DNA from: a virus
Taxonomy: Duplodnaviria; Heunggongvirae; Uroviricota; Caudoviricetes
Strand: one strand, 5' to 3'
Length of the DNA stretch: 46,383 nucleotides
IMG/VR virus record: IMGVR_UViG_638341086_000015
Span: 1-46,383 of that record
Shown here: positions 1 through 46,383 of the stretch, piece by piece
Numbering within the stretch: the stretch's first letter is position 1
How the letters are laid out: every line of letters begins with the position of its first letter
Notes under the pieces: generated by a model
Databases searched by the model: none
What the model was told of the DNA's origin: nothing
The model's input: the letters and a program-made list of their open reading frames with translations, nothing else
Position numbers and translations under genes: made by a program

Positions 1-894
1 ATGATAAATAGCATTAATTCTTTTTTTTCCAGCATTCCTCGCAGTATATCAAGTATTACGCGTAACAGTAGCTTCACTGCCTCACAGCACAAAAGCACAC
101 CTAACACGGTAAAAACCAGCTCACCTCTTTCTCCCAGCAACAGTCCTGCCAGTGCAACAACTATTTTTAAGGTAAAAAATTCTTATACGGAATCAGGACT
201 TCAACGTTCCACATCTTATACTCAGTCAAGTATAGAAAAAAACGCTTTACATCGGCCTCTGCCTGATGTGGCTCAGCGTCTGGTGCAGCATCTTGCAGAG
301 CATGGCATTCAACCAGCCCGGAATATGGCTGAACATATTCCTCCGGCACCTAACTGGCCTGCGCCAACGCCGCCAGTACAAAATGAACAATCAAGACCTC
401 TGCCTGATGTGGCTCAGCGTCTGGTGCAGCATCTTGCAGAGCATGGCATTCAACCAGCCCGGAATATGGCTGAACATATTCCTCCGGCACCTAACTGGCC
501 TGCGCCAACGCCGCCAGTACAAAATGAACAATCAAGACCTCTGCCTGATGTGGCTCAGCGTCTGGTGCAGCATCTTGCAGAGCATGGCATTCAACCAGCC
601 CGGAATATGGCTGAACATATTCCTCCGGCACCTAACTGGCCTGCGCCAACGCCGCCGGTACAAAATGAACAATCAAGACCTCTGCCTGATGTGGCTCAGC
701 GTCTGATGCAGCATCTTGCAGAGCATGGCATTCAACCAGCCCGGAATATGGCTGAACATATTCCTCCGGCACCTAACTGGCCTGCGCCAACGCCGCCGGT
801 ACAAAATGAACAATCAAGACCTCTGCCTGATGTGGCTCAGCGTCTGATGCAGCATCTTGCAGAGCATGGCATTAATACATCTAAGCGCTCGTGA
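1..894 (+). CDS. tccP: Type III secreted effector of the TccP/EspFU family (Tir-cytoskeleton coupling protein): N-terminal secretion region followed by 47-aa proline-rich repeats
   Basis: 297-aa ORF; four full and one partial copy of the repeat RPLPDVAQRL(V/M)QHLAEHGIQPARNMAEHIPPAPNWPAPTPPVQNEQS, recalled as the TccP/EspFU repeat. Starts at window position 1, so the promoter is outside the window. Confidence 0.85.
   Translation: MINSINSFFSSIPRSISSITRNSSFTASQHKSTPNTVKTSSPLSPSNSPASATTIFKVKNSYTESGLQRSTSYTQSSIEKNALHRPLPDVAQRLVQHLAEHGIQPARNMAEHIPPAPNWPAPTPPVQNEQSRPLPDVAQRLVQHLAEHGIQPARNMAEHIPPAPNWPAPTPPVQNEQSRPLPDVAQRLVQHLAEHGIQPARNMAEHIPPAPNWPAPTPPVQNEQSRPLPDVAQRLMQHLAEHGIQPARNMAEHIPPAPNWPAPTPPVQNEQSRPLPDVAQRLMQHLAEHGINTSKRS
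253..891 (+). repeat. 141-bp tandem coding repeats (4 full units 253-816, partial fifth unit to the stop)
   Basis: Near-identical 141-nt units visible directly in the DNA; they also generate the artefactual overlapping ORF 266-706. Confidence 0.9.
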
Positions 895-978
895 TTATAA
901 TATAATTACCTGTATTAGCTCTGACCTGACAGTTACCGGTTATTTATACAGGTATCTGTCAGATTACATCTAACCAAC

Positions 979-1008
979 AAAAAACCGGAGCCGGACTCCG
1001 GTTTTTGT
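979..1008. terminator. Bidirectional rho-independent terminator between convergent tccP and tail-fibre operon
   Basis: AAAAA-AACCGGAG-CCGGA-CTCCGGTT-TTTTT: 8-bp GC-rich stem flanked by an A-run and a T-run. Confidence 0.6.
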
Positions 1009-1020
1009 GAAGCTGTCGGG

Positions 1021-1290
1021 CTATTTCATCCCGCCAACATTTTCCCACGTCCCGTCAGCACGCAGGATTTGCAGCGGTCTTACCACGCACTGTATCTGCT
1101 TTTTATCCGCATCCAGTATCACCACCTGCGTGATTACCCTGTCCTGCTCCGGGATAATGCCATTCTCATCTGACTCCAGAATGTCTGCCGGTCCCAGTCG
1201 CAGCTGTGCTGTAAGCGACTGCACGTGTTCACGGCCATCATGCTTTCCGCAACCACACAGACGCTGCATAAGTTTTTTTAGTATGTTCAT
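1021..1290 (-). CDS. Hypothetical phage protein downstream of the tail-fibre gene (about 89 aa; possible tail-fibre accessory protein)
   Basis: ORF-track frame 1021-1422; start moved to internal Met (MNILKK) at 1290, preceded by AGGAG about 6 nt upstream and directly after the tail-fibre stop. Confidence 0.45.
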   Translation of the reverse strand: MNILKKLMQRLCGCGKHDGREHVQSLTAQLRLGPADILESDENGIIPEQDRVITQVVILDADKKQIQCVVRPLQILRADGTWENVGGMK

Positions 1291-1291
1291 G

Positions 1292-2599
1292 TCATTCTCC
1301 TGTTCTGCCTGTATCACTGCCCACTTCATCCAGCCCCTTGACATCCTGCCACGGCCCGTCACCAAACCTGACCTGCAAATGCTGAAAAAACCCCTGAACC
1401 CGTGTGGCATCTTTGGGGTCAAGAAAGGTCAGTCCGGTGATGAGTGCGCCATCTGTATCCGGGAACCAGCCATTGCTGTTTGTCTCAATAATGTTTCCCG
1501 GCCCCAGACGGAACCGTATTTGTGTCTCCCCCGGGTCGCCCTTCGGTCCCTGAGGTCCGGTTGCCCCCACCGGGCCAGCCGCACCTGTTTCTCCTTTCGG
1601 TCCCTGTGGGCCTGCCGGGCCTGCCGCACCGGTATCTCCCTTTGGACCCTGTGGACCTGCATTTCCCGTCAGACCGGTCTCTCCCCGCTCTCCCATGTCA
1701 CCTTTCGGCCCCTGCGGGCCTGCCGGACCAGCATCACCTGCCGGTCCCCGTTCGCCGGTTGCCCCGACAGGGCCGGTGTCACCGCGCTCTCCCTTATCAC
1801 CCTTCGGCCCCTGAGGACCCGCGGGCCCCTGTTCCCCCTTTGGCCCGGGAGGTCCCACCACGGTGGGGATTCGGTTTACGGCCTCTTCCGCCGCTATCCT
1901 GCTTTGTTCCGCTGACTGTGCGCTTTCTGCTGACTCCCGGGCTTTTTCTGTTGCGGTCGTTGCATCCCTGGCTGCATTACCGGCTGCACTTTCTGCCGTC
2001 TTTCTTGACAATTCAGCTTCTGCTGCACTTTGTGATGACTCACTGGCTTTTTGAGCGGCCGCAGAAGCCGAGGACGCATCCTCTGACTGCTTTGCTGAGG
2101 CTGCACTTTCTGCCGCCTGCCGGGCTGACTCCGATGCCTCCCCTGCTGAAGTGTCAGCATTTGCAGCGCTCTCTTCTGCCTGACTGGCTGATATGCCGGC
2201 ATTCCTCGCTGACGTCTCCGCCTCTCCGGCATTCTTCTTCGCCTCCTCAGCGTGACGCGCCACCTCTTCCACCATCAGTTCAAAACGGCGCAGTGCCTCC
2301 GGCCGGACGTCATCCTCCGACATGGCACCGAGAAAATCATTCAGCGTACCGGGTTGAGAATCTTCATACACGGTGATGGTCCCGGCATGTGACGGCGGGA
2401 ATCCTTCCACCAACAGAATGACGCTGTACTGACCGTACTCAACGTCCATGCTGTAACGACCGGCTTCATCCGGATTTTCAGAGGCCACCGTGTTCACCAC
2501 CACCGTGCTGCTGGTCCGTCTGGCTTTCAGTTGAATGGTGCAGTTCTCTACCGGTTTTCCTGTGCCGTCTTTCAGTACACCTGAAATCTTTACTGCCAT
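1292..2599 (-). CDS. stf: Side tail fibre protein (lambda Stf-like N-terminus, Ala/Ser/Glu-rich coiled region, collagen-like Gly-X-Y repeats about 1526-1855)
   Basis: N-terminus MAVKISGVLKDGTGKPV resembles lambda Stf; long run of GPxGxxGxxG triplets; start placed at ATG 2599 (track start 2605 is GTG). Confidence 0.8.
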   Translation of the reverse strand: MAVKISGVLKDGTGKPVENCTIQLKARRTSSTVVVNTVASENPDEAGRYSMDVEYGQYSVILLVEGFPPSHAGTITVYEDSQPGTLNDFLGAMSEDDVRPEALRRFELMVEEVARHAEEAKKNAGEAETSARNAGISASQAEESAANADTSAGEASESARQAAESAASAKQSEDASSASAAAQKASESSQSAAEAELSRKTAESAAGNAARDATTATEKARESAESAQSAEQSRIAAEEAVNRIPTVVGPPGPKGEQGPAGPQGPKGDKGERGDTGPVGATGERGPAGDAGPAGPQGPKGDMGERGETGLTGNAGPQGPKGDTGAAGPAGPQGPKGETGAAGPVGATGPQGPKGDPGETQIRFRLGPGNIIETNSNGWFPDTDGALITGLTFLDPKDATRVQGFFQHLQVRFGDGPWQDVKGLDEVGSDTGRTGE

Positions 2600-2610
2600 A
2601 TTCACCCCAC

Positions 2611-2637
2611 AAAAAAGCCCGCCTGAACCGGCGGGCT
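2611..2637 (-). terminator. Rho-independent terminator after lom
   Basis: Stem GCCCGCC/GGCGGGC followed on the - strand by a U-run (AAAAAA on +). Confidence 0.6.
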
Positions 2638-2663
2638 GTCATAACACTGTGTTACCTGGCTAA

Positions 2664-3263
2664 TCAGAACTTATAACCGACACCCACGATGAAACCGTCA
2701 GTGCGCCAGTCGCCACTGCCGGAGCCTTCATAAGCAATATCAATGGCCACGGATTCGGTCGGGTTAAACTGCACGCCAGCTCCCCACGCCAGAGACGTGT
2801 TGCTGTGGCGACCGTCATCACTTCCGGTCAGCACATCATGCGTTTTCCCCTTGTTGTCGGTCACCTGCAGATAATCTCCGGAGAAAGTCGACACACGGCT
2901 GTAAGACACACCCGCCATCGCATACGCGCTGAACAATTCATTCACGCGCACAGACGGCCCCGCCATCACGCTGAACCAGCGGTTACGCACGGAATCTTCA
3001 TGCCAGCGGGTATCGCTGTAACGAGTCAGCTGGCGATTCTTGTCTCCTGCATAGCTGAATGACGTCACCATTCCCAGAGTGTCCGTAAACTCATAACGGT
3101 ATTTCACGTTAATCCCGTTCAGTTCATCGCTGCCAGGAACGTTCGTCGAGACATGAAGATACCCCGCGCTCAGCGTGGACTGATGTTCAGACGCCCATGC
3201 AGGCGCACCGGATACGGCCAGACAAATGGCTGCGGACAAAATGGCGGCATAAAGTTTACGCAT
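2664..3263 (-). CDS. lom: Lom/Ail/PagC-family outer membrane beta-barrel protein
   Basis: 199 aa, signal peptide, alternating beta-strand pattern ending in GYKF; canonical position after J. Confidence 0.9.
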   Translation of the reverse strand: MRKLYAAILSAAICLAVSGAPAWASEHQSTLSAGYLHVSTNVPGSDELNGINVKYRYEFTDTLGMVTSFSYAGDKNRQLTRYSDTRWHEDSVRNRWFSVMAGPSVRVNELFSAYAMAGVSYSRVSTFSGDYLQVTDNKGKTHDVLTGSDDGRHSNTSLAWGAGVQFNPTESVAIDIAYEGSGSGDWRTDGFIVGVGYKF

Positions 3264-3285
3264 AATTACCTCTCGCTTTTCTGCA

Positions 3286-3311
3286 ATAAAAAAGGCGCCA
3301 TTTCTGGCGCC
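3286..3311 (-). terminator. Rho-independent terminator between J and lom
   Basis: GGCGCCA-gaaa-TGGCGCC hairpin followed by TTTTTTT on the - strand. Confidence 0.5.
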
Positions 3312-3330
3312 CGTATATGGGTTATAAAAT

Positions 3331-6300
3331 TCAGCTGATACTGATACCTGCTGTGGATTTTTTCATCACCACAACCAGTAAATCACTGATGTACGTTGTC
3401 GGCGTCCAGTTGTTCGCACCGGCCGACGACACATTAAACGTCAGGGTGACATGACCCCGCCCTGCCGGCATATCTATCACCGATGAGAACACCCGGCTGA
3501 CATCCGTTGCCGGTTCATGGAAAATCTCAACCCCGTTCTTCAGCACCTGCAGCTTACAGGTGGAATACCAGTACGACTGCTGATTCGGGCTGTTGAAATT
3601 CTGGTGTTTCGTCCCGCGAAACAGCACCGGGGGAATGATGATCTGCCGGTCGAAGCCCTGGTCATCGTAAACTGTGACGGTTACCGTCCCGCTGGCATAA
3701 CTGTTATTCCGGGGAAAGGCTTTCCCCACCGTCTTCACCAGGTCGCCTTCAATCTGGTTTGCAGACAGTTTCCCTCTGATGACACAGTTCTCGTTAATGG
3801 TGACATTATTGAGCGTGCCGGTATTCGCGGTAATTGCTCCGCTGATATCCGCGTTCCTGGCTGTCAGCTTCCCTTCCGGCGTCAGGGAAAACGTCGGGGG
3901 GTTGCCGGATGACGTGATACTCACCGCAAACAGTCGTTTCAGGAACACGTCGTTCATGAACAGCTGATTCCCCTGCGCCACAAATAACGGCGTGCTGTTG
4001 CCGCTCTCCGGATTTATCATCGCGATACGGTCAGCCAGCAGCAGTATGTTGCTCAGTGGCTGGCCATCAGTATCCTCAATCCCTGCACCAATCCCGGCCA
4101 CATAGGGAATGCCGTCTTTCGTTTTTTGAACCTTCAGCATGTACAGCGCAGCCAGGTCATCATTTGTGTCCTTCTGCACGCGCTGTATCTGCTGTATGGT
4201 GGCGCTCTGGTTCTCCAGTGTTTTACTGACCGTCTGTGTGATTTCATTGCGGGTTTCCGTGATGCTGGTCTTCATCTCCGCCATCTCATCTGCAAGCTGG
4301 CTGTTATCTATCAGTTCCCACAACCCCTGAGCCAGATGCAGTTTTCCTATTTTTTCCCGGAAAAATTCCAGATACCCTTCACCATCATTGCTGGGCTGCC
4401 CGCTGACTTCCACAAACGCAGATTTCCCCACCAGGTTGACGCTGCGCACGTAAAACCAGAAATCCTTCCCAGGCTTAATGTGCGGGCCGGATACACTCCA
4501 CTGACTGCCGGTCCCCAGATAACGGGCAGAGGTTTCCACCTGAGATATGTCTGCGATTTTTGTCTCCGAAAACCAGAACTCAAACTGTACCGTCGGGTCA
4601 TACACCGCAAGACGCGGGACCGCCGTTATCTGAAAATAGCCCGGTGTCAGTTCAATGGTGGCGGGTTTTGCTGGCGCGTTAATCCGGAAGGTGGTGGTGG
4701 CCGGTTCGCCCTGCTGGCCATAACTGTTAATTGCCCTGACCGTCAGGGTGTATTCCCCCGGCGGCAGACCGCTGAAACGGTGCTCTGTATCCGCGGTGAT
4801 GGCGGTGGTCACCAGACGGCTGTCCTGACCGCTTCCACTGGTCAGGCGCAGACTGAAGCGCACGCCCTTCACCACCCGCGGCGTGTCCCATTTCGCCTGT
4901 GCCAGATACTGGCCGTCAGCGGCGCTCACCTCCACCGTCAGGTGCTGCACTGCCGGTGGAATAACGCTGTTCAGGGTGCCTGACTGCGGCTCAAAGCTGG
5001 CCCCGTTATCCACGATGGCTTCTTTTTCCGGTACGTGCTGCACCGCCGTGATGGCAAAGGTGCCGTCCGTGTTTTCCCGGATGGAGACACAGCGGAACAG
5101 GCGACGACGCAGTGACGGCAGGGAGAGTCCCCATACACCGTATGTCTCCACACCATCAGGCAGGGTGCTGACCTGTATCCGGTCCGGCGCGGGGTGTGCA
5201 GTGATGGCCACGCTCACCGGCTTACCGCTGCCGTTAATCAGGTTCACCGTGGCGGCACCGGTCTCCGGCAGGGTCACCTCACGGTCCAGTGTCAGGGTGC
5301 GGCTGGCGGCATCGATGGACAGGATACGTCCGCCGGTCATGGTCCCGGCATAGTCGTTATCACAGATTTCAATAATGTCACCGGGTGTGTGACGCAGCCC
5401 CTGTGACCCGAGCGTGAAATCCACCGTCTGCGTTTCCAGCAGTTCGGTCTTTATCACCCACAGCCCGGCACGGTGGGCCTGACCGCGACTGGTGCANCCG
5501 AACGCATCCATCTTCAGCAGGTTGCGCCCGTAGCGCAGTATGGCTTCCGGGTCTTCCACCAGTTCCGTGGAGGTCTGCCAGCCGTTCTGCGGGTCGGTGT
5601 AATTCACCTCCACCGCCGTGTGGCGGTCCTTCAGGGCGCTGAAGCTGTAGCGAAACCCCACGCCGTTATCATCCACCACCACATCGCTGTTGGTGTACGG
5701 CCACACCACATCCGACTGGCGGTCCTGAACGAACGTCAGCGTCTGGCCGTTCCATACCGGCATACAGCGCATCGCCGAGCAGAAATCACTGAGCACATCC
5801 CATGCCTTACGCTGTTGTGACAGGTACGCATTAAAGGTCATCCGCGNCTCTGTGCCCCCGAAACCATCCGGGACCGTCTGGTCGCAGTACTGCCCGATGG
5901 CATACAGCGCCCACTTGTCCACATCCGCCGCCCCCAGACGTTTTCCCATGCCGTAGCGCGGGTGAGTCAGCATGTCCCACAGGCACCAGGCCGGGTTGTT
6001 GCTGTATGCCGGTTTCAGACTGCCGTCCCAGATACCACTGTACGTGCGTTTTTCCGGGTCATAGTTTGACGGCACCTGGATGATGCGACCGCGGATATGG
6101 TAGTTCACCGTCATCTGCTGGCCGCCGAACTGCTCCGCATCCACCTGCAGCCCCACAATGGCCGTGTTCGGGTAGCACTGTTTCACATCGATGATTTCGG
6201 TGTATGACGACCACAGCGTCTTATTCTGCAGCTGGTCCGGGGTGCTGTCCGCCGTCTCCCTGACCATCCGGATGTTAAAGGGCCGGGGAGGCAGATTCTC

Positions 6301-6807
6301 CAGAATCACCGAGGCCAGGAACTGTGAGGTGGTCTTGCCGTTAATGGTGACGTCCTTTTCCGTCACCCAGCGGCCATTACGCTGTAACTGAATCAGAATC
6401 CGGACAGAGGAAGGATTACGGTCGCCCTTTGACGTGGTCTGCACCAGTGACTGCACCCCGAAGGTAACCCGCAGGCGGTCAATGTTCGCAGACGTAATGG
6501 TGCGCGTCACCGGTTTTGCCTTCGTCACTTCCACGCCCAGTCCGGTTTCAGCACCGGAGGACTCAAAGCCTTCCGGTGGTGTCTGCTCCTGCTCCCCGGC
6601 GCGCCAGACCGCCGTCACACCGTGTATCACGGGATTACCGTCCGTGTCCGTCAGCGGGGTTTTGTTCACCAGAATACTCTGCAGGCCTTTCACCGGGCCT
6701 TCTATCGGTCCCTCACCAATCGCATCAATCACACTCATCATCTGCGTGGATTTGAGATTATCCTTCGCCTCTCGAGGCGTGTGCGCCCTGCCGCCACCTT
6801 TACCCAT
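3331..6807 (-). CDS. J: Tail tip / host specificity protein J (central tail fibre)
   Basis: 1158 aa, lambda J-like throughout; contains two ambiguous bases (about 5497 and 5847) giving X residues. Confidence 0.9.
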
Positions 6808-6940
6808 AATGTTCCTCTCAATTGGTATTATTAATCGCAGTGATAGGATATTGCACAGCTATTGCGCGATATCATCAGAACGCTGTTTGTTACCCTGTAA
6901 CCAGCAAGCTCAGTCTGTTAACGGAATTAATGAGGGTTTT

Positions 6941-7468
6941 ATGAAATGTAAAATCATTGCTGCCATTGCCATGCTGACAGCAGCATCATGCGGATACGCA
7001 GCAGAACAGGAAGTCCCAATGAACCTTGTCAGTGCTGACGGAAAAGAAGTCAGCATTGGAAAAATAACCATTCAGGAGACCCCCTACGGTCTGCTGTTCA
7101 CACCAGCCCTTCACTCTCTGTCTGAAGGCATTCATGGTTTTCATGTGCACGAAAAAGGAAATTGCGCCCCGGCACTGAAAGACGGAAAACCGGTCGCAGC
7201 ATTATCGGCTGGCGGTCACTTTGACCCGAAAAACACCGGCAAACATCTTGGCCCCTGGTCTCCGGATGGACACCTGGGCGACCTCCCTGCGCTGTTCGTG
7301 ACGCATGACGGAAAAGCGAACTACCCGGTCCTGGCCCCGAGACTGAACTCATTAAAAGAGATTAAAGGGCGTTCTCTCATGCTTCATGCTGGCGGTGATA
7401 ACCATCATGACCATCCGGAGCCCCTGGGCGGTGGTGGTGCGAGAATGGCCTGCGGCATCATTCAATAA
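6941..7468 (+). CDS. sodC: Periplasmic Cu/Zn superoxide dismutase (prophage-borne sodC)
   Basis: 175 aa with signal peptide; metal-binding motifs [39 protein letters not shown]; GAGGG ribosome-binding site before ATG 6941. Opposite strand to the flanking tail genes. Confidence 0.9.
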
Positions 7469-7474
7469 TCAGTC

Positions 7475-7503
7475 AGGTAAGGGGCGGGCCCCTTACCTTT
7501 ATT
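7475..7503 (+). terminator. Rho-independent terminator of sodC
   Basis: GGTAAGGGGC-ggg-CCCCTTACC followed by TTTATT. Confidence 0.6.
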
Positions 7504-7616
7504 CCTCAGGACGATAAATCCTTTCTCCCTGAAAAGAACGGCACATCCTCCCTCTCTGAGTTAATGTTTTTGTCGTGACATAAGAATAATTCCTTACACT
7601 CAATCTTCGTAACGCT

Positions 7617-7655
7617 CCCGCAGTTCCTGTCCGTGAGCACTGCGGGATTTTTTCG
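7617..7655 (+). terminator. Second + strand terminator-like hairpin downstream of sodC
   Basis: CCCGCAGT ... ACTGCGGG followed by ATTTTTTCGCTTTT. Confidence 0.35.
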
Positions 7656-7658
7656 CTT

Positions 7659-8339
7659 TTATGCCTGCCGCCCGATAACCACCACCTTCCCGTCACCGCC
7701 TTCATCACGGGTACTGATGTCCTGGGATATACGGCGGGAGCCAACCAGCATTTCCCCGTAAGGCACCGGCATCGGGTTCCCCTGGGCAATCATGTTATCC
7801 AGCGAGGAAAAGTACGTGTTCTGTCTGCCGTTATCCGTTGCGCGGTAATCCGGTGTTTTTGCCTTCGGGGCCAGCATCTGGGCCACACCGCCCAGAATCA
7901 TGCTGGCCCCCAGTGAAAACAGCATCGTGGTGGCAGAAAAACCACCGGCTGCCAGGGCTGAACCCCATAACGCCATTGATGCCCCGGCAGTGAAGAAAGA
8001 GCCCACGATGGCTGCCGCCCCCAGCACAATCTGCAGTCCACCCTTTCCGGCCCCGGCCAGTCGCGGCACAATGTGGATGACCGTTCCCTCACCCAGCTGT
8101 TCGTGAAGACGGGCGTACACCGCCTCCGGTGCCGTGTCCTCACCGCGAATACGTATCTGGTACCAGCCTTCGTTCATCTGACGGCGGAATCCCGGCACCT
8201 GTAACGACAGCGCCCGGATGGCTTCCGCTGCCGTGTTCACATACAGGCTGAGGCGGCGGCCAAGTCGTTGTAAATCCCCGTGAAGGCAGATGCGTGCCAG
8301 TGGCGGTGACGCCAGACAGAATGCGTTCGTCGTTGCCAT
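7659..8339 (-). CDS. I: Tail assembly protein I
   Basis: 226 aa; lambda I-like from residue 1 (ARICLYGDLQR-type N-terminus, C-terminal hydrophobic Gly/Ala-rich region). Overlaps the K 3' end by about 100 nt. Confidence 0.85.
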   Translation of the reverse strand: MATTNAFCLASPPLARICLHGDLQRLGRRLSLYVNTAAEAIRALSLQVPGFRRQMNEGWYQIRIRGEDTAPEAVYARLHEQLGEGTVIHIVPRLAGAGKGGLQIVLGAAAIVGSFFTAGASMALWGSALAAGGFSATTMLFSLGASMILGGVAQMLAPKAKTPDYRATDNGRQNTYFSSLDNMIAQGNPMPVPYGEMLVGSRRISQDISTRDEGGDGKVVVIGRQA

Positions 8340-8980
8340 TTTTCGGAATACCTCTCCCGTTTACTCAGTTGTTCAGGCAGATGGTGAAGCAGCTCACCGT
8401 TGCCGCAGTAAATGGCGGCATGGTTCGGTACCGAAGCACCAAAGCAGCACAGCAGGATATCGCCCGCCTGTGCAGAGGACAGGGGCACCCGGTAAAAGCC
8501 GGTGACCGCCATATTGTCCAGGTAAAGGTTCTGACCGTTGCGCCACCAGTCATCCTCACGCTCAAAATCCGGCATATCAATTCCCGCCAGATGGTAGGCA
8601 TCCCGGAACAGCGTGTAACAGTCCGTCACCCCGTGCTCAAAGCGCCGTCCTGTCAGATGTGGCACACAGCGGAATTTATGAATCTCCCCCCGGCAGACCA
8701 GCCACCAGGACAGTGCACTTTTTATCTGCAGCCGCCGGTCGGCCTCGCTCAGCCAGGGCAGACCACCGGGATGACTGTGGACCAGTGCCACAATCTCCCC
8801 CTGCATCTCTGCCCGCAGCCAGTCTTCCGGTGCAATACGAAAATACGCCTCCGGCTCTGCAGAGATATTCACACAAGGGATATACCGCTCCCCCTCCGGC
8901 GTTCTCACCACGAAGCCGCACGACTCCGCAGGCACACACCGCCGGGCATGCGCCAGAATCGCTGATTCTGTCTGTGTCAT
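8237..8980 (-). CDS. K: Tail assembly protein K (JAB/MPN plus NlpC/P60 domains)
   Basis: 247 aa starting MTQTESAILAHARRC; HSHPGG JAB motif and C-terminal Cys/His peptidase-like region. Confidence 0.85.
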   Translation of the reverse strand: MTQTESAILAHARRCVPAESCGFVVRTPEGERYIPCVNISAEPEAYFRIAPEDWLRAEMQGEIVALVHSHPGGLPWLSEADRRLQIKSALSWWLVCRGEIHKFRCVPHLTGRRFEHGVTDCYTLFRDAYHLAGIDMPDFEREDDWWRNGQNLYLDNMAVTGFYRVPLSSAQAGDILLCCFGASVPNHAAIYCGNGELLHHLPEQLSKRERYSEKWQRRTHSVWRHRHWHASAFTGIYNDLAAASACM

Positions 8981-8985
8981 TGGAT

Positions 8986-9684
8986 TTACTGCGAAAGTTT
9001 GTTAATGGAAAGGAAACCGCCAAAATTAGCCACCATGCCGCGCATCTCACACCCGCGCATGCACTTGCTGCATCTGTCCTTACGGATATCCGTGGTGGGG
9101 GTGTCGAACTCATCCGCCACCGCAGGACCGTTATACCCGCATTCATCTCCCCGGTAATCCCACATACAGGTGTTCGCCAGCATGATGCGACCAGGAAACA
9201 GCGCCCCGTCCGTCTCCGTCGGTGTTGCCAGCACAAACGAGGCTGTCATGGCCGTCAGCTCTGACATCTGCTCCACCACCCAGCGGTCGCTCAGCTCCTG
9301 CTCCGGGTCCGCTTCCGGATTGCCCGCCACAAAATTCACCGCATCCAGAAAACGGGCATACACCCGGCGGCGGACCACCGTGGCCCCCACCAGGCTCTGC
9401 AGGTCCTCCGCCATTCCGGTGACCAGACCGAACAGATTCGACACCGTCAGCGACGGGCGGGCACTGCTACCCTTCCCGTTCATCTCAAAACCGCTGCCGT
9501 CAATCGGGTATGCCTGATATTGCCGCCCCTGCCAGGTGACCGCCTCCCCTTTTTCATTCAGCTCATTGCAGAAAAAATACCGCTCACCACCCTGTACCGT
9601 CAGGTCGATTTCCCAGAGTACCACCCGCGGTGACTGCTCTGATTTAACCGACTCGTTCAGACTTTCTTCGTGAATATCCTGCAT
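8986..9684 (-). CDS. L: Minor tail protein L
   Basis: 232 aa, lambda L-like, conserved Cys cluster near the C-terminus. Confidence 0.9.
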   Translation of the reverse strand: MQDIHEESLNESVKSEQSPRVVLWEIDLTVQGGERYFFCNELNEKGEAVTWQGRQYQAYPIDGSGFEMNGKGSSARPSLTVSNLFGLVTGMAEDLQSLVGATVVRRRVYARFLDAVNFVAGNPEADPEQELSDRWVVEQMSELTAMTASFVLATPTETDGALFPGRIMLANTCMWDYRGDECGYNGPAVADEFDTPTTDIRKDRCSKCMRGCEMRGMVANFGGFLSINKLSQ

Positions 9685-10013
9685 CAGTTCACCACCTGCT
9701 TAAACTCGGCACTGAATTCAACCCGCAGCATGCGAACCCGTGATGACCAGGCGGCACAGGTCACCTTTATCTGCCGCCAGGCATAAGGCGGTGTCCACAG
9801 AAACGCCTTCCAGCCACCGTGCTCTGCCAGGAACGCTTCCAGATGCCGGGCCTCCTCCCGGGTCACGGAAAGCGTCACACGGTATGTTTTCAGGTCAGCA
9901 TTCAGCCCTGCCGCCATACGCTGTGAGTACCCGTCACCAAAACGCACTTCACGCACCGACGGCTGCGAGTTCACCTCCATATCCGGCTTCACTTTCCAGC
10001 GAAATGTTTTCAT
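9684..10013 (-). CDS. M: Minor tail protein M
   Basis: 109 aa, lambda M-like; position between H and L. Confidence 0.9.
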   Translation of the reverse strand: MKTFRWKVKPDMEVNSQPSVREVRFGDGYSQRMAAGLNADLKTYRVTLSVTREEARHLEAFLAEHGGWKAFLWTPPYAWRQIKVTCAAWSSRVRMLRVEFSAEFKQVVN

Positions 10014-12589
10014 CGCCCGCTCCCCGATAACATACCGCCATCACGCAACTGCAGCCGGAGCTCATCCTGCGCCCCCTTGCGGGCCATGTCATACACCGCC
10101 TTCATCAGCTGCGGCCCCGCCTGTCCGTTGATACCGTCGTTCTGAATCACCACGTTGTTGTTCTGCTCAAATCTGATACCCTCTGAACGCCGCATTTGCG
10201 CCGGACTTCCGGTGCCACCGACATAACCACCGGTGGCATAGCCGCGCATCAGCCGGTAAAGATTTCCTACGCCAATCCGGCTGGTTGCCTCCTTCGTGAA
10301 GACAAATTCACCACGGTGAACAATCCCCGCTGGCTCATATTTGCCGCCGGTTCCCGTAAATCCTCCGGTTGCAAAATGGAATTTCGCCGCAGCGGCCTGA
10401 ATGGCTGTACCGCCTGACGCGGATGCGCCGCCACCAACAGCCCCGCCAATGGCGCTGCCGATACTCCCGACAATCCCCACCATTGCCTGCTTCAGAAAAA
10501 TCTCTGTCAGCATGGAGAGCACAGAACGGGTGAAACCACGCCAGCTCTGTTCGCTGCCGGTCAGCATCGCTGCCATATTCTGTGCAATACCGTCAAAGGT
10601 CTGCGTGGCCACGCTTTTAACCTGCGAAAAACTGTCCGTCGCACTTTCTGCCCACTCGCCCCAGCCGGACTTCAGACCGGCCATCCAGCTTCCACGAAGC
10701 TGCTCCTCCGCAGACCAGGTGTTCTTCAGTGCCGATGTGGCCTTCGCCAGCGCAGCCGGATTATCACCGTACACGTCACGAAGGCGCTGCTCTTCCGACT
10801 CCCGCTGCGCCTGACGGTCGGTGAGGCCCCGCGCCTGGGCACTGATTGCCGCCTGCTTCGCGCCCTGCTGCTGCTCAAACCGCGCAGCCTGCTGTGCCAG
10901 CTCATTCAGCCGTTTCTGGTGTTCAACTTTGTCTCCCAGCTCAGCCAGCTGGCGTTTGTACTCCAGCGTCTCTTTCTCATGGGTCAGCAGGGATTTTTCC
11001 TGCTCAGATAACTGCCGTTTCGTGGCTGCCTCTTTCAGGACCGCATACTGATTTTCCGCTTTCCATAAATCGCGACGCTGCTGGCTGATTTTCTCATTCG
11101 CACCGCTGTGTTTTTCCAGCGTCCGGAGCTCGGTTTCAAGCGCCAGCAGGGCAGCATGCGCCTGGTCTTCCTGACGCTCACCGGCTGACACTTTGACTCC
11201 TGACGACTTCGGCTTTTTCAGCGTTGATTCATAATCCTTTTTCGCCGCCGCCATCAGCGTGTTGTAATCCGCCTGCAGGATTTTCCCGTCTTTCAGGGCC
11301 TTATTCAGTTCTTCCTGACGGGCGGTATATTTCTCCAGCGGCGTCAGCAGACGCTCATACGCCTTCTGCGCCTCTCCGGTATACTTCAGCTGTGATGCGT
11401 CCCGTTCGGCCCGGTCCCTGGCGGCCAGTTCACCGGCTTTTTCCATATCCGACTGCAGCGTGGCCGCTGCCAGCCCCAGACGGGCATTTTCCCGGTCATT
11501 CCATGCGCCCTGAAGGTTGGCCCGGAAAGAGGAGGTTTTACCGCGGCGCTGGCTCCGACTCTGGTACCACTGCCATTTTTTATCCGCCTCATCAAATGCC
11601 TTCTGCGCACTGGCGAGCATATCCGCTGAGGATTCCGGACGACCGATATCCAGAATGGCATCCCACATCGATTTGAATGCCTTCCCTGTTTTATCCGCCC
11701 AGGTCTCCAGTGTTCCCATGTTTTCTTTCAGGCGACGGGTCTGCTCATCAAAGCCTTTCGTGGCGATATCGTTCGCCGCCTGCAATGCCCCGGCCTCGTC
11801 TCCGGAACGCTGCAGCTGTGCAACATACGCAATCTGCTCTGCCGTCACGTTACGGAACTGGCGCGCCATCGCCATCAGTCCCGACGTCGGGTCAGTGGTC
11901 AGCTTCCCGAAGGCTTCAGCGACTTTATCCACCTCCACACCGGATGCAGAAGCAAAACGCGTGACACTCTGGTTGATGGCATCAAACTGTTCACCACCAC
12001 GCACACCGGCATTCACCAGGGCTGCCAGTGACTCTCTCGCCTGGTTAAACGTCAGCCCTGCTGCCTGCCCGGCTCTTGAGAGAGTCAGCATACGATCGGC
12101 AGTCAGTCCGGACTGATTACCGGAAAGAACCAGGGTTTTATTAAACGCTGAAAGCGTGGAATCTCCCTGGTACCAGGCGTACACCAGCGCACCTGTCGCC
12201 ACCGCCAGCGAGGTGACCCCGACCATCGGCAGGGTGATCGCACCGGCAAGCCCCCTGAACATGGGGATCATCCCGCCGAAGGAGTCCTTCACCTGACCGC
12301 CCTGTTGCAGCAGGATCAGCCAGGGATTCTGACCACCGGCAAGCTGCGTGGCGATATCCGTAAACTGTGCGGGCAGGGTTCGCATGGCCGCTTTATACTG
12401 CCCGACGGAAATCCCGGCTTTTTGTGCAGCCAGCGCCTGGCGGCTCAGGCCCTGTTCAACAGCACTGGCGGTTTTTCTGACGTCGGTATCCAGACCTGAA
12501 AAATGACGCCTTACCCGGCTCATCTGCTCATCGAAACGGACAGCATCCAGACTCAGGTCAATAACAAGATCACCAACCGGCTGGGACAT
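10010..12589 (-). CDS. H: Tail tape measure protein H
   Basis: 859 aa; N-terminus MSQPVGDLVIDLSLDAVRFDEQM and Gly-rich C-terminus match lambda H. Confidence 0.9.
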   Translation of the reverse strand: MSQPVGDLVIDLSLDAVRFDEQMSRVRRHFSGLDTDVRKTASAVEQGLSRQALAAQKAGISVGQYKAAMRTLPAQFTDIATQLAGGQNPWLILLQQGGQVKDSFGGMIPMFRGLAGAITLPMVGVTSLAVATGALVYAWYQGDSTLSAFNKTLVLSGNQSGLTADRMLTLSRAGQAAGLTFNQARESLAALVNAGVRGGEQFDAINQSVTRFASASGVEVDKVAEAFGKLTTDPTSGLMAMARQFRNVTAEQIAYVAQLQRSGDEAGALQAANDIATKGFDEQTRRLKENMGTLETWADKTGKAFKSMWDAILDIGRPESSADMLASAQKAFDEADKKWQWYQSRSQRRGKTSSFRANLQGAWNDRENARLGLAAATLQSDMEKAGELAARDRAERDASQLKYTGEAQKAYERLLTPLEKYTARQEELNKALKDGKILQADYNTLMAAAKKDYESTLKKPKSSGVKVSAGERQEDQAHAALLALETELRTLEKHSGANEKISQQRRDLWKAENQYAVLKEAATKRQLSEQEKSLLTHEKETLEYKRQLAELGDKVEHQKRLNELAQQAARFEQQQGAKQAAISAQARGLTDRQAQRESEEQRLRDVYGDNPAALAKATSALKNTWSAEEQLRGSWMAGLKSGWGEWAESATDSFSQVKSVATQTFDGIAQNMAAMLTGSEQSWRGFTRSVLSMLTEIFLKQAMVGIVGSIGSAIGGAVGGGASASGGTAIQAAAAKFHFATGGFTGTGGKYEPAGIVHRGEFVFTKEATSRIGVGNLYRLMRGYATGGYVGGTGSPAQMRRSEGIRFEQNNNVVIQNDGINGQAGPQLMKAVYDMARKGAQDELRLQLRDGGMLSGSGR

Positions 12590-13441
12590 ATCTCACACCT
12601 CCCGGAATCCCCGCTGAAGCCATCATTAATGCGGCATCATCCACCATGACATCCGCCACATCCGCAGACGATAAAATATCGCGCCCTCCGTCCCCACCGA
12701 ACCGGACGCCTCCGGCAAGTCCTGCCGCTTTCTGCATCAGCATTTTGTCCTCATCCGGCCTCTCCACCTGCTCTTCCTCATGCCGGGGGACAAGCAGACT
12801 GAAATCAGAGGGATGCATATCCGGATCGCAAAAAAACAGGCTGAGTACAGCGTACGTCAGCCCGGAAAAATGCATATCCAGCTGGGTATCCTGAAAATAA
12901 TGCGTGCGGTAAAAACGGTGCCAGTCGGCATATTCGGTGGATGTCATCCCGGCAAGCATGGCGCGCCAGTCGGGTCTCCCCATCTCACGCGCCAGTCTGA
13001 GGGCAAAGTTCAGCTCGCCGTCGAAGACTTTCCCGCAGAAAAATCATCATCAGTCAGCGTGTTATTTTTCGCCACTTCAGTAATATCAGTATCCGGACGA
13101 ACAGCTTCGATCATCCCGGACAGGCACAACACCACGTCTTCCGCCCGGGCAATGGCATCGGCAGGCCAGGTGGTGAGCACTTCCTGCTCTATCTTCATCA
13201 CGGCCTCATTCATTGACGGTGACTGCGTTTTCTGTGGATGGTTATGCCACAGGGACATCGCCACCAGAAACGCGCCGGTTCTGACAAGATCTTCCACACT
13301 CACCTGCAGGTTGCCGCTGGCTTCAGCCTCTTCTGCCCGCCGTTTCAGGAGGGCAAGATGCTCAATACGCTGCAGCGCAGACAGCTCAGAAAGCGTGACG
13401 GATACACCGTTATATTCAAATTGTTCTGTTTTCAGGAACAT
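12570..13441 (-). CDS. T: Tail assembly chaperone GT, made by programmed -1 frameshift from G into the T frame
   Basis: Slippery heptamer GGGAAAG (- strand, + coordinates about 13028-13034) near the end of G; the -1 frame continues without stop into ORF 12570-12983 (MGRPDWRAML...). Confidence 0.75.
13010..13441 (-). CDS. G: Tail assembly chaperone G
   Basis: 143 aa between V and H, ending ...SAGKSSTAS just after the slippery site. Confidence 0.85.
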   Translation of the reverse strand: MFLKTEQFEYNGVSVTLSELSALQRIEHLALLKRRAEEAEASGNLQVSVEDLVRTGAFLVAMSLWHNHPQKTQSPSMNEAVMKIEQEVLTTWPADAIARAEDVVLCLSGMIEAVRPDTDITEVAKNNTLTDDDFSAGKSSTAS

Positions 13442-13459
13442 CGCTTATCTCTCAGCTCT

Positions 13460-14206
13460 TTAGCCACCCGGCACATTATTAACGGTAATTTCAGCCACCG
13501 CAGCAAACTGACCATTACCGGAAATCACAGGGATGCTGACTTTTCCATCCTTAACCCCCGTCACAGTAATCGTCATATCTTTCACGCTAATGGTGGCTTT
13601 TGATGGATCGGCGGAAATCGCCCTGAATGTCTTATCCGTTGCATTTTCCGGTTCCACAGTAACGGTCAGGGTGGTTGTTTTCCCTTTTTCAACCGTACCT
13701 GTCGGCGTTACCTTAATCGCAGTGACCGGCGTAATTTTGCTGCGTTCTTCCGCTACAGAAGGTTTACCCACGTTAGTGACTTTCACCGTGCGGGTGATCA
13801 CTTCTTTCGCCGTCACGGCCTTACCGATACTGCTGACCCAGCCACGAAACACATCCACCGTGCCATTCGGAAAACGGATTTTATAGGCCCGGACATCGCC
13901 GCTTTCAAACCAGCCTATAAGCCCTTTCTGACCTTCCTCTCCCGGTTTCCAGGCCAGCGTAAAACTGGTATCACCTGCAGATTTCTGTCCCTGCCCGGTC
14001 GCGGTCCAGTCCGCGTCTTCATCATCCAGGTAGTTATCATCGTAGGGTTCAGCCGTCATCTCGCCCGGCGTCAGATCCTTCACCTTAGCCAGTCGCTGCC
14101 AGTCATCGTCTGACAACGGGTTTGCATAAGCATCAGCCTTGCCGTTGTAAACCCACAGAGTGGTACCGGCACCTTTTACCGGCGCCAGGGGATTTGGTGT
14201 TGCCAT
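13460..14206 (-). CDS. V: Major tail tube protein V with C-terminal Ig-like domain
   Basis: 248 aa lambda V-like; C-terminal Thr/Val-rich Ig-like region. Confidence 0.9.
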
Positions 14207-14213
14207 ATCGTCC

Positions 14214-14609
14214 TCACATCTCGTATGTAATGGAATAAGTCAGATCCGCAGAGCTCCATAACGCCATATCGTCATCACGACGATACTCATAGCCCTGCGT
14301 AACCATCGTGGTAATCAGTCCTGCCAGTGCCGGGATCGCAGTCATCGCCGGGTAAATCCGGCTTTCCATCCACTGATCAAGCTCTGAATCCGGTACCTGT
14401 GCCGGTAAAAACACCTCAATATGCAGCGTGGCCCGCCAGGTATCTGCATCCAGCTCTTCACCGGTATACTCTGCATCCGTCAGATAAACCGCGATCGCAG
14501 GAAAATCCTCTTCGTCAAAAACAACGGGGCGACCATCAAACAGCGTCGCCCCGTGTTCATGCTGCTCGAGTGCATCCAGCACTGCGGCACGAATGTCAGT
14601 GTGTTTCAT
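14214..14609 (-). CDS. U: Tail terminator protein U
   Basis: 131 aa, lambda U-like. Confidence 0.9.
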
Positions 14610-15139
14610 CGTTTTATCGCAATCCTCAGTTGTTGTTTCAGCGCGGATGCCAGTTCTTTAGGCAGGCGTTCACGCCGGATACGGTCAACATTCTCATCAA
14701 ATGCCTGTTTCAGTGGGGCCGCCATCGGGATTTTCACCACATCAATGGGGTAACGGTTTTTCCCGGCCACACGCTGCATGACATGCCAGCGACCATTTTT
14801 TAATCGCTGAATAAATGCCCGCTGATACCGATGCTGACCGGCTTTAAGTATGCTGTTCGGGCGACGCCCCGGCATCCTGATCCCCAGCTTAATCACAGGG
14901 AGATCACCGCGGTTAACGATAATTCTGGCATTCGGATTTCTGACCGTCGCCCGTTTCAGTCTGGACCGTTCCTTAACCAGTTTCCGGCGAACCTTTGTCT
15001 CCCGGGCAACCTGTGATGAAGACTGATTAATCGCCGTTGTGGCCACGCGGTTAATGGCCATTGCTGAAGCCGCCGGAATGGCGTTTTTACGAACCCGGCT
15101 CAGATTGTCAATCGCCTGATCAAGCCCTTTTATCGCCAT
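14606..15139 (-). CDS. Z: Tail completion protein Z
   Basis: 177 aa in the lambda Z position between FII and U. Confidence 0.8.
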   Translation of the reverse strand: MAIKGLDQAIDNLSRVRKNAIPAASAMAINRVATTAINQSSSQVARETKVRRKLVKERSRLKRATVRNPNARIIVNRGDLPVIKLGIRMPGRRPNSILKAGQHRYQRAFIQRLKNGRWHVMQRVAGKNRYPIDVVKIPMAAPLKQAFDENVDRIRRERLPKELASALKQQLRIAIKR

Positions 15140-15154
15140 AATTTCACCCTGCGT

Positions 15155-15508
15155 TTATCGTCGCCGGTTAACTGCGGGTGGTTGACCACGGTTGAGCCAG
15201 AGATAACAGCTGCCCCCGTCATCCGGAGAAACACGATCCACCCAGAATATCTCACCATTAATGGTCAGCGTGTCACCACGCCGCACGGCACGAACCGTAT
15301 CCGTCCGCACAAATAATGACGGGCTGCTTCCTTCAATACGGACCCCGCCACCGGCAAACCCCAGCGACTCCGGATCGTCAAAAACCCCCTGAACTTCGCT
15401 GCCACACTGTGCCCCCGAGGTGAACTGCGCACAGAGCCCCATCACTTCAACAATCGTGCTGTCCACCCCGGCGAGGGCAGCATCAAAGGCATTCTGAAAA
15501 TCACGCAT
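15155..15508 (-). CDS. FII: Head-tail connector protein FII
   Basis: 117 aa, lambda FII-like (starts MRDFQNAFDAAL). Confidence 0.85.
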   Translation of the reverse strand: MRDFQNAFDAALAGVDSTIVEVMGLCAQFTSGAQCGSEVQGVFDDPESLGFAGGGVRIEGSSPSLFVRTDTVRAVRRGDTLTINGEIFWVDRVSPDDGGSCYLWLNRGQPPAVNRRR

Positions 15509-15884
15509 GCTCAGCCGTTCCGTGCTGTATCATGGCTGTCGCCAGTGGTAATGGCACCAGAACACGCATGCCCCGGTACGTCAGTTCAACGGGACGGCCT
15601 GTCTCCGGGCAATACCCCATCACATGCAGGCATTTCCGCATACGGACCGCTTTAACATCATCCGTAGCATCAGTGTTGTGCAACTGCTCACCATCGTCTG
15701 TGTGATTTTGCTCAGGCCCGCTCTCATCACCAGGCATAATGCCCTCCCGGGAAGCAGCAAGCTCCTCTTCCCACTCAGACACACGTTGCGCAATATCCGC
15801 AGCACTCCCCGCCATATCCGCCTCGCGCCCCAGCAGGCCAGCCAGTTGACGAAGACGTTTCTGATTTTCTTCTTTTGTTGCCAT
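15501..15884 (-). CDS. FI: DNA packaging protein FI-like
   Basis: Position and size as lambda FI, acidic middle; start placed at internal ATG (MATKEENQ) with GGGGG upstream; a hairpin plus T-run lies between the E stop and this start. Confidence 0.6.
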   Translation of the reverse strand: MATKEENQKRLRQLAGLLGREADMAGSAADIAQRVSEWEEELAASREGIMPGDESGPEQNHTDDGEQLHNTDATDDVKAVRMRKCLHVMGYCPETGRPVELTYRGMRVLVPLPLATAMIQHGTAEHA

Positions 15885-15935
15885 ATCAGCCCCCTGTGAA
15901 AAAAGACACGGGGGCATTTCGCCCCCGCTCACGGA

Positions 15936-16964
15936 TTATTTCACCTGCACCACCACAAACTCATCCGGATCCGGCAGCACCATCAGCGGTGCGGACTGCG
16001 TCATGGTAAATTCACGGGCCGGATCGCCCACGGTCAGCCAGTGTTTCGGGTAACGGGAAGAAGCCACCACACCTTCGGACAACGCCTGCGCATCCTGAAT
16101 GGCACCGTAACAACGGATCCCATCTGCAGCCGTATTTCCCAGGACCAGCGTGCCCTCCGGCAGATAACGTTTTTCGGTACCGTCCTCTGCCACATAAGAC
16201 GTTTTCGCCACCACAATGGCCAGATCGCCGTAATACCCTTTGAAAGACACCACCGCCCCCAGGTCTTTCACTGCCGTTTCGAGTTGTGAATTTGAGCCGC
16301 GACGGGTATCCAGTTTTTCGCGGAACAGCTTAAAACCATTCAGCAGACGCCAGACAGTACCGTCCATAATGGCAATATTCACAAGACCGCTGGCCTGATC
16401 GCAGTAGAGGTCAATATCATGCGTCGGATCAAACGTATCACGGTCCTGCTCAGACCATTTTTTACCGTCGGCCTGCTCAATGTTATTTCCTTCAGAGCGT
16501 CCAAAATCCACCTCGACAGTATCAAACTGATCCCCTTCCATGGTGTATTTGCCATACAGCACGGCATTCACCGCCTGCATTTCTTCCACCTGGACAATGG
16601 CATGCTCTTCCTGTTTGAGGTTATCGGTGATGATACGCAGACGACGGTAGGCCGGGTCGTTCAGTTGAGCCGGATCTTCACCGGGAAGACGCTCAACCGC
16701 CTGCTGGTAATTAAATTCGTGTTTCGGCTTGACGTAGCCCGGACGTAACACGCGGGTTTCACCACCGCGATGACGCAGCACTTTTCCTTCAACAACCGGG
16801 GAGACATAGGCCGCCACCGGCGTTTTTCCGGTAATTTTGTCCAGCATCACCTCTTCGGTATGGAAATTCACCGTACGGCGGAAAAACAGCTCCAGAAACA
16901 GCGCACGAAATTTCACTTTTTGTTCGGTATAACCGAGTAACTGGCGGGTCGTAAACAATCCCAT
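15936..16964 (-). CDS. E: Major capsid protein E
   Basis: 342 aa, colinear with lambda gpE (GYVKPKHE, DPAREFTM, SAPLM motifs). Confidence 0.9.
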   Translation of the reverse strand: MGLFTTRQLLGYTEQKVKFRALFLELFFRRTVNFHTEEVMLDKITGKTPVAAYVSPVVEGKVLRHRGGETRVLRPGYVKPKHEFNYQQAVERLPGEDPAQLNDPAYRRLRIITDNLKQEEHAIVQVEEMQAVNAVLYGKYTMEGDQFDTVEVDFGRSEGNNIEQADGKKWSEQDRDTFDPTHDIDLYCDQASGLVNIAIMDGTVWRLLNGFKLFREKLDTRRGSNSQLETAVKDLGAVVSFKGYYGDLAIVVAKTSYVAEDGTEKRYLPEGTLVLGNTAADGIRCYGAIQDAQALSEGVVASSRYPKHWLTVGDPAREFTMTQSAPLMVLPDPDEFVVVQVK

Positions 16965-17021
16965 AAATCAGTTCCTTTCATTCAGAAATCAGTCAGGCCA
17001 CCGCGGTGGCCTGATAACGTG

Positions 17022-17369
17022 TTACGGCAGCGCCGCGTGACTCAGGGCACTGCCGGCAAAGGCATTTGCCTTTTTGTGTTCATCCACACTTTCAGGCCAG
17101 CGGATTGCCTCCGTCGCAAAGGTCCCCGACTTGTAATAGGTCAGTACCGTCTCTGTGCCTTCAAGCGGCAGTACCAGTATGCCAACTGCACTACCGGCTT
17201 TCTGTCCGTCCCAGACCACCAGTTTCCCGCTGGCTTCATCCAGCATCAGGGGCGTCAGTGCCGGTGTTGCCGAGGAAATCCCGCTGCTGCCTGTGGCGGT
17301 ATGAGCCGGATCATTACCGGCAAAAATACGTACTTCCGCACGCTGTTCAGTGATGTTTTTCGTTACCAT
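17022..17369 (-). CDS. D: Head decoration protein D
   Basis: 115 aa, lambda gpD-like. Confidence 0.9.
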   Translation of the reverse strand: MVTKNITEQRAEVRIFAGNDPAHTATGSSGISSATPALTPLMLDEASGKLVVWDGQKAGSAVGILVLPLEGTETVLTYYKSGTFATEAIRWPESVDEHKKANAFAGSALSHAALP

Positions 17370-17405
17370 ATTGTAAAAACCTCCTGTTGATGGTCAGCAC
17401 TGACT

Positions 17406-18911
17406 TCATGGCATGGCCATGAGCATTTTCACGTCCGCATCACCGTCTGCTGACGTCTGTGGCACGCCACCCTGTACCGCAGCCGGTGAATGGTTCGCCA
17501 TGATGCGTTCAAACAGGGCGGTTGTGGATGCAGAGACCGGTTCTGCCTTACCTGATCCCGCAGCCAGCACAGCCCGGGCGCTCTCCACAGTCATTCCCGG
17601 GCAGGCAGCCAGCTGTTCAGCCTGCGCCTCAGCCCCTTTTGCCTCATCCAGTGCCATGATCTGATCACGGAGTGAGGGTCCGGCATCCGCCTGCGGTGAA
17701 GCAGCCAGAATCGGGCGGGCTTTTTCCACCGTCATCTCCGGCATCGCCGCCAGCGTTGCCGCCAGTTGTTCACGACCGTTCGCTTCTTCACACGCCATAA
17801 TGCGATCGGCTTCACTCTGCGTGGATGCCACCGGCTGCTGCGGTGCCGCCGCGGCCAGAATCGCCCGGGCCTGTTCAACGCTCATGCCCTGTTGTCCTGC
17901 CAGCATCGTGGCAAGCTGTTCACGTCCTTTCGCTTCCTGGCATGTCAGGATCCCCATCACTCGCTGGTTCTCCTGCGCGGCGGCTTCCGTTGCAGTTAAT
18001 TGCGGCATAGTGCCTCCTCTGACATTACTGTTCAGCGCCGTGGCCATCACACTGATGGCATCCGACGCATTGACTAATTCATCCGCCAGCCCGGCCTCAA
18101 TGCCGGACTGACCTTCAAAAACGGCGGCCTCTGTTCCCGTGACGGCATCAACAGACAGACCGGTAAACATGGCCACTTTTTCGGCAAACATCCGGCGCGC
18201 CGCATCAATGCGCTGCTGCATGTCCTGGCGAACCTCTGCCGGTAAGGCTTCAAACTGATTGCCATCCACCTTGTGCGCCCCTGAGTAAATCAGCGTGATA
18301 TCCACACCGGCCTGCGCCAGATGACCGGCATAGCTGACATGGCTCATCATCACGCCAATGGAGCCGATACGGGATGTCTGGGTAACCAGCCGTCGGGAGC
18401 AGGCCGACGCCAGCAGCATGGCTGCAGAACAGGCCGTGTCATTGCACAGTGCCCAGACCGGCTTCTGCTGACGGAGGCGGTAAATCATGTCAGCGCAGTC
18501 AAACGCGCCGGCGGCCTGCCCGCCCGGACTGTCAATGTCCAGCAGTACGCCCCGCACCTGGCTATCCGCCATTGCCTGCTGAAGACAGGCGACAATGCCG
18601 TCATAGCCTGTCATTCCGGAAAATGGCCGCATACCCCCCAGCCGGTGCACCAGCGTGCCGGTCACCGGCAGTACAGCAATACCGTTCACCACCCGGTAAA
18701 CACGGGCCGGTCGTTTACCTCCGGCCATGTACTCGTCCGTTTCAGCCAGCATTCCGGGAGCATCAAGCTGTACCTGCTGCTGTGGTACCGAAAGACTTGC
18801 TGCCCCCATCTCGCGCCCGAGCGCGCAAAAGAAAACCCGCGCATAGGCGGGCTCCAGAAGCAGCGGTTCATTGAATGCTGCGGCAATAATGTGTGAAAGA
18901 TTACGTCTCAC
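17406..18911 (-). CDS. C: Prohead protease / scaffold protein C (S49-type peptidase with Nu3-like scaffold C-terminus)
   Basis: 501 aa; N-terminal half colinear with lambda C; C-terminal third holds three to four tandem ~47-aa helical repeats; GTG start overlapping the B 3' end. Confidence 0.85.
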   Translation of the reverse strand: MRRNLSHIIAAAFNEPLLLEPAYARVFFCALGREMGAASLSVPQQQVQLDAPGMLAETDEYMAGGKRPARVYRVVNGIAVLPVTGTLVHRLGGMRPFSGMTGYDGIVACLQQAMADSQVRGVLLDIDSPGGQAAGAFDCADMIYRLRQQKPVWALCNDTACSAAMLLASACSRRLVTQTSRIGSIGVMMSHVSYAGHLAQAGVDITLIYSGAHKVDGNQFEALPAEVRQDMQQRIDAARRMFAEKVAMFTGLSVDAVTGTEAAVFEGQSGIEAGLADELVNASDAISVMATALNSNVRGGTMPQLTATEAAAQENQRVMGILTCQEAKGREQLATMLAGQQGMSVEQARAILAAAAPQQPVASTQSEADRIMACEEANGREQLAATLAAMPEMTVEKARPILAASPQADAGPSLRDQIMALDEAKGAEAQAEQLAACPGMTVESARAVLAAGSGKAEPVSASTTALFERIMANHSPAAVQGGVPQTSADGDADVKMLMAMP

Positions 18912-20493
18912 GGGGTGTTGTCTCCTCTTCCGGCCTGCGACTCTCCGCTATCTGCTGCTGATACGCCTGCGCTATCCACACCGGACGTGAGAGTCCGGCT
19001 TTTTGCCGCTCTGCAGATTCCCTGACCTGCTGGCGGAAAATGTCCTGATAATCCTCGCCCATCAGCGCCAGCTCTTTCTCATACGTGCTCAGTCCGGCCT
19101 CAATGCGCATCACCGATTCCTGAACCTCCTTGAGCCCGTCAATGGCCATTCTTCCGGCACCAATCCACTCTGCCCGTGACCAGGCTGATCGCGCCTGATA
19201 AAAATCAAAACGCGCCCGTGGCGGACGGATAATCCCCCGAAGAAGTGCCTCTTCCAGCCAGCAGGAAAACATCTGCGTGGCCAGCCGGGCCGCAATAAAT
19301 TTTCGCCGCCCCATAAAATAGCGCCACGACTCATTGGCAGAGGCCCTGGCACTTGAATAACTGACCTTCGAGTAATCACGGGACAACTGTTCGTAGGAAA
19401 CGCCAAGACCGGCGGCGATATACCGCAGCAGCGCCTGTTCAAGCGCCGAAAATCCATTGTCTGAATCCTGCGCAGTCTGTAGTTTCAGATCATCCCCGGG
19501 GAAAAGGTGCGGAATTTTGACACCACCCAGCGTCACGTTATTCGTGTCATACCAGCTGGAGAACTTCTCCAGAATATTAATAAGCGGATTATCCTTCTGC
19601 CCCTGCGGCGCACCGGCGATATATTCAAAGGCCTTTTCGGTATCAAGGTCACTTTCAATCGTCGCTGCATACATGGCCTTCACAATGGCCGACTGAAGCT
19701 GTGTTGCCTGCAGGGAATCGAGCATCTTCAGCCGTTCCATGACGCTGTAAAACTGGTTGGCCCCACGGGTCTGCCCGTCCTCCACCGGCTCGAAAATATG
19801 CAGCATGGCCGGACGCCCGGTGGGAAGTTCACGCGGGATCCGTTCCCATCGTCCACTCCCGGAGCGAGGAAAATCATCCTCACAGATATGGTACGCAACG
19901 GCACGGCCATATCGATCGACCTCCACCCCGGCCCGCAGAAAACGGTTCCCCATACCGTGTCCTGGCGTGTCCACCCGTTTCGGACTCACGGCTTTAAAAC
20001 GCGTACGGAATAACTGCGTGGTTTCCGTATCCCAGACCGGCTGCACAAAGATTTCGCCGTTAAACGCATGAACGCCCACACCTTCACGGATAAATTCCGT
20101 GAACGTGCGTTTTCCTTCCACGTCGATCTCGCCAGACATCCCTTCGGCGTATTCCGACCAGGCCGCCTCCACCTCATCGACAAAGCTTTTTGCTGCGGTC
20201 TCCCGCATCCCCAGCCAGCGCCAGTTCGGACGGTAGCTGATAAGAAACATATGCCCGACAATGTGATCCTTATGCAGTGCCACCGCATTGGCCGCTATTC
20301 CGTTATTGCGCACCAGATCATCTGCCCGGGCATTCCCCAGACGCAACGCGGGCAGCAGGGCCGCATCGGCACTCTGCGCCGGTGGCAACCACTCCGCCAT
20401 TTGCCCGCCAAATCCTGCACCGCCCCCGTTGTAGCTGAGACTCTCACGAAGCGGAACGCCGTTCACATCAATCAGGACAGGCGTTCGTTTCAT
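18901..20493 (-). CDS. B: Portal protein B
   Basis: 530 aa lambda B-like. Confidence 0.9.
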   Translation of the reverse strand: MKRTPVLIDVNGVPLRESLSYNGGGAGFGGQMAEWLPPAQSADAALLPALRLGNARADDLVRNNGIAANAVALHKDHIVGHMFLISYRPNWRWLGMRETAAKSFVDEVEAAWSEYAEGMSGEIDVEGKRTFTEFIREGVGVHAFNGEIFVQPVWDTETTQLFRTRFKAVSPKRVDTPGHGMGNRFLRAGVEVDRYGRAVAYHICEDDFPRSGSGRWERIPRELPTGRPAMLHIFEPVEDGQTRGANQFYSVMERLKMLDSLQATQLQSAIVKAMYAATIESDLDTEKAFEYIAGAPQGQKDNPLINILEKFSSWYDTNNVTLGGVKIPHLFPGDDLKLQTAQDSDNGFSALEQALLRYIAAGLGVSYEQLSRDYSKVSYSSARASANESWRYFMGRRKFIAARLATQMFSCWLEEALLRGIIRPPRARFDFYQARSAWSRAEWIGAGRMAIDGLKEVQESVMRIEAGLSTYEKELALMGEDYQDIFRQQVRESAERQKAGLSRPVWIAQAYQQQIAESRRPEEETTPRET

Positions 20494-20696
20494 AACCTCA
20501 CTCCCAGCGGACGACGGCGACGCCGGGTTGTCCCCAGTACCGACTCCGCATCATTGATCGCCCGGTTAAGCTCATCCAGAGAAGCCGCCGTATATTCAAT
20601 TCTGCGACCATCTTTCTGGACAGACACCACCCGTTTACCGGTTAATAAATCAAGGCGCGCCTGACGCAGCGCCTGCAGTTCAGCGACTGTAACCAT
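20490..20696 (-). CDS. W: Head-tail joining protein W
   Basis: 68 aa lambda W-like. Confidence 0.85.
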   Translation of the reverse strand: MVTVAELQALRQARLDLLTGKRVVSVQKDGRRIEYTAASLDELNRAINDAESVLGTTRRRRRPLGVRL

Positions 20697-22608
20697 TCAC
20701 TCCTCCGGACAGCTTCGCTGCCAGTTCTTTCAGGGTTGGCCGGGTCGTCTCTTCTTCCCGGGATTTTGCCAGTACAGCCAGATCAAGCTGCCAGCGTTGC
20801 ACGGACACACGTAATGCCGCGTAGGCATACACCAGGCAGTCCAGCGCTTCGTTACGCCGCTTTTTGTTATCCCACAGCAGACGCATCTTTCCTTTTTCCC
20901 ACTTCTCCACCAGCTCTTCCGCCACCAGTTGCTGCGCCTCTGTCTGCGAAAAAATCTCCGGATCATCAGGAAAACGGATGGCATACGACGTGGCTTCATC
21001 CGCAGGCGTGGGATCGGCTTTCATACGGGCATAGAGAATTTCTTTTGCGGTGTCCGTCCCCACTTCACACAGATACACGCCCCGCTGATTGCGGGTTTTC
21101 GGCATGGTGATCACCGGCTTGCCATAGACAGACGCGCCTTTTACCGGCAGCACCCGGAAAACACCGTGTTTTTTTGATCTCTGATAAACAATTTCACCAT
21201 CGATCCCCCCGGTGTCCCAGCAGACACGGGAAATGGTCATTTCGGTGCCATCCGCATGGCGATATTTTTTGTTGATCGCAGCATCCACACGTAACAGCGT
21301 CTCTTCCTCATCGGGACGCCCCATAATGATGATTTTATCCACCAGAAAGGCTTCCTCTCCCGGTGCCCATCCCCAGACATACATCTCAAAACGGTTTCGC
21401 TGCGAGTCAATGCCCGCCGTCAGATAAACCACCCGGGAAGGCACCGCAGCCGTGTAACGCACAACCTTATCCATCAGTACCTGGTGATCGAGTTTTTCGC
21501 CCACGGCCTCTTCCCAGGTCTCGCCCAGCGTGGTGTTCACAAAGGTTTTCAGGCCGTTGGGATCTTTCAGTGCATCCAGCCAGTCATAGACAATCTGTAC
21601 CCAGGTGGTGAACGGACTGTACGCCGTCCAGATATGGAACGTGATGGAGCGCGGCGGCGGAATTTCATCACCCCGGGCGCTGAAAAACGTCAGACCGTCA
21701 CGGGTCCACATGCCCGTGTTTTCACAGATCCACCGCCCGTTGCTCTGGTCAAGCTCAGACTGATGGATCACGCAGCCATGATGTTCACAGAGGTAGAAAA
21801 CACTTTCAGGGCTGTCCTTCTCCCATTTAAGCCCAAAAGGCGTGGACTCATCGCCAAATTTCAGATACTGCGCCTCCCCACAGTGCGGGCAGGGCACATA
21901 AAAACGCATAAAATGCGCCGACTCGTTAGCGGCTTTTTCGATCTGGCAGGTGCCTTTGATTTTAGGCGTCGAGCCGCGAATGGATTTTGGCCACACCGAC
22001 CCCTCAATACGCTTATCCCCCAGCAGGGTTGGCGAGCCCTCTTTTTCGACATCCGGCTCGAACGAGGAAAGTTCGTCATAGCAGACCACGTCCACGGATT
22101 TTTCACGGTAGTTTTTGGCGGCAGCGCCGCCCAGGCACCAGAAACCGACGCCCGATGAAAAGCGTTTCAGCGTGAGAGTATTGTCACGATGTTTACGACC
22201 CAGCCATGGGGAAAGGTCTTTCAGGCATGGCACGTTCCGAATCGTCGCCTCCACGTGAGACTTCATAAAATCTTCAGCGGCAGAATCCGTGGGCTGAAAA
22301 AGCAGACTGTTTCGGGATTTATGCTCAATAAAATACCCGACCACCCCCAGCAACATCTTTGTATAGCCAACACGGGCAGATTTAATCAGGTTAACCGTGC
22401 GAACCTGGTCGTTACCCATACAGTTCATAATGGCGATCTGGAATGGCAGCGTTTTCCATTCGCCCTCACCGTATGAGGATTCTTTAGGCAGATAATAATT
22501 TTGATCAGCCCATTCAACTGCCGTCATTGGTACAACCCTGACCAGAGGCTGCAGCGCAACCGAAACGGCAGCCATCATATTATTCAGTTGTTGCTCTGAT
22601 ATATTCAT
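20680..22608 (-). CDS. A: Terminase large subunit A
   Basis: Colinear with lambda gpA from MNIS...; start placed at that ATG (22608) rather than the upstream track start. Confidence 0.9.
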   Translation of the reverse strand: MNISEQQLNNMMAAVSVALQPLVRVVPMTAVEWADQNYYLPKESSYGEGEWKTLPFQIAIMNCMGNDQVRTVNLIKSARVGYTKMLLGVVGYFIEHKSRNSLLFQPTDSAAEDFMKSHVEATIRNVPCLKDLSPWLGRKHRDNTLTLKRFSSGVGFWCLGGAAAKNYREKSVDVVCYDELSSFEPDVEKEGSPTLLGDKRIEGSVWPKSIRGSTPKIKGTCQIEKAANESAHFMRFYVPCPHCGEAQYLKFGDESTPFGLKWEKDSPESVFYLCEHHGCVIHQSELDQSNGRWICENTGMWTRDGLTFFSARGDEIPPPRSITFHIWTAYSPFTTWVQIVYDWLDALKDPNGLKTFVNTTLGETWEEAVGEKLDHQVLMDKVVRYTAAVPSRVVYLTAGIDSQRNRFEMYVWGWAPGEEAFLVDKIIIMGRPDEEETLLRVDAAINKKYRHADGTEMTISRVCWDTGGIDGEIVYQRSKKHGVFRVLPVKGASVYGKPVITMPKTRNQRGVYLCEVGTDTAKEILYARMKADPTPADEATSYAIRFPDDPEIFSQTEAQQLVAEELVEKWEKGKMRLLWDNKKRRNEALDCLVYAYAALRVSVQRWQLDLAVLAKSREEETTRPTLKELAAKLSGGVNGYSR

Positions 22609-23089
22609 CGAGTAAATCCGGTAATTTATCCCCTGCCCGCGCACACTGATTTGCCCCCTTAGCAATAAGGGTTTTCAGATGGTCAAGATGGCGCGGTGTT
22701 AAATCAGGAAACTGTCGCTGCATGGATAAAGGGATGGAATCAAGCGTACTGGATAACGCCATTGCCAGCTTACTGAGGGCAAAAATACAGAACCCGGTGT
22801 CAATAAGTTTTCCTTTTGACACCTCATTTTTTAACTGCTGTGTAACAGCCTGTTCTGCTGTCAGTTCCCATCTGGCAATAAGCAATTTCTCCTCATAGTC
22901 GTCTTCGCTATCGCCATCAGGCACATCGTTTTTACTTCTCCTCAGATACGATATGTAAAAATCGCGCCAGGCATCCAGATCCAGTTGCCCTCGCTTATTC
23001 GATATCGGGGCACCCGGCAATTTCTGCAATCTGCGAAGCTGGCGATCGGTCAGACTTAAATGCCTGGCAACTTCAGTCTGCGTAGCCAC
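22580..23089 (-). CDS. nu1: Terminase small subunit Nu1
   Basis: 169 aa; N-terminal HTH and C-terminal region resembling lambda Nu1; GTG start after GAGGTGAGGA; overlaps the A start as in lambda. Confidence 0.8.
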   Translation of the reverse strand: MATQTEVARHLSLTDRQLRRLQKLPGAPISNKRGQLDLDAWRDFYISYLRRSKNDVPDGDSEDDYEEKLLIARWELTAEQAVTQQLKNEVSKGKLIDTGFCIFALSKLAMALSSTLDSIPLSMQRQFPDLTPRHLDHLKTLIAKGANQCARAGDKLPDLLDEYIRATTE

Positions 23090-23272
23090 TCCTCACCTCG
23101 CAAAAACTCTCACCTCACAATCACAACAAAACCGGTCATGTCCGGTTTACATGTCTGTTTTTTGTTCATGTCCGGTTCACAGAAGACCTGTTTTTATATT
23201 TTTCATATAGTTAACTTGAAGAGAAACCGGACATGGATCCCGGAAAATTTTCATAAATAGCGAAAACCCGCG

Positions 23273-23284
23273 AGGTCGCCGCCC
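23273..23284. other. cos: cosN cohesive-end site (12-nt GGGCGGCGACCT on the - strand)
   Basis: Reverse complement of 23230-23300 reads ...GGTTACGGGGCGGCGACCTCGCGGGTTTTCGCTATTTATGAAAATTTTCCGG, matching the lambda cos region from memory; lies just upstream of Nu1. Confidence 0.8.
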
Positions 23285-23491
23285 CGTAACCTGTCGGATC
23301 GCCGGAAAGGACCCACGAAAATGATAATAATTATCATCTACATGAGGTTTATCACGACATGTGTGTACGCCATCAAACCACGAGAAATAATCAATTATTA
23401 CGCAGGTATCGTATTAATTGATCTGCATCAAATTAGCGTAAAAGCAACTTCAGATAATACAAATCAGCAACACTGAATACGGGGCAACATT

Positions 23492-23716
23492 ATGTCATCA
23501 AAGAACAGAACCCGCAGAACAACAACCCGCAACATCCGATTTCCAAACCAGATAATTGAACAAATTAACATCGCTCTTGACCTGAAAGGTTCAGGTAATT
23601 TTTCAGCGTGGGTTATTGAAGCCTGCAGAAGAAGATTAATTAATGAAAAACATGCTCAATTTGTACCCAACAAAGACAAACACGACCAGAGCACCTGTTC
23701 AGACAGGTTTACTTAA
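23492..23716 (+). CDS. Small basic protein, possible ribbon-helix-helix DNA-binding protein
   Basis: 74 aa; basic N-terminus then RNIRFPNQIIEQINIAL, resembling an RHH beta-strand/helix start; family not confirmed. Confidence 0.4.
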   Translation: MSSKNRTRRTTTRNIRFPNQIIEQINIALDLKGSGNFSAWVIEACRRRLINEKHAQFVPNKDKHDQSTCSDRFT

Positions 23717-23797
23717 ACGACTTATATATGACACAAAAAGCGACCACTAAAGTCGCTTTTTCTTATGGTAACAGGCAATAACTCTCTCAGATATTTT

Positions 23798-24112
23798 TTA
23801 GCATTTTTTTGACCGCGCGTTTCCGGACGTATTCTGTTCTCCTGTCCCTTTATATCGTCGGAATACCCGCCGCTCTTCAAATCCCATTCCCAACTCAGAA
23901 TGTAGTCTGTTGACCGCTTGTTTTATTTCGGTCAGGTTCACCGGTGAAACCGGAGTCCGGCGCGCCTTACGCAAACACTCTGCTCGTTTCTGTGCCGCCA
24001 CTTTTCTTTTCTGGTCATCACTTAGCTGTACCATCACTTTTGCCCATCGTTCAGCTGCTCTCCGGTACAGTCCTTTTTTCTCCAGACATTCTGCCACGTG
24101 ATCATGTAGCAT
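23798..24112 (-). CDS. pchC: PerC-like transcriptional activator (Pch family)
   Basis: 104 aa, MLHDHVAECLEKKGLYRRAAERWA...; recalled as PerC-homologue Pch sequence; GGAGG ribosome-binding site. Paralogue assignment (pchA/B/C) is by linkage to tccP only. Confidence 0.75.
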   Translation of the reverse strand: MLHDHVAECLEKKGLYRRAAERWAKVMVQLSDDQKRKVAAQKRAECLRKARRTPVSPVNLTEIKQAVNRLHSELGMGFEERRVFRRYKGTGEQNTSGNARSKKC

Positions 24113-24577
24113 AAGTGACCTCCGATTATCTACAGACTGCCATCCTGAATTTACCTTCCCTTAATGAAATAACAATAAAAAACAAACCACGCAAAAACAA
24201 TAAAACAACACACAAAAAAAACTAAATAATAAACAAAAATAATCACCTTATTTTATTATTTTTTGAGGGAGCAATTACTGAACAAAAAACGCTGACTATA
24301 TACTCAAAACCAAACAACTATTCTGCCAATCAGGTATCATGGCAACACACGGAATTACCGTGTTTTTGCCTTCTCTGCCCATACAATACGGGCATATACT
24401 TCATTCTCTATTGTAATATTTCTATCCATGTGCCCCACTCCATTTACCTGTAAATAATATTCAAAATATTTATCACAGAAATCGTTTTTGGCCATGAACT
24501 GAGCACACTATAAAGTCCGGAACTGACTCTTTGTTAAATTACCTTAACGTTACCAGTAACACCTTCATAACAAAACA

Positions 24578-25045
24578 TCACGGTATACACTGGGTACGGA
24601 TATATTCCTGTGCTCCTTCCAGTTGCTTCTGCATTGCCATCAGCCGTTCTCTGAGGATGAAATAATCCCGTTCAGCGGTGTCTGCCAGTCGGGGGCCGGT
24701 TGCATTATCCACGCCGGAGGTGCCGGTGGCTTCACGCACGGTACCGGAGCAGGTGGCGTTGATCCGCAGGCGCTTACGACCAGCGGCAACATCAGCACGC
24801 AGAGTTTCATTTTCAGCTCTCGCATCGGCTAATTCCCTCGAGTATCTGGCATCAAGTGCAGCGACATCACGCTGGCGTATCTGCATATCAGTAATTGTCG
24901 CGTTCGCCAGCTCCAGCTCACTGGCTTTTTTATCGCGCTGCTCTTTGTAGATGATGGCGTGATCACGGTAATGATTCAGCCCCAGACTAAGCGCACCACA
25001 GGCCACCAGCAGGACAATGATAACCACGCACAGAACACGGTTCAT
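24578..25045 (-). CDS. Rz: Spanin inner-membrane subunit Rz (i-spanin)
   Basis: Aligns with lambda Rz from MNRV... (NHYRD..AI.YK.QRDK, VDNA..PRLADTAERDYF..RERL). Start placed at ATG 25045. Confidence 0.85.
   Translation of the reverse strand: MNRVLCVVIIVLLVACGALSLGLNHYRDHAIIYKEQRDKKASELELANATITDMQIRQRDVAALDARYSRELADARAENETLRADVAAGRKRLRINATCSGTVREATGTSGVDNATGPRLADTAERDYFILRERLMAMQKQLEGAQEYIRTQCIP
24640..24825 (-). CDS. Rz1: Spanin outer-membrane lipoprotein Rz1 (o-spanin), embedded in Rz in the +1 frame
   Basis: 61-aa ORF inside Rz: MRELKMKLCVLMLPLVVSAC with lipobox and proline-rich body (CVKPPAPPAWIMQPAPDWQTPLNGIIS), like lambda Rz1. Confidence 0.8.
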   Translation of the reverse strand: MRELKMKLCVLMLPLVVSACGSTPPAPVPCVKPPAPPAWIMQPAPDWQTPLNGIISSSENG

Positions 25046-25046
25046 A

Positions 25047-25160
25047 TCACCACCAACGGATTGCCCAGACCAGAACAGCAATGGCCACAATACGAATGGC
25101 AAAAGCTGCCGCTCTTGTTAAATCCAGACTGGCTGGCGTCTCCACTTCAATGCCTTTCAT
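25047..25160 (-). CDS. Candidate 37-aa membrane peptide in the gap between R and Rz
   Basis: Not in the ORF track (under 60 aa). Read by eye: ATG about 25160, GAGG about 10 nt upstream, product MKGIEVETPASLDLTRAAAFAIRIVAIAVLVWAIRWW, stop TGA one base before the Rz ATG. Confidence 0.3.
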   Translation of the reverse strand: MKGIEVETPASLDLTRAAAFAIRIVAIAVLVWAIRWW

Positions 25161-25380
25161 AATGGACAACCTCAGAAAGAATCTTTTATACTTCCTCACA
25201 GGGAAAGTACCTCCCTACCCATAATTTCTCCCTTGCCTTACTCAAGGTCAGAAAACACAAAACCCCGCTTGCTGCCAACAAACGGGGTTTTTACTTTTAT
25301 TCACTTAGGTTTTACCAGTTTTCAGGATTTCGTGTTATCCACCCGCGTTGGCCAACGTCATTTTTCAGGAAAATATTCTG

Positions 25381-25914
25381 CTATCTGTCGATGTCCCAGC
25401 ACGCCAGCGCGCTCTCCTGGTCACGCCGTGAGACCTGACCGTAGCAATTATTTGAACGGATACGGCAGTCTCTGCCACCGTCCTTAATCCACCAGCGAAT
25501 CGCCTCACAGGCACCTTTTCGATCGCCTGCATTAATTCGTTTATAAAACGTCGACGGGAAGCACTTACCGGGGCCAATGTTGTACGGACAGAATGACGCG
25601 ATCCCCGCTTTCTGGGGTTCGGTCAGCGGCACCCGGATGTTTTTCTCCACCCATGCCAGCGCCTTGTCACGTTCGATGGCATTAACCCGGTCGCATTTTT
25701 CCTTTGACAGCTTCATGCCAGGAATAACAGGCTTACCATCCACCAGAATGGCACCACGGCAGATGGTCCAGATCCCCGCACCATCACGGTATGCCGTGGT
25801 GTGGTTACCTTCCTTTTCATCCAGAAACTGGTCGAGGATTTCAGGCGCAGAAGCACCTGCACCAATCAGCGCCAGAACGGCAGCCGACAGGCCGTATTTT
25901 ATTTTTTCGTTCAT
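25381..25914 (-). CDS. R: SAR endolysin R (T4-lysozyme-like, glycoside hydrolase family 24)
   Basis: 177 aa; weakly hydrophobic Gly/Ala-rich signal-anchor-release segment (YGLSAAVLALIGAGASA) followed by the E-x8-D-x5-T catalytic triad. Confidence 0.85.
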   Translation of the reverse strand: MNEKIKYGLSAAVLALIGAGASAPEILDQFLDEKEGNHTTAYRDGAGIWTICRGAILVDGKPVIPGMKLSKEKCDRVNAIERDKALAWVEKNIRVPLTEPQKAGIASFCPYNIGPGKCFPSTFYKRINAGDRKGACEAIRWWIKDGGRDCRIRSNNCYGQVSRRDQESALACWDIDR

Positions 25915-26031
25915 GGGGATTTATCGATTTCTAATCCCTTGATATGTTAGGTATATAATCAAACACTCATGGTCGCTCTCATAAACATATCCCTTGAGAC
26001 GCAGCAGATTACAACAAATGAAGCCATATAA

Positions 26032-26346
26032 ATGAACAGTAAAGAAAGTTTGCGCAGAAGATTTTTACAACTAATGACAGAAAACGTTAAATCAGAGTTA
26101 CTTCTTCTGATGGCAGATAATAACGAAGCAACAAGCAGCATTCTTGCAGACCCTTACGGTAAGATCTCACATAAAACGCTGGATATTATTACCACAACAT
26201 TAACACCGCTGATGCTTCAACGGCTGAAACATAATATCAACGCATGGGTTAATGAAGAATTAAGTCCTCCCTGTTTATGGGATTCTCGTTACGCATGTCA
26301 GCAAAAAATGCGAATTTTCAACTTACTATCACCAAAGCTCAGGTAG
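26032..26346 (+). CDS. Hypothetical 104-aa ORF in an AT-rich insert between holin and endolysin genes
   Basis: Only long ORF in the 690-bp gap 25915-26601; no obvious ribosome-binding site; opposite strand to the lysis genes. Confidence 0.3.
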   Translation: MNSKESLRRRFLQLMTENVKSELLLLMADNNEATSSILADPYGKISHKTLDIITTTLTPLMLQRLKHNINAWVNEELSPPCLWDSRYACQQKMRIFNLLSPKLR

Positions 26347-26601
26347 CCATAAAATCCTGCCCTTCATGGCATACAGGATTTCAATGGAATCACAATGACC
26401 AACTCTTGCACAGCTGTATCCCTGACTCCCCGACAACTCAGATTTTCAGTATCTGCTGCTATCTAAAGAGAAAGCGCACAAATGCAAGGGTCTTTCATCA
26501 CATCCTGTTATTGATTGCCTGTGACCTTTTCTTACCTCATGGAACGTTTTTTCAGTTAGAAATATTCATTTTACAACCAGTTCGTATTGTTTATTCATCG
26601 A

Positions 26602-26808
26602 CTACTCTCCCCGCGCCACCTTACGACGGTCCTCTCTGATTTTGAAATACAGGTTAGTCAGATACGTCAGCAGGCCAAACAGCAGACTTCCCAGCACACC
26701 TATTGCCACCCACTGGGACGGAGAGACTTTGTCCAGCAGCTGCAGTAACCAGTATCCCGTCCCCACCGCTGACGTGGTGTATGACACACCTGTTGTGATT
26801 TTTTCCAT
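26602..26808 (-). CDS. S: Holin S (phage 21 S21 pinholin-like)
   Basis: 68 aa: [62 protein letters not shown], two predicted transmembrane segments and basic C-terminus, matching recalled S21. Confidence 0.85.
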
Positions 26809-27064
26809 CTGATGTATGTCTCCGTCACCGCCGACAGAAAATGAAAGTAAAGAAAAACAAAAAAGCCGCCAGTGTCACCCACTGACGGCCAACTCCGGGA
26901 GCCGTGATTATGGCATTCAGGCTCTGCTAAAAATGCCAGATAACATTCCGGCCCCCCCCTGATTCAGGTTATAAATGACACAATATCTTGACAACACCCG
27001 TCACTGTCTGTCAGAAAATATACCGCCAGGCATAAGTATCATGTGAAATCCAACTATCCTTCTG

Positions 27065-27106
27065 AGCCAGCACCTCTCCACCGAAAGTCAGTGCTGGCTG
27101 TTTTTT
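27065..27106 (+). terminator. Rho-independent terminator-like hairpin on the + strand, antisense to the late operon
   Basis: GCCAGCAC ... GTGCTGGC followed by TGTTTTTTT. Confidence 0.45.
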
Positions 27107-27214
27107 TCCTTAATAAAGCATCTGTAACTGAAACAATCCGCATATTGATAATATATTGACAGGCATCATTGCTGTCTGTGAAAAATAAGTCTCTACAAAC
27201 ATATAAGGCCTTTT

Positions 27215-27258
27215 AGCCAGCGTCTTCTTTCAGGTCAGTCGCTGGCTCTTTTTTTATT
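27215..27258 (+). terminator. Second + strand rho-independent terminator-like hairpin
   Basis: AGCCAGCG ... CGCTGGCT followed by CTTTTTTTATT; overlaps the 3' end of the esterase gene. Confidence 0.45.
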
Positions 27259-29106
27259 ATGCTGCCGGTGCATTTATCTCCAGCACCAGACTTTCTATCT
27301 CAACGCCATACGCTGCATTTTTTGTAACATCCGTCAGCGTCAGCNCATTCAGTCCCAGTGTCAGACTGTCTTTTATNACCTGGAATGCCGGGCCAGCCAC
27401 TCCATTCAGTTTCGGAGTAACCGTGGCACTGCCGGCGGTGAACACCAGCTCCAGCGTCTGCCAGTCGTTACCGTAATCGCCGAACTCCCCCAGCTTCGTG
27501 TTTCCGGCTTTCCTGTGATGCATCAGATTCACTCTGCCGTCAGTGGTCTGAGTGAAGTACGACATCAGGAACGGATTACCGGTACCCGTCATCGCCACAC
27601 CATCAGGAACGGGAGCATCCGTATACAGATAAATCCCCAGCCCGAACTGATTGTTGGTCAGTGCGCCTGACAGGCGGAACTTACAGGTCAGTCTGCCGCC
27701 CTGTGTCAGCAGGGTAATTGCGTCATCCACCGGATGCGTCAGGGACCAGGTTTTATTGCTCTGCTTGGTGATCTTAAATACACCATCTGACAACTGAATT
27801 CCGCCATCCTTAATGCTCCAGCCCTGCGCAGCAGCCTCTCCGGCTGCCGGCAGCAGGGAGATTGTGCGAACGGACGTATCTGCAGACGGACCCGATGGCG
27901 TGTTGCCGCCGGGCGAGGGTTTGATTTCCGGTGCCTTACCACTGATGAAGGCGGAGGTGCGCCCGGCTGCGTTCAGAATAGCGGTTGCCAGACGATCCGG
28001 AATAATGCTCCTGCGCGCCCATGAACTGAAATGTGTCGGGCGGTTTGATGATACCTGGTTTCCATTCGTTCTCGATGCCGCACCGTAATATCCTGATGCC
28101 GGAATATCCGGATCTTCTGCCGGCGCGTTAGTGGCGGTATGACGCCGTTACCGTCTGTCATGAAGGGCACAAAATAAACGCCCTCACTCTCCCTGTTTTT
28201 ATACCCGCCGTACACGGTGTCGTACTGGGTAGCGTATGTATTTTTCCAGTAATACGTCGTGTCACCACAAATCCACGGCACATCTGCAGCACTGCCACCA
28301 TGGCACTGCGCGTTAAACACGGAGAGGTCAGCACGAAACTGTGTCAGCATGGCTGTAAACAGCGCAGGTTGCTGTGCGTGGGTGGCGGCGCTCATGTCAA
28401 ACTCTCCCTGCATCCAGCACACCGCCAGCAACACATTTTTCGGGTTCTTCTGTAATGCAGCTTTAGTGCGCGCAATCAGGTCCTGATATAACGGTTTACC
28501 CACACCCCAGCGTGCCGAATCCTGGCTGGCCCCCGTGTCCGCACTGAATGTCCCCTCAGCGCCCTGGGTGAATGCAGAACCACCACGACAGCATGGTACC
28601 AGCAGGATCCCCGCGTTATTCGGGATATACGGAAGCAGTTTTTTGGCAATATGTAAGCCCTGGCCGACACAGCCGTACTGCCCTTTGCTCAGGTCTGCCT
28701 TCGGATGATTCAGCGTACTCATATCCTGCACATCATGCAGGCAGTGGTCAGCCGGAATGATGTCGTTATACGTACAACTCTCTCCACCCGGAGTTACCGT
28801 GCTGCGGCGCGCCAGCTGTTTAATGCGCGGATCCGGAGCATCGTAAGAATCCGGTAACGGAAGCCCTTCACCGTAGGCCATGCCGTTGGACTGTCCGGCA
28901 AGCACAACCACGTAGAACCAGTCCGGCTCAGATGAAGGGCCGACCTGTGGCTCTCCTTCAATAGCCACCGCCTGCATCAGTGTGTACGGCGTAATGGCAA
29001 CCGGTCCGCCGTATGGCTGCCAGCCCTCTTTCAGTTTGTGTGTCAGCTTTTCCGCAAGGTCTGACGGCGACGCCGCCCTGACAACATCATAGTGTTTAAA
29101 TGCCAT
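27257..29106 (-). pseudogene. nanS-p: nanS-p-like sialate O-acetylesterase gene (DUF1737 N-terminus, SGNH/SASA esterase domain, C-terminal lectin-like domain), apparently frameshifted
   Basis: Three overlapping frames cover one ~616-codon span: ORF 27973-29106 (GQSN motif) runs into an Arg-rich out-of-frame tail after ...FMTDGNGV; a second frame continues from about 28130 through ORF 27257-27793 to the stop. Two n bases (about 27345, 27377) lie in the 3' part. Confidence 0.65.
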
Positions 29107-29551
29107 GAATCCTCCCGGCCGGGATAATATTGTGAGTAAAATGAGGAGCGGGCTGAAGTCCGGAAGTTACAGGACAATGGCAGAAGAGAGACAACAGCCC
29201 GCAATACGAAAAAGGCCGCGCTATTGCGCAGAGTGATTACTGTCGGATATTATTCGCCAGCTGAAATATTACTTCACGTTTTGTTGTTTATTCCTTGCCG
29301 CCCGCGTCTCCCTGCGCGGGCTTTTTTTGTCCATAAGAAAGCCCCTCCGGAGAGGGGCTGGAGAGTGGCGCTATGTGCCATTGCATGGTGCCGGGTGCCT
29401 CCCGGTGAATTCAGTACCAGCACCTGAATCCGCGATTATCCCATATACCTACTCGCTGATTGCCCCTCCGCACAGGGGGATTCACCATGCCAGTTTCTTT
29501 TAACAAACTCCCCGCAAACCAGACAACAGTCAACCGCCTGAATTGTGAGAC

Positions 29552-29585
29552 ATTTAAAAAAAAGGCCCGCAAAAGCGAGCCAGGG
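29552..29585 (-). terminator. Rho-independent terminator downstream of the tRNA cluster
   Basis: - strand GGCUCGC-UUUU-GCGGGCC hairpin followed by UUUUUUUU. Confidence 0.55.
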
Positions 29586-29595
29586 AAAATAAGTG

Positions 29596-29672
29596 TGGCG
29601 CGTTGTACTGGATTCGAACCAGTGACCGATTGCTTAGAAGGCAATTGCTCTGTCCGGCTGAGCTAACAACGC
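29596..29672 (-). tRNA. argO: tRNA-Arg (anticodon UCU)
   Basis: Manual cloverleaf on reverse complement: 7-bp acceptor stem GCGTTGT/ACAACGC, D-arm GCTC..GAGC, anticodon loop CTTCTAA, T-arm ACTGG-TTCGAAT-CCAGT, 3' CCA. Confidence 0.85.
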
Positions 29673-29685
29673 AGGATACAGATAA

Positions 29686-29762
29686 TGGACCGCCTTCGGG
29701 GACCCGAACTCCGCGCAACCAGCTTCGAAAGCTGGCGCTCTTTCCTGATGAGCTAATGGCGG
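29686..29762 (-). tRNA. argN: tRNA-Arg (anticodon UCG)
   Basis: Manual fold: anticodon stem CCAGC/GCTGG with loop TTTCGAA, 3' CCA; one mismatch each in acceptor and T stems. Confidence 0.65.
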
Positions 29763-29769
29763 TATGTGA

Positions 29770-29845
29770 TGGTGGCCCTTGCTGGATTTGAACCAGCGAC
29801 CTGGCGATTATGAGTCGCTCGCTCTCACCACTGAGCTAAAGGGCC
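29770..29845 (-). tRNA. ileZ: tRNA with CAU anticodon (Ile2/Met type, ileZ-like)
   Basis: Manual fold: acceptor GGCCCTT/AAGGGCC, D-arm GCTC-AGTGGTGA-GAGC, anticodon loop CTCATAA, T-arm GCTGG-TTCAAAT-CCAGC, 3' CCA. Confidence 0.8.
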
Positions 29846-29873
29846 GGGTCAAAAAATAATAATCAGATGAAAA

Positions 29874-30587
29874 TCAATAATCAAGCCCTTGCCTGGATAC
29901 ATATCTGTCTGGCGGGAAGCCATAATAGCGGTGAAATACAGAAATAAAGTAGGACCAGCTTGAATAACCGCATTTTTCTGCTACAGCCTGTCCATATCCA
30001 TGCCGGGAACATAACATATTCACAGCAACACGCATCCGCTCTTCCAGCAACAAGCGACTGAACATGTGCCCTTCATTTTTCAGTTTTATCTTTAACAAAC
30101 TCTCACTCATATGCAGGCGTAACGCAATCGCACCAAGCGTCCAGCTTGCTGATATATCTGTCTGAATTATCGCCCTGACTTTGGCACTTATACTGGATAA
30201 ACATCCACTTAAAAATAATAATATCCGTTCATCTGATTCAAACAGCGACAGGCATGCCATCATAAGAAACATATCCGTGGTATCTCCGGAAAATCTCTGG
30301 CTGGTAATTAAAGCCTCAGCCAACGCAGGGTTGTTGGGTTCCAGTGACAGATAAAGCGGAACGTCAGTCAGATGAGTTCTTGTCAGCTTATGCTGAATTT
30401 CCAGATATTGACTTACTATGGAATGGTTTATATCGAAAATTTTAACTTTGCCATAATGCATAAGGAAAAGCGCCCTGATGCATTTGGTGGCCAGAACGAC
30501 TGAGCCGGGCTTAAGTGACAACGTATCCTTTTCAAGAAAAATATTAATTGGGGAGCAAACCATGATAACTGAACAGACAACAACCAT
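29874..30587 (-). CDS. AraC/XylS-family transcriptional regulator (prophage-borne PatE/Psr-like regulator)
   Basis: 237 aa; C-terminal paired HTH typical of AraC family (…YGQAVAEKCGYSSWSYFISVFHRYYGFPP); AT-rich gene between Q and the tRNAs. Confidence 0.75.
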   Translation of the reverse strand: MVVVCSVIMVCSPINIFLEKDTLSLKPGSVVLATKCIRALFLMHYGKVKIFDINHSIVSQYLEIQHKLTRTHLTDVPLYLSLEPNNPALAEALITSQRFSGDTTDMFLMMACLSLFESDERILLFLSGCLSSISAKVRAIIQTDISASWTLGAIALRLHMSESLLKIKLKNEGHMFSRLLLEERMRVAVNMLCSRHGYGQAVAEKCGYSSWSYFISVFHRYYGFPPDRYVSRQGLDY

Positions 30588-30724
30588 TATAATTTTACTT
30601 TCATTAGCAATTGGTTAGTTCAATTATAGCCCCAAAAGGTAAATTATCATCAACACATAAGCAAAGGACTGACAGGTGCCGCTAACACCCACCAGCCGCC
30701 CATTTACCACAAATAAAAAAGCCT

Positions 30725-30922
30725 TCAGGACTGAAGGCGTCTGTAACAACCGCACTGATAGTCTGCCAGACCCGCCATAACAAGCTGGGTCAGTATTAAC
30801 TGGCAGCGTTCGCGTGAAAGGTAAGTATTCTGCGCAATCTCCCCGACTGTCGCCGGTTCGGTGACGCTTAATTCATCAAACACAACTCTGGCGGTTTCTG
30901 TCATATCCTGCTGTTTCAGCAT
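30725..30922 (-). CDS. Small 65-aa protein, possible winged-helix DNA-binding regulator (PapI/FaeA-like pattern)
   Basis: TVGEIAQNTYLSRERCQLILTQLVMAGLADYQ resembles small winged-helix regulators; weak call. Confidence 0.35.
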   Translation of the reverse strand: MLKQQDMTETARVVFDELSVTEPATVGEIAQNTYLSRERCQLILTQLVMAGLADYQCGCYRRLQS

Positions 30923-31043
30923 GTCTTTTTACCCTTTCCGGTTAACGTGACACACCAATAACTCTTGCCGAAAAAGCCAGCAAGCTGAAAGACCTGTATT
31001 AATAACTACCAGCACATTTAACGCACTGCGCTACTTTGCGGGC

Positions 31044-31068
31044 ACAAAAAACCCGCTCAGAGGCGGGG
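31044..31068 (-). terminator. Rho-independent terminator after the CPBP protease gene
   Basis: CCCGCCTCTGAGCGGG followed by TTTTTTGTG on the - strand. Confidence 0.55.
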
Positions 31069-31208
31069 TCAAGCTATGCGGCGAAATAACCACTCTTAAC
31101 AGCATACCTGATTTTTTACGTACGTAAATGCTTTGCCGTGCATATTTTTCATGCAAATGTCACGTCCTGCTATTTTTCAGTCTTATAAATTTAAAACCAT
31201 AGAAAAAA

Positions 31209-32027
31209 TCAATTATGTTTTAAAAATGGATAGGTAAAGAATAACAAGTGACACAGATTCAAACCAAAATGGAAAAGGGTGGCAACCCACAAACGCCCAC
31301 TCCACATCCATGACAATCCATACACAACACCAGATAACGTGGCAAATAATACAAGTAAAGCACCACCTGAATAGTGATAAAAACCAAACAACAAAGCCGC
31401 CACAATTAATGCAACCAATGGAGACGTTACTTCTGATAGCCGTGATTGAATATACCCTCTAAATAATGATTCCTCTGCCAGAGACACAAAAAACAAATTA
31501 GCCAATATAAACTCTGGCAACCACTCAGGAAAATGAATCTCTGGCTTTAATCCACCAAAAAAAACAGCCAAAAACAGGATAAGAGGAACAGAGAGCGACA
31601 GAGCCCCCCACTTCCACAAAGACACTTCTGATTTTACTTCTTTTTTAAACAAAGAAGATGTACACAGGACTAACAAAAATGGCACCAGCGCTTTATCAAA
31701 ATTAAAATACATTGTATAGGGAGTACTTTGAGGGCCAACAGTAACAGAATTTAGCACTACAGGATTGTGAAACCCTGGCCATAGATGGAAAGATAATGCT
31801 ATGGCTGATAAAACTATGCCAACTTCATATATAGATTTAGCCCAGGCGTTATATTTCCAGTTGAACTTCAAAATAATAAAAAAAACGATTGTAGCAACAA
31901 AAAATAACACCGACCAATCAATAATATCATTAAGCACAGCCAGGACAACAGACACCGTCAACAATGAAAAAGCCACTACCTTATGCCAACTGAGAGTTGA
32001 CAGTGACAGTACTAACACAATCCACAT
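31209..32027 (-). CDS. CPBP-family intramembrane metalloprotease (CAAX protease / Abi-domain protein)
   Basis: Polytopic membrane protein with the three CPBP motifs: EExxxR (LAEESLFRGYIQ), FxxxH (FGFYHYSGG), HxxxN (HFGLNL). Strong AAGGAG ribosome-binding site before ATG 32027. Low GC. Confidence 0.75.
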   Translation of the reverse strand: MWIVLVLSLSTLSWHKVVAFSLLTVSVVLAVLNDIIDWSVLFFVATIVFFIILKFNWKYNAWAKSIYEVGIVLSAIALSFHLWPGFHNPVVLNSVTVGPQSTPYTMYFNFDKALVPFLLVLCTSSLFKKEVKSEVSLWKWGALSLSVPLILFLAVFFGGLKPEIHFPEWLPEFILANLFFVSLAEESLFRGYIQSRLSEVTSPLVALIVAALLFGFYHYSGGALLVLFATLSGVVYGLSWMWSGRLWVATLFHFGLNLCHLLFFTYPFLKHN

Positions 32028-32178
32028 AAGCACTCCTTTTATTTAATGATGAAGATTGATTATCAATATTTTCAATTCACCAGGCAACATTTTATCTACC
32101 TTCCACAATACATGACCATCAAAAAATAAACATGTTAATTATAAACACAGAAAACATAACCCTCATCACTATATATCC

Positions 32179-32550
32179 CTACCGCATATCCATATCTAAC
32201 CGGACATTCAGAGCCATAAGCATTCCTTCAATAATACCTTCCGCTTTATAAAGCCTTTTACCAATAAGCCCATCAGAACATCTATGCTTACGTGCAAGAG
32301 CCATAAATGTCATTCCACCTACGTAATAATCCACCAACAAATCGTGCAAATACTGATTATTCTTGTTTAATCGTGCCATACAACCACAAATTATCATGGC
32401 GTCATCATCAGAACACTGAGGACGTGATTTCACTTTAGTCGGGATTAATCCTTTAAAACCAGCAGCTATCGAGGGCCATGTTACATCTTCATGATTATTT
32501 GCTGCCCATGCCCCCCATCGCTCAAGAACCATCTGGATATCACGCGCCAT
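32179..32550 (-). CDS. Q: Late-gene antiterminator Q (QuuD / phage 82-type)
   Basis: [25 protein letters not shown]..., near-identical to recalled DLP12 QuuD; AGGTGG before ATG 32550 (track start 32559 is GTG). Confidence 0.85.
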
Positions 32551-32911
32551 CGTTACCACCTCTGATTTCGTAAATCTTCACGCCCAGCCGTCCACCTGGC
32601 ACAGGCTGACCGCGCACAATATTGATTTCATCAAACTGCTCGTCATCAATGAGCACTTCCGCATGCGTCAGCGCATCCAGCGGTGCTTTCAGAATGTTGT
32701 CCAGGTCACGGCGGCGCTTATCCGGTGGTTCTGCAATAATTTTTATTGCCAGCCGTCCGGACAGGCTTAATTTCAGCCGCTGCTGGCGAACAATAAGCGC
32801 CACAGCCCGGCGATAACGCTCACCGGCTTTTGATACAAAATATGTGCTGCCACGACGTCGCCAGTAGGTGTTCACCGTCGGCGGGTAAGGCAAAACAAAC
32901 TCTATACGCAT
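32540..32911 (-). CDS. rusA: RusA-type Holliday junction resolvase
   Basis: 123 aa; PxxNxYW N-terminus, conserved DxDN ([10 protein letters not shown]), C-terminal GGRL. Confidence 0.85.
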
Positions 32912-32923
32912 CAGTAACCTCTT

Positions 32924-33973
32924 TTACCCGAGCACGCCGGTTGCAAAAGCGTGATCAAGAAAACGAAAAATTAAATCAACCTGGGAACCATGCTTTTCTT
33001 CGAACGCCAGCGGATCCGCATGAAGCTCGTTGTGATGCTCCCGACACAGCGGTAGCGTGAAAATATCGTGGGATTTTGTTCCCATTCCACCCTGACCATG
33101 ACCAATCAGATGATGAGGATCGTCCGCTGGCTTACCACAACACGCACACGGCTGTGTCTTTACCCAGCGTGTGTATTTCTCATTTACCCAGAGGCGACGT
33201 TTAGGTCGTTTCATGAAGGATTCCGGAGACTCCGGATCAACGGCAATGCTGACCACCGTCTTTTCCTGTGGTGGGTTCTGTTGCTGGTGGGTGTGAGGCG
33301 GTAGCGCAATATTTTTTGTGCGCTGCTTCAGTATGCTGGTGGCGGTCTGTTCTCCCGGTATGATGTCGCTTTCACGGTATACGGAGCGGATTTTTTCCGC
33401 CGGTAATCCCAGAGAACGACGCGATACTGCCTCAGGTAATGCGTCCACCACCTGATTGCAGACTGCCCACCAGGATAATTCAGCCAGCGATAATTCCCGT
33501 TCCTGTATGCCATTCATTGCGTGGCGGATGACGTCAATCATCCATGCTGACAGGTTTTGTTGAGCAAGTTGCTCAAGTGATTCGGATGTCTGGTCGCGCA
33601 GCTGGTTGTCGCAGTGCCAGCACAACACCATCGCGCCGGTACCGTAACGATGTATGACAGTTTCGCTGTGATGATAATCACCATGAGGCTACTGGCAGGA
33701 TTTAACGTGACGTAATAACCAGTCAGACAGTGCACCAGCGCCACCAGCAGCACGAATCACACGCTCATTGCTGAAAAATGGCAGTAATGATTTATCTTCC
33801 GCCAGCGGCTGGCGAACGGCAGGAACGACCCCGGACGGCAGATTACGCATGCTTTTCGGTTCAGACTCCACCAGCACCCTGCCGCCATGAAATACCCGCA
33901 TGGATTCACGGCCTGGCTTAACGATAACCAGACCGAGTTCCGGTACCAGAACAGGTCGAAGTAATACCCGCAC
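32924..33973 (-). pseudogene. ydfU-like (DUF968) gene interrupted by one in-frame amber (TAG) codon at about 33689-33691
   Basis: ORFs 33689-33973 and 32924-33631 are in the same frame, separated by a single TAG plus 19 sense codons; combined length 349 codons; C-terminal Cys/His-rich region (CACCGKP..HHLIGHGQGG..CREHHNELH). Confidence 0.55.
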
Positions 33974-33974
33974 A

Positions 33975-34253
33975 TTACCTCCAGATCCGTTGCTGGAATG
34001 TGCGGGACGGACGCGGTGGCCGTTCGGAGTAAGGGAGCCTGACGGAGATTATCCAGTGACGGTAGTCGAGGCTAAGGGCTTTTTTAACCTCGCATCCGCG
34101 CCTGCGGTAACACTGAATGAGCCATTCGGCCTGTTCTTCAGTGCATGGGGGATGCTGGTACCAGTCAGATTTGAATGCGTGAAAACACCGTCCGCGCCTG
34201 CTGGCAAAGACGGCAGAATCATCAGAATTGTATAATTTGGTATCGTGCGCCAT
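33975..34253 (-). CDS. Hypothetical nin-region protein (about 92 aa)
   Basis: Track ORF 33975-34334 starts at a non-ATG codon overlapping the hok terminator; start moved to internal ATG (MAHDTKLYN). Confidence 0.4.
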   Translation of the reverse strand: MAHDTKLYNSDDSAVFASRRGRCFHAFKSDWYQHPPCTEEQAEWLIQCYRRRGCEVKKALSLDYRHWIISVRLPYSERPPRPSRTFQQRIWR

Positions 34254-34325
34254 CGGTTGTCTCTGCTGGCGCAGCAGGTGCCAGTTGTTCAGGCTGGCGT
34301 GCGAATTGTAAACCAGAATGCCAGG

Positions 34326-34350
34326 AAAAAACAAAACCCGCCGAAGCGGG
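34326..34350 (-). terminator. Rho-independent terminator at the 3' end of the hok transcript
   Basis: - strand CCCGCTTCGGCGGG followed by TTTTGTTTTTT. Confidence 0.6.
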
Positions 34351-34420
34351 TTAAGTGCGGGTGCGTTGAGGATGCCTGATTCATCAGAGGTGGCGAGGGA
34401 TTTCTCCCCCGCCGGGTCTC

Positions 34421-34576
34421 TTACTCCTCAGGTTCGTAAGCTGTGAAGACAGCGACCTCCGTCTGGCCGGTTCGGACTCGTACCTCGCAGAGGTCTTTCC
34501 TCGTTACCAGTGCCGTCACTATGACGGTTAAACAGATGACGATCAGGGCGATTAACATCGCCTTTTGCTGCTTCAT
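34421..34576 (-). CDS. hok: Hok/Gef-family type I toxin (51 aa, single transmembrane helix)
   Basis: MKQQKAMLIALIVICLTVIVTALVTRKDLCEVRVRTGQTEVAVFTAYEPEE, near-identical in pattern to HokC/Gef. Confidence 0.85.
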   Translation of the reverse strand: MKQQKAMLIALIVICLTVIVTALVTRKDLCEVRVRTGQTEVAVFTAYEPEE

Positions 34577-34633
34577 AGCCTGCTTCTCCTTGCCTTTCGG
34601 CACGTAAGAGGCTAACCTACGTTTGTGAAGCAT
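34421..34633 (-). CDS. mok: Mok-like modulator frame (same frame as hok, N-terminally extended)
   Basis: 70-aa ORF co-terminal with hok, the arrangement recalled for chromosomal mokC/hokC. Confidence 0.6.
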   Translation of the reverse strand: MLHKRRLASYVPKGKEKQAMKQQKAMLIALIVICLTVIVTALVTRKDLCEVRVRTGQTEVAVFTAYEPEE

Positions 34634-34821
34634 AGATTGGGCCTCAGATTAATGTTAAGCGTCTTGCAGGACGCGTAATGTTAACTGGGGCTTTTCTCTG
34701 TCTGCCTTACGGTGGCATGCCCGAGGCAGACAGCCTCAAGCACCCGCAGCAATTCTACTTAACTCTCGCTTTACCGCAAACCGTTTTTACCCGATATGGG
34801 AATTCCCATATCGTAATGAAT

Positions 34822-34926
34822 TCAGTTCCCTAGTCGATCCATCAAAAACACAACCAGGCAGTAAACGCCCACAACAGCAACAACAGCCAGCGCACCTTCC
34901 ATTGCCAGTGATATATCATCCGACAT
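34822..34926 (-). CDS. Candidate 34-aa hydrophobic peptide upstream of hok/mok
   Basis: Not in ORF track. Read by eye: AAGGAGG 4-5 nt before ATG; product MSDDISLAMEGALAVVAVVGVYCLVVFLMDRLGN. Confidence 0.35.
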   Translation of the reverse strand: MSDDISLAMEGALAVVAVVGVYCLVVFLMDRLGN

Positions 34927-34967
34927 ATTCCCTCCTTTGGTGTTAATCCCGGCGAACGTTTTTACCC

Positions 34968-35045
34968 TCACCGACAAATAACATATACTAAAAAAGCGAT
35001 AGCCATAGCAACGCCTGTAATTGCAAATGCTTCAGGCCAGTTCAT
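34968..35045 (-). CDS. Candidate 25-aa hydrophobic peptide, start overlapping the stop of the upstream gene (ATGA)
   Basis: Not in ORF track. AGGAGG 7 nt before ATG; product MNWPEAFAITGVAMAIAFLVYVICR. Confidence 0.35.
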   Translation of the reverse strand: MNWPEAFAITGVAMAIAFLVYVICR

Positions 35046-35911
35046 TGGCGCACCTCCTGCGGCGGTTCTGGTAGAGGCATCCAGTGTGATGGTATCCACG
35101 ACGCACCAGGTATTATCCACCCATCATTAGCGTCAGGATGCCCCGGGATGTAAGTCGCCCATTTCATTCGCCAGTCACCTTTCCTGCCAAAATCCCTGGC
35201 AACAAGAACGGCTGTTTTGGTATCCGGCATTCGCTCACTACAGCTTATCCAACTATCCGGAGTTACCGGATAGTTGCCCGATAGTGCATTCTGCTCCAGT
35301 GATGCTTTTACAAACCACGCTGCCTGAACTATAACGCCATGAATCCAGCGCAAATCAGCATCGCGATCTTTCTTTTTCATCTTTTCGCCACTTAAGGCCT
35401 TGCTTATGTGGCTGCGTGCCAGGTCTTCATGTAATTCCTTCGCCTCCTCAATGGTGAAACCACCAGGCAGAAGAGCCGGAGTTACCGGAGAGCTGGTTGA
35501 CGCTTCCGGGATTTTCCGAAAATTATTGGTTGACGAATCTTTATTTTCCCGAAAGTTTCCGGACTGAAACATGGCTTCGCGGCAATCGTTCCAGCCTGTA
35601 GCGTATGCAGCCGCTTTGCTGCTGCCTTCAACTGGCGCATCCTGCCAATACATTTCTTCCGGCACTATCGGCGCTGGAGGGGCGGCAAATAGATATCCGC
35701 CAAAGTCAGGAAGCTCTCTAATGGCCTGTACAAATTTTTGTTTGCCTACGTCAACCCCTAATGGGTAATGAGCTATAATCTTTGCCACCGGCTCTGCTTC
35801 CAGCGATGCCAGCGCAATCCGTGCCAGTTCCATTTGTTCACCACGGGTAAGCCCGTTTTCAAGCGGATTTTTAATGAACAATTCAATACGTTCTTTGGTA
35901 ATAGTGGTCAT
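35042..35911 (-). CDS. Phage protein with C-terminal DUF551-like domain
   Basis: 289 aa; Trp/Pro-rich C-terminus (WIIPGASWIPSHWMPLPEPP); domain assignment from recall. Confidence 0.5.
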   Translation of the reverse strand: MTTITKERIELFIKNPLENGLTRGEQMELARIALASLEAEPVAKIIAHYPLGVDVGKQKFVQAIRELPDFGGYLFAAPPAPIVPEEMYWQDAPVEGSSKAAAYATGWNDCREAMFQSGNFRENKDSSTNNFRKIPEASTSSPVTPALLPGGFTIEEAKELHEDLARSHISKALSGEKMKKKDRDADLRWIHGVIVQAAWFVKASLEQNALSGNYPVTPDSWISCSERMPDTKTAVLVARDFGRKGDWRMKWATYIPGHPDANDGWIIPGASWIPSHWMPLPEPPQEVRQ

Positions 35912-35921
35912 GTGTTACTCC

Positions 35922-36185
35922 TTAACCCGCAGTGCTTTCAACTGATGAGGGGAACAAAATCTTTTCATCAAACCCTGCATTCATATCATGAACAGCAACA
36001 CACCAATCCATCGACGAACGATTATCAAGAGCCTCCATGATTTCATCCATGCGGCGTAGGTCATACAGGTAAATGCTTTTATCGCCAATGGTGTAAAAGC
36101 CAATTTTTTTCGGTGATGGACAGCGATCAAGAACTTCCTGTAATTCGTTCAACCATGCCCGTTCTTTTTTTGTCAAAGTTGCCAT
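35922..36185 (-). CDS. Hypothetical phage protein (87 aa)
   Basis: Start moved to ATG (MATLTKKERAW) with AAGGA 8 nt upstream. Confidence 0.45.
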   Translation of the reverse strand: MATLTKKERAWLNELQEVLDRCPSPKKIGFYTIGDKSIYLYDLRRMDEIMEALDNRSSMDWCVAVHDMNAGFDEKILFPSSVESTAG

Positions 36186-36436
36186 ATCAGTTTTCCTTAT
36201 ACGGATTAATTTTATTGTGCAGTGTGTTGAATGACGCCCATACCACGTCGTTATACAATTCAATAACTGGCTCAATTATTTTTCCGATTATCCAGACTAG
36301 GATTAACGGGGATATCGGTATCATCAACACGATAAACAGAATGAGAAACAGAAATTCTGTTGTTCTACTCTTTCGCGGATATTTTTTCTAAATAATGTGA
36401 CCATTCATTACCGCCCTTTCGGGCGGCCTCCTGACA

Positions 36437-36649
36437 TTAATCGTTGTGATAACTCATAGCTTCATTTGCAGCATCAACTGGATCAACCTCCCTCCAGCAA
36501 TAATTTGGGTCGGCTCCTTCAGGCGTCCACGGTTCTAATTCATTTTTTGCCGCATTCTCATCGCCAGTAATTTTAAAAATCTGCTCAGAGAATTTTCTTG
36601 CCCACTCGTTATATTTTTCCGCATTAATGGCTTTCTGTGTATTTAACAT
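36437..36649 (-). CDS. Hypothetical phage protein (70 aa)
   Basis: ORF with GGAGG ribosome-binding site. Confidence 0.45.
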   Translation of the reverse strand: MLNTQKAINAEKYNEWARKFSEQIFKITGDENAAKNELEPWTPEGADPNYCWREVDPVDAANEAMSYHND

Positions 36650-36699
36650 AAATACACCTCCAGTTAAGGATTAGATTTTATTTACAGCGCTAAATTTAT

Positions 36700-37056
36700 T
36701 TATTCAGTTCTGGATTTTGTCACCCTGCGTATCCGCGCTTTCGCGTTACGCTCAATCTGAATTAACTTTTCTATATTTTTCCGCCTTTCCTGTTCCTCCT
36801 GGCGCAATAGCTTTACATCATCTGCCAGCCTAGTTTCTCTTTTCGCCACAGAGAGCATCCAGTCAAATGGCTCCACAACTGCACCGCAGATTTTACAGCG
36901 GACCTGACGCTCTTTTTCGTCAACCCGGACAGAGGCGTGATGACAATATGGTCTTTCCGATGGCTCATAAAGAAAATTAACCTGATTACGAGGGTCATCC
37001 TCTTTTACCGGAAATAAAACGATATTGCTTAACTCATCCTCTGGTTTTATTTCCAT
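36700..37056 (-). CDS. Hypothetical phage protein with CxxC...C motif (118 aa)
   Basis: ORF with strong AAAGGAGAGGAG ribosome-binding site; VRCKICGAV motif. Confidence 0.45.
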   Translation of the reverse strand: MEIKPEDELSNIVLFPVKEDDPRNQVNFLYEPSERPYCHHASVRVDEKERQVRCKICGAVVEPFDWMLSVAKRETRLADDVKLLRQEEQERRKNIEKLIQIERNAKARIRRVTKSRTE

Positions 37057-37495
37057 GCTCCTCTCCTTTGATGCGAATGCCAGCGACGCGTAATGCGTGT
37101 TCTAGGTCAATCAGGTAAAGCCAACTGCCATTTTCTTTAGGTATCATGACATGTCGCTCATCTGCATTTATCGGGTGTCCATATCGAAGGTCGTAGCGAG
37201 TCGGTAATTGAACTTCCCGCGCATCCAGTTCAGCAATACGCTTGCTCCCATCAGAGATAACGCCTTCGTAATACTCACGCTGCTCGTTGAGTTGTGATTT
37301 TGCTTCTTCCAGTCCATCCAGCAAACCAGCGATAATATCCGCTTCCCGATGACGGATATGACGCTTAAACGCAGCAAGAGCCGCATCACAATCCCGTTCA
37401 GCATTTGGGCTGTCCGGGGTAGCCTGATACCACGCCAGCGTCGACTGATAGTTTTGTGCTGCCTCACGAAGCGCCTCATAGTTAACCTCTCTCAT
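37034..37495 (-). CDS. Hypothetical phage protein (153 aa)
   Basis: ORF with AGGAGGTG ribosome-binding site; tightly packed with neighbours. Confidence 0.45.
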   Translation of the reverse strand: MREVNYEALREAAQNYQSTLAWYQATPDSPNAERDCDAALAAFKRHIRHREADIIAGLLDGLEEAKSQLNEQREYYEGVISDGSKRIAELDAREVQLPTRYDLRYGHPINADERHVMIPKENGSWLYLIDLEHALRVAGIRIKGEEHGNKTRG

Positions 37496-37788
37496 TGAGC
37501 CACCTCCTGATAAATCACCGCATGCCCCAGTTTCTCCGCCAGTGCCAGCTCTGCCTTAGCGCCCGCTGACCGCTGCCAGCCATTCAGCATGTAAATCGCA
37601 TCCACACAACGAATCATTGCCATGCAAATATCCATGTAGTGCGGCTGTGTCAGCCCGTCCGGAAGTACTGCCGGGTTTAAGACGGTATGCCCTTCCCGTT
37701 TCAGTTCCTCTTCCACCTTGTGAAATGCCTCACGGTTGAAATTTTCATATCCCGTCATTGGACCGGCAATATAAACTCTCACCCTCAC
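37492..37788 (-). CDS. DUF4406-like protein (nucleoside 2-deoxyribosyltransferase-like fold)
   Basis: 98 aa; YIAGPMTG...NF..F...LNP pattern; GTG start after AGGAGG. Confidence 0.5.
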   Translation of the reverse strand: MRVRVYIAGPMTGYENFNREAFHKVEEELKREGHTVLNPAVLPDGLTQPHYMDICMAMIRCVDAIYMLNGWQRSAGAKAELALAEKLGHAVIYQEVAQ

Positions 37789-38207
37789 TCCATCACCTCC
37801 TGAAAGTTTCCCCGATAGAACGCCAGCACACGCTGCATAACTTCGCTCCTCCTGCTCTCACGACAAATTATGTTCTGGTGCCTGTCGTAGCGGCGTATTT
37901 CGCCGTCTGGTAACGACCAGATAAGGTCCGGATCAACCACTGCAGGTTTCTTCAGCTTTGCCCTTGAGAGCTTTTTACGGGTATTTTGCCAGTCCTTACG
38001 CGCCTGTTCAGACGGGAATAACCCGTAACCAGAGTTGTATACATCGCCACTGGCAACCAGCTCTCTGGCCAGAACGCTCATCAGATATCTTGTTGCCCCA
38101 GTTTTAGCTTCCAGTTGTCGTAACGTCTCGCGCCCACTCTGGCGTACGAGTTCAAGAGCCTGCCCTTTAATTTTTTCCCGCTCTTCTTGTGTAAAAACTT
38201 TTGCCAC
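37785..38207 (-). CDS. Hypothetical phage protein (140 aa), directly downstream of the replication initiator gene
   Basis: ORF with GGAGGG before the start; function unknown. Confidence 0.45.
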   Translation of the reverse strand: MAKVFTQEEREKIKGQALELVRQSGRETLRQLEAKTGATRYLMSVLARELVASGDVYNSGYGLFPSEQARKDWQNTRKKLSRAKLKKPAVVDPDLIWSLPDGEIRRYDRHQNIICRESRRSEVMQRVLAFYRGNFQEVME

Positions 38208-38247
38208 AAGCCCTCCTGAAAATTACCTCATGACCAGAAATTAACAC

Positions 38248-46383: not shown

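What the first reader, a model, noticed from the sequence alone, without database searches (positions are those of the whole stretch)
23285..24577. Virulence regulator pch and a small divergent DNA-binding ORF placed between the lysis cassette and cos
Lambda carries bor in this position. Here a 104-aa PerC-like Pch activator sits with a long AT-rich upstream region (24113-24577, runs of A/T and AACAA repeats typical of nucleoid-protein-bound promoters). A divergent 74-aa basic ORF with a possible ribbon-helix-helix start lies beside it. Whether the two form a regulatory pair is untested.
Basis: partly seen in the sequence, partly recalled or inferred. Interest (0 to 1): 0.5.

Follow-up and report, generated by a model that had tools for sequence, protein, structure and literature searches.

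The report
Known pchA moron beside lambda-backbone YlcI gene
The 104-aa gene is an exact copy of the well-studied EHEC virulence activator PchA, and the small neighbouring gene is a widespread, uncharacterised lambdoid "YlcI/YnfO" gene (probably a ribbon-helix-helix DNA binder) that lies tail-to-tail with pch and shows no sign of being its dedicated partner.

Summary
The sequence features are real, but the proposed pairing is not supported. ORF 23798-24112(-) is PerC-family (Pfam E 3.8e-44) and 104/104 identical to PchA of E. coli O157 Sakai. Its 465-bp upstream region is about 99.7% identical to the Sakai pchA locus. ORF 23492-23716(+) is a YlcI/YnfO (DUF3950) protein. It is a real gene: synonymous codon changes outnumber non-synonymous ones 12:5 to 21:5. 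It is probably an Arc/Mnt-like ribbon-helix-helix DNA binder.

The two genes are convergent, not divergent. An 81-bp spacer between them holds a 10-bp-stem bidirectional terminator.

The small gene belongs to the lambdoid backbone. It is found in 4165 of 5426 complete E. coli genomes, including K-12 ylcI/ynfO, and in phage lambda itself, where RefSeq does not annotate it. pch is found in only 672 genomes. In Sakai Sp4 the small gene is cut by IS629 next to the pchA copy that the EHEC literature studies.

The documented phage-borne regulator of pchA is the sRNA DicF, and this window also carries DicF (41910-41961).

Verdict: a known pch moron and a known family of unknown function. A side result is that DUF3950 homologues in satellite elements sit behind repeated palindromic operators, which suggests a repressor role.

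The parts
23273..23284 (.). cosN cohesive-end sequence AGGTCGCCGCCC (reverse complement of the lambda left end GGGCGGCGACCT). It marks the phage genome end. The finding starts at the next base.
   Evidence: Read directly. The flanking 207 bp align with the lambda right end at 179/207 identity. The lambda end sequence is from my own knowledge.
23308..23314 (.). cosQ-like heptamer AGGACCC (reverse complement GGGTCCT, lambda 48473-48479).
   Evidence: Identical in the window/lambda alignment. That this heptamer is cosQ is from my own knowledge of lambda. The requirement of cosQ for packaging termination is stated in PMC9026076.
23317..23338 (.). AT-rich palindrome ATGATAAT-A-ATTATCAT, overlapping a 17/19 match to the Fur-box consensus. 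It is conserved in lambda (GTGATAATGATTATCATC). Function unknown.
   Evidence: (I4, I12).
23390..23422 (.). Inverted repeat ATCAATTATTACG-N7-CGTATTAATTGAT, 70-100 bp upstream of the small ORF and conserved in lambda. It is a candidate operator or promoter element for the small ORF (inference).
   Evidence: I5: 13-nt arms, 92% complementary; conserved in lambda. The in-frame 'ORF' that covers it shows 2 synonymous against 6 non-synonymous codon changes versus lambda, so the conservation is at the DNA level.
23492..23716 (+). 74-aa YlcI/YnfO-family (DUF3950) protein, a probable Arc/Mnt-like ribbon-helix-helix DNA binder. Residues 1-45 are backbone sequence shared with lambda and K-12. The tail (about residues 46-74) is variable and travels with the pch module.
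23735..23761 (.). Bidirectional intrinsic terminator AAAAAGCGAC-CACTAAA-GTCGCTTTTT in the 81-bp spacer between the two convergent genes.
   Evidence: I13: 10-nt arms, 100% complementary. The hairpin is present in both strands' folds. The spacer is 81/81 identical in a copy whose flanking coding sequences are only 94-96% identical. The consensus scan missed it because the A and T runs join the stem.
23798..24112 (-). pchA: PerC-family anti-silencing activator of LEE1/ler, co-oriented with the late operon.
   Evidence: Pfam PerC E 3.8e-44. 104/104 identical to Sakai ECs_1091 PchA. Mechanism from PMC4764244.
24113..24354 (-). AT-rich (GC 0.31) pch leader/promoter region. It is the fastest-evolving part of the module. 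On the sense strand it is U-rich. A weak sigma-70-like match lies at 24345-24317 (TTGCCA-17-AATAGT).
   Evidence: It is 79% identical with indels in strain A25, while the flanks are 94-100%. The pch Shine-Dalgarno sequence is predicted to pair with the coding sequence at +94..100 or +158..164, in line with the published anti-SD model (PMC7769764).
24355..24495 (-). Conserved 46-aa ORF between Rz and pch (phrog_2157, function unknown). RefSeq does not annotate it. Its coding status is unresolved.
   Evidence: 98.6% identity in A25; 1 synonymous and 1 non-synonymous change. Not annotated.
41910..41961 (+). DicF sRNA gene in the same prophage. DicF is the published trans-activator of pchA translation.
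   Evidence: Rfam RF00039, 76.7 bits against a gathering score of 48. DicF-pchA regulation is described in PMC7769764, PMC7873438 and PMC11774850.

Best explanation
The interval holds two independent units that happen to be neighbours.

(1) The pchA moron.
- It comprises the 46-aa ORF, the AT-rich leader and pch (24577 down to 23798) and the terminator, and it extends into the 3' tail of the small ORF.
- It sits in the lysis-to-cos slot where lambda has bor.
- In a lysogen pch is transcribed from its own upstream region. Its translation is held back because the Shine-Dalgarno sequence pairs with the coding sequence. The prophage sRNA DicF, also encoded in this window, releases that block. These points come from the literature.
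- PchA then displaces H-NS/StpA/Hha at the LEE1 promoter and switches on ler and the LEE (literature).
- Because pch points the same way as the late operon, Q-antiterminated late transcription should also read through it after induction (inference, consistent with the reported SOS enhancement of group 1 pch).

(2) A lambdoid backbone gene, YlcI/YnfO (DUF3950), on the opposite strand.
- It starts about 200 bp inside cos.
- It most likely encodes a dimeric Arc/Mnt-like ribbon-helix-helix DNA-binding protein made in the lysogen. I infer that it autoregulates through the conserved inverted repeat upstream, and that antisense late transcription silences it during lytic growth.

The two genes converge on a shared bidirectional terminator that insulates them. 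There is no evidence that the small protein regulates pch.
For: Identity of pch:
- Pfam PerC E 3.8e-44.
- 104/104 identical to Sakai PchA, with about 99.7% DNA identity from 23642 through the leader into Rz.
- The 780-nt pch-plus-leader unit is at least 99% identical in 657 of 687 records.

Backbone status of the small gene:
- The segment from cos to the small ORF is in 4165 of 5426 genomes (10172 places), against 672 genomes (1881 places) for pch.
- Homologues are K-12 ylcI and ynfO, and an unannotated 64-aa ORF in lambda at complement(48109..48303).
- Homology to lambda and K-12 stops at codon 45.

The small ORF is a real gene:
- Synonymous:non-synonymous codon differences are 12:5, 19:4 and 21:5. 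The adjacent in-frame pseudo-ORF gives 2:6.

RHH fold:
- The AF2 core has pLDDT about 80, with an extended segment followed by helices 19-32 and 37-56.
- There is a weak PHROG match to a HicB-like family.
- hhalign places NIRFP in register with Arc NLRWP and Mnt NFRMP.

Independence of the two genes:
- They are convergent, with a perfect 10-bp-stem hairpin flanked by A5 and T5.
- The small ORF is truncated by IS629/IS1203 beside pchA in Sakai Sp4 and in strain 2159. The pch genes of EHEC Sakai are described as essential for LEE expression in PMC4764244.

Regulation and mechanism:
- PchA mechanism: PMC4764244.
- DicF: PMC7769764 and PMC7873438, and DicF is present in the window.
- SOS enhancement of group 1 pch: PMC6265319.

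Repressor-like behaviour of the family:
- In 37 loci from other Enterobacterales, the gene is usually divergent from primase operons and convergent on int/alpA.
- Two or three copies of a locus-specific palindrome bracket its promoter. Examples are GGTACGTACC twice around TATAAT in L004 and L063, and GTGTGCGCACAC-type sites three times in L057, L073 and L074.
Against: - No expression data for this locus were available. The promoter scan found fewer sigma-70-like sites than shuffles give (2 found, 3.9 expected), so both promoters are unverified.
- The Sakai truncation does not exclude action in trans, because O157 genomes carry several other ylcI-like copies (up to 12 places per genome).
- From the pch side the association is tight. 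In 659 of 672 pch-bearing genomes at least one copy has the whole cos-ylcI-pch stretch. The spacer is perfectly conserved. A functional link through convergent transcription therefore cannot be ruled out.
- In strain A25 the same ylcI-pch module sits next to an HNH gene without the lambda-type upstream repeat, so that repeat may serve cos rather than ylcI.
- My crude DicF-pch duplex test was no better than shuffled DicF.
Confidence: 0.75

Rival explanations
1. The two genes are a functional pair coupled by convergent transcription (an excludon-like arrangement), or YlcI binds the pch region. Expression of one would then damp the other.
For: - The K-12 counterpart pair ybcW-ylcI is listed as a convergent excludon from RNA-seq (PMC12288877).
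- The 81-bp spacer is 100% conserved while the flanking coding sequences differ by 4-6%.
- The variable C-terminal tail of the small protein travels with the pch module.
- Nearly every pch-bearing genome has an intact cos-ylcI-pch copy.
Against: - A strong bidirectional terminator lies between the genes. It should limit overlap of the transcripts.
- The small gene is disrupted beside pchA in O157.
- At most 18% of ylcI-like places can be next to pch.
- No palindrome resembling the ones upstream of ylcI or in satellites was found in the pch leader.
Confidence: 0.12
2. YlcI/YnfO is an accessory DNA-packaging or cos-associated factor and not a transcription regulator. It might bind near cosQ/cosN to modulate terminase, or protect the prophage cos.
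For: - In lambda-type prophages the gene starts about 200 bp from cosN. In HK97-type prophages it abuts the HNH/TerS/TerL block.
- Two natural proteins fuse DUF3950 to the N-terminal ~50-residue part of a Terminase_2 small terminase: P0206 at 45.4 bits and P0188 at 29.1 bits, against a cut-off of 26.1.
- Conserved palindromes lie between cosQ and the gene.
Against: - The gene is on the strand opposite to the late/packaging operon.
- The fusion proteins lie in the regulatory zone of PICI-like satellites next to int/alpA, not beside a cos or a terminase gene.
- In 37 loci from other genera the neighbours are primases, integrases and AlpA, and no terminase or lysis family is among the 25 most frequent neighbour families.
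- From my own knowledge, lambda cosmid packaging needs only cosQ-cosN-cosB.
Confidence: 0.1
3. The small protein is the RHH antitoxin of a toxin-antitoxin pair.
Against: There is no co-oriented downstream gene here. The next feature is a terminator and then the convergent pch. None exists in lambda either. The structural similarity is generic to the RHH fold.
Confidence: 0.03

Closest known systems
PchA (ECs_1091) of E. coli O157:H7 Sakai prophage Sp4; group 1 Pch (PchA/B/C)
   Same: The protein is 104/104 identical. The leader, terminator and Rz junction are about 99.7% identical in DNA, with the same 465-bp spacing from Rz.
   Different: In Sp4 the lysis-pchA block is flanked by IS629 and ISEc8, and the small ORF is truncated. 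Here the lambda-type cos-ylcI-pch-Rz order is intact.
PerC of the EPEC EAF plasmid (record NC_010862)
   Same: Same Pfam family. 47% identity over Pch residues 2-88. Both activate LEE1/ler (PMC4456613).
   Different: PerC is plasmid-borne in the perABC operon, while pch is a prophage moron. Dependence of LEE on the regulator differs between EPEC and EHEC (PMC4764244).
Lambda bor and other morons between Rz and cos
   Same: Same slot: an autonomous, lysogen-expressed accessory gene with its own terminator, placed between the lysis cassette and cos.
   Different: bor is transcribed against the late operon. pch is co-oriented with it. The gene products are unrelated.
YlcI (DLP12) and YnfO (Qin) of E. 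coli K-12; unannotated 64-aa ORF of lambda, complement(48109..48303)
   Same: Same family, with the N-terminal 45-50 residues nearly identical. Same position just inside cos on the anti-late strand. Convergent on a small late-strand gene: ybcW in DLP12, lambdap79 in lambda.
   Different: The C-terminal tail differs. The convergent neighbour here is pch. No function is known for any member.
Arc and Mnt repressors of phage P22 (RHH; immI region inside the late operon)
   Same: Small basic proteins with an N-x-R-x-P strand motif followed by helix, G-x-S/N turn and helix. The profile alignment is in register. Mnt is likewise a small repressor gene embedded against late transcription (own knowledge).
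   Different: There is no significant sequence homology (hhalign probability under 5%). No antirepressor target is evident here. DNA binding is untested.
DicF-pchA post-transcriptional circuit (Melson and Kendall 2019, read only through reviews)
   Same: Both partners are present in this one prophage: DicF at 41910-41961 and pch at 23798-24112. The pch Shine-Dalgarno sequence is predicted to pair with its own coding sequence.
   Different: I could not reproduce a specific DicF-pch duplex computationally, and the primary paper was not available.

Membership tests
PerC/Pch family (PF06069) | Full-length match to the PerC profile above the curated cut-off. | tested here: met
   149.3 bits against a cut-off of 22.6, E 3.8e-44, profile positions 1-89 of 90.
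Group 1 Pch (PchA/B/C) of EHEC | 104-aa protein with sequence identity to PchA/B/C. | tested here: met
   104/104 identical to Sakai PchA ECs_1091. PchB and PchC were not fetched.
Group 1 Pch (PchA/B/C) of EHEC | Activates LEE1/ler by relieving H-NS silencing. | not testable with these tools
   Shown for the identical protein in PMC4764244. Whether the source strain of this window carries a LEE is unknown.
Prophage moron | Accessory gene in a conserved slot, absent from related phages, with atypical composition and its own terminator. | tested here: met
   The slot holds bor in lambda and ybcW/ybcV in DLP12. The leader has GC 0.31 against 0.52 for the window. The terminator is at 23735-23761. 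An independent promoter is not verified.
YlcI/YnfO (DUF3950, NF041551) | Match to the DUF3950 and YlcI_YnfO_N profiles above their cut-offs. | tested here: met
   63.8 bits against 25, and 34.4 bits against 30. RefSeq annotates the identical protein as YlcI/YnfO family.
Ribbon-helix-helix (Arc/MetJ-like) DNA-binding proteins | N-terminal beta-strand, then helix A, a G-x-S/T/N turn and helix B. | tested here: inconclusive
Ribbon-helix-helix (Arc/MetJ-like) DNA-binding proteins | Obligate dimer in which the two strands pair, and binding to repeated or palindromic operators. | not testable with these tools
   Only a monomer could be modelled. Indirect support: repeated palindromes flank promoters of homologues in satellites, and an inverted repeat lies upstream here.
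Divergent regulator-target gene pair | The two genes share a 5' intergenic (promoter) region. | tested here: not met
   The genes are convergent. Starts are at 23492 and 24112, stops at 23716 and 23798.
Dedicated (co-inherited) regulatory pair | The two genes co-occur and are jointly intact across genomes. | tested here: not met
   10172 places in 4165 genomes against 1881 places in 672 genomes. The small gene is truncated next to pchA in Sakai and strain 2159. It is present without pch in lambda and K-12.
Type II toxin-antitoxin (RHH antitoxin) | A co-transcribed partner toxin gene. | tested here: not met
   No co-oriented ORF lies downstream before the terminator and the convergent pch.

The most novel reading that the evidence does not exclude
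DUF3950 (YlcI/YnfO) would be an unrecognised family of Arc/Mnt-like ribbon-helix-helix repressors of enterobacterial mobile elements.

In P4-like and PICI-type satellites it would be the immunity-type repressor. It sits between int/alpA and the primase operon, behind two or three locus-specific palindromic operators.

In lambdoid prophages, including phage lambda itself where the gene is missing from the RefSeq annotation, it would be a lysogen-expressed, autoregulated gene just inside cos. Antisense late transcription would switch it off. Its variable tail and DNA binding could tune neighbouring morons such as pch, or the cos region.
Probability: 0.3. Interest if true: 0.5.

Novelty: already known. 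Interest (0 to 1): 0.25.

Why it matters
pchA is a master switch for the LEE type III secretion system in EHEC. Knowing that this prophage carries an intact pchA module together with its sRNA activator DicF helps in judging the virulence-regulatory load of the host strain. None of that is new biology.

The only open question exposed here concerns the small neighbour. A gene present in about three-quarters of complete E. coli genomes, and in phage lambda itself, still has no function. The satellite-element contexts found here give a concrete and testable lead: a repressor with palindromic operators.

Tried and rejected
- Promoter consensus scan of 23050-24700: only 2 weak sites, fewer than shuffles give, so neither promoter could be located.
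- The terminator scan missed the real hairpin. It was recovered by the repeat search and by folding.
- AACAA as a repeat family: rejected. It reflects composition only.
- Profile search of PDB sequences with the DUF3950 alignment: one spurious Argonaute hit.
- DicF-pch pairing. Unrestricted RNAduplex gave meaningless full-length duplexes. The longest ungapped complements were only 8-9 nt and G-U rich. A restricted duplex at +146..187 (-29.1 kcal/mol) was no better than shuffled DicF, 30% of which did as well.
- The primary papers on pchA regulation (Honda 2009; Melson and Kendall 2019) are not held, so reviews were used.
- Literature on 'orf64' of lambda refers to a different ORF (lambdap73, between Q and S) and not the cos-proximal one.
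- The satellite operator TGGTACGTACCA has no match in the window at up to 2 mismatches.
- tblastn of Pch and of the 46-aa ORF against isolated phages found almost nothing. These sequences occur in prophages, not in the phage collection.
- The upstream in-frame ORF 23321-23476 was rejected as coding (2 synonymous, 6 non-synonymous changes).
- The window is not colinear with the best-matching genome record at a fixed offset (15497 mismatches over 41501 positions). Annotations of that record outside the matched 1.5 kb were therefore not transferred.
Full report
**Layout**

The window is a lambdoid E. coli prophage drawn in the reverse of the lambda map. Features in order (window coordinates):
- Large terminase, 20680-22665(-).
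- A Nu1-like small terminase, 22580-23089(-).
- cosN, AGGTCGCCGCCC, 23273-23284.
- A cosQ-like heptamer, 23308-23314.
- The 74-aa ORF, 23492-23716(+).
- An 81-bp spacer.
- The 104-aa ORF, 23798-24112(-).
- A 465-bp AT-rich stretch.
- Rz/Rz1, from 24578, and lysozyme, 25381-25914(-).

The finding's coordinates therefore span exactly the interval from cos to Rz. The 1.5 kb around it is 100% identical to E. coli O39:NM F8704-2. RefSeq annotates that stretch as 'YlcI/YnfO family protein' and 'PerC family transcriptional regulator'.

**The 104-aa gene**

- It matches Pfam PerC at E 3.8e-44 over the whole profile.
- It is 104/104 identical to PchA (ECs_1091) of O157:H7 Sakai prophage Sp4.
- The DNA from 23642 through pch, the 465-bp upstream region and into Rz differs from Sp4 at only a few positions.
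- It is 47% identical to PerC on the EPEC plasmid record NC_010862 over residues 2-88.
- The pch-plus-leader unit occurs in 672 of 5426 complete E. coli genomes, at a median of 3 copies, and is at least 99% identical in 657 of 687 records. This is a recently spread, essentially invariant module.
- Lambda carries bor in the same slot. DLP12 carries ybcW and ybcV there.

**How pch works (from the literature)**

- PchA/B/C are required for full LEE expression (PMC4456613).
- Pch binds AT-rich DNA and activates LEE1 only when H-NS/StpA/Hha silence it. It reduces H-NS occupancy, so it is an anti-silencer (PMC4764244).
- Upstream inputs include LrhA, and Lrp/LeuO in response to butyrate.
- An anti-Shine-Dalgarno sequence inside the coding region blocks translation. 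The sRNA DicF relieves the block under low oxygen (PMC7769764 and PMC7873438).
- This window encodes DicF at 41910-41961 (Rfam 76.7 bits), so the established sRNA partner of pchA is on the same prophage.
- Folding predicts that the pch Shine-Dalgarno region pairs with +94..100 (probability about 0.6) or +158..164 (about 0.3). I could not show a DicF duplex better than chance.
- pch is co-oriented with the late operon. Group 1 pch genes are reported to be enhanced by SOS induction (PMC6265319). That fits read-through from the late promoter, which is my inference.

**The AT-rich region**

- GC is 0.31 for 24113-24354 and 0.33 for 24113-24577, against 0.52 for the window.
- AACAA is locally dense but irregularly spaced, and it is not enriched window-wide.
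- In a diverged copy (strain A25), 24113-24354 is only 79% identical and has indels. The pch coding sequence is 94% identical (10 synonymous, 7 non-synonymous changes). The stretch 24355-24577 is 96-99% identical.
- That conserved distal part contains a 46-aa ORF on the pch strand that matches phrog_2157 end to end (E 2.7e-37). PGAP does not annotate it. Its status is unresolved.
- Only a weak sigma-70-like site was found (24345-24317).

**The 74-aa gene**

- It is DUF3950 / YlcI_YnfO, with pI 10.5.
- It is a real coding gene. Between the window, lambda and a third copy, differing codons in the first 50 are 12:5, 19:4 and 21:5 synonymous:non-synonymous. The conserved in-frame stretch just upstream gives 2:6.
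- Phage lambda has an intact 64-aa homologue at complement(48109..48303). NC_001416 does not annotate it. The 'orf-64' of the lambda literature is a different gene.
- The segment from cos to this gene is found in 4165 of 5426 genomes (10172 places), including K-12 ylcI and ynfO.
- Homology to lambda and K-12 ends at 23626, which is codon 45. The C-terminal tail is variable and here belongs to the pch-linked segment.
- The family is narrow: 104 representatives at E<=0.001 among 1.84 billion proteins.
- No functional literature was found.

**Fold of the small protein**

- Twenty diverse homologues share invariant I15, R16, F17, I25, F37, W40, V41 and C45.
- AlphaFold2 gives an extended segment, then helices 19-32 and 37-56. 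Core pLDDT is 78-86 and the mean is 67.
- hhalign puts TTRNIRFPNQIIEQINIALDLKG in register with Arc PQFNLRWPREVLDLVRKVAEENG (E 0.008) and with Mnt (E 0.072).
- A PDB sequence search found nothing.
- I rate an RHH DNA-binding fold as probable but not proven.

**Relationship between the two genes**

- They are convergent, not divergent.
- The spacer holds AAAAAGCGAC-CACTAAA-GTCGCTTTTT. It forms a hairpin on both strands and is 81/81 conserved in strain A25.
- In Sakai Sp4 and in O157 strain 2159 the small gene is cut by IS629/IS1203, which leaves about 25 codons. pchA beside it is intact.
- From the pch side the linkage is tight: 659 of 672 pch-bearing genomes have a full cos-ylcI-pch copy. From the ylcI side at most 18% of copies can be next to pch.
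- This asymmetry is what a moron inserted next to a backbone gene would produce.
- The K-12 pair ybcW-ylcI has been listed as a convergent 'excludon' (PMC12288877). Weak transcriptional cross-talk therefore remains possible.

**Context of the family elsewhere**

- In strain A25 the same ylcI-pch module sits in an HK97-type prophage, directly next to HNH/TerS/TerL. The lambda-type upstream DNA is absent there.
- In E. coli CP027459 a PICI-like element carries a 60-aa DUF3950 gene and a 120-aa protein that fuses DUF3950 to the N-terminal part of a Terminase_2 small terminase. Both lie between int/alpA and a D5-type primase operon. A second such fusion is P0188.
- Of 37 homologous loci from other Enterobacterales, 27 have the gene flanked by opposite-strand genes on both sides. 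Upstream neighbours are often primases: Toprim/Zn-ribbon in 7, D5/DUF5906 in 5-6, DUF927 in 3. Downstream neighbours are often integrases (11) and AlpA (7). No terminase or lysis family is among the 25 most frequent neighbour families.
- Their upstream regions carry two or three copies of a palindrome that differs between loci:
  - GGTACGTACC, or GGTAnnTACC, twice around a TATAAT and abutting the start codon.
  - GTGTGCGCACAC, GGTGCACAAACACC, GTGTTTAAACAC and similar, three times.
- That is the signature of a repressor/operator system. Which protein binds these sites is inferred, not shown.
- In the window, the comparable elements are an inverted repeat at 23390-23422 and a palindrome at 23317-23338 next to cosQ. 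Both are conserved in lambda.

**Verdict**

The pch call and the moron position are right, and they are already known. The small ORF is a known family of unknown function and probably an RHH protein. The 'divergent regulatory pair' idea fails on orientation, on distribution and on the natural IS disruption. The residual interest lies in the uncharacterised YlcI/YnfO family.

Noticed in passing
window 41910-41961 (+): A DicF sRNA gene (Rfam 76.7 bits) lies in the same prophage as pchA. DicF is the published activator of pchA translation, so target and sRNA are co-resident.
   Followed up: partly
NC_001416 (lambda) complement(48109..48303) = L002 3110-3304(-): Phage lambda has an intact 64-aa YlcI/YnfO-family ORF just inside the right cohesive end. 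The RefSeq record does not annotate it. It is under purifying selection relative to the window copy.
   Followed up: yes
window 24355-24495 (-): A 46-aa ORF between Rz and pch matches phrog_2157 over its full length (E 2.7e-37). It is 98.6% conserved in a copy where pch is only 94% identical. PGAP does not annotate it. Whether it codes for a protein is unknown.
   Followed up: partly
window 23317-23338: The palindrome ATGATAAT-A-ATTATCAT next to cosQ overlaps the only site in the window with at least 16/19 matches to the Fur-box consensus (17/19). A similar sequence is present in lambda.
   Followed up: no
window 23129-23235: There are three copies of CATGTCCGGTT(T): 23137-23148, 23167-23177, and inverted at 23224-23235. 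They lie between the small-terminase start and cosN. They look like cosB R-type terminase-binding repeats whose sequence differs from what I remember of lambda's.
   Followed up: no
window 23321-23479 (+): An upstream ORF is in frame with the small gene and separated from it by a single TGA and four codons. Some database proteins read through it. Compared with lambda it shows 2 synonymous and 6 non-synonymous changes, so it is conserved DNA and not a coding sequence.
   Followed up: yes
L004 5545-5589 and 6001-6363; L008 4714-5103: PICI-like satellites carry DUF3950 genes behind paired perfect palindromes (TGGTACGTACCA twice around TATAAT). They also carry proteins that fuse DUF3950 to the N-terminal part of a Terminase_2 small terminase.
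   Followed up: partly
L016-L048, L075, L088 (genome-contig hits): About 35 assemblies of unrelated taxa (Streptomyces, Pseudomonas, Cohnella, Flavobacterium, MAGs and others) contain lambda-like copies of this gene (about 83-92% identity to the window protein). They sit on contigs of about 3.5 kb or about 48 kb, or at contig ends. This looks like lambda control-DNA contamination rather than real hosts.
   Followed up: no
L003 32130-33202 and 37387-39826 (Sakai Sp4); L010 1083-2419: In O157 the lysis-pchA block of Sp4 is bracketed by IS629/IS1203 and ISEc8, and it is inverted relative to the terminase genes. The IS truncates the YlcI-family gene.
   Followed up: partly
window 29329-29845 and 34571-34745: Other RNA genes in the prophage: STnc100 (138 bits), three tRNAs downstream of the Q region, and a sok antitoxin RNA (117.5 bits). 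A hokD toxin gene is annotated at the corresponding place in the related record L001.
   Followed up: no

What the first reader, a model, noticed from the sequence alone, without database searches (positions are those of the whole stretch)
25915..26601. 690-bp AT-rich insertion separating holin S from endolysin R, with an oppositely oriented ORF
Holin and endolysin genes are normally adjacent or overlapping. Here they are split by a low-GC segment whose only long ORF (26032-26346, 104 codons) runs on the + strand and has no recognisable family or clear ribosome-binding site. The endolysin also lacks an obvious Shine-Dalgarno sequence. The insert could be embedded cargo or a regulatory element affecting lysis timing.
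Basis: seen in the sequence. Interest (0 to 1): 0.5.

Follow-up and report, generated by a model that had tools for sequence, protein, structure and literature searches.

The report

Summary
A 687-bp stretch (25915-26601, GC 0.39 against 0.53-0.54 in the flanks) separates a phage-21-type holin from its endolysin and carries a 104-codon ORF on the opposite strand.

The ORF is a real gene:
- dN/dS is about 0.19 against five homologues, and all other frames are full of stops.
- It matches PHROG 1853.
- Published strand-specific RNA-seq shows weak sense transcription without induction. It is highest in cattle faeces, where the holin and endolysin read zero.

The holin-endolysin junction is a variable cargo slot. 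It is empty in 933W and holds ydfR in H-19B.

Best reading: a moron-type accessory gene expressed from the prophage, encoding a soluble, basic 12-kDa helical protein of unknown function. I found no evidence for a role in lysis timing. The feature is already known, so interest is low to moderate.

The parts
26602..26808 (-). [not shown]
26566..26598 (-). Ten-codon stub (MNKQYELVVK, then stop) of a YdfR-like (DUF1327) late gene. It starts 3 nt after the S stop and uses the GGGGAGAG Shine-Dalgarno sequence inside the S 3' end.
   Evidence: Sequence read. It is identical to the first 10 residues of the 263-aa ORF of phage Stx1_14040, and 9 of 12 residues match YdfR of YYZ-2008 and gp05 of Stx2 phage 86. 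The DNA at 26563-26600 is shared with all ydfR-bearing loci.
26353..26525 (-). Decayed C-terminal remnant of the same late-strand gene (C-domain of the PHROG 1085 / Stx2-86 gp05 type), with in-frame stops
26032..26346 (+). [not shown]
25931..25959 (+). [not shown]
   Evidence: The -10 is conserved at the same position in 5 of 6 aligned homologous loci (TACAAT in L009), including L014, which has a different lysis cassette and a better -35 (TTAACC). The consensus scan of the window did not flag it. Published RNA-seq shows transcription independent of S and R.
25977..25999 (+). Inverted repeat TCTCA-N13-TGAGA in the presumed 5' UTR (possible operator or RNA hairpin)
   Evidence: Kept in 5 of 6 aligned loci and extended to 9 bp (ATCTCATAA/TTATGAGAT) in L014. 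Its function was not tested.
26018..26035 (+). [not shown]
   Evidence: Present in 4 of the 6 loci aligned (one search adds L006, whose leader is identical to that of L005). Fused in frame in L017 by a 1-nt insertion and absent in L014 and in the Stx2-86 type. Its significance is unknown.
25915..25952 (-). [not shown]
25381..25914 (-). [not shown]

Best explanation
The S-R spacer is what remains of a two-gene cargo module that occupies a variable slot in phage-21-type lysis cassettes.

Half of it is dead. A late-strand YdfR-like gene has been reduced by an internal deletion and point decay to a 10-codon stub plus a scrambled C-terminus.

Shown here or in cited papers: gene identity, purifying selection, decay of the partner, slot variability, and independent transcription (from published RNA-seq). 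Inferred: the promoter assignment and the benefit to the lysogen. Unknown: the molecular target.
For: - Real gene. dN/dS averages 0.19 across five homologues with dS 0.5-1.7, and every other frame has stops. The N-terminal 14 codons are conserved with synonymous changes. Met15, the RefSeq start, is Ile, Leu or Val in distant homologues.
- Module. Stx2 phage 86 gp05 (DUF1327 plus a C-domain, late strand) and gp06 (opposite strand) lie between S and R. The same holds in Stx2_12E129 and in loci L006 and L009.
- Partner decay. Remnants are present in the window. The partner is frameshifted in L005/L008, reduced to remnants in L013 and L017-19, and absent in L014-16, while the 104-aa gene stays intact in all of these loci.
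- Variable slot. 933W has S and R 4 nt apart; H-19B and YYZ-2008 have ydfR; other phages have longer cargo.
- Separate origin. GC is low.
- Lysogen context. In L014-16 the gene sits upstream of a prophage porin gene, opposite to the late operon.
- Protein properties. No transmembrane segment, pI 9.3, confident helical model.
Against: - The promoter is weak by consensus and was not flagged by the scan.
- No terminator was found on the + strand between the ORF and S.
- No Shine-Dalgarno sequence precedes the start codon.
- RNA-seq levels are low (RPKM 0-9 in most conditions). Reads could be affected by multi-copy prophage sequence, because up to 3 copies occur per genome.
- I found no proteomic or ribosome-profiling evidence.
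- The tight convergent linkage with the late-strand gene in intact modules could mean a coupled function rather than an independent one.
- In L023 RefSeq flags an 85%-identity allele as truncated.
Confidence: 0.65

Rival explanations
1. [not shown]
For: In every intact module the two genes are convergent, with 3' ends 8-11 nt apart or overlapping by 21 nt. The partner's conserved C-domain always abuts the 104-aa gene, while its N-terminus varies (DUF1327 or a coiled-coil-like segment).
Against: The 104-aa gene stays intact and under purifying selection where the partner is frameshifted, fragmentary or absent, including a porin-linked context with a different lysis cassette. No PADLOC or toxin-antitoxin family matched either protein. 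The partner could not be modelled (pLDDT 50.7), so no toxin-like fold is known.
Confidence: 0.15
2. [not shown]
Confidence: 0.1
3. The ORF is a chance open frame in AT-rich junk, and the whole spacer is non-functional debris.
For: There is no SD, no Pfam family and no strong promoter or terminator. RefSeq calls a different start and sometimes a pseudogene.
Against: dN/dS is about 0.19 over dS up to 1.7, and full length is kept in six divergent contexts. PHROG family match. Confident AF2 model. Transcription above background.
Confidence: 0.03

Closest known systems
[not shown]
   Different: Nothing at the gene level. The literature treats it only as a marker: 26/30 eae-positive against 0/13 eae-negative STEC in PMC7074907, and 'EHEC-associated gene' in PMC6985150. 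No function has been assigned.
Stx2-converting phage 86 gp05/gp06 (NC_008464), and the same pair in phage Stx2_12E129
   Same: Same slot between S and R. A 104-aa gene lies on the opposite strand (49% amino-acid identity in the alignment; 53% by tblastn), convergent with a late-strand gene. That late-strand gene starts 3-4 nt after the holin stop in both phages and has a DUF1327 N-terminus in Stx2 phage 86.
   Different: There the late-strand gene is intact (268 or 213 aa), and the opposite-strand gene has a good SD (GAGGA) and a different upstream region. In the window the late-strand gene is a pseudogene.
ydfR (DUF1327) between the holin and endolysin of prophage Qin, H-19B and YYZ-2008
   Same: Same slot and same junction sequences on both sides. 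The window keeps the first 10 codons of such a gene.
Classical lambdoid morons in the late region (bor, lom, the Lc/NmpC porin, the P22 'ant moron')
   Same: A gene present in some related phages and absent in others at one position inside an operon, with deviant base composition and transcribed on its own from the prophage. This follows the definition quoted in PMC2629481. One homologue sits next to a prophage porin gene.
   Different: No terminator was found, the promoter is weak, and no conversion phenotype is known.

Membership tests
PHROG 1853 (phage protein family of unknown function) | Significant match to the family profile over the full protein | tested here: met
   E 3.5e-47; residues 1-102 match profile positions 57-158 of 159.
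[not shown]
   The exact 104-aa sequence is named as a CP-933O protein. Both primers match with 0 mismatches at 26208-26228 and 26280-26302.
[not shown]
   with the gene list from PMC4048457.
Moron (independently expressed insert in a phage operon) | Present or absent between the same two genes in related phages | tested here: met
   933W has S and R 4 nt apart. H-19B and YYZ-2008 carry ydfR only. Stx2 phage 86 carries the two-gene module.
Moron (independently expressed insert in a phage operon) | Base composition different from the flanks | tested here: met
   GC 0.386 against 0.53-0.54.
Moron (independently expressed insert in a phage operon) | Own promoter | tested here: inconclusive
   [not shown]
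Moron (independently expressed insert in a phage operon) | Own terminator | tested here: not met
   No terminator-like site on the + strand between 26346 and 26601. The nearest weak one lies inside S.
Moron (independently expressed insert in a phage operon) | Expression from the uninduced prophage | not testable with these tools
   Literature only: above background in 10 of 13 EDL933 libraries, RPKM 0-23 (PMC4048457 Tables S2 and S4).
YdfR / DUF1327 (for the late-strand remnant) | Intact DUF1327 domain | tested here: not met
   Only 10 codons remain before a stop. Intact relatives match PF07041 at E 1e-44. It is a pseudogene remnant and not a family member.
[not shown]
   No PADLOC family at E of 0.1 or better for either protein.
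Antiholin or membrane lysis regulator | Transmembrane segment or signal sequence | tested here: not met
   Maximum Kyte-Doolittle value (19-residue window) is 0.66, against 1.83 for the holin. The model is all-helical and soluble.
Structured regulatory RNA | Rfam match or unusually stable fold | tested here: not met
   No Rfam hit at E of 1 or better in 25800-27300. Fold z-score 0.27.

The most novel reading that the evidence does not exclude
Probability: 0.1. Interest if true: 0.6.

Novelty: already known. Interest (0 to 1): 0.25.

Why it matters

Tried and rejected
- DNA searches of the insert against the phage collection found nothing in either near or distant mode. Only a protein-level search found Stx2 phage 86 and Stx2_12E129.
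- Rfam and RNA folding of the non-coding part were negative.
- The AF2 model of the late-strand partner had pLDDT 50.7, too poor for a fold search, so I did not use the last fold-search job.
- My initial guess from memory that YdfR is DUF826 was wrong. It is DUF1327. DUF826 is a different gene upstream of S in some loci.
- I tested whether the porin-linked arrangement (L014) occurs in complete E. coli genomes. It does not.
- The PerC neighbourhood in L017 looked like an independent context. It turned out to be a decayed prophage with an R fragment.
- Literature searches for ydfR plus holin and for WP_000138558 found nothing.
- The original Delannoy 2013 paper is not held.

Full report
**1. What is in the sequence**

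The window is a lambdoid prophage with its late operon on the minus strand. The lysis genes are:
- a phage-21-type class II holin, 26602-26808(-), PF04971, E 1e-32;
- a lysozyme-family endolysin, 25381-25914(-), PF00959, E 8e-24;
- Rz, with an embedded Rz1-like lipoprotein ORF.

Holin and endolysin are 687 bp apart (25915-26601). The spacer has GC 0.386, against 0.543 for R, 0.531 for S and 0.516 for the window. Only 2.2% of 687-bp windows in this sequence are as AT-rich. The + strand ORF at 26032-26346 (104 codons) is there, with an in-frame stop directly upstream of its ATG and no Shine-Dalgarno sequence.

A second + strand ORF (26277-26639, 120 aa) lies mostly over sequence that has no DNA match in any comparison locus. 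RefSeq annotates no gene there.

**2. The ORF is a real gene**

A search of 5.8 billion proteins gave full-length homologues at 64-79% identity. I fetched their DNA and made codon alignments with five of them.
- dN/dS was 0.14-0.29 (mean 0.19), with dS 0.5-1.7.
- There were no stops in this frame. Every one of the other five frames had 2-14 stops in each sequence.
- The first 14 codons are conserved with synonymous changes.
- In distant family members the residue aligned with Met15 is Ile, Leu or Val.

The 104-aa reading is therefore correct. The 90-aa RefSeq call (WP_000138558.1) is probably 14 codons short.

The protein is 12.1 kDa with pI 9.3 and has no hydrophobic segment. AlphaFold2 gives a confident five-helix model (pLDDT 84.7, pTM 0.74).

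- It matches PHROG 1853 (unknown function) at E 3.5e-47.
- The exact 104-aa sequence is in public collections on at least 995 contigs, named 'unknown protein encoded within prophage CP-933O [E. coli O157:H7 EDL933]'.

This agrees with my own count. The 687-bp insert has a match in 630 of 5426 complete E. coli genomes (O157, O26, O111, O103, O145, O121 and others), and in 621 records the identity is 99% or more. It is absent at the DNA level from 50,697 phage records.

The family is tiny. A profile search of 1.84 billion representative proteins found 20 clusters.

**4. What the rest of the insert is**

In every locus with an intact arrangement, the small gene is one half of a convergent pair between S and R. 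The other half is a late-strand gene of 189-268 aa that starts a few nt after the holin stop. It ends 8-11 nt from the small gene's stop, or overlaps it by 21 nt. Two examples are gp05/gp06 of Stx2-converting phage 86 and the same pair in Stx2_12E129. The pair in phage 86 is annotated 'YdfR family protein' plus 'hypothetical protein'. The late-strand gene has a variable N-terminus, either DUF1327 (YdfR) or a coiled-coil-like segment, and a conserved C-domain (PHROG 1085/26186).

In the window three pieces of this gene can be traced on the late strand:
- The stretch directly after the S stop reads GGGGAGAGTAG-TCG-ATG AAT AAA CAA TAC GAA CTG GTT GTA AAA TGA. That is the first ten codons of such a gene followed by a stop.
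- Positions 26394-26525 align to the conserved C-domain at 36% identity with two in-frame stops.

The best tblastn score is 29.3 bits, against a maximum of 23.1 in 200 dinucleotide shuffles. The non-coding part has no Rfam match and no unusual fold (z = 0.27).

So the 'insertion' consists of an intact opposite-strand gene and a pseudogene of its late-strand neighbour.

**5. The S-R junction is a variable cargo slot**

Among 357 phage records sharing this S and/or R (in most listed records both genes match), an evenly spaced sample of 60 shows several states:
- Most, like 933W, have S and R 4 nt apart, with R translated behind the GGGGAGAG Shine-Dalgarno sequence inside S.
- H-19B, YYZ-2008 and many Stx1a phages carry ydfR.
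- Others carry 1.4-2.1 kb of different cargo.

All filled slots share about 38 nt after S and about 36 nt before R with the window. H-19B, whose R leader I read, has no SD either, and the other filled slots share its conserved proximal part. The missing SD is therefore a property of the filled slot and not of this insert. The window also lacks 10 nt (TGATAAATAT) of that leader.

**6. The small gene outlives its surroundings**

- The late-strand partner is frameshifted in L005/L008.
- It is reduced to remnants in L013 and L017-19. Those loci are decayed prophages that keep only fragments of R.
- It is absent in L014-16. There the small gene sits upstream of a prophage porin gene, opposite to the late operon of a phage with an unrelated lysis cassette.
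- In all of these loci the 104-109-aa gene is intact.

One 85%-identity allele, next to a different holin, is flagged as truncated by RefSeq.

**7. Expression**

- a conserved inverted repeat (TCTCA-N13-TGAGA, 25977-25999);
- a five-codon mini-ORF whose stop overlaps the start codon.

No + strand terminator follows the gene.

**8. Mechanism**

The best-supported reading is a moron-type accessory gene. It is expressed weakly from its own promoter in the lysogen and makes a small soluble helical protein that works by binding something in the cytoplasm. No part of the evidence ties it to lysis.

Two rivals remain:
- A cis effect on S/R expression through uncoupling or antisense transcription. It is possible, but no structural or comparative evidence supports it.

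A chance ORF is excluded by the selection test.

**9. Verdict**

The feature is already known: it is annotated in EDL933 and in Stx2 phage 86, and it is used as a diagnostic marker.

My analysis adds three small points that I did not find in the papers I could read:
- the neighbouring pseudogene and the two-gene origin of the insert;
- the evidence for purifying selection;
- the likely mis-called start codon in RefSeq.

Interest is low to moderate. It rests mainly on the fact that a widely used EHEC marker gene still has no known function.

Noticed in passing
window 27257-29106 (-): The SASA/NanS-p-type esterase gene upstream of S is one 1851-bp gene in the near-identical prophage of strain RM9872 (L001 7343-9193). 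Here it is split into 178-aa and 377-aa ORFs, and the sequence has N at 27346 and 27378. This is either a pseudogene or poor sequence quality.
   Followed up: no
window 25103-25380: About 280 bp of apparently decayed sequence lie between R and Rz. RefSeq calls a frameshifted hypothetical gene at the matching place in L001 (5137-5246). Stx2 phage 86, YYZ-2008 and Stx1_14040 carry an antirepressor (ant) gene in this position, and 933W has ant directly after R. It looks like a second variable cargo slot in the same lysis cassette.
   Followed up: no
window 25915-25925 (late strand, just upstream of the R start): Ten nt (TGATAAATAT, one copy of a GATAAAT direct repeat) present in H-19B and other relatives are missing from the R leader. 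The effect on endolysin translation is unknown.
   Followed up: partly
window 26032-26073: RefSeq (WP_000138558.1) starts the gene at Met15 (26074). Conservation of the first 14 codons, and the absence of Met at that position in distant homologues, indicate the start is at 26032.
   Followed up: yes
window 23200-24600: A second AT-rich block (GC 0.30-0.42) lies between the small terminase subunit gene and Rz. In the near-identical prophage L001 this region holds a YlcI/YnfO-family gene, a PerC-family regulator and an IS3 element. The window's gap of about 1.5 kb is too short to hold the IS.
   Followed up: no
window 29329-29519, 29599-29845, 34571-34745, 41910-41961: Rfam gathering-score hits: the sRNA STnc100, three tRNA genes downstream of the Q region, a sok antitoxin RNA (hok/sok-type) and DicF.
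   Followed up: no
L002 (Stx1a phage Stx1_14040) 2095-2796 (+): In the same S-R slot this phage has an unannotated 233-aa ORF on the opposite strand. It overlaps the last 84 codons of the annotated 263-aa late-strand ORF, whose homology to PHROG families stops at about residue 170. It may be a different opposite-strand cargo gene. It has no Pfam, PHROG, NCBIfam or PADLOC match.
   Followed up: partly
[not shown]
   Followed up: partly
[not shown]
   Followed up: no

Follow-up and report, generated by a model that had tools for sequence, protein, structure and literature searches.

The spacer between the sialate O-acetylesterase gene and the class II holin gene of a lambdoid prophage contains two units which we interpret, with a probability of about 0.86, as tandem paralogous, self-contained small RNA (sRNA) genes of a lambdoid (Stx-type) prophage, transcribed against the late operon. 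The analysis covered a stretch of 46,383 nucleotides, hereafter called the window. The feature is already known from the literature, unit 1 as PasA or PasA-2, and unit 2 as EcOnc51/EcOnc52 and as a part of the long PasA isoform. Beyond the literature that we consulted, a minor refinement is proposed: EcOnc51 and EcOnc52 are assigned to the downstream unit, and the pasA locus is described as a diverged tandem duplication of which PasC would be a one-unit hybrid.

Organisation of the esterase-holin spacer

The window is a lambdoid prophage whose late operon lies on the minus strand (Table 1), the order after the holin gene S being completed by lysozyme (Phage_lysozyme), Rz, a PerC homologue and the terminase. 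The esterase gene is split in the window by a 1-nt deletion, as seen from its alignment to the E2348C esterase. Both units are located on the plus strand of the 448-bp esterase-holin spacer and, judging from Pfam matches and synteny, they occupy the position typical of the PasA family, between a SASA esterase gene and a class II holin-lysozyme pair and antisense to both. Unit 2 ends at the esterase stop codon (TTA, 27257-27259 on the plus strand). At the other end of the spacer, an intrinsic terminator of the late strand sits 55 nt upstream of the S start codon and sets the 3' end of any non-antiterminated esterase transcript. The record of phage 434 (OL657226) annotates three terminators in all, namely this one and exactly the two plus-strand terminators of the units.

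Table 1. Features of the window used in the analysis of the two units
Feature	Position	Strand	Basis or remark
Antiterminator Q	32179-32559	-	Pfam
CAAX-protease-like moron and AraC-type moron	after Q along the late strand	-	
Three tRNAs	29599-29845		after the morons in late-strand order
STnc100 sRNA	29329-29519	-	Rfam match (RF02076)
Sialate O-acetylesterase gene (DUF1737 + SASA + DUF6645)	27257-29106	-	Pfam; flanks the units
GGUGCUGG in the 3' coding end of the esterase gene	27280-27287	-	complementary to the PasA seed core CCAGCACC
Class II holin S (Phage_holin_2_1)	26602-26808	-	Pfam PF04971, E = 1.3e-32; flanks the units
Late-strand intrinsic terminator	26864-26890	-	-20.5 kcal/mol, z = -5.3
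Unit 1 promoter-like region	26988-27019	+	sequence; conservation between paralogues and alleles
Unit 1 -35 TTGACA (consensus)	26988-26993	+	
Unit 1 CTGTCTGT	27004-27011	+	10 nt after TTGACA
Unit 1 weak A-rich -10 (CAGAAA/GAAAAT)	27012-27019	+	bases after CTGTCTGT: CAGAAAATA
Unit 1 RNA, 85 nt (predicted)	27023-27107	+	end-to-end alignment with E2348/69 PasA
Hairpin 1 (27065-27099), arms AGCCAGCAC and GTGCTGGCT (GTGCUGGCU)	27065-27073 and 27091-27099	+	
Unit 1 tail, T7 (preceded by a G)	27101-27107	+	
Unit 2 promoter-like region	27156-27186	+	sequence; kept in Sakai Sp4 and in plasmid fragments
Unit 2 -35 TTGACA	27156-27161	+	
Unit 2 CTGTCTGT	27172-27179	+	10 nt after TTGACA
Unit 2 A-rich -10 GAAAAAT (GAAAAA/AAAAAT)	27180-27186	+	bases after CTGTCTGT: GAAAAATA
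Unit 2 RNA, about 66 nt (66-78; predicted)	27191-27256	+	Sp12/Sp4 identity, Hfq-CRAC peaks
Hairpin 2 (27215-27247), arms AGCCAGCGTCT (AGCCAGCGUCU) and AGTCGCTGGCT (AGUCGCUGGCU)	27215-27225 and 27237-27247	+	
Unit 2 tail, T7 (preceded by a C)	27249-27255	+	
Read-through transcript, about 234 nt, both units (predicted)	27023-27256	+	homologous to the minor 236-nt PasA isoform

A preliminary description of this DNA had proposed two similar plus-strand promoter/terminator units, antisense to the late operon. The composite motifs bear this out: TTGACA-N10-CTGTCTGT matched twice in 46 kb (0.00 expected, 100 shuffles), and AGCCAGC-N10-30-GCTGGCTNTTTTT likewise has two matches in the window, where shuffles predict 0.00. 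The positions given there for the two TTGACA copies, about 26988 and about 27156, were right, the copies being 168 bp apart; the spacer, given as N11, had to be corrected to N10, and the consensus (C/G)A-AAAATA written behind CTGTCTGT is one base off for unit 1. The -10 elements had been judged weak and are indeed poor hexamers, agreeing with the consensus at only 3-4 of 6 positions and preceded by TGT; the perfect -35 is conserved, with an AT-rich region upstream of it in both promoters. The TGT inside CTGTCTGT could serve as an extended -10 (TGn). A generic sigma-70 scan reported neither promoter because of the poor -10 hexamers. For unit 1, the -35, CTGTCTGT and the A-rich block are invariant in nearly all alleles.

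The published 5' end of PasA maps to 27023, which is 30 nt after the unit 1 -35, and in both units the -35 precedes the 5' end or peak edge by 29-31 nt, values that come from published read coverage and not from the mapping of primary ends. The PasA 5' end was derived from RNA-seq coverage (PMC8550237), and that of mature PasA may come from the cleavage of a longer transcript (Zhu et al., bioRxiv 10.64898/2026.05.13.724894). We infer that both elements are functional sigma-70-type promoters, the exact promoters and start sites being predicted in the same way. A LexA box, a Fur box and a sigma-E promoter were also considered for the conserved CTGTCTGT and the upstream GATAAT, and were rejected by eye for their misfit to the respective consensus.

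Hairpins of the form GCCAGC..GCTGGC with a T-run, also part of the preliminary description, were found at 27065-27107 and 27215-27255. The hairpin modules fold at -16.3 kcal/mol (unit 1) and -16.0 kcal/mol (unit 2), with z scores of -2.9 and -6.1, respectively. The fold of the whole unit 2 RNA has a z score of -3.4; taken over its full 85 nt, the unit 1 RNA shows no unusual stability (z = -0.5), and only its terminator module stands out. A generic terminator scan caught only part of hairpin 2, the hairpins being mostly missed because both loops exceed the 8-nt limit of the scan. Among 13 distinct alleles, 90% of the cells in the terminator helix are paired, and 5 of its 11 stem pairs are changed on both sides (C-G/U-A, A-U/G-C and others). 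The resulting covariation score of 0.221, compared with 0.131 in shuffles, was reached by none of 500 shuffles, and slid controls scored far lower. A 3' Rho-independent terminator made of a stem-loop and a poly-U stretch is thus conserved across variants, as in the PasA/PasC family. Finally, no convincing ORF had been noticed in the interval, and the plus-strand ORFs at 27043-27159 and 26816-26962 gave no Pfam match.

Correspondence with PasA, EcOnc51 and EcOnc52

The sRNAs PasA, PasB, PasC and PasD1/2 of EPEC E2348/69 were defined from RIL-seq and from northern blots in the presence and absence of hfq (Pearl Mizrahi 2021, PMC8550237). PasA, for pathogenicity-associated sRNA A, is carried by prophage PP2; it is an 85-nt RNA that is Hfq-dependent on northern blots and has 41 RIL-seq interactions (Tables S5/S6 therein); the PasA and PasC RNAs are both expressed in this strain and stabilised by Hfq, according to the northern blots of the same study. 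On the minus strand of NC_011601, PasA starts at 743499 and ends at 743415 (major form, 85 nt) or 743264 (minor form, 236 nt), in the orientation '> < >' between E2348C_0688 and E2348C_0689 (PMC8550237 Table S6). In a more recent preprint, pasA and pasC are located between the sialic acid esterase gene and the holin-lysozyme operon, and the STnc100-related pasD lies at the opposite end of the esterase gene (Zhu, Shabalina & Storz 2026, bioRxiv 10.64898/2026.05.13.724894). This arrangement of esterase, pas, holin and pasD is exactly that of the window.

Aligned end to end, E2348/69 PasA (NC_011601 743499->743415) and unit 1 are identical at 74 of 85 nt; the 11 mismatches are confined to nt 2-40, leaving nt 41-85 without a difference. 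The PasA northern probe GCCAGCACTGACTTTCGGTGGAGAG, taken as its reverse complement, matches exactly at 27074-27098, and the published PasA seed GCCAGCACCU is found at 27066-27075, on the 5' arm of the terminator stem. On this sequence evidence unit 1 is assigned to the PasA family of sRNA genes. The PasA-2 allele is the predominant one in O157:H7 (bioRxiv 10.64898/2026.05.13.724894); the distribution of the 11 mismatches agrees with the account of it given there, and unit 1 is probably PasA-2, a name that we assign by deduction, the published alignment being an image. Across both units, the window is 100% identical to prophage Sp12 of the E. coli O157:H7 strain Sakai.

The sequence of unit 2 is identical in the window, in Sakai Sp12 (v2 2237619-2237684) and in Sakai Sp4 (v2 1182074->1182009). 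Two candidates with an Hfq-CRAC peak and a predicted terminator had been listed in these prophages, EcOnc52 in Sp4 (1181998-1182075, minus strand) and EcOnc51 in Sp12 (2237479-2237555, plus strand) (Tree 2014, PMC4104026 Table S2). These coordinates refer to an older version of the Sakai sequence, and their offsets to NC_002695.2 (v2 minus v1) were calibrated prophage by prophage. For Sp4 the offset is 0, the 3' end of EcOnc08 coinciding with the minus-strand terminator and the probe lying between EcOnc08 and EcOnc21. An offset of +142 was obtained for Sp5 at the start of stx2A, using what we take to be the old-version coordinate of that start. The location of AsxR, 282 bp 3' of stx2AB, is consistent with this value (Tree 2014, PMC4104026). 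For Sp10, the comparison of the Rfam AgvB match with EcOnc01a gave +137 to +146, and for Sp12 the shared EcOnc10/11/12 RNA gave about +129 to +138, a value deduced to within about 10 nt. The EcOnc50 probe was not found in the Sp5 stretch examined.

With these corrections, EcOnc52 runs from v2 1182075 to 1181998 and covers the unit 2 RNA (1182074 to 1182009), its 5' edge preceding by 1 nt the start that is predicted 30 nt downstream of the unit 2 -35. EcOnc51 extends from about v2 2237612 to 2237693 and covers unit 2 (2237619 to 2237684), unit 1 being located at 2237451 to 2237535. Both CRAC peaks thus have their 5' edges close to this predicted start, no more than a few nt away. A placement of EcOnc51 on unit 1, obtained by reading its coordinates as those of NC_002695.2, was rejected because Tree 2014 used the older version. 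After offset correction, and with the Sp12 offset deduced as described, EcOnc51 and EcOnc52 are both assigned to unit 2. In Sakai Sp4, IS629 replaces unit 1 and everything upstream of it, and unit 2 remains with its TTGACA and its peak. Since unit 1 has been removed there, unit 2 is probably transcribed on its own in Sp4. EcOnc51 and EcOnc52 had been given as the EHEC homologues of PasA, the downstream unit remaining unspecified (PMC8550237).

The sequence of the 236-nt PasA isoform aligns to positions 27034-27258 of the window, that is through unit 2, and hairpin 2 is therefore the terminator of the published read-through species. Some transcription of unit 1 thus reads through into unit 2, a point absent from the preliminary description. 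The EPEC RIL-seq entry pasA.E2348C_0688.IGR, which corresponds to the unit 2 region, has 5 interactions with an RNA2 fraction of 1.0 (the sRNA position); one of the partners is the LEE gene escD, and the unit 2 terminator is where the fragment maps. Work by others on identical or near-identical sequence has shown that PasA exists, that it has the size given and depends on Hfq, that unit 2 is bound by Hfq, and that chimeras with targets form. The earlier suggestion that the units might be small non-coding transcription units agrees with the likely identity of unit 1 with PasA and with the position of the EcOnc51/52 peaks on unit 2, and it was the comparison with EHEC phage sRNAs, also suggested there, that resolved the identity of both units.

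We also searched for other sRNA families. Rfam returned no family for either unit in 26800-27350 (E <= 10) or in 20000-34000 (E <= 1); PasA and PasC are absent from Rfam 15, so this silence says nothing against them. AgvB and AsxR (RF02702/RF02703) were rejected, no model matching the units, while the AgvB positive control scored 96.5 bits on its true locus. STnc100/PasD (RF02076) was rejected as well, its only match being the one listed in Table 1, with none in the interval. No sign was found of PasA or unit 2 sponging a core sRNA.

Paralogy, alleles and distribution of the locus

Units 1 and 2, which had been called similar, are more than that: they align with each other at z = 11.3 over shuffles. 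The blocks kept between them are the -35, CTGTCTGT with the A-rich stretch, and the terminator, the remainder having diverged. By this alignment we classify the units as diverged tandem paralogues. No further copy of unit 1 or unit 2 exists elsewhere in the window. The Pas sRNAs have been explicitly contrasted with tandem pairs, their copies being called not tandem, and unit 2 was not counted (bioRxiv 10.64898/2026.05.13.724894).

To compare alleles, the esterase C-terminus was used to collect 83 further loci (80 of IMG/VR, 3 of species-representative genomes), a sample biased to close relatives. Together with loci fetched earlier and the window, 74 loci had a conserved esterase 3' end. The tandem pair is present in 52 of the 74, including one E. 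albertii locus, phage 434 and E2348 PP2. A single PasC-type unit was found in about 10 of them, and in 6 loci outside the 74 with a variant esterase 3' end. In 3 of the 74, one PasA-type unit with the stem AGCCAGUAC...GUACUGGCU lies flush with the esterase stop, and in a few others unit 2 stands alone beside an IS element. A short spacer, of about 170 bp and without any unit, was seen in about 10 additional loci of the Stx2-phage and E. albertii types. Unit 2 with its promoter also persists alone near various IS elements and on plasmids. The occurrence of two-, one- and no-unit alleles at one site is as expected of a mobile 'moron' cassette.

PasC, encoded in prophage PP5 of EPEC, shares features with each unit. 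Its promoter and 5' body are of unit 1 type; the stem of its terminator, AGCCAGCG...CGCUGGCU, belongs to the unit 2 type, and PasC also shares with unit 2 the position flush with the esterase stop. It differs in being a single unit of 78 nt with its own loop. The PasC probe had no match in the window, where no PasC-type unit occurs. In sequence PasC looks like a single-unit hybrid allele, and it may be either a recombinant of the two units or the ancestral single copy.

Of 5426 complete E. coli genomes, 678 carry unit 1 (2189 places in total) and 676 carry unit 2 (2297 places, of which 100 are on plasmids). The locus is thus present in about 12% of complete E. coli genomes, and it also occurs in phages 434, H-19B and YYZ-2008 and in Stx1a phages. 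A scan of species-representative genomes gave 3 loci only, in E. albertii and another Escherichia species, and the PasA family appears to be confined to Escherichia. In the E. coli genome records listed, no feature covers unit 1, and over unit 2 only the abutting esterase gene is shown.

In EPEC, PasA ranks 12th by number of Hfq-mediated interactions, with partners that include type III secretion and bundle-forming pilus genes, and the Pas sRNAs are among the most connected regulators of the accessory genome. They are present in multiple copies in about one eighth of the complete E. coli genomes, almost all of pathogenic lineages, whose records carry no annotation for them. The window gains a corrected annotation with two sRNA genes, so labelled in no annotated record that we examined. 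A tandem pair, with EcOnc51/52 as its downstream copy, would alter copy-number and allele counts in comparative studies, and this downstream copy suggests a specific second candidate regulator.

Predicted action, alternatives and comparison with known systems

In the proposed mechanism, each unit would be driven by a separate promoter of the sigma-70 type, in which a consensus -35 is combined with a weak A-rich -10, perhaps aided by the TGn, and would end in a Rho-independent terminator whose hairpin and U-tail serve as the Hfq-binding module. Unit 1 would give an 85-nt PasA-family sRNA. With the help of Hfq, its seed GCCAGCACCU would pair in trans to sites of the CUGNUGCUGG type in mRNAs of core and virulence genes, as well as to the neighbouring esterase mRNA at its 3' end. 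Unit 2 would give an Hfq-bound RNA of about 66-78 nt with a different stem and the putative seed GCCAGCGUCU. Some polymerases would pass terminator 1 and yield the RNA of about 234 nt carrying both modules. The targets in this strain are presumed from those in EPEC, where RIL-seq sites of PasA include CUGAUGCUGGA and CUGGUGCUGGA in E2348C_0688 and E2348C_1246 (PMC8550237 Table S7); the GGUGCUGG site of the window is homologous to one such target site. With RNAduplex, neither units 1 and 2 against the esterase 3' end, nor E2348 unit 2 and PasA against the escD RIL-seq fragment, paired better than with shuffled targets, of which a fraction of 0.17-0.51 did equally well or better, duplex folding of long sequences being uninformative in these tests.

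The main rival is that unit 1, i.e. PasA, is the only gene, unit 2 being a back-up terminator or a processed 3' fragment of the 236-nt RNA and the second TTGACA an inert relic of the duplication. We consider it unlikely, though it deserves the most attention. It would account for the weak -10 of unit 2 and for the published mapping, in which one start (743499) serves two ends (85 and 236 nt), pasA.E2348C_0688.IGR is counted as PasA, and unit 2 in EPEC is interpreted only as the tail of the longer isoform (PMC8550237). It is harder to reconcile with EcOnc52, which lies on unit 2 in Sp4 where IS629 took out unit 1 and its promoter, with the 5' edges of both CRAC peaks, which fall so close to 30 nt after the unit 2 -35, with the preservation of the -35, CTGTCTGT and the A-rich block in paralogues that have diverged elsewhere, and with unit 2 and its promoter found alone beside IS elements and on plasmids. 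From these observations we infer that unit 2 is an independent gene. Slightly less probable than the single gene is a mainly cis-antisense role, in which the RNAs would damp leaky expression of the esterase and lysis genes in lysogens, or would be sponged by the abundant late transcript after induction. The orientation against the late operon fits such a role, and since the late-strand terminator lies only beyond both units, the 3' UTR of a non-antiterminated esterase mRNA is fully complementary to both sRNAs, over about 390 nt. RIL-seq also detected a late-strand RNA, pasA.E2348C_0689.IGR (743494-743512, plus strand), and PasA-esterase chimeras (PMC8550237). Yet the 41 RIL-seq partners of PasA are mostly core and virulence mRNAs sharing a seed-complementary motif, and the cassettes persist where IS elements have disrupted the esterase/holin context, and on plasmids. 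Action in cis and in trans are not mutually exclusive, and a cis-antisense component, suggested by the complementarity, is plausible.

The two readings that dispense with sRNA genes fare far worse. That the hairpins are protective terminators against stray antisense transcription into the esterase gene, the TTGACA copies being there by chance, would agree with the phage 434 record, where terminators alone are annotated, and with the negative promoter scan; we regard it as very improbable in view of the composite motif (2 matches against 0 expected), of PasA being seen on northern blots as an Hfq-dependent RNA with a probe that matches exactly here, and of the Hfq-CRAC peaks on unit 2, so that published northern, RIL-seq and CRAC data all contradict it. 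Even less credit can be given to a small protein such as that of the plus-strand ORF at 27043-27159 (38 aa, GTG start): the ORF exists, but it runs through terminator 1 and lacks a Pfam match, the alleles differ by indels in the T-runs and loops, and the RNA acts as an Hfq-dependent sRNA in the literature.

Tandem sRNA genes transcribed against the late operon thus remain our preferred explanation. It can be extended to a reading that we hold only tentatively, at somewhat less than even odds: unit 2 would form a third member of the PasA/PasC family, with a promoter, a seed (GCCAGCGUCU) and targets of its own, the pasA locus would be a tandem pair like OmrA/B or PrrF1/2, PasC and the single-unit alleles would have arisen by unequal recombination between the units, and the two RNAs would have additional cis effects on the esterase 3' UTR or the late transcript. 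If true, this reading links host-directed riboregulation to prophage induction.

Among known systems, EcOnc51/52 are those of the same sequence, the window being identical to Sp12 and both peaks covering unit 2; they differ in having the status of Hfq-CRAC candidates in PMC4104026. PasA of EPEC PP2 is like unit 1 in locus, length (85 nt), promoter region, seed, terminator and U-tail, and a downstream unit 2 with the read-through layout is also present in PP2; the difference lies in the 11 substitutions of the 5' half of the RNA (nt 2-40). AgvB and AsxR are likewise short, Hfq-bound EHEC prophage RNAs directed against the late operon downstream of PR', but they are located between the moron/stx genes and the esterase 5' end, i.e. 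on the other side of the esterase gene. Outside these prophages, OmrA/OmrB in E. coli and PrrF1/PrrF2 in Pseudomonas are neighbouring sRNA paralogues with separate promoters and terminators. In pairs of this type the 3' modules are conserved and the 5' parts diverged, and PrrH spans PrrF1 and PrrF2 by read-through. The Pas pair shares with them the tandem paralogous sRNA genes and the spanning read-through RNA; it has no sequence relationship to them and, unlike them, is borne by a prophage and antisense to its late operon.

Signals bordering the two units

Among otherwise near-identical alleles, variability is greatest in the poly-C tract preceding unit 1, the PasA-family sRNA gene. This tract reads C8 in the window and CC-TCCCC, CCAACCCC or CCACCCCC in other alleles. 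On the opposite strand, a strong intrinsic terminator is located 55 nt upstream of the start codon of the holin gene S. The short alleles lacking both units (for instance L008 and L067) exhibit the same terminator hairpin with a different sequence, including a G-C to A-T swap. This late-strand terminator presumably shields the lysis genes from transcription of the esterase gene in the absence of antitermination.

Features of the window and of one plasmid locus
Feature	Position	Strand	Remark
PerC-family activator	23798-24112	-	
Promoter-like site	24230-24259	+	TAAACA-18-TATTAT
Terminator-like hairpin	24347-24363	+	followed by TTTTT
Intrinsic terminator, strong	26864-26890	-	-20.5 kcal/mol, z = -5.3
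Poly-C tract	26952-26959	+	~30 nt upstream of unit 1 -35
STnc100 sRNA	29329-29519	-	Rfam RF02076, 138 bits
Three tRNA genes	29599-29845	-	
AraC-family regulator	29874-30587	-	
CAAX-protease-like protein	31209-32033	-	
Unit 2, plasmid locus L007	2501-2651		NZ_AP027164.1, plasmid pO26_EH031_2

Unit 2 on virulence plasmids

Unit 2, of the EcOnc51/52 type, was also found without unit 1 on virulence plasmids of ~94 kb, where it adjoins uilS and IS600. In the search of complete E. coli genomes, 100 of the places matching unit 2 were on plasmids. The plasmid-borne copy retains its own -35 element and is accompanied by 87 nt left over from the esterase gene. The stem of this copy has decayed in part: it contains a single G-U pair and a single A-C mismatch.

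The Rz-PerC spacer and the Sakai candidates

Within the Rz-PerC spacer, a promoter-like site followed by a terminator-like hairpin (24230-24363, + strand) lies antisense to the late operon. This element shares no homology with the EcOnc10-12 RNA that occupies the equivalent position in Sakai, and Rfam gives no match for it.

Relative to the current RefSeq Sakai record (NC_002695.2), the published positions of the EcOnc candidates show an offset of 0 at 1.18 Mb and one of roughly +130 to +146 in the stretch 1.78-2.24 Mb. At 1.27 Mb we take the shift to be +142, using the start of stx2A in the old version as reference. The positions listed in Table S2 of Tree et al. 2014 (PMC4104026) refer to an older version of the Sakai genome, and most candidates are therefore misplaced when mapped straight onto the current record.

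The esterase gene and its neighbourhood

The PerC-family, AraC-family and CAAX-protease-like genes are moron-type cargo of the late region; no stx genes lie downstream of the antiterminator gene Q in the window. In both E2348/69 and Sakai Sp12 the esterase gene is intact, at 1851 nt; relative to these copies, a 1-nt deletion at ~28140 breaks the ORF of the window into two pieces (27973-29106 and 27257-27793). The split corresponds either to a pseudogene or to a sequencing error; the window comprises several N bases, including those at 27345 and 27377.

Immediately upstream of the esterase gene lies an STnc100 sRNA, a structural relative of PasD, itself preceded by the three tRNA genes. The esterase gene thus has sRNA genes on either side, an arrangement also described in prophage PP2 of E2348/69.

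Follow-up and report, generated by a model that had tools for sequence, protein, structure and literature searches.

Three genes on the minus strand separate the antiterminator gene Q from a tRNA cluster in a prophage of the EHEC type, and their position raises the question of whether they form one functional module or travel independently. The window, i.e. the whole stretch of 46,383 nucleotides that was analysed, comprises an entire EHEC prophage that is lambdoid and of the Sp4/CP-933M type. The region in question (29874-32178) is very likely a 'moron' zone with cargo on both sides of this prophage's late promoter, in which three passengers reside independently of each other and do not make up one system. 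A moron site at pR' has been described for Sp4 and related prophages (PMC4104026, Tree et al. 2014).

Layout and distribution of the locus

Genes were arranged on the minus strand in the order Q, CPBP intramembrane protease, 65-aa helix-turn-helix (HTH) protein, AraC regulator and tRNA-Ile2/Arg/Arg (Table 1). In a preliminary description, three open reading frames had been placed between an upstream Q and downstream tRNAs; the reading frames were found to be real, and their strand, positions and both flanks were confirmed. All three had also been termed low-GC genes, which was correct for CPBP (GC 0.38) and AraC (0.42) and wrong for the small HTH gene (0.51, equal to the phage average). GC content was 0.402 for 29874-32178 and 0.516 window-wide.

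A 3-kb stretch with all three genes was recovered at a coverage of at least 80% in 534 of 5,426 complete E. coli genomes, and the arrangement is therefore a real, inherited one and not a product of chance ORFs. Because the best full-length matches were obtained in O111, O145, O26 and O121 strains, the prophage that carries the genes appears to be of a non-O157 EHEC type. The same prophage carries an EspF-repeat (TccP2-like) effector (1-894) and a PerC/Pch regulator (23798-24112), a combination also reported for psr loci; the annotation of the prophage copy in O111 11128 lists tccP2, espV and PerC. Within the intergenic parts of the 29874-32178 region, no Rfam family was matched. A tie to the adjacent tRNAs through rare codons was considered and rejected, as AUA, AGA and CGA accounted for 4.2% of AraC and 1.8% of CPBP codons, which is not distinctive.

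Table 1. Positions of genes and predicted signals in and around the cargo region, listed by increasing coordinate.
Feature	Position	Strand	Remarks
Intrinsic terminator 3' of tRNAs	29564-29581	-	Fold -13.8 kcal/mol, z=-3.8
tRNA cluster: ileZ-type tRNA(CAU), argN-type tRNA-Arg(UCG), argO-type tRNA-Arg(UCU)	29596-29845	-	ARAGORN, Rfam tRNA; RefSeq tRNA-Ile/Arg/Arg
AraC/XylS regulator, Psr family (PsrA/PsrB), 237 aa	29874-30587	-	Pfam HTH; WP_000261909.1
Sigma-70-like promoter match ATGATA-16-TATAAT	30623-30650	-	10/12; 36 nt upstream of AraC start; best match of the region
Intrinsic terminator over HTH stop codon	30721-30738	-	Fold -10.5 kcal/mol, z=-3.4
65-aa helix-turn-helix (winged-helix-like) protein	30725-30922	-	phrog_331; weak Pfam matches
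Leader between putative tR' and HTH gene	30923-31039	-	Near-invariant across prophages with three Q types
Second hairpin, in leader of HTH gene	30964-30984	-	Terminator/hairpin scan
Conserved cassette, promoter-like + terminator	31040-31128	-	Between CPBP and HTH gene
Cassette terminator hairpin, then T-run	31052-31067	-	Listed in scan; folded
Cassette conserved initial transcribed region GTTAAGAGTGGTTATT	31085-31100	-	
Cassette -35-like TTTACG, 16-nt spacer, -10-like TATGCT	31128-31123 and 31106-31101	-	8/12 versus sigma-70 consensus
CPBP (Rce1-like) glutamic intramembrane protease	31209-32033 (GTG, 274 aa)	-	PF02517
AT-rich Q-CPBP spacer, GC 0.32-0.34	32028-32178	-	Sigma-70-like sites 32118-32089, 32087-32059, 32075-32046
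Q antiterminator, 126 aa, Q21/QuuD family	32179-32559	-	PF06530 E=4.9e-52; phrog_79 'anti-termination protein Q-like'

Identity of the cargo proteins

Residues 155-230 of the AraC protein matched HTH_18 (36.6 bits, cutoff 33.6) and HTH_AraC (35.3 bits, cutoff 26.6), both above the Pfam gathering score, in agreement with the family proposed before. Its accession is common to O111 11128 and E. coli O157:H7 EDL933 (identical protein), and 91% protein identity was determined to the second O157 copy. PsrA and PsrB have a published identity of 90% (PMC10877973, PMC8565820). Psr loci were located at two places in O157 genomes, with 99.9% and approximately 94% nucleotide identity to the window gene. 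From the identity to the EDL933 gene and the 91% to the O157 paralogue it follows that the regulator is, by sequence, a member of the PsrA/PsrB family, with about 90% or more identity to the EDL933 psr genes. The PsrA/PsrB label was absent from the sequence records and the cluster look-up, and the family assignment is thus indirect. A whole-length match to YdeO was the best in NCBIfam; at 104 bits it was far under the 348-bit cutoff, and the protein is therefore not a YdeO orthologue. In an alignment of prophage loci, the promoter-like sequence upstream of the gene was kept solely in the AraC-bearing ones, namely the window, the other EDL933 copy and phiSTEC1575.

PsrA and PsrB activate gadE, yhiF and hdeA and indirectly repress type III secretion, according to two reviews (PMC10877973, PMC8565820) in which the primary work is credited to Tree et al. 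2011 and Yang et al. 2015. The connection of prophage AraC regulators with acid resistance and type III secretion, put forward earlier, is correct and bears directly on this gene, since the EDL933 Psr-family gene encodes the identical protein. Most probably, the window gene is psrA rather than psrB. The order AraC, three tRNAs, sRNA and esterase in the window agrees with the order z1789, z1790-92, EvrS and z1793 (PMC11774850). In the corrected EDL933 assembly the AraC gene is found in CP-933M and no AraC gene in CP-933N, whereas psrA is placed in CP-933N (OI-50) by the literature; owing to this mismatch, the choice between PsrA and PsrB rests on gene order and not on a named sequence.

CPBP matched PF02517 with E=1.4e-19 and 70.6 bits (cutoff 22.4). 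Its motifs E187-E188-S-L-F-R192 (EExxxR), F216-G-F-Y-H220 and H255-F-G-L-N259 were invariant in 24 homologues, down to 47% identity, and the N-terminal half contained the family-specific conserved HxxPGFHN...MYFNFDKALVPF. Judged from this alignment, CPBP has lost none of the catalytic residues that characterise glutamic intramembrane proteases. Translation probably starts at the ATG at 32027 (272 aa), which is preceded by AGGAG and agrees with the 272 aa annotated by RefSeq. An AF2 model (pLDDT 94.5, pTM 0.91) was searched against the PDB with Foldseek; SpdC 6u0o (probability 0.99) and Rce1 4cad (0.84) were the best two matches, with weak E-values of 0.04-0.09. A multi-pass helical, Rce1/SpdC-like fold is predicted with confidence. 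Family score, motifs and fold thus all bore out the CPBP assignment of the preliminary description.

All inspected contexts of CPBP in E. coli were prophages. Orthologues with about 50% identity were stand-alone chromosomal genes in Enterobacter, Dickeya and Photorhabdus, and CPBP looks like an Enterobacterales chromosomal gene captured by phage. Neither CPBP nor AraC is mentioned in a rumen proteomics study of O26/O111/O145.

A link to bacteriocin immunity and abortive infection had been mentioned for CPBP/Abi-family proteases, and CPBP might accordingly function in bacteriocin or toxin immunity or in abortive infection, like the CPBP/'Abi' proteins of lactic acid bacteria. Abi-family proteins reportedly confer self-immunity to some class II bacteriocins (Kjos et al. 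2010), and CPBP is a PF02517 member with intact catalytic motifs, borne by a prophage and of a type of gene that is expressed in lysogens. This function is nevertheless decidedly improbable, and the suggestion was not upheld: no bacteriocin, toxin or partner gene adjoined CPBP in the prophage, and neither a toxin or bacteriocin gene nor a conserved neighbour was detected beside the chromosomal orthologues in the three genera; a PADLOC scan yielded no CPBP match; a tblastn search of 50,697 phage genomes returned zero matches; and the Pfam family bears the name 'Abi' for historical reasons, which is not evidence.

The 65-aa protein had been described as a small winged-helix protein, and a comparison with PapI/FaeA had been proposed. 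TrmB (PF01978) was matched with E=0.003 and 17.8 bits, under the cutoff of 25.6, and the best TrmB E-value among 17 members of the HTH family was 3.3e-4. All weak Pfam matches were to winged-helix families, obtained in 17/17 members for DprA_WH, 16/17 for MarR_2 and, likewise weak, 16-17/17 for TrmB; PapI/FaeA (PF04703) was not matched at E<=1 in any of the 17. The AF2 model consisted of 3-4 helices (pLDDT 68) with no predicted wing. All Foldseek matches were wHTH proteins, yet with E>1, and a search of PDB sequences with the family profile gave chance-level matches only. At clan level only, the sequence is consistent with a winged-helix-like protein; to that extent the former description stands. 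The 'TrmB family' name given to this protein in RefSeq rests on the weak TrmB similarity.

A conserved cassette downstream of Q

Comparison of Q with the Q21 structures 6p18/6jnx (phmmer) resulted in E=6.9e-08, and Q is a distant homologue of Q21. A conserved cassette with promoter-like hexamers, initial transcribed region and terminator was present downstream of this Q type in 71 of 80 IMG/VR loci. Its conservation begins exactly at the -35-like hexamer, whichever gene intervenes, and its initial transcribed region contains a GTTA...GTTA direct repeat 10 bp apart. The cassette is located 1,054 bp past Q in the window. In K-12 DLP12 it immediately precedes the lysis genes, at a distance of 125 nt from essD, and in loci with a DUF1133-type Q the Q gene is about 95 nt from the matching terminator position. 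The cassette is the probable late promoter pR' of this Q family, together with a Q-loading site and tR'. Its hexamers were not listed by the consensus promoter scan, the searched Sakai Hfq-CRAC tables contain no Hfq-bound short RNA at this position in Sp4, and a search of the quuD/essD literature returned nothing relevant on the cassette promoter. The cassette divides the region into two cargo slots. Between Q and the cassette, an NmpC porin, an ORF6N/Ant-like protein, a lipoprotein or a GIY-YIG nuclease is encoded elsewhere; past the putative tR', the widespread and highly conserved HTH gene comes first in many lambdoid prophages with at least three Q types.

A late promoter directly after Q, as the preliminary description had it, would be located inside the 150-bp spacer as in lambda, with CPBP as the first late gene and the cassette as a mere terminator with a conserved flank. 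The three sigma-70-like matches in the spacer are compatible with this arrangement, as is the textbook Q cassette, in which pR' follows Q immediately (bioRxiv 10.1101/651190). However, the spacer was not conserved in the alignment with phiP27 or OkiPb01712, and among prophages with 84-96% identical Q it is the cassette that is conserved and not the spacer. In the variants with a porin or a lipoprotein, the gene that occupies the slot is encoded on the other strand. The exact start of cassette conservation at the -35-like hexamer and the position of the cassette in DLP12, immediately before the lysis genes, also argue against a late promoter in the spacer, which is unlikely; the evidence favours the cassette between CPBP and the HTH gene. 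The spacer possibly holds a promoter of its own for CPBP.

Probably independent passengers and known systems

The three genes might also be read as one unit, e.g. a regulator pair controlling a membrane protease in phage defence or superinfection exclusion. They are adjacent and on one strand, they occurred together, with 99-100% identity, in all 534 genomes with this allele set, and two of the three are AT-rich, as many defence islands are. Each pair, however, was separated in other prophages: phiSTEC1575 contains HTH and AraC, and no CPBP; behind Q, phiP27 encodes a GIY-YIG protein, the HTH protein and a methylase; a different Q type precedes HTH and AraC in the second EDL933 copy; and in strains 06-00048 and OkiPb01712, Q and CPBP are accompanied by methylase remnants. 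CPBP+HTH+AraC was found in 12 and CPBP+HTH+methylase in 9 of the 80 IMG/VR loci, and the numbers of genomes differed among CPBP (573 at the nucleotide level, complete genomes), AraC (926) and the HTH block (2,152), each out of 5,426 E. coli genomes. The comparison of neighbourhoods proposed earlier thus showed that the genes recur, yet assort independently. Terminators and the promoter cassette stand between the genes, each of which has its own terminator, and a frameshift disrupts the HTH gene in O157:H7, where CPBP and AraC are intact. No meaningful PADLOC match was obtained for any of the three, and the published chromosomal targets of the AraC regulator are unrelated to CPBP. Separate terminators and promoter-like sites, independent assortment and the HTH pseudogene in O157:H7 therefore speak against one module, and a single unit is extremely improbable. 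The joint presence in 534 genomes fits co-inheritance and is compatible with co-function too.

With independent passengers, the region may work as follows. Based on published work, Psr would be expressed in the lysogen and activate gadE, yhiF and hdeA, which would increase acid resistance, and LEE type III secretion would be lowered via GadE/YhiF; psr would be transcribed here from its own sigma-70-like promoter. CPBP, in the variable slot between Q and the putative pR'-Q-loading site-tR' cassette, would, in the lysogen, cleave some substrate in the envelope or membrane; its transcription may start in the AT-rich spacer or result from read-through out of the early-right operon. The 65-aa HTH protein, probably a small DNA-binding protein, would be produced upon Q antitermination. 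After induction, Q-modified RNA polymerase from the cassette would pass all three terminators and transcribe HTH, psr, tRNAs, sRNA, nanS-p and the lysis genes, a proposed late read-through that corresponds to the route by which stx is transcribed in Stx phages.

A more far-reaching proposal is quite doubtful. In it, CPBP would be an active protease, taken up from an Enterobacterales chromosomal lineage into a variable slot, not described before, that separates Q from its late promoter; in the lysogen it would process a host or phage envelope protein, with effects on surface properties, on susceptibility to phages or colicins or on secretion, and the pR'-tR' cassette would yield an abundant regulatory RNA of ~50 nt like StxS.

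Psr regulators connect prophage content with acid survival and the control of type III secretion in EHEC, and an identical psr in the yccA/serT prophage of O111, O145, O26 and O121-type strains suggests that what was found in O157 also holds for the principal non-O157 EHEC lineages. The intact CPBP protease, which has no assigned function, is encoded in about a tenth of complete E. coli genomes, and CPBP, HTH and AraC are best studied separately. The proposed late-promoter site of the QuuD/Q21-like Q family bears on which cargo is induced by Q, including stx in some phages. Little of this is new: both the regulator and the 'moron' site were known, and the two other passengers are uncharacterised. 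Since these are independently shuffled passengers at a well-known Shiga-toxin-type prophage cargo site and one of them is the studied PsrA/PsrB, the finding is largely ordinary.

Compared with known systems, the regulator resembles PsrA/PsrB in its AraC/XylS type, its C-terminal HTH, its location in an effector- and Pch-carrying lambdoid prophage and its position just upstream of the ileZ-argN-argO tRNAs; in sequence there is no difference from the EDL933 copy, whereas the host is apparently different, the prophage being of a non-O157 EHEC type. Acid-resistance AraC regulators of the PatE (z0321, CP-933H) and YdeO/GadX/AppY type are alike in family and overall length, with 37% identity to the PatE candidate. 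PatE and PsrB have been reported to bind one hdeA promoter region (PMC10877973). The Pfam family and three motifs of CPBP are shared with M. maripaludis Rce1 (4cad) and S. aureus SpdC (6u0o), at an identity of only 13-15%. SpdC is not known to possess the catalytic residues, whereas the CPBP of the window retains all.

As in the Q21 antitermination cassette (Yin, Kaelber and Ebright 2019; Shi et al. 2019), a promoter-like sequence, an initial transcribed region and a terminator form one conserved block in the window; the Q21 cassette adjoins Q, whereas the block described here is distant from it and its Q-binding and pause elements are putative. In the moron site of lambdoid and Stx prophages (Juhala et al. 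2000; PMC4104026), cargo genes are placed behind Q and ahead of the lysis genes, and tRNAs and stx or nanS-p come further on, as here. The quuD-nmpC-essD region of DLP12 (E. coli K-12) shares the Q family and the conserved cassette with the window. Different from both, the cargo of the window flanks the putative pR' cassette on both sides, and CPBP replaces the NmpC porin upstream.

Gene order and prophage setting

The window is a complete lambdoid prophage with tail, head and terminase genes, lysis genes, a TccP2-like effector, a PerC/Pch regulator, a NanS-p-type sialate esterase, RusA, DUF968, hok/sok, cI/cro and an integrase. Positions 23485-44026 (20.5 kb) share 99.7% identity with the prophage at yccA/serT in E. 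coli O111:H- 11128. The cluster of three genes downstream of Q was confirmed, and the stretch is described here in gene order (32559 to 29560, minus strand). GC was 0.402 in 29874-32178 versus 0.516 in the window; the preliminary description of three low-GC genes holds for the CPBP (0.38) and AraC (0.42) genes, but not for the 65-aa gene (0.51).

Features of the window and of related loci (window positions unless a locus is named)
Feature	Position	Strand	Remarks
TccP2/EspF(U)-like effector	1-894	plus	five EspF repeats; prophage end
PerC/Pch-family activator	23798-24112	minus	near lysis genes
NanS-p-type esterase	27257-29106	minus	broken into 377 aa + 178 aa
STnc100 sRNA	29329-29519	minus	strong Rfam match, 138 bits; between tRNAs and esterase gene
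Three tRNAs		minus	downstream of AraC gene; CAU (tRNA-Ile in RefSeq), Arg-UCG, Arg-UCU
AraC-family regulator	30587-29874	minus	HTH_18 and HTH_AraC, both above cutoff
65-aa (HTH) protein	30922-30725	minus	ORF
Cassette	31128-31046		between CPBP and HTH gene; TTTACG-16 nt-TATGCT-GTTAAGAGTGGTTATT...CCCGCC-loop-GGCGGG-T6
CPBP/Rce1-like membrane protease	32033-31209	minus	PF02517, E=1.4e-19
Q antiterminator	32559-32179	minus	PF06530, E=4.9e-52
DUF968 gene	32924-33631	minus	truncated
isrK Hfq-binding RNA	34331-34412		sub-threshold match (27 bits, cutoff 50), beside hok/sok
hok/sok type I toxin-antitoxin locus	34421-34745	minus	Rfam sok, 117.5 bits; Hok-like ORF
HTH gene, O157:H7 SS52	L004 11667-11863		annotated as frameshifted
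HTH gene, O157:H7 EDL933 CP-933M	L007 25674-25870		annotated as frameshifted
Diverged cassette copy, strain OkiPb01712	L009 6573-7120		own terminator; directly after CPBP
Third AraC lineage, IMG/VR loci	L050 5466-6209; L072 5381-6124; L091 6246-6989		immediately after cassette, without 65-aa HTH gene

The split esterase (616 aa in O111 11128), the short DUF968 product (235 aa versus 349 aa) and eight N bases, two of them within the esterase, suggest errors in sequencing or assembly, or else recent decay. None of these affects the CPBP, HTH and AraC genes.

The CPBP protease and the 65-aa protein

The CPBP assignment was checked on an alignment of 24 homologues (at least 47% identity), in which all three catalytic motifs (E187-E188-x3-R192, F216-x3-H220 and H255-x3-N259) were present and invariant. 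The AlphaFold model was confident (pLDDT 94.5), and its best two PDB matches were SpdC and Rce1, the two solved CPBP proteins. Motifs and fold thus dispose of the possibility that the CPBP motifs are lacking. At the nucleotide level the gene was found in 573 of 5,426 complete E. coli genomes, with 99-100% identity in almost every case; no homologue was found among 50,697 sequenced phage genomes. Dickeya, Enterobacter, Photorhabdus, Pantoea, Cedecea and others commonly encode a protein of the same length with about 50% identity. At three inspected loci these relatives were single chromosomal genes amid unrelated housekeeping genes, and no conserved partner gene lay beside them. The gene appears to have been captured by a phage from a chromosome. 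For the proposed role in abortive infection or bacteriocin immunity no pointer was found, either as a PADLOC match or as a conserved partner, and a literature search retrieved no paper on this CPBP protein.

The 65-aa protein had been described as a small winged-helix protein, with PapI/FaeA named as a family to check. Its TrmB match was below cutoff, and the weak Pfam matches across 17 family members were all to winged-helix families (DprA_WH, TrmB, MarR_2); FaeA/PapI was absent from the matches of all 17. The model was a mediocre bundle of three to four helices (pLDDT 68), whose fold matches were weak and every one a winged-helix protein. Family members are 77-98% identical throughout and occur only in prophages of Enterobacteriaceae. 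The gene and its 120-nt leader were present in 2,152 of 5,426 E. coli genomes, with up to seven copies per genome, and also in Stx2a, Stx2d and Stx2e phages. Both O111 and the window carry an intact copy.

A conserved cassette and the question of one module

Between the CPBP and HTH genes lies a cassette that was found downstream of the same Q type in 71 of 80 IMG/VR loci (72/81 sequences with the window counted). Its conservation starts at the -35-like hexamer regardless of upstream content. The cassette was never adjacent to Q in the IMG/VR loci (L016-L095), K-12 DLP12 (L096 4340-7400) and phiP27; the gap of 516-3,038 bp is a hypervariable slot with one occupant each, namely CPBP, an ORF6N/Ant-like protein, an OmpC-like (NmpC-type) porin on the opposite strand, a lipoprotein, a small lysine-rich secreted protein or, in phiP27, a GIY-YIG nuclease. 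The porin variant corresponds to the quuD-nmpC-essD layout of K-12 DLP12, where the cassette lies 125 nt upstream of essD.

Because the cassette is conserved after the same Q, the spacer immediately 3' of Q is unconserved among these prophages, and about 95 nt separate a DUF1133-type Q gene from the same terminator, we infer from sequence comparison that the cassette is a putative late promoter, Q-loading region and tR' of this Q family. Its hexamers agree with the consensus at 8/12 positions; no mapped transcription start or short RNA was found at the cassette, including in the Sakai Hfq-CRAC tables for Sp4. If the cassette were the late promoter, the CPBP gene would precede it, and the late-transcript leader would contain the HTH gene, psr, tRNAs and sRNA, as is the case for stx. 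In OkiPb01712, the diverged cassette and a truncated HTH gene are separated by roughly 300 nt of additional sequence plus a second terminator.

The CPBP, HTH and AraC genes form no module, since related prophages mix them differently. Reading from Q, phiSTEC1575-Stx2k carries another Q type, small ORFs, HTH, AraC, tRNAs and stx2k; phiP27 carries Q, the GIY-YIG nuclease, HTH, a DNA methylase, tRNAs and stx2e; the second EDL933 psr locus carries a DUF1133-type Q, HTH and AraC; and strains 06-00048 and OkiPb01712 carry Q, CPBP, HTH or an HTH fragment, and a methylase remnant. Among the 80 IMG/VR loci sharing the Q type, CPBP was followed by HTH and AraC in 12 and by HTH and methylase in 9. O157:H7 strains with the frameshifted HTH gene keep CPBP and AraC intact. 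Hairpin-plus-U terminators were located 3' of the CPBP region, the HTH gene and the tRNAs, and of the promoter matches in this stretch the best was just upstream of the AraC gene. In 534 genomes this AraC allele and CPBP co-occur without exception, because a single, almost identical prophage segment was inherited.

The AraC regulator and comparison with known psr loci

The AraC protein is WP_000261909.1, annotated at the equivalent position in O111 11128, O157:H7 SS52 and O157:H7 EDL933; its best curated match was YdeO, far under the orthologue cutoff. O157:H7 genomes matched the gene in two places (99.9% and ~94% nucleotide identity), and the two proteins are 91% identical. PsrA (z1789) and PsrB (z2104) are AraC/XylS regulators of O157 islands with 90% identity; their genes occur only in prophages and adjoin effector loci and Pch regulators (PMC10877973, PMC8565820), the company also kept in the window. 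Psr proteins repress type III secretion by raising the expression of GadE and YhiF; PsrB increases acid survival and binds at the promoters of gadE and hdeA (PMC10877973, PMC8565820).

The sRNA EvrS sits between z1789 and the esterase gene z1793 (2025 paper, PMC11774850), which leaves z1790-92 for three tRNAs in an order matching the window. In the other O157 copy, two tRNAs are followed by TerB and DUF3927 genes. As the gene order of the window matches that around z1789 and the other copy differs, we take its AraC gene to be PsrA on gene order, with the CP-933M/CP-933N placement as a caveat. Reviews assign psrA (z1789) to OI-50/CP-933N; in the corrected EDL933 assembly (NZ_CP008957.1) the AraC gene is within CP-933M, beside yccA, and none was found in CP-933N. 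The original assembly may have mixed two similar prophages. The STnc100 match occupies the position described for EvrS/Esr023, a reported LEE regulator, and the northern probe published for EcOnc05, a Sakai Sp4 sRNA, apparently matches ~29440-29475 (by eye, ORF translation).

The sole AraC gene of CP-933H, which we take to be PatE, is 37% identical to that of the window. A third YdeO/PatE/Psr-like lineage of 247 aa was seen with 35-39% identity to Psr and to the PatE candidate alike.

The finding is a known kind of arrangement, and its earlier interpretation is partly supported: the AraC and CPBP assignments stand, the Abi/bacteriocin link found no support, and FaeA/PapI gave no match. It is established that lambdoid and EHEC prophages, including Sp4, carry inserted cargo downstream of Q and pR' (PMC4104026), and Psr function is already published. 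What may be new, though minor, is that this Q family has a layout of two slots, that an intact CPBP protein without assigned role is fairly common, and that a third PatE/Psr-like lineage follows the cassette in other prophages.

Follow-up and report, generated by a model that had tools for sequence, protein, structure and literature searches.

Two conserved micropeptide genes upstream of a complete hok/mok/sok module in a lambdoid prophage of Escherichia coli

Gene content of the locus and the hok/mok/sok module

The window, that is the whole stretch of 46,383 nucleotides that we analysed, comes from a Qin/Sp6-like lambdoid prophage of E. coli. The features described here belong to the early-right operon and, unless Table 1 gives another strand, all map to the minus strand, in the interval that separates the replication genes from Q. 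The first-pass annotation had assigned them to the nin region, and they do occupy the nin-equivalent position, with the replication genes on one side and DUF968-RusA-Q on the other. A DUF551 gene is followed by two short open reading frames, ORF1 and ORF2, and by hok with its regulatory elements; the gene order further downstream is hok, a rem-like gene, DUF968 and Q.

Table 1. Coordinates of the features at the locus (positions refer to the window)
Feature	Coordinates	Strand	Basis
DUF551 (EaA/Ea22-type) gene, 289 aa	35042..35911	-	PF04448, E 6.7e-19
ORF1 ribosome-binding site AGGAGG, 7 nt 5' of the ATG, inside the DUF551 coding sequence	35053..35058	-	Sequence
ORF1, 25-aa single-helix micropeptide MNWPEAFAITGVAMAIAFLVYVICR	34968..35045	-	M-x-WPEAFA...ICRWG family
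First copy of an exact 11-nt direct repeat, GGGTAAAAACG	34957..34967	-	Upstream edge of the 175-nt ORF2 segment
ORF2 ribosome-binding site AGGAGG, 4 nt 5' of the ATG	34931..34936	-	Sequence
ORF2, 34-aa single-helix micropeptide MSDDISLAMEGALAVVAVVGVYCLVVFLMDRLGN, 34 codons	34822..34926	-	Type A (the family has two types)
Perfect 22-nt palindrome CGATATGGGAATTCCCATATCG, after the ORF2 stop and before the hok -35 box	34792..34813		Sequence
Copy 2 of the 11-nt direct repeat, directly upstream of the hok -35 box	34782..34792	-	Sequence
hok promoter: -35 TTGCGG 34779-34774, 16-nt spacer, -10 TAGAAT 34757-34752	34752..34779	-	Read from the sequence
Full-length hok mRNA, ~417 nt	34329..34745	-	Rfam RF01794 and predicted fold
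Predicted Sok antisense RNA, ~71-73 nt	34625..34697	+	Mapped from the sokW annotation of 933W
mok frame (70 codons), sharing its reading frame and stop with hok	34421..34633	-	Layout as in annotated mokW
Sok promoter: -35 TTGCCT 34590-34595, 17-nt spacer, -10 TAACCT 34613-34618	34590..34618	+	Read from the sequence
hok toxin gene, 51 aa, 51 codons, HokD/HokW type	34421..34576	-	PF01848, phrog_251, RefSeq name HokD
Intrinsic terminator of the hok mRNA: stem 34352-34335 and T run	34325..34352	-	Terminator scan

The hok/mok/sok module is complete and ordinary, and its toxin is of a known type. A Hok/Gef toxin had been proposed, together with a Mok frame ending at the same stop and a terminator on the 3' side, and all three were recovered, through PF01848, the list of open reading frames and the terminator scan, respectively. 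The hok product matched PF01848 with an E-value of 1.5e-22 (79.4 bits, cut-off 22) and phrog_251 with an E-value of 1.3e-32. Coupled translation of Mok and Hok is predicted from the layout of the two frames. The hok promoter is identical in hokW of phage 933W, and the equivalent site in phage Evi was picked up by a consensus scan. On the hok mRNA strand, the match to RF01794 (34745..34571) covered the full model length and scored 117.5 bits (gathering score, 59). The 5' end of this mRNA, GGGUGCUUGAGG (34745-34734), pairs with CCUCAACGCACCC (34371-34359) towards its 3' end and forms the fold-back inhibition element, which was present in both the minimum-energy and the centroid folds (z = -7.4). 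We rejected a weak match to isrK, which at 27 bits fell short of the gathering score of 50 and corresponded only to the 3' hairpins of hok.

A Sok-like antisense RNA had been expected on the plus strand around the mok start, at about 34580-34700, but had not been delimited. Mapping of sokW onto the window and the predicted fold bore out the strand and the position, and narrowed the extent to about 34625-34697, so that the RNA can in fact be delimited. The predicted Sok has a single-stranded 5' tail over the mok start; a long hairpin then spans 34639-34693 and leads into a U run. Its folding energy is -33.7 kcal/mol (z = -5.3). The Sok promoter stretch is identical to that around sokW and scores below the threshold of the consensus scan; the sokW promoter has been inactivated by mutation (PMC8621323). 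For the close homologue hokW-sokW, experiments showed that Hok is toxic and that Sok neutralises it (PMC8621323). By likeness to this pair, the Hok allele of the window is a putative toxin under putative Sok control.

The module would work as in R1 hok/sok and hokW-sokW. The stable hok mRNA would be held closed by its 5'-3' pairing, and Sok would pair with the mok start region, thereby blocking translation of Mok and the coupled translation of Hok. Loss of Sok, for example upon prophage induction, would then allow Hok to be made and to damage the inner membrane.

Two families of single-helix micropeptides

The first-pass annotation had also pointed to two unannotated hydrophobic ORFs of 25 and 34 codons ahead of hok. 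Their presence and sizes stand, but ORF2 is not unannotated: it is a RefSeq hypothetical protein, WP_001278454.1 (ECs_5710, also XECs145). AGGAGG-type sites had been claimed for both and were found at 35058-35053 for ORF1 and at 34936-34931 for ORF2. Similarly, the reported ATGA overlap of ORF1 with the DUF551 stop is present at 35045-35042, where the ORF1 ATG (35045-35043) overlaps the DUF551 TGA (35044-35042). Neither peptide has a meaningful family in Pfam, NCBIfam or PHROGs, and we dismissed a spurious profile match to PTR2 and a weak one to phrog_38566. We gathered both families by degenerate DNA patterns. Lack of conservation of the frames in related prophages would have counted against the peptides; we found the opposite, with both frames conserved and under purifying selection, and with peptides that are conserved where the DNA no longer aligns.

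The ORF1 family is widespread, almost never annotated and a genuine gene under purifying selection. The pattern search returned about 40 peptide variants in viral contigs, and full-length tblastn matches occur in 97 phage records. The dN/dS ratio is approximately 0.2 (0.19-0.22), and entropy reaches 1.18 at the third codon position compared to 0.55 at the first and 0.49 at the second, an excess seen in the codons that the search pattern left free. Since the pattern fixed the first 8 codons, it captures less than the full diversity of the family and exaggerates the conservation of the N-terminus. All remaining forward frames are closed in 24 of 24 variants. In viral contigs the motif nearly always opens a short single-helix ORF, whereas in bulk genomes, used as a negative control, the same DNA pattern lies mostly within long or non-hydrophobic ORFs, and only about 4 of 120 were plausible members among the matches listed. 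The bulk-genome matches appear as chance matches in unrelated high-GC genomes.

The two ORFs are not equivalent, in that ORF1 belongs with the preceding DUF551/Ea22-type gene and ORF2 with the hok unit. An ATGA junction with the stop of the preceding gene is found in 116 of 120 ORF1 loci, and a GGAGG-containing junction recurs in most related loci; in the window, the ribosome-binding site is embedded in the last codons of the DUF551 gene. Upstream partners include DUF551, Ead_Ea22 and DUF669, and are usually DUF551 or Ea22-type. The family occurs both with and without hok, and 21 variants were seen only without it. Ribosomes that end at the DUF551 TGA, or that bind the embedded AGGAGG, would start at the overlapping ATG and produce a single-pass inner-membrane peptide of 25-27 aa, probably oriented N-out and C-in, as judged from its acidic N-terminus and basic C-terminus. 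In many phages the family comes directly after DUF551, Ead/Ea22-like and other early genes, and it is independent of hok. We also considered ORF1 as a -1 frameshift extension of DUF551, since its frame is open for 25 codons upstream. This is disfavoured: visual inspection of the final 75 nt showed no slippery heptamer, and reinitiation agrees better with the ATGA and the strong ribosome-binding site.

The ORF1 peptide of the window carries the N-terminal M-x-W-P-E-A-F-A of the family and its one hydrophobic helix, within the total length of 22-34 aa, and differs at the C-terminus. In place of the family ending ...ICRW[GRW] it stops after ICR (TGG -> TGA), two codons earlier than the majority form of 27 aa. 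The truncated allele is a minority, present in 6 of 120 viral loci; in E. coli, 106 genome records contain a match at 99% identity or more. Without the conserved C-terminal WG, the peptide encoded in the window may be impaired. ORF1 motifs were not found in the supplements of a RIBOseq study that took only ORFs of at least 30 aa (PMC5597208).

ORF2 is a genuine gene as well. Its family comprises two homologous types, A and B (z = 13.5), with 12 of the last 25 residues in common, and the peptide of the window contains the family core ...ALA[VI].AV..[VI]YCL...L[MT][DE][RH]L.. in a peptide of 29-34 aa with its own ribosome-binding site. Estimates of dN/dS are 0.18, 0.35 and 0.31, and the frame is intact in 31 of 31 DNA variants. 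The family is narrow and E. coli-centred, with only 7 cluster representatives. A tblastn search against phages gave no ORF2 matches, probably due to low-complexity masking or sensitivity, and sensitive blastn identified type B copies in Evi and Tritos, two viable phages where ORF2 is unannotated and lies behind a divergently oriented gene. Since the K-12 prophages Qin and CPS-53 contain no member of either family, there is no link from them to curated K-12 small proteins.

In uninduced EHEC Sakai grown in LB, XECs145 is translated (RIBOseq RPKM 346, ribosomal coverage value 4.35, coverage 0.99), and its predicted location is the inner membrane (PMC5597208). Given that ORF2 is well translated in growing lysogens, strong toxicity of the Hok kind is unlikely. 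The Sakai reads assigned to ORF2 could be common to near-identical prophage copies. ORF2 would thus yield a 34-aa inner-membrane peptide from its own AGGAGG, made in uninduced lysogens, and its 175-nt segment would be inherited with hok. Phage 933W has a single copy of the 11-nt repeat that borders this segment, located at the hok promoter and joined straight to ORF1. The 22-nt palindrome is kept in type A loci and is also found upstream of hok where the upstream ORF differs.

Association of ORF2 with hok and its possible meaning

The hok mRNA starts 75-76 nt after the ORF2 stop in type A loci (76 nt in the window) and 42 nt after it in type B loci. This holds for 131 of 135 loci, the 4 exceptions being three contig ends and one decayed hok. 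The sequences flanking the pair fall into 9 upstream and 14 downstream clusters, and since the spacing persists despite these different flanks, ORF2 and hok move as one unit. No terminator separates them, so that any ORF2 transcript would have to cross the hok promoter and enter the hok leader. In type B, where the ORF2 stop is 9 nt from the hok -35 box, ORF2 transcripts would therefore have to enter hok. More generally, small hydrophobic ORFs from at least three unrelated families precede 51 of 99 prophage hok starts (52%), compared to 4 of 1003 control gene starts (0.4%). Prophage hok loci are thus far more often preceded by small membrane peptides than other genes are; this association is new but modest, and the toxin itself is known.

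Taken as a whole, the stretch is likely to be a mosaic of three co-oriented pieces, namely DUF551 with ORF1, the ORF2 segment and the hok/mok/sok module. As a best guess, we take ORF1 for a general accessory membrane peptide of phages and ORF2 for a modulator of the Hok pathway rather than a toxin.

Slightly short of an even chance goes to the reading that the two peptides come from independent accessory genes (morons) unrelated in function to hok, and that ORF2 was captured once and lies too close to be separated often. Its linkage to hok could then be mere physical proximity, over 42-76 nt, in a narrow E. coli-centred family. Several observations fit: hok functions in 933W/Sp5, which have no ORF2, and the cloned hokW-sokW is a complete toxin-antitoxin pair (PMC8621323). 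Some loci combine an intact hok with ORF2 cut down to a 6-codon remnant, and ORF2 is therefore dispensable for hok; conversely, one locus (L089) keeps ORF2 beside a decayed hok, so that ORF2 can persist alone. The narrowness of the ORF2 family and the clear occurrence of ORF1 without hok point in the same direction. Independent capture is, however, harder to reconcile with a spacing that stays fixed across two lineages sharing so few C-terminal residues while the flanks recombine freely, or with the excess of unrelated small hydrophobic ORFs ahead of hok.

The fixed spacing and the excess of small ORFs argue instead for ORF2, and perhaps other hok-adjacent peptides, being a third component of the hok module, which we regard as a tentative possibility. 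The peptide, made constitutively, could dampen leaky Hok or set the threshold or timing of its action upon induction; alternatively, translation and transcription of ORF2 could affect the hok promoter or Sok in cis. Besides the strict linkage at a fixed spacing and the close approach of the type B stop to the hok -35 box, this reading draws on the translation of ORF2 in uninduced lysogens, where Hok must stay silent, and on Evi and Tritos, which carry ORF2 and hok as a stand-alone unit behind the divergent gene. Against it stand the dispensability of ORF2 for hokW-type loci and the consensus scan, in which no ORF2 promoter passed. A broader form of the idea, which we consider rather doubtful, is that prophage hok modules are often three-part, with a constitutive upstream single-helix peptide (ORF2 or an unrelated analogue) that would partner Hok, neutralising leaky Hok or timing permeabilisation after induction.

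It is very unlikely that ORF1, ORF2 or both are type I toxins with undetected antisense RNAs, which would make the locus a toxin gene cluster. Both peptides are short, hydrophobic and single-helix, like Ibs, Ldr, TisB and Zor, and promoter-like sites occur on the opposite strand at 34902-34929 and 34961-34989. However, the three promoter-like sites in the region do not significantly exceed the 1.0 +/- 0.9 found in shuffles, and on the plus strand no terminator comes after them. Neither peptide resembles Hok, and searches of Pfam, NCBIfam and PHROGs linked neither of them to a toxin family. Type I toxins such as Ibs, Ldr, TisB, ShoB, Zor and DinQ have their own promoter, a long 5' UTR, an antisense or divergent RNA and a silent mRNA, a set of features that ORF1 and ORF2 do not display: ORF1 lacks its own 5' untranslated region and begins on the stop of the gene before it, and healthy growing cells translate ORF2 efficiently.

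A highly improbable reading takes the small ORFs for open frames that arose by chance, or for decayed hok duplicates, without a functional product: both are very short, annotation pipelines missed ORF1 and the window allele of ORF1 is truncated, but dN/dS of 0.2 to 0.35, third-position bias, intact frames with closed alternatives, peptides conserved beyond DNA alignability and the RIBOseq support for ORF2 all speak against it. For ORF2, we rejected descent from a hok duplicate, as the DNA in common is the 11-nt repeat only and the peptide has no similarity to Hok.

The hok/sok part of the locus is textbook and adds nothing new. ORF1, by comparison, represents a widespread phage micropeptide family that is invisible to annotation pipelines, yet selected and tied to DUF551/Ea22-type early genes. 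In lambda and Stx phages, Ea22 has been associated with the choice between lysis and lysogeny. If ORF2 modulates Hok, the view of type I toxin control in prophages would change, with a bearing on Stx-phage induction and release, which HokW has been reported to enhance about two-fold. If the three-part reading holds, a protein-level layer of control would be added to a textbook RNA-controlled toxin.

Comparison with known systems

The closest described relative is hokW-mokW-sokW of 933W and Sp5, with approximately 93% DNA identity to the window over the promoter, leader, mok, hok and Sok region. Both loci have co-terminal frames of 70 and 51 codons, the same Sok promoter stretch and an ORF1-family peptide upstream, and both lie in lambdoid prophages, co-oriented with early transcription. 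Unlike the window, 933W has no ORF2, and its ORF1 directly abuts the hok promoter. Moreover, the 933W locus is located in the early-left arm beside attR rather than in the nin-equivalent position, the C-terminus of Hok is FVDYESEK in HokW and FTAYEPEE in the window, and the terminators differ.

The hokD (relF) gene of the K-12 prophage Qin has the same RefSeq name, HokD, and the same downstream order of hok, a rem-like gene, DUF968 (ydfU) and Q. Directly upstream, however, Qin carries relBE, with relE ending 71 nt before the hokD start, in place of any ORF1 or ORF2 member. K-12 hokD is not known to have the leader, mok or Sok, whereas the window carries the complete regulatory apparatus.

In their size (25-34 aa), single helix, strong ribosome-binding sites and expression from a mobile element, ORF1 and ORF2 are like other small inner-membrane proteins of E. 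coli and its phages, such as MgtS, AcrZ and phage accessory peptides. They differ from MgtS/AcrZ-type proteins in having no similarity to curated families in Pfam, NCBIfam and PHROGs.

The reference system, hok/sok (parB) of plasmid R1, shares the architecture of the module, with the 5'-3' fold-back, mok-hok coupling and a PF01848 toxin. Its Sok is likewise a cis-antisense RNA with a 5' tail and a terminator hairpin. R1 hok/sok is plasmid-borne and serves post-segregational killing, and no gene for a membrane peptide has been described upstream of it. HokW and R1 Hok are reported to share 44% identity (PMC8621323).

For ORF2, the counterpart is XECs145/ECs_5710 of the Sakai prophage Sp6, which had been called as a longer frame of 54 aa in a report that gave its translation only, without hok linkage or function (PMC5597208). 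It equals ORF2 except for one residue (V16I), and Sp6 shares with the window the entire arrangement of ORF1, ORF2, mok/hok, DUF968, RusA and Q.

Gene order and prophage setting

The DUF551 gene, two short hydrophobic ORFs (ORF1 and ORF2, both single-helix micropeptides) and hok/mok all lie on the minus strand, with 41 nt between the end of ORF1 and the start of ORF2. This layout, closed by the terminator, is the one that the first-pass annotation had described, and both the ATGA overlap of ORF1 with the DUF551 stop and the AGGAGG-type ribosome-binding sites that it had claimed for the two ORFs are present. Its placement in the nin region is borne out by O111 strain 11128, where the gene order is repressor, Cro, YdaT, replication-region genes, DUF551, ORF2, hokD, a hypothetical gene, DUF968, RusA and Q, and with which the ORF sizes in the window agree. 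The locus corresponds to the nin region in a lambdoid prophage of the Qin/Sp6 kind; the hokD-rem-ydfU-Q portion of this order is retained in K-12 Qin. Many complete E. coli genomes, O111 and O121 strains among them, carry an 851-nt stretch with 100% identity, and 658 of 5426 genomes contain at least 80% of it. We rate this gene-level picture as likely to very likely correct.

Features of the DUF551-hok locus (window positions)
Feature	Position	Strand	Details
DUF551 gene	35911..35042	-	289 aa; PF04448; ends in ...CAGGAGGTGCGCCAATGA
ORF1 ribosome-binding site		-	AGGAGG, 7 nt before ATG, within DUF551 coding sequence
ORF1	35045..34968	-	MNWPEAFAITGVAMAIAFLVYVICR, 25 aa; ATG overlaps DUF551 TGA stop
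ORF2	34926..34822	-	MSDDISLAMEGALAVVAVVGVYCLVVFLMDRLGN, 34 aa; own AGGAGG site
Palindrome	34792-34813		perfect, 22 nt, CGATATGGGAATTCCCATATCG; between ORF2 stop and hok -35 box
hok promoter	34779-34752	-	TTGCGG-16 nt-TAGAAT
hok mRNA start	~34745	-	
mok	34633..34421	-	
hok	34576..34421	-	
hok terminator	34352-34325	-	
Sok promoter	34590-34595; 34613-34618	+	-35 TTGCCT; -10 TAACCT; stretch identical to 933W
Sok	34625 to ~34697	+	transfer of sokW annotation

The 22-nt palindrome, which has no T run after it, is kept in loci with the same ORF2 lineage (type A) and also occurs 5' of hok where the upstream ORF is different and non-hydrophobic; an operator, a processing site and an RNA hairpin are all possible roles for it. 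Codon 95 of the downstream DUF968 (ydfU-like) gene (32924-33973, minus strand) is an in-frame TGA, in place of the TGG of the O111 copy, which otherwise barely differs. The gene thereby falls into ORFs of 94 and 235 aa; probably it is a pseudogene or the stop is a sequencing error. The window allele of ORF1 likewise loses its two C-terminal residues through a change of TGG to TGA.

A widespread micropeptide family

ORF1 is a real gene, and its family is widespread and essentially unannotated. In tblastn, 97 phage records matched over the full length, among them those of Stx and Klebsiella phages and of the P1-like SJ46, and the degenerate pattern M-x-WPEAFA retrieved 120 viral loci encoding about 40 distinct peptides, most of 27 aa with an ICRWG end. 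When the same pattern was run on bulk bacterial genomes as a control, about 4 of 120 were plausible members among the matches listed, and the others listed lay mostly inside long or non-hydrophobic ORFs. The 24 distinct 27-codon DNA variants give a dN/dS of 0.19-0.22, all 24 have stops in both other forward frames, and third-position entropy is 1.18, compared with 0.55 and 0.49, in codons not fixed by the search pattern. Although the 933W DNA between DUF551 and hokW can scarcely be aligned with the window, it encodes MTWPEAFANVGTVMAVVLVVYSICRWR right before the hokW promoter.

The ATGA start on the stop of the preceding gene recurs in 116 of 120 loci; most often the gene concerned is DUF551, otherwise an Ead/Ea22-like, a DUF669 or an unclassified one. 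Of the variants, 13 are found together with hok and another 21 exclusively in its absence. ORF1, which the first-pass annotation had called unannotated, indeed carries no annotation in any record inspected, and protein collections hold it only as a few "hypothetical" entries. It defines a new family of micropeptides linked to genes of the DUF551/Ea22 type.

Loci L004, L016, L024 and L033, from P1-like plasmid prophages (SJ46, for example), have an ORF of 86-110 aa inserted between DUF551 and ORF1, a 77-aa ORF after ORF1, a 40-aa hydrophobic ORF (MSKVNVLIFSAIVGFGFTAGVQIYI...) about 280 nt downstream, and no hok. Among the matches listed, possible distant relatives beyond E. coli phages are MGWPEAFAAVGICACVAATLIVFARSL in Sphingobium jiangsuense (L185), a 65-aa form in a Pseudobdellovibrionaceae MAG (L156) and MDWPTAFCIVGCAFAIAWLFRS adjoining an integrase in Klebsiella phage ST11-VIM1phi8.3 (L507). 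A 431-bp contig of Xanthomonas pisi DSM 18956 (L171) encodes a peptide identical to the 933W copy and is probably E. coli phage contamination of the assembly.

ORF2 and other hydrophobic ORFs upstream of hok

ORF2 is a known translated, uncharacterised gene, and here the label "unannotated" did not hold: it is WP_001278454.1 in RefSeq and ECs_5710 in the Sakai prophage Sp6, with the same gene order. Hücker et al. detected it by ribosome profiling as XECs145, with a predicted inner-membrane location (PMC5597208). In LB its RNA RPKM was 79, its footprint RPKM 346, its ribosomal coverage value 4.35 and its coverage 0.99; BHI gave a weaker signal, and stress conditions gave none (PMC5597208). Uninduced lysogens therefore translate ORF2. 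A second lineage, type B (MLVLKCALAIAAVMAIYCLAVVLMDRLSD), has a GTG start behind AGGAG and shares 12 of its last 25 residues with type A (z = 13.5), which marks the two as clearly homologous. The dN/dS values are 0.18 for type A, 0.35 for type B and 0.31 for A against B, and in each of the 31 DNA variants this frame is intact and the others are interrupted. Conservation of both peptide frames in related prophages, on which the first-pass annotation had staked its reading, thus speaks in its favour. The family is narrow, with 7 cluster representatives among 1.84 billion.

ORF2 is tied to hok. In 131 of 135 ORF2 loci the hok mRNA starts 75-76 nt (type A) or 42 nt (type B) after the ORF2 stop; three others run off the contig, and in the last, L089, hok has decayed, the sole instance of an ORF2 that lacks a functional toxin gene. 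Clustering by sequence sorts the flanks into 9 groups upstream and 14 downstream, which places the recombination joints outside the ORF2-hok unit. With 9 nt between the type B stop and the hok -35 box, transcription of a type B ORF2 has to run on into hok. In the viable phages Evi and Tritos, hok and a type B ORF2 that is not annotated lie behind a divergently oriented gene. The linkage of ORF2 to hok appears to have gone unnoted. L089 (IMG/VR contig, ~6168, minus strand) has intact ORF1 and ORF2, the latter with 4 substitutions; its hok leader and the greater part of hok itself are deleted, and what is left of the toxin gene is short but recognisable.

Hok loci were sampled only through the 16-mer with which the hok mRNA begins. 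The closest ORF on the upstream side was of ORF1 type in 20 of them, of ORF2 type in about 23 and a third peptide in about 17. The latter (32 aa, hydrophobic, MEKVDVLILIFGYINALFLGVFMAVMCIEYWR; pattern MEK[VI]DVLIL[IM]FG[YH]INALFLGVFMAVMCIEYWR) is followed by hok in 114 of 115 loci, ending 89 nt before the hok mRNA start (for example L294, L304 and L313), and may be a fragment, because in one variant the frame extends to a two-helix ORF of 59 aa. Under a uniform criterion, a small hydrophobic ORF with a ribosome-binding site ended at most 100 nt upstream of 51 of 99 hok starts as compared with 4 of 1003 ordinary gene starts in the same loci, a contrast whose p-value is inflated because the loci share ancestry. 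At least three mutually dissimilar families, none Hok-like, underlie this enrichment, which is an unexplained pattern.

Three observations speak against the upstream peptide as a required partner of hok: hokW-sokW of 933W is functional alone, some loci retain hok with ORF2 reduced to MDHLSD, and a recent Hok survey noted prophage enrichment and did not mention upstream ORFs (bioRxiv 10.1101/2025.08.07.668861). The MDHLSD frames, seen in several sampled hok loci, are type B remnants that have lost the hydrophobic body; a ribosome-binding site and ATG GAT CAC CTT TCT GAT TGA remain, and the hok promoter that follows directly is intact. That ORF2 acts in the Hok pathway is conceivable, though rather unlikely.

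The hok/mok/sok module and its 933W counterpart

The toxin module is an already known system, with about 93% DNA identity to hokW/mokW/sokW as annotated in 933W. Hok scores 79 bits on PF01848, and the whole leader up to the hok ATG (34571-34745, minus strand) scores 117.5 bits on Rfam RF01794 (gathering score 59). Because this match lies on the hok mRNA strand, RF01794 ("sok antitoxin") models the leader and Sok target rather than the antisense RNA, and its strand should therefore not be taken for that of Sok. The antisense RNA expected on the plus strand near the mok start could be placed there by way of sokW; it is predicted to fold (z = -5.3) with its 5' tail unpaired over the mok start, followed by a long hairpin and then a U run. 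In the predicted fold of the 417-nt hok mRNA, 5' GGGUGCUUGAGG pairs with 3' CCUCAACGCACCC (z = -7.4), as in the fold-back inhibition typical of the family. Over the 3' stem-loops and terminator (34331-34412, minus strand), Rfam reports weak similarity to isrK (27 bits against a gathering score of 50), most likely a generic structural resemblance.

Takada et al. showed that HokW is toxic and counteracted by sokW RNA, that mitomycin C treatment leads to loss of sokW and to RecA-dependent synthesis of HokW, and that phage release is roughly doubled when the locus is present (PMC8621323). The hok locus of the window, in the early-right operon, runs in the direction of early phage transcription, and gene order in the 933W record suggests the same for its early-left arm. 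Because of this co-directionality, read-through transcription on induction would oppose the Sok promoter and might titrate Sok. The two phages differ upstream of hok: the ORF2 segment of the window is flanked by an exact 11-nt direct repeat, with copies 175 nt apart, whereas 933W has a single copy of the repeat and no ORF2.
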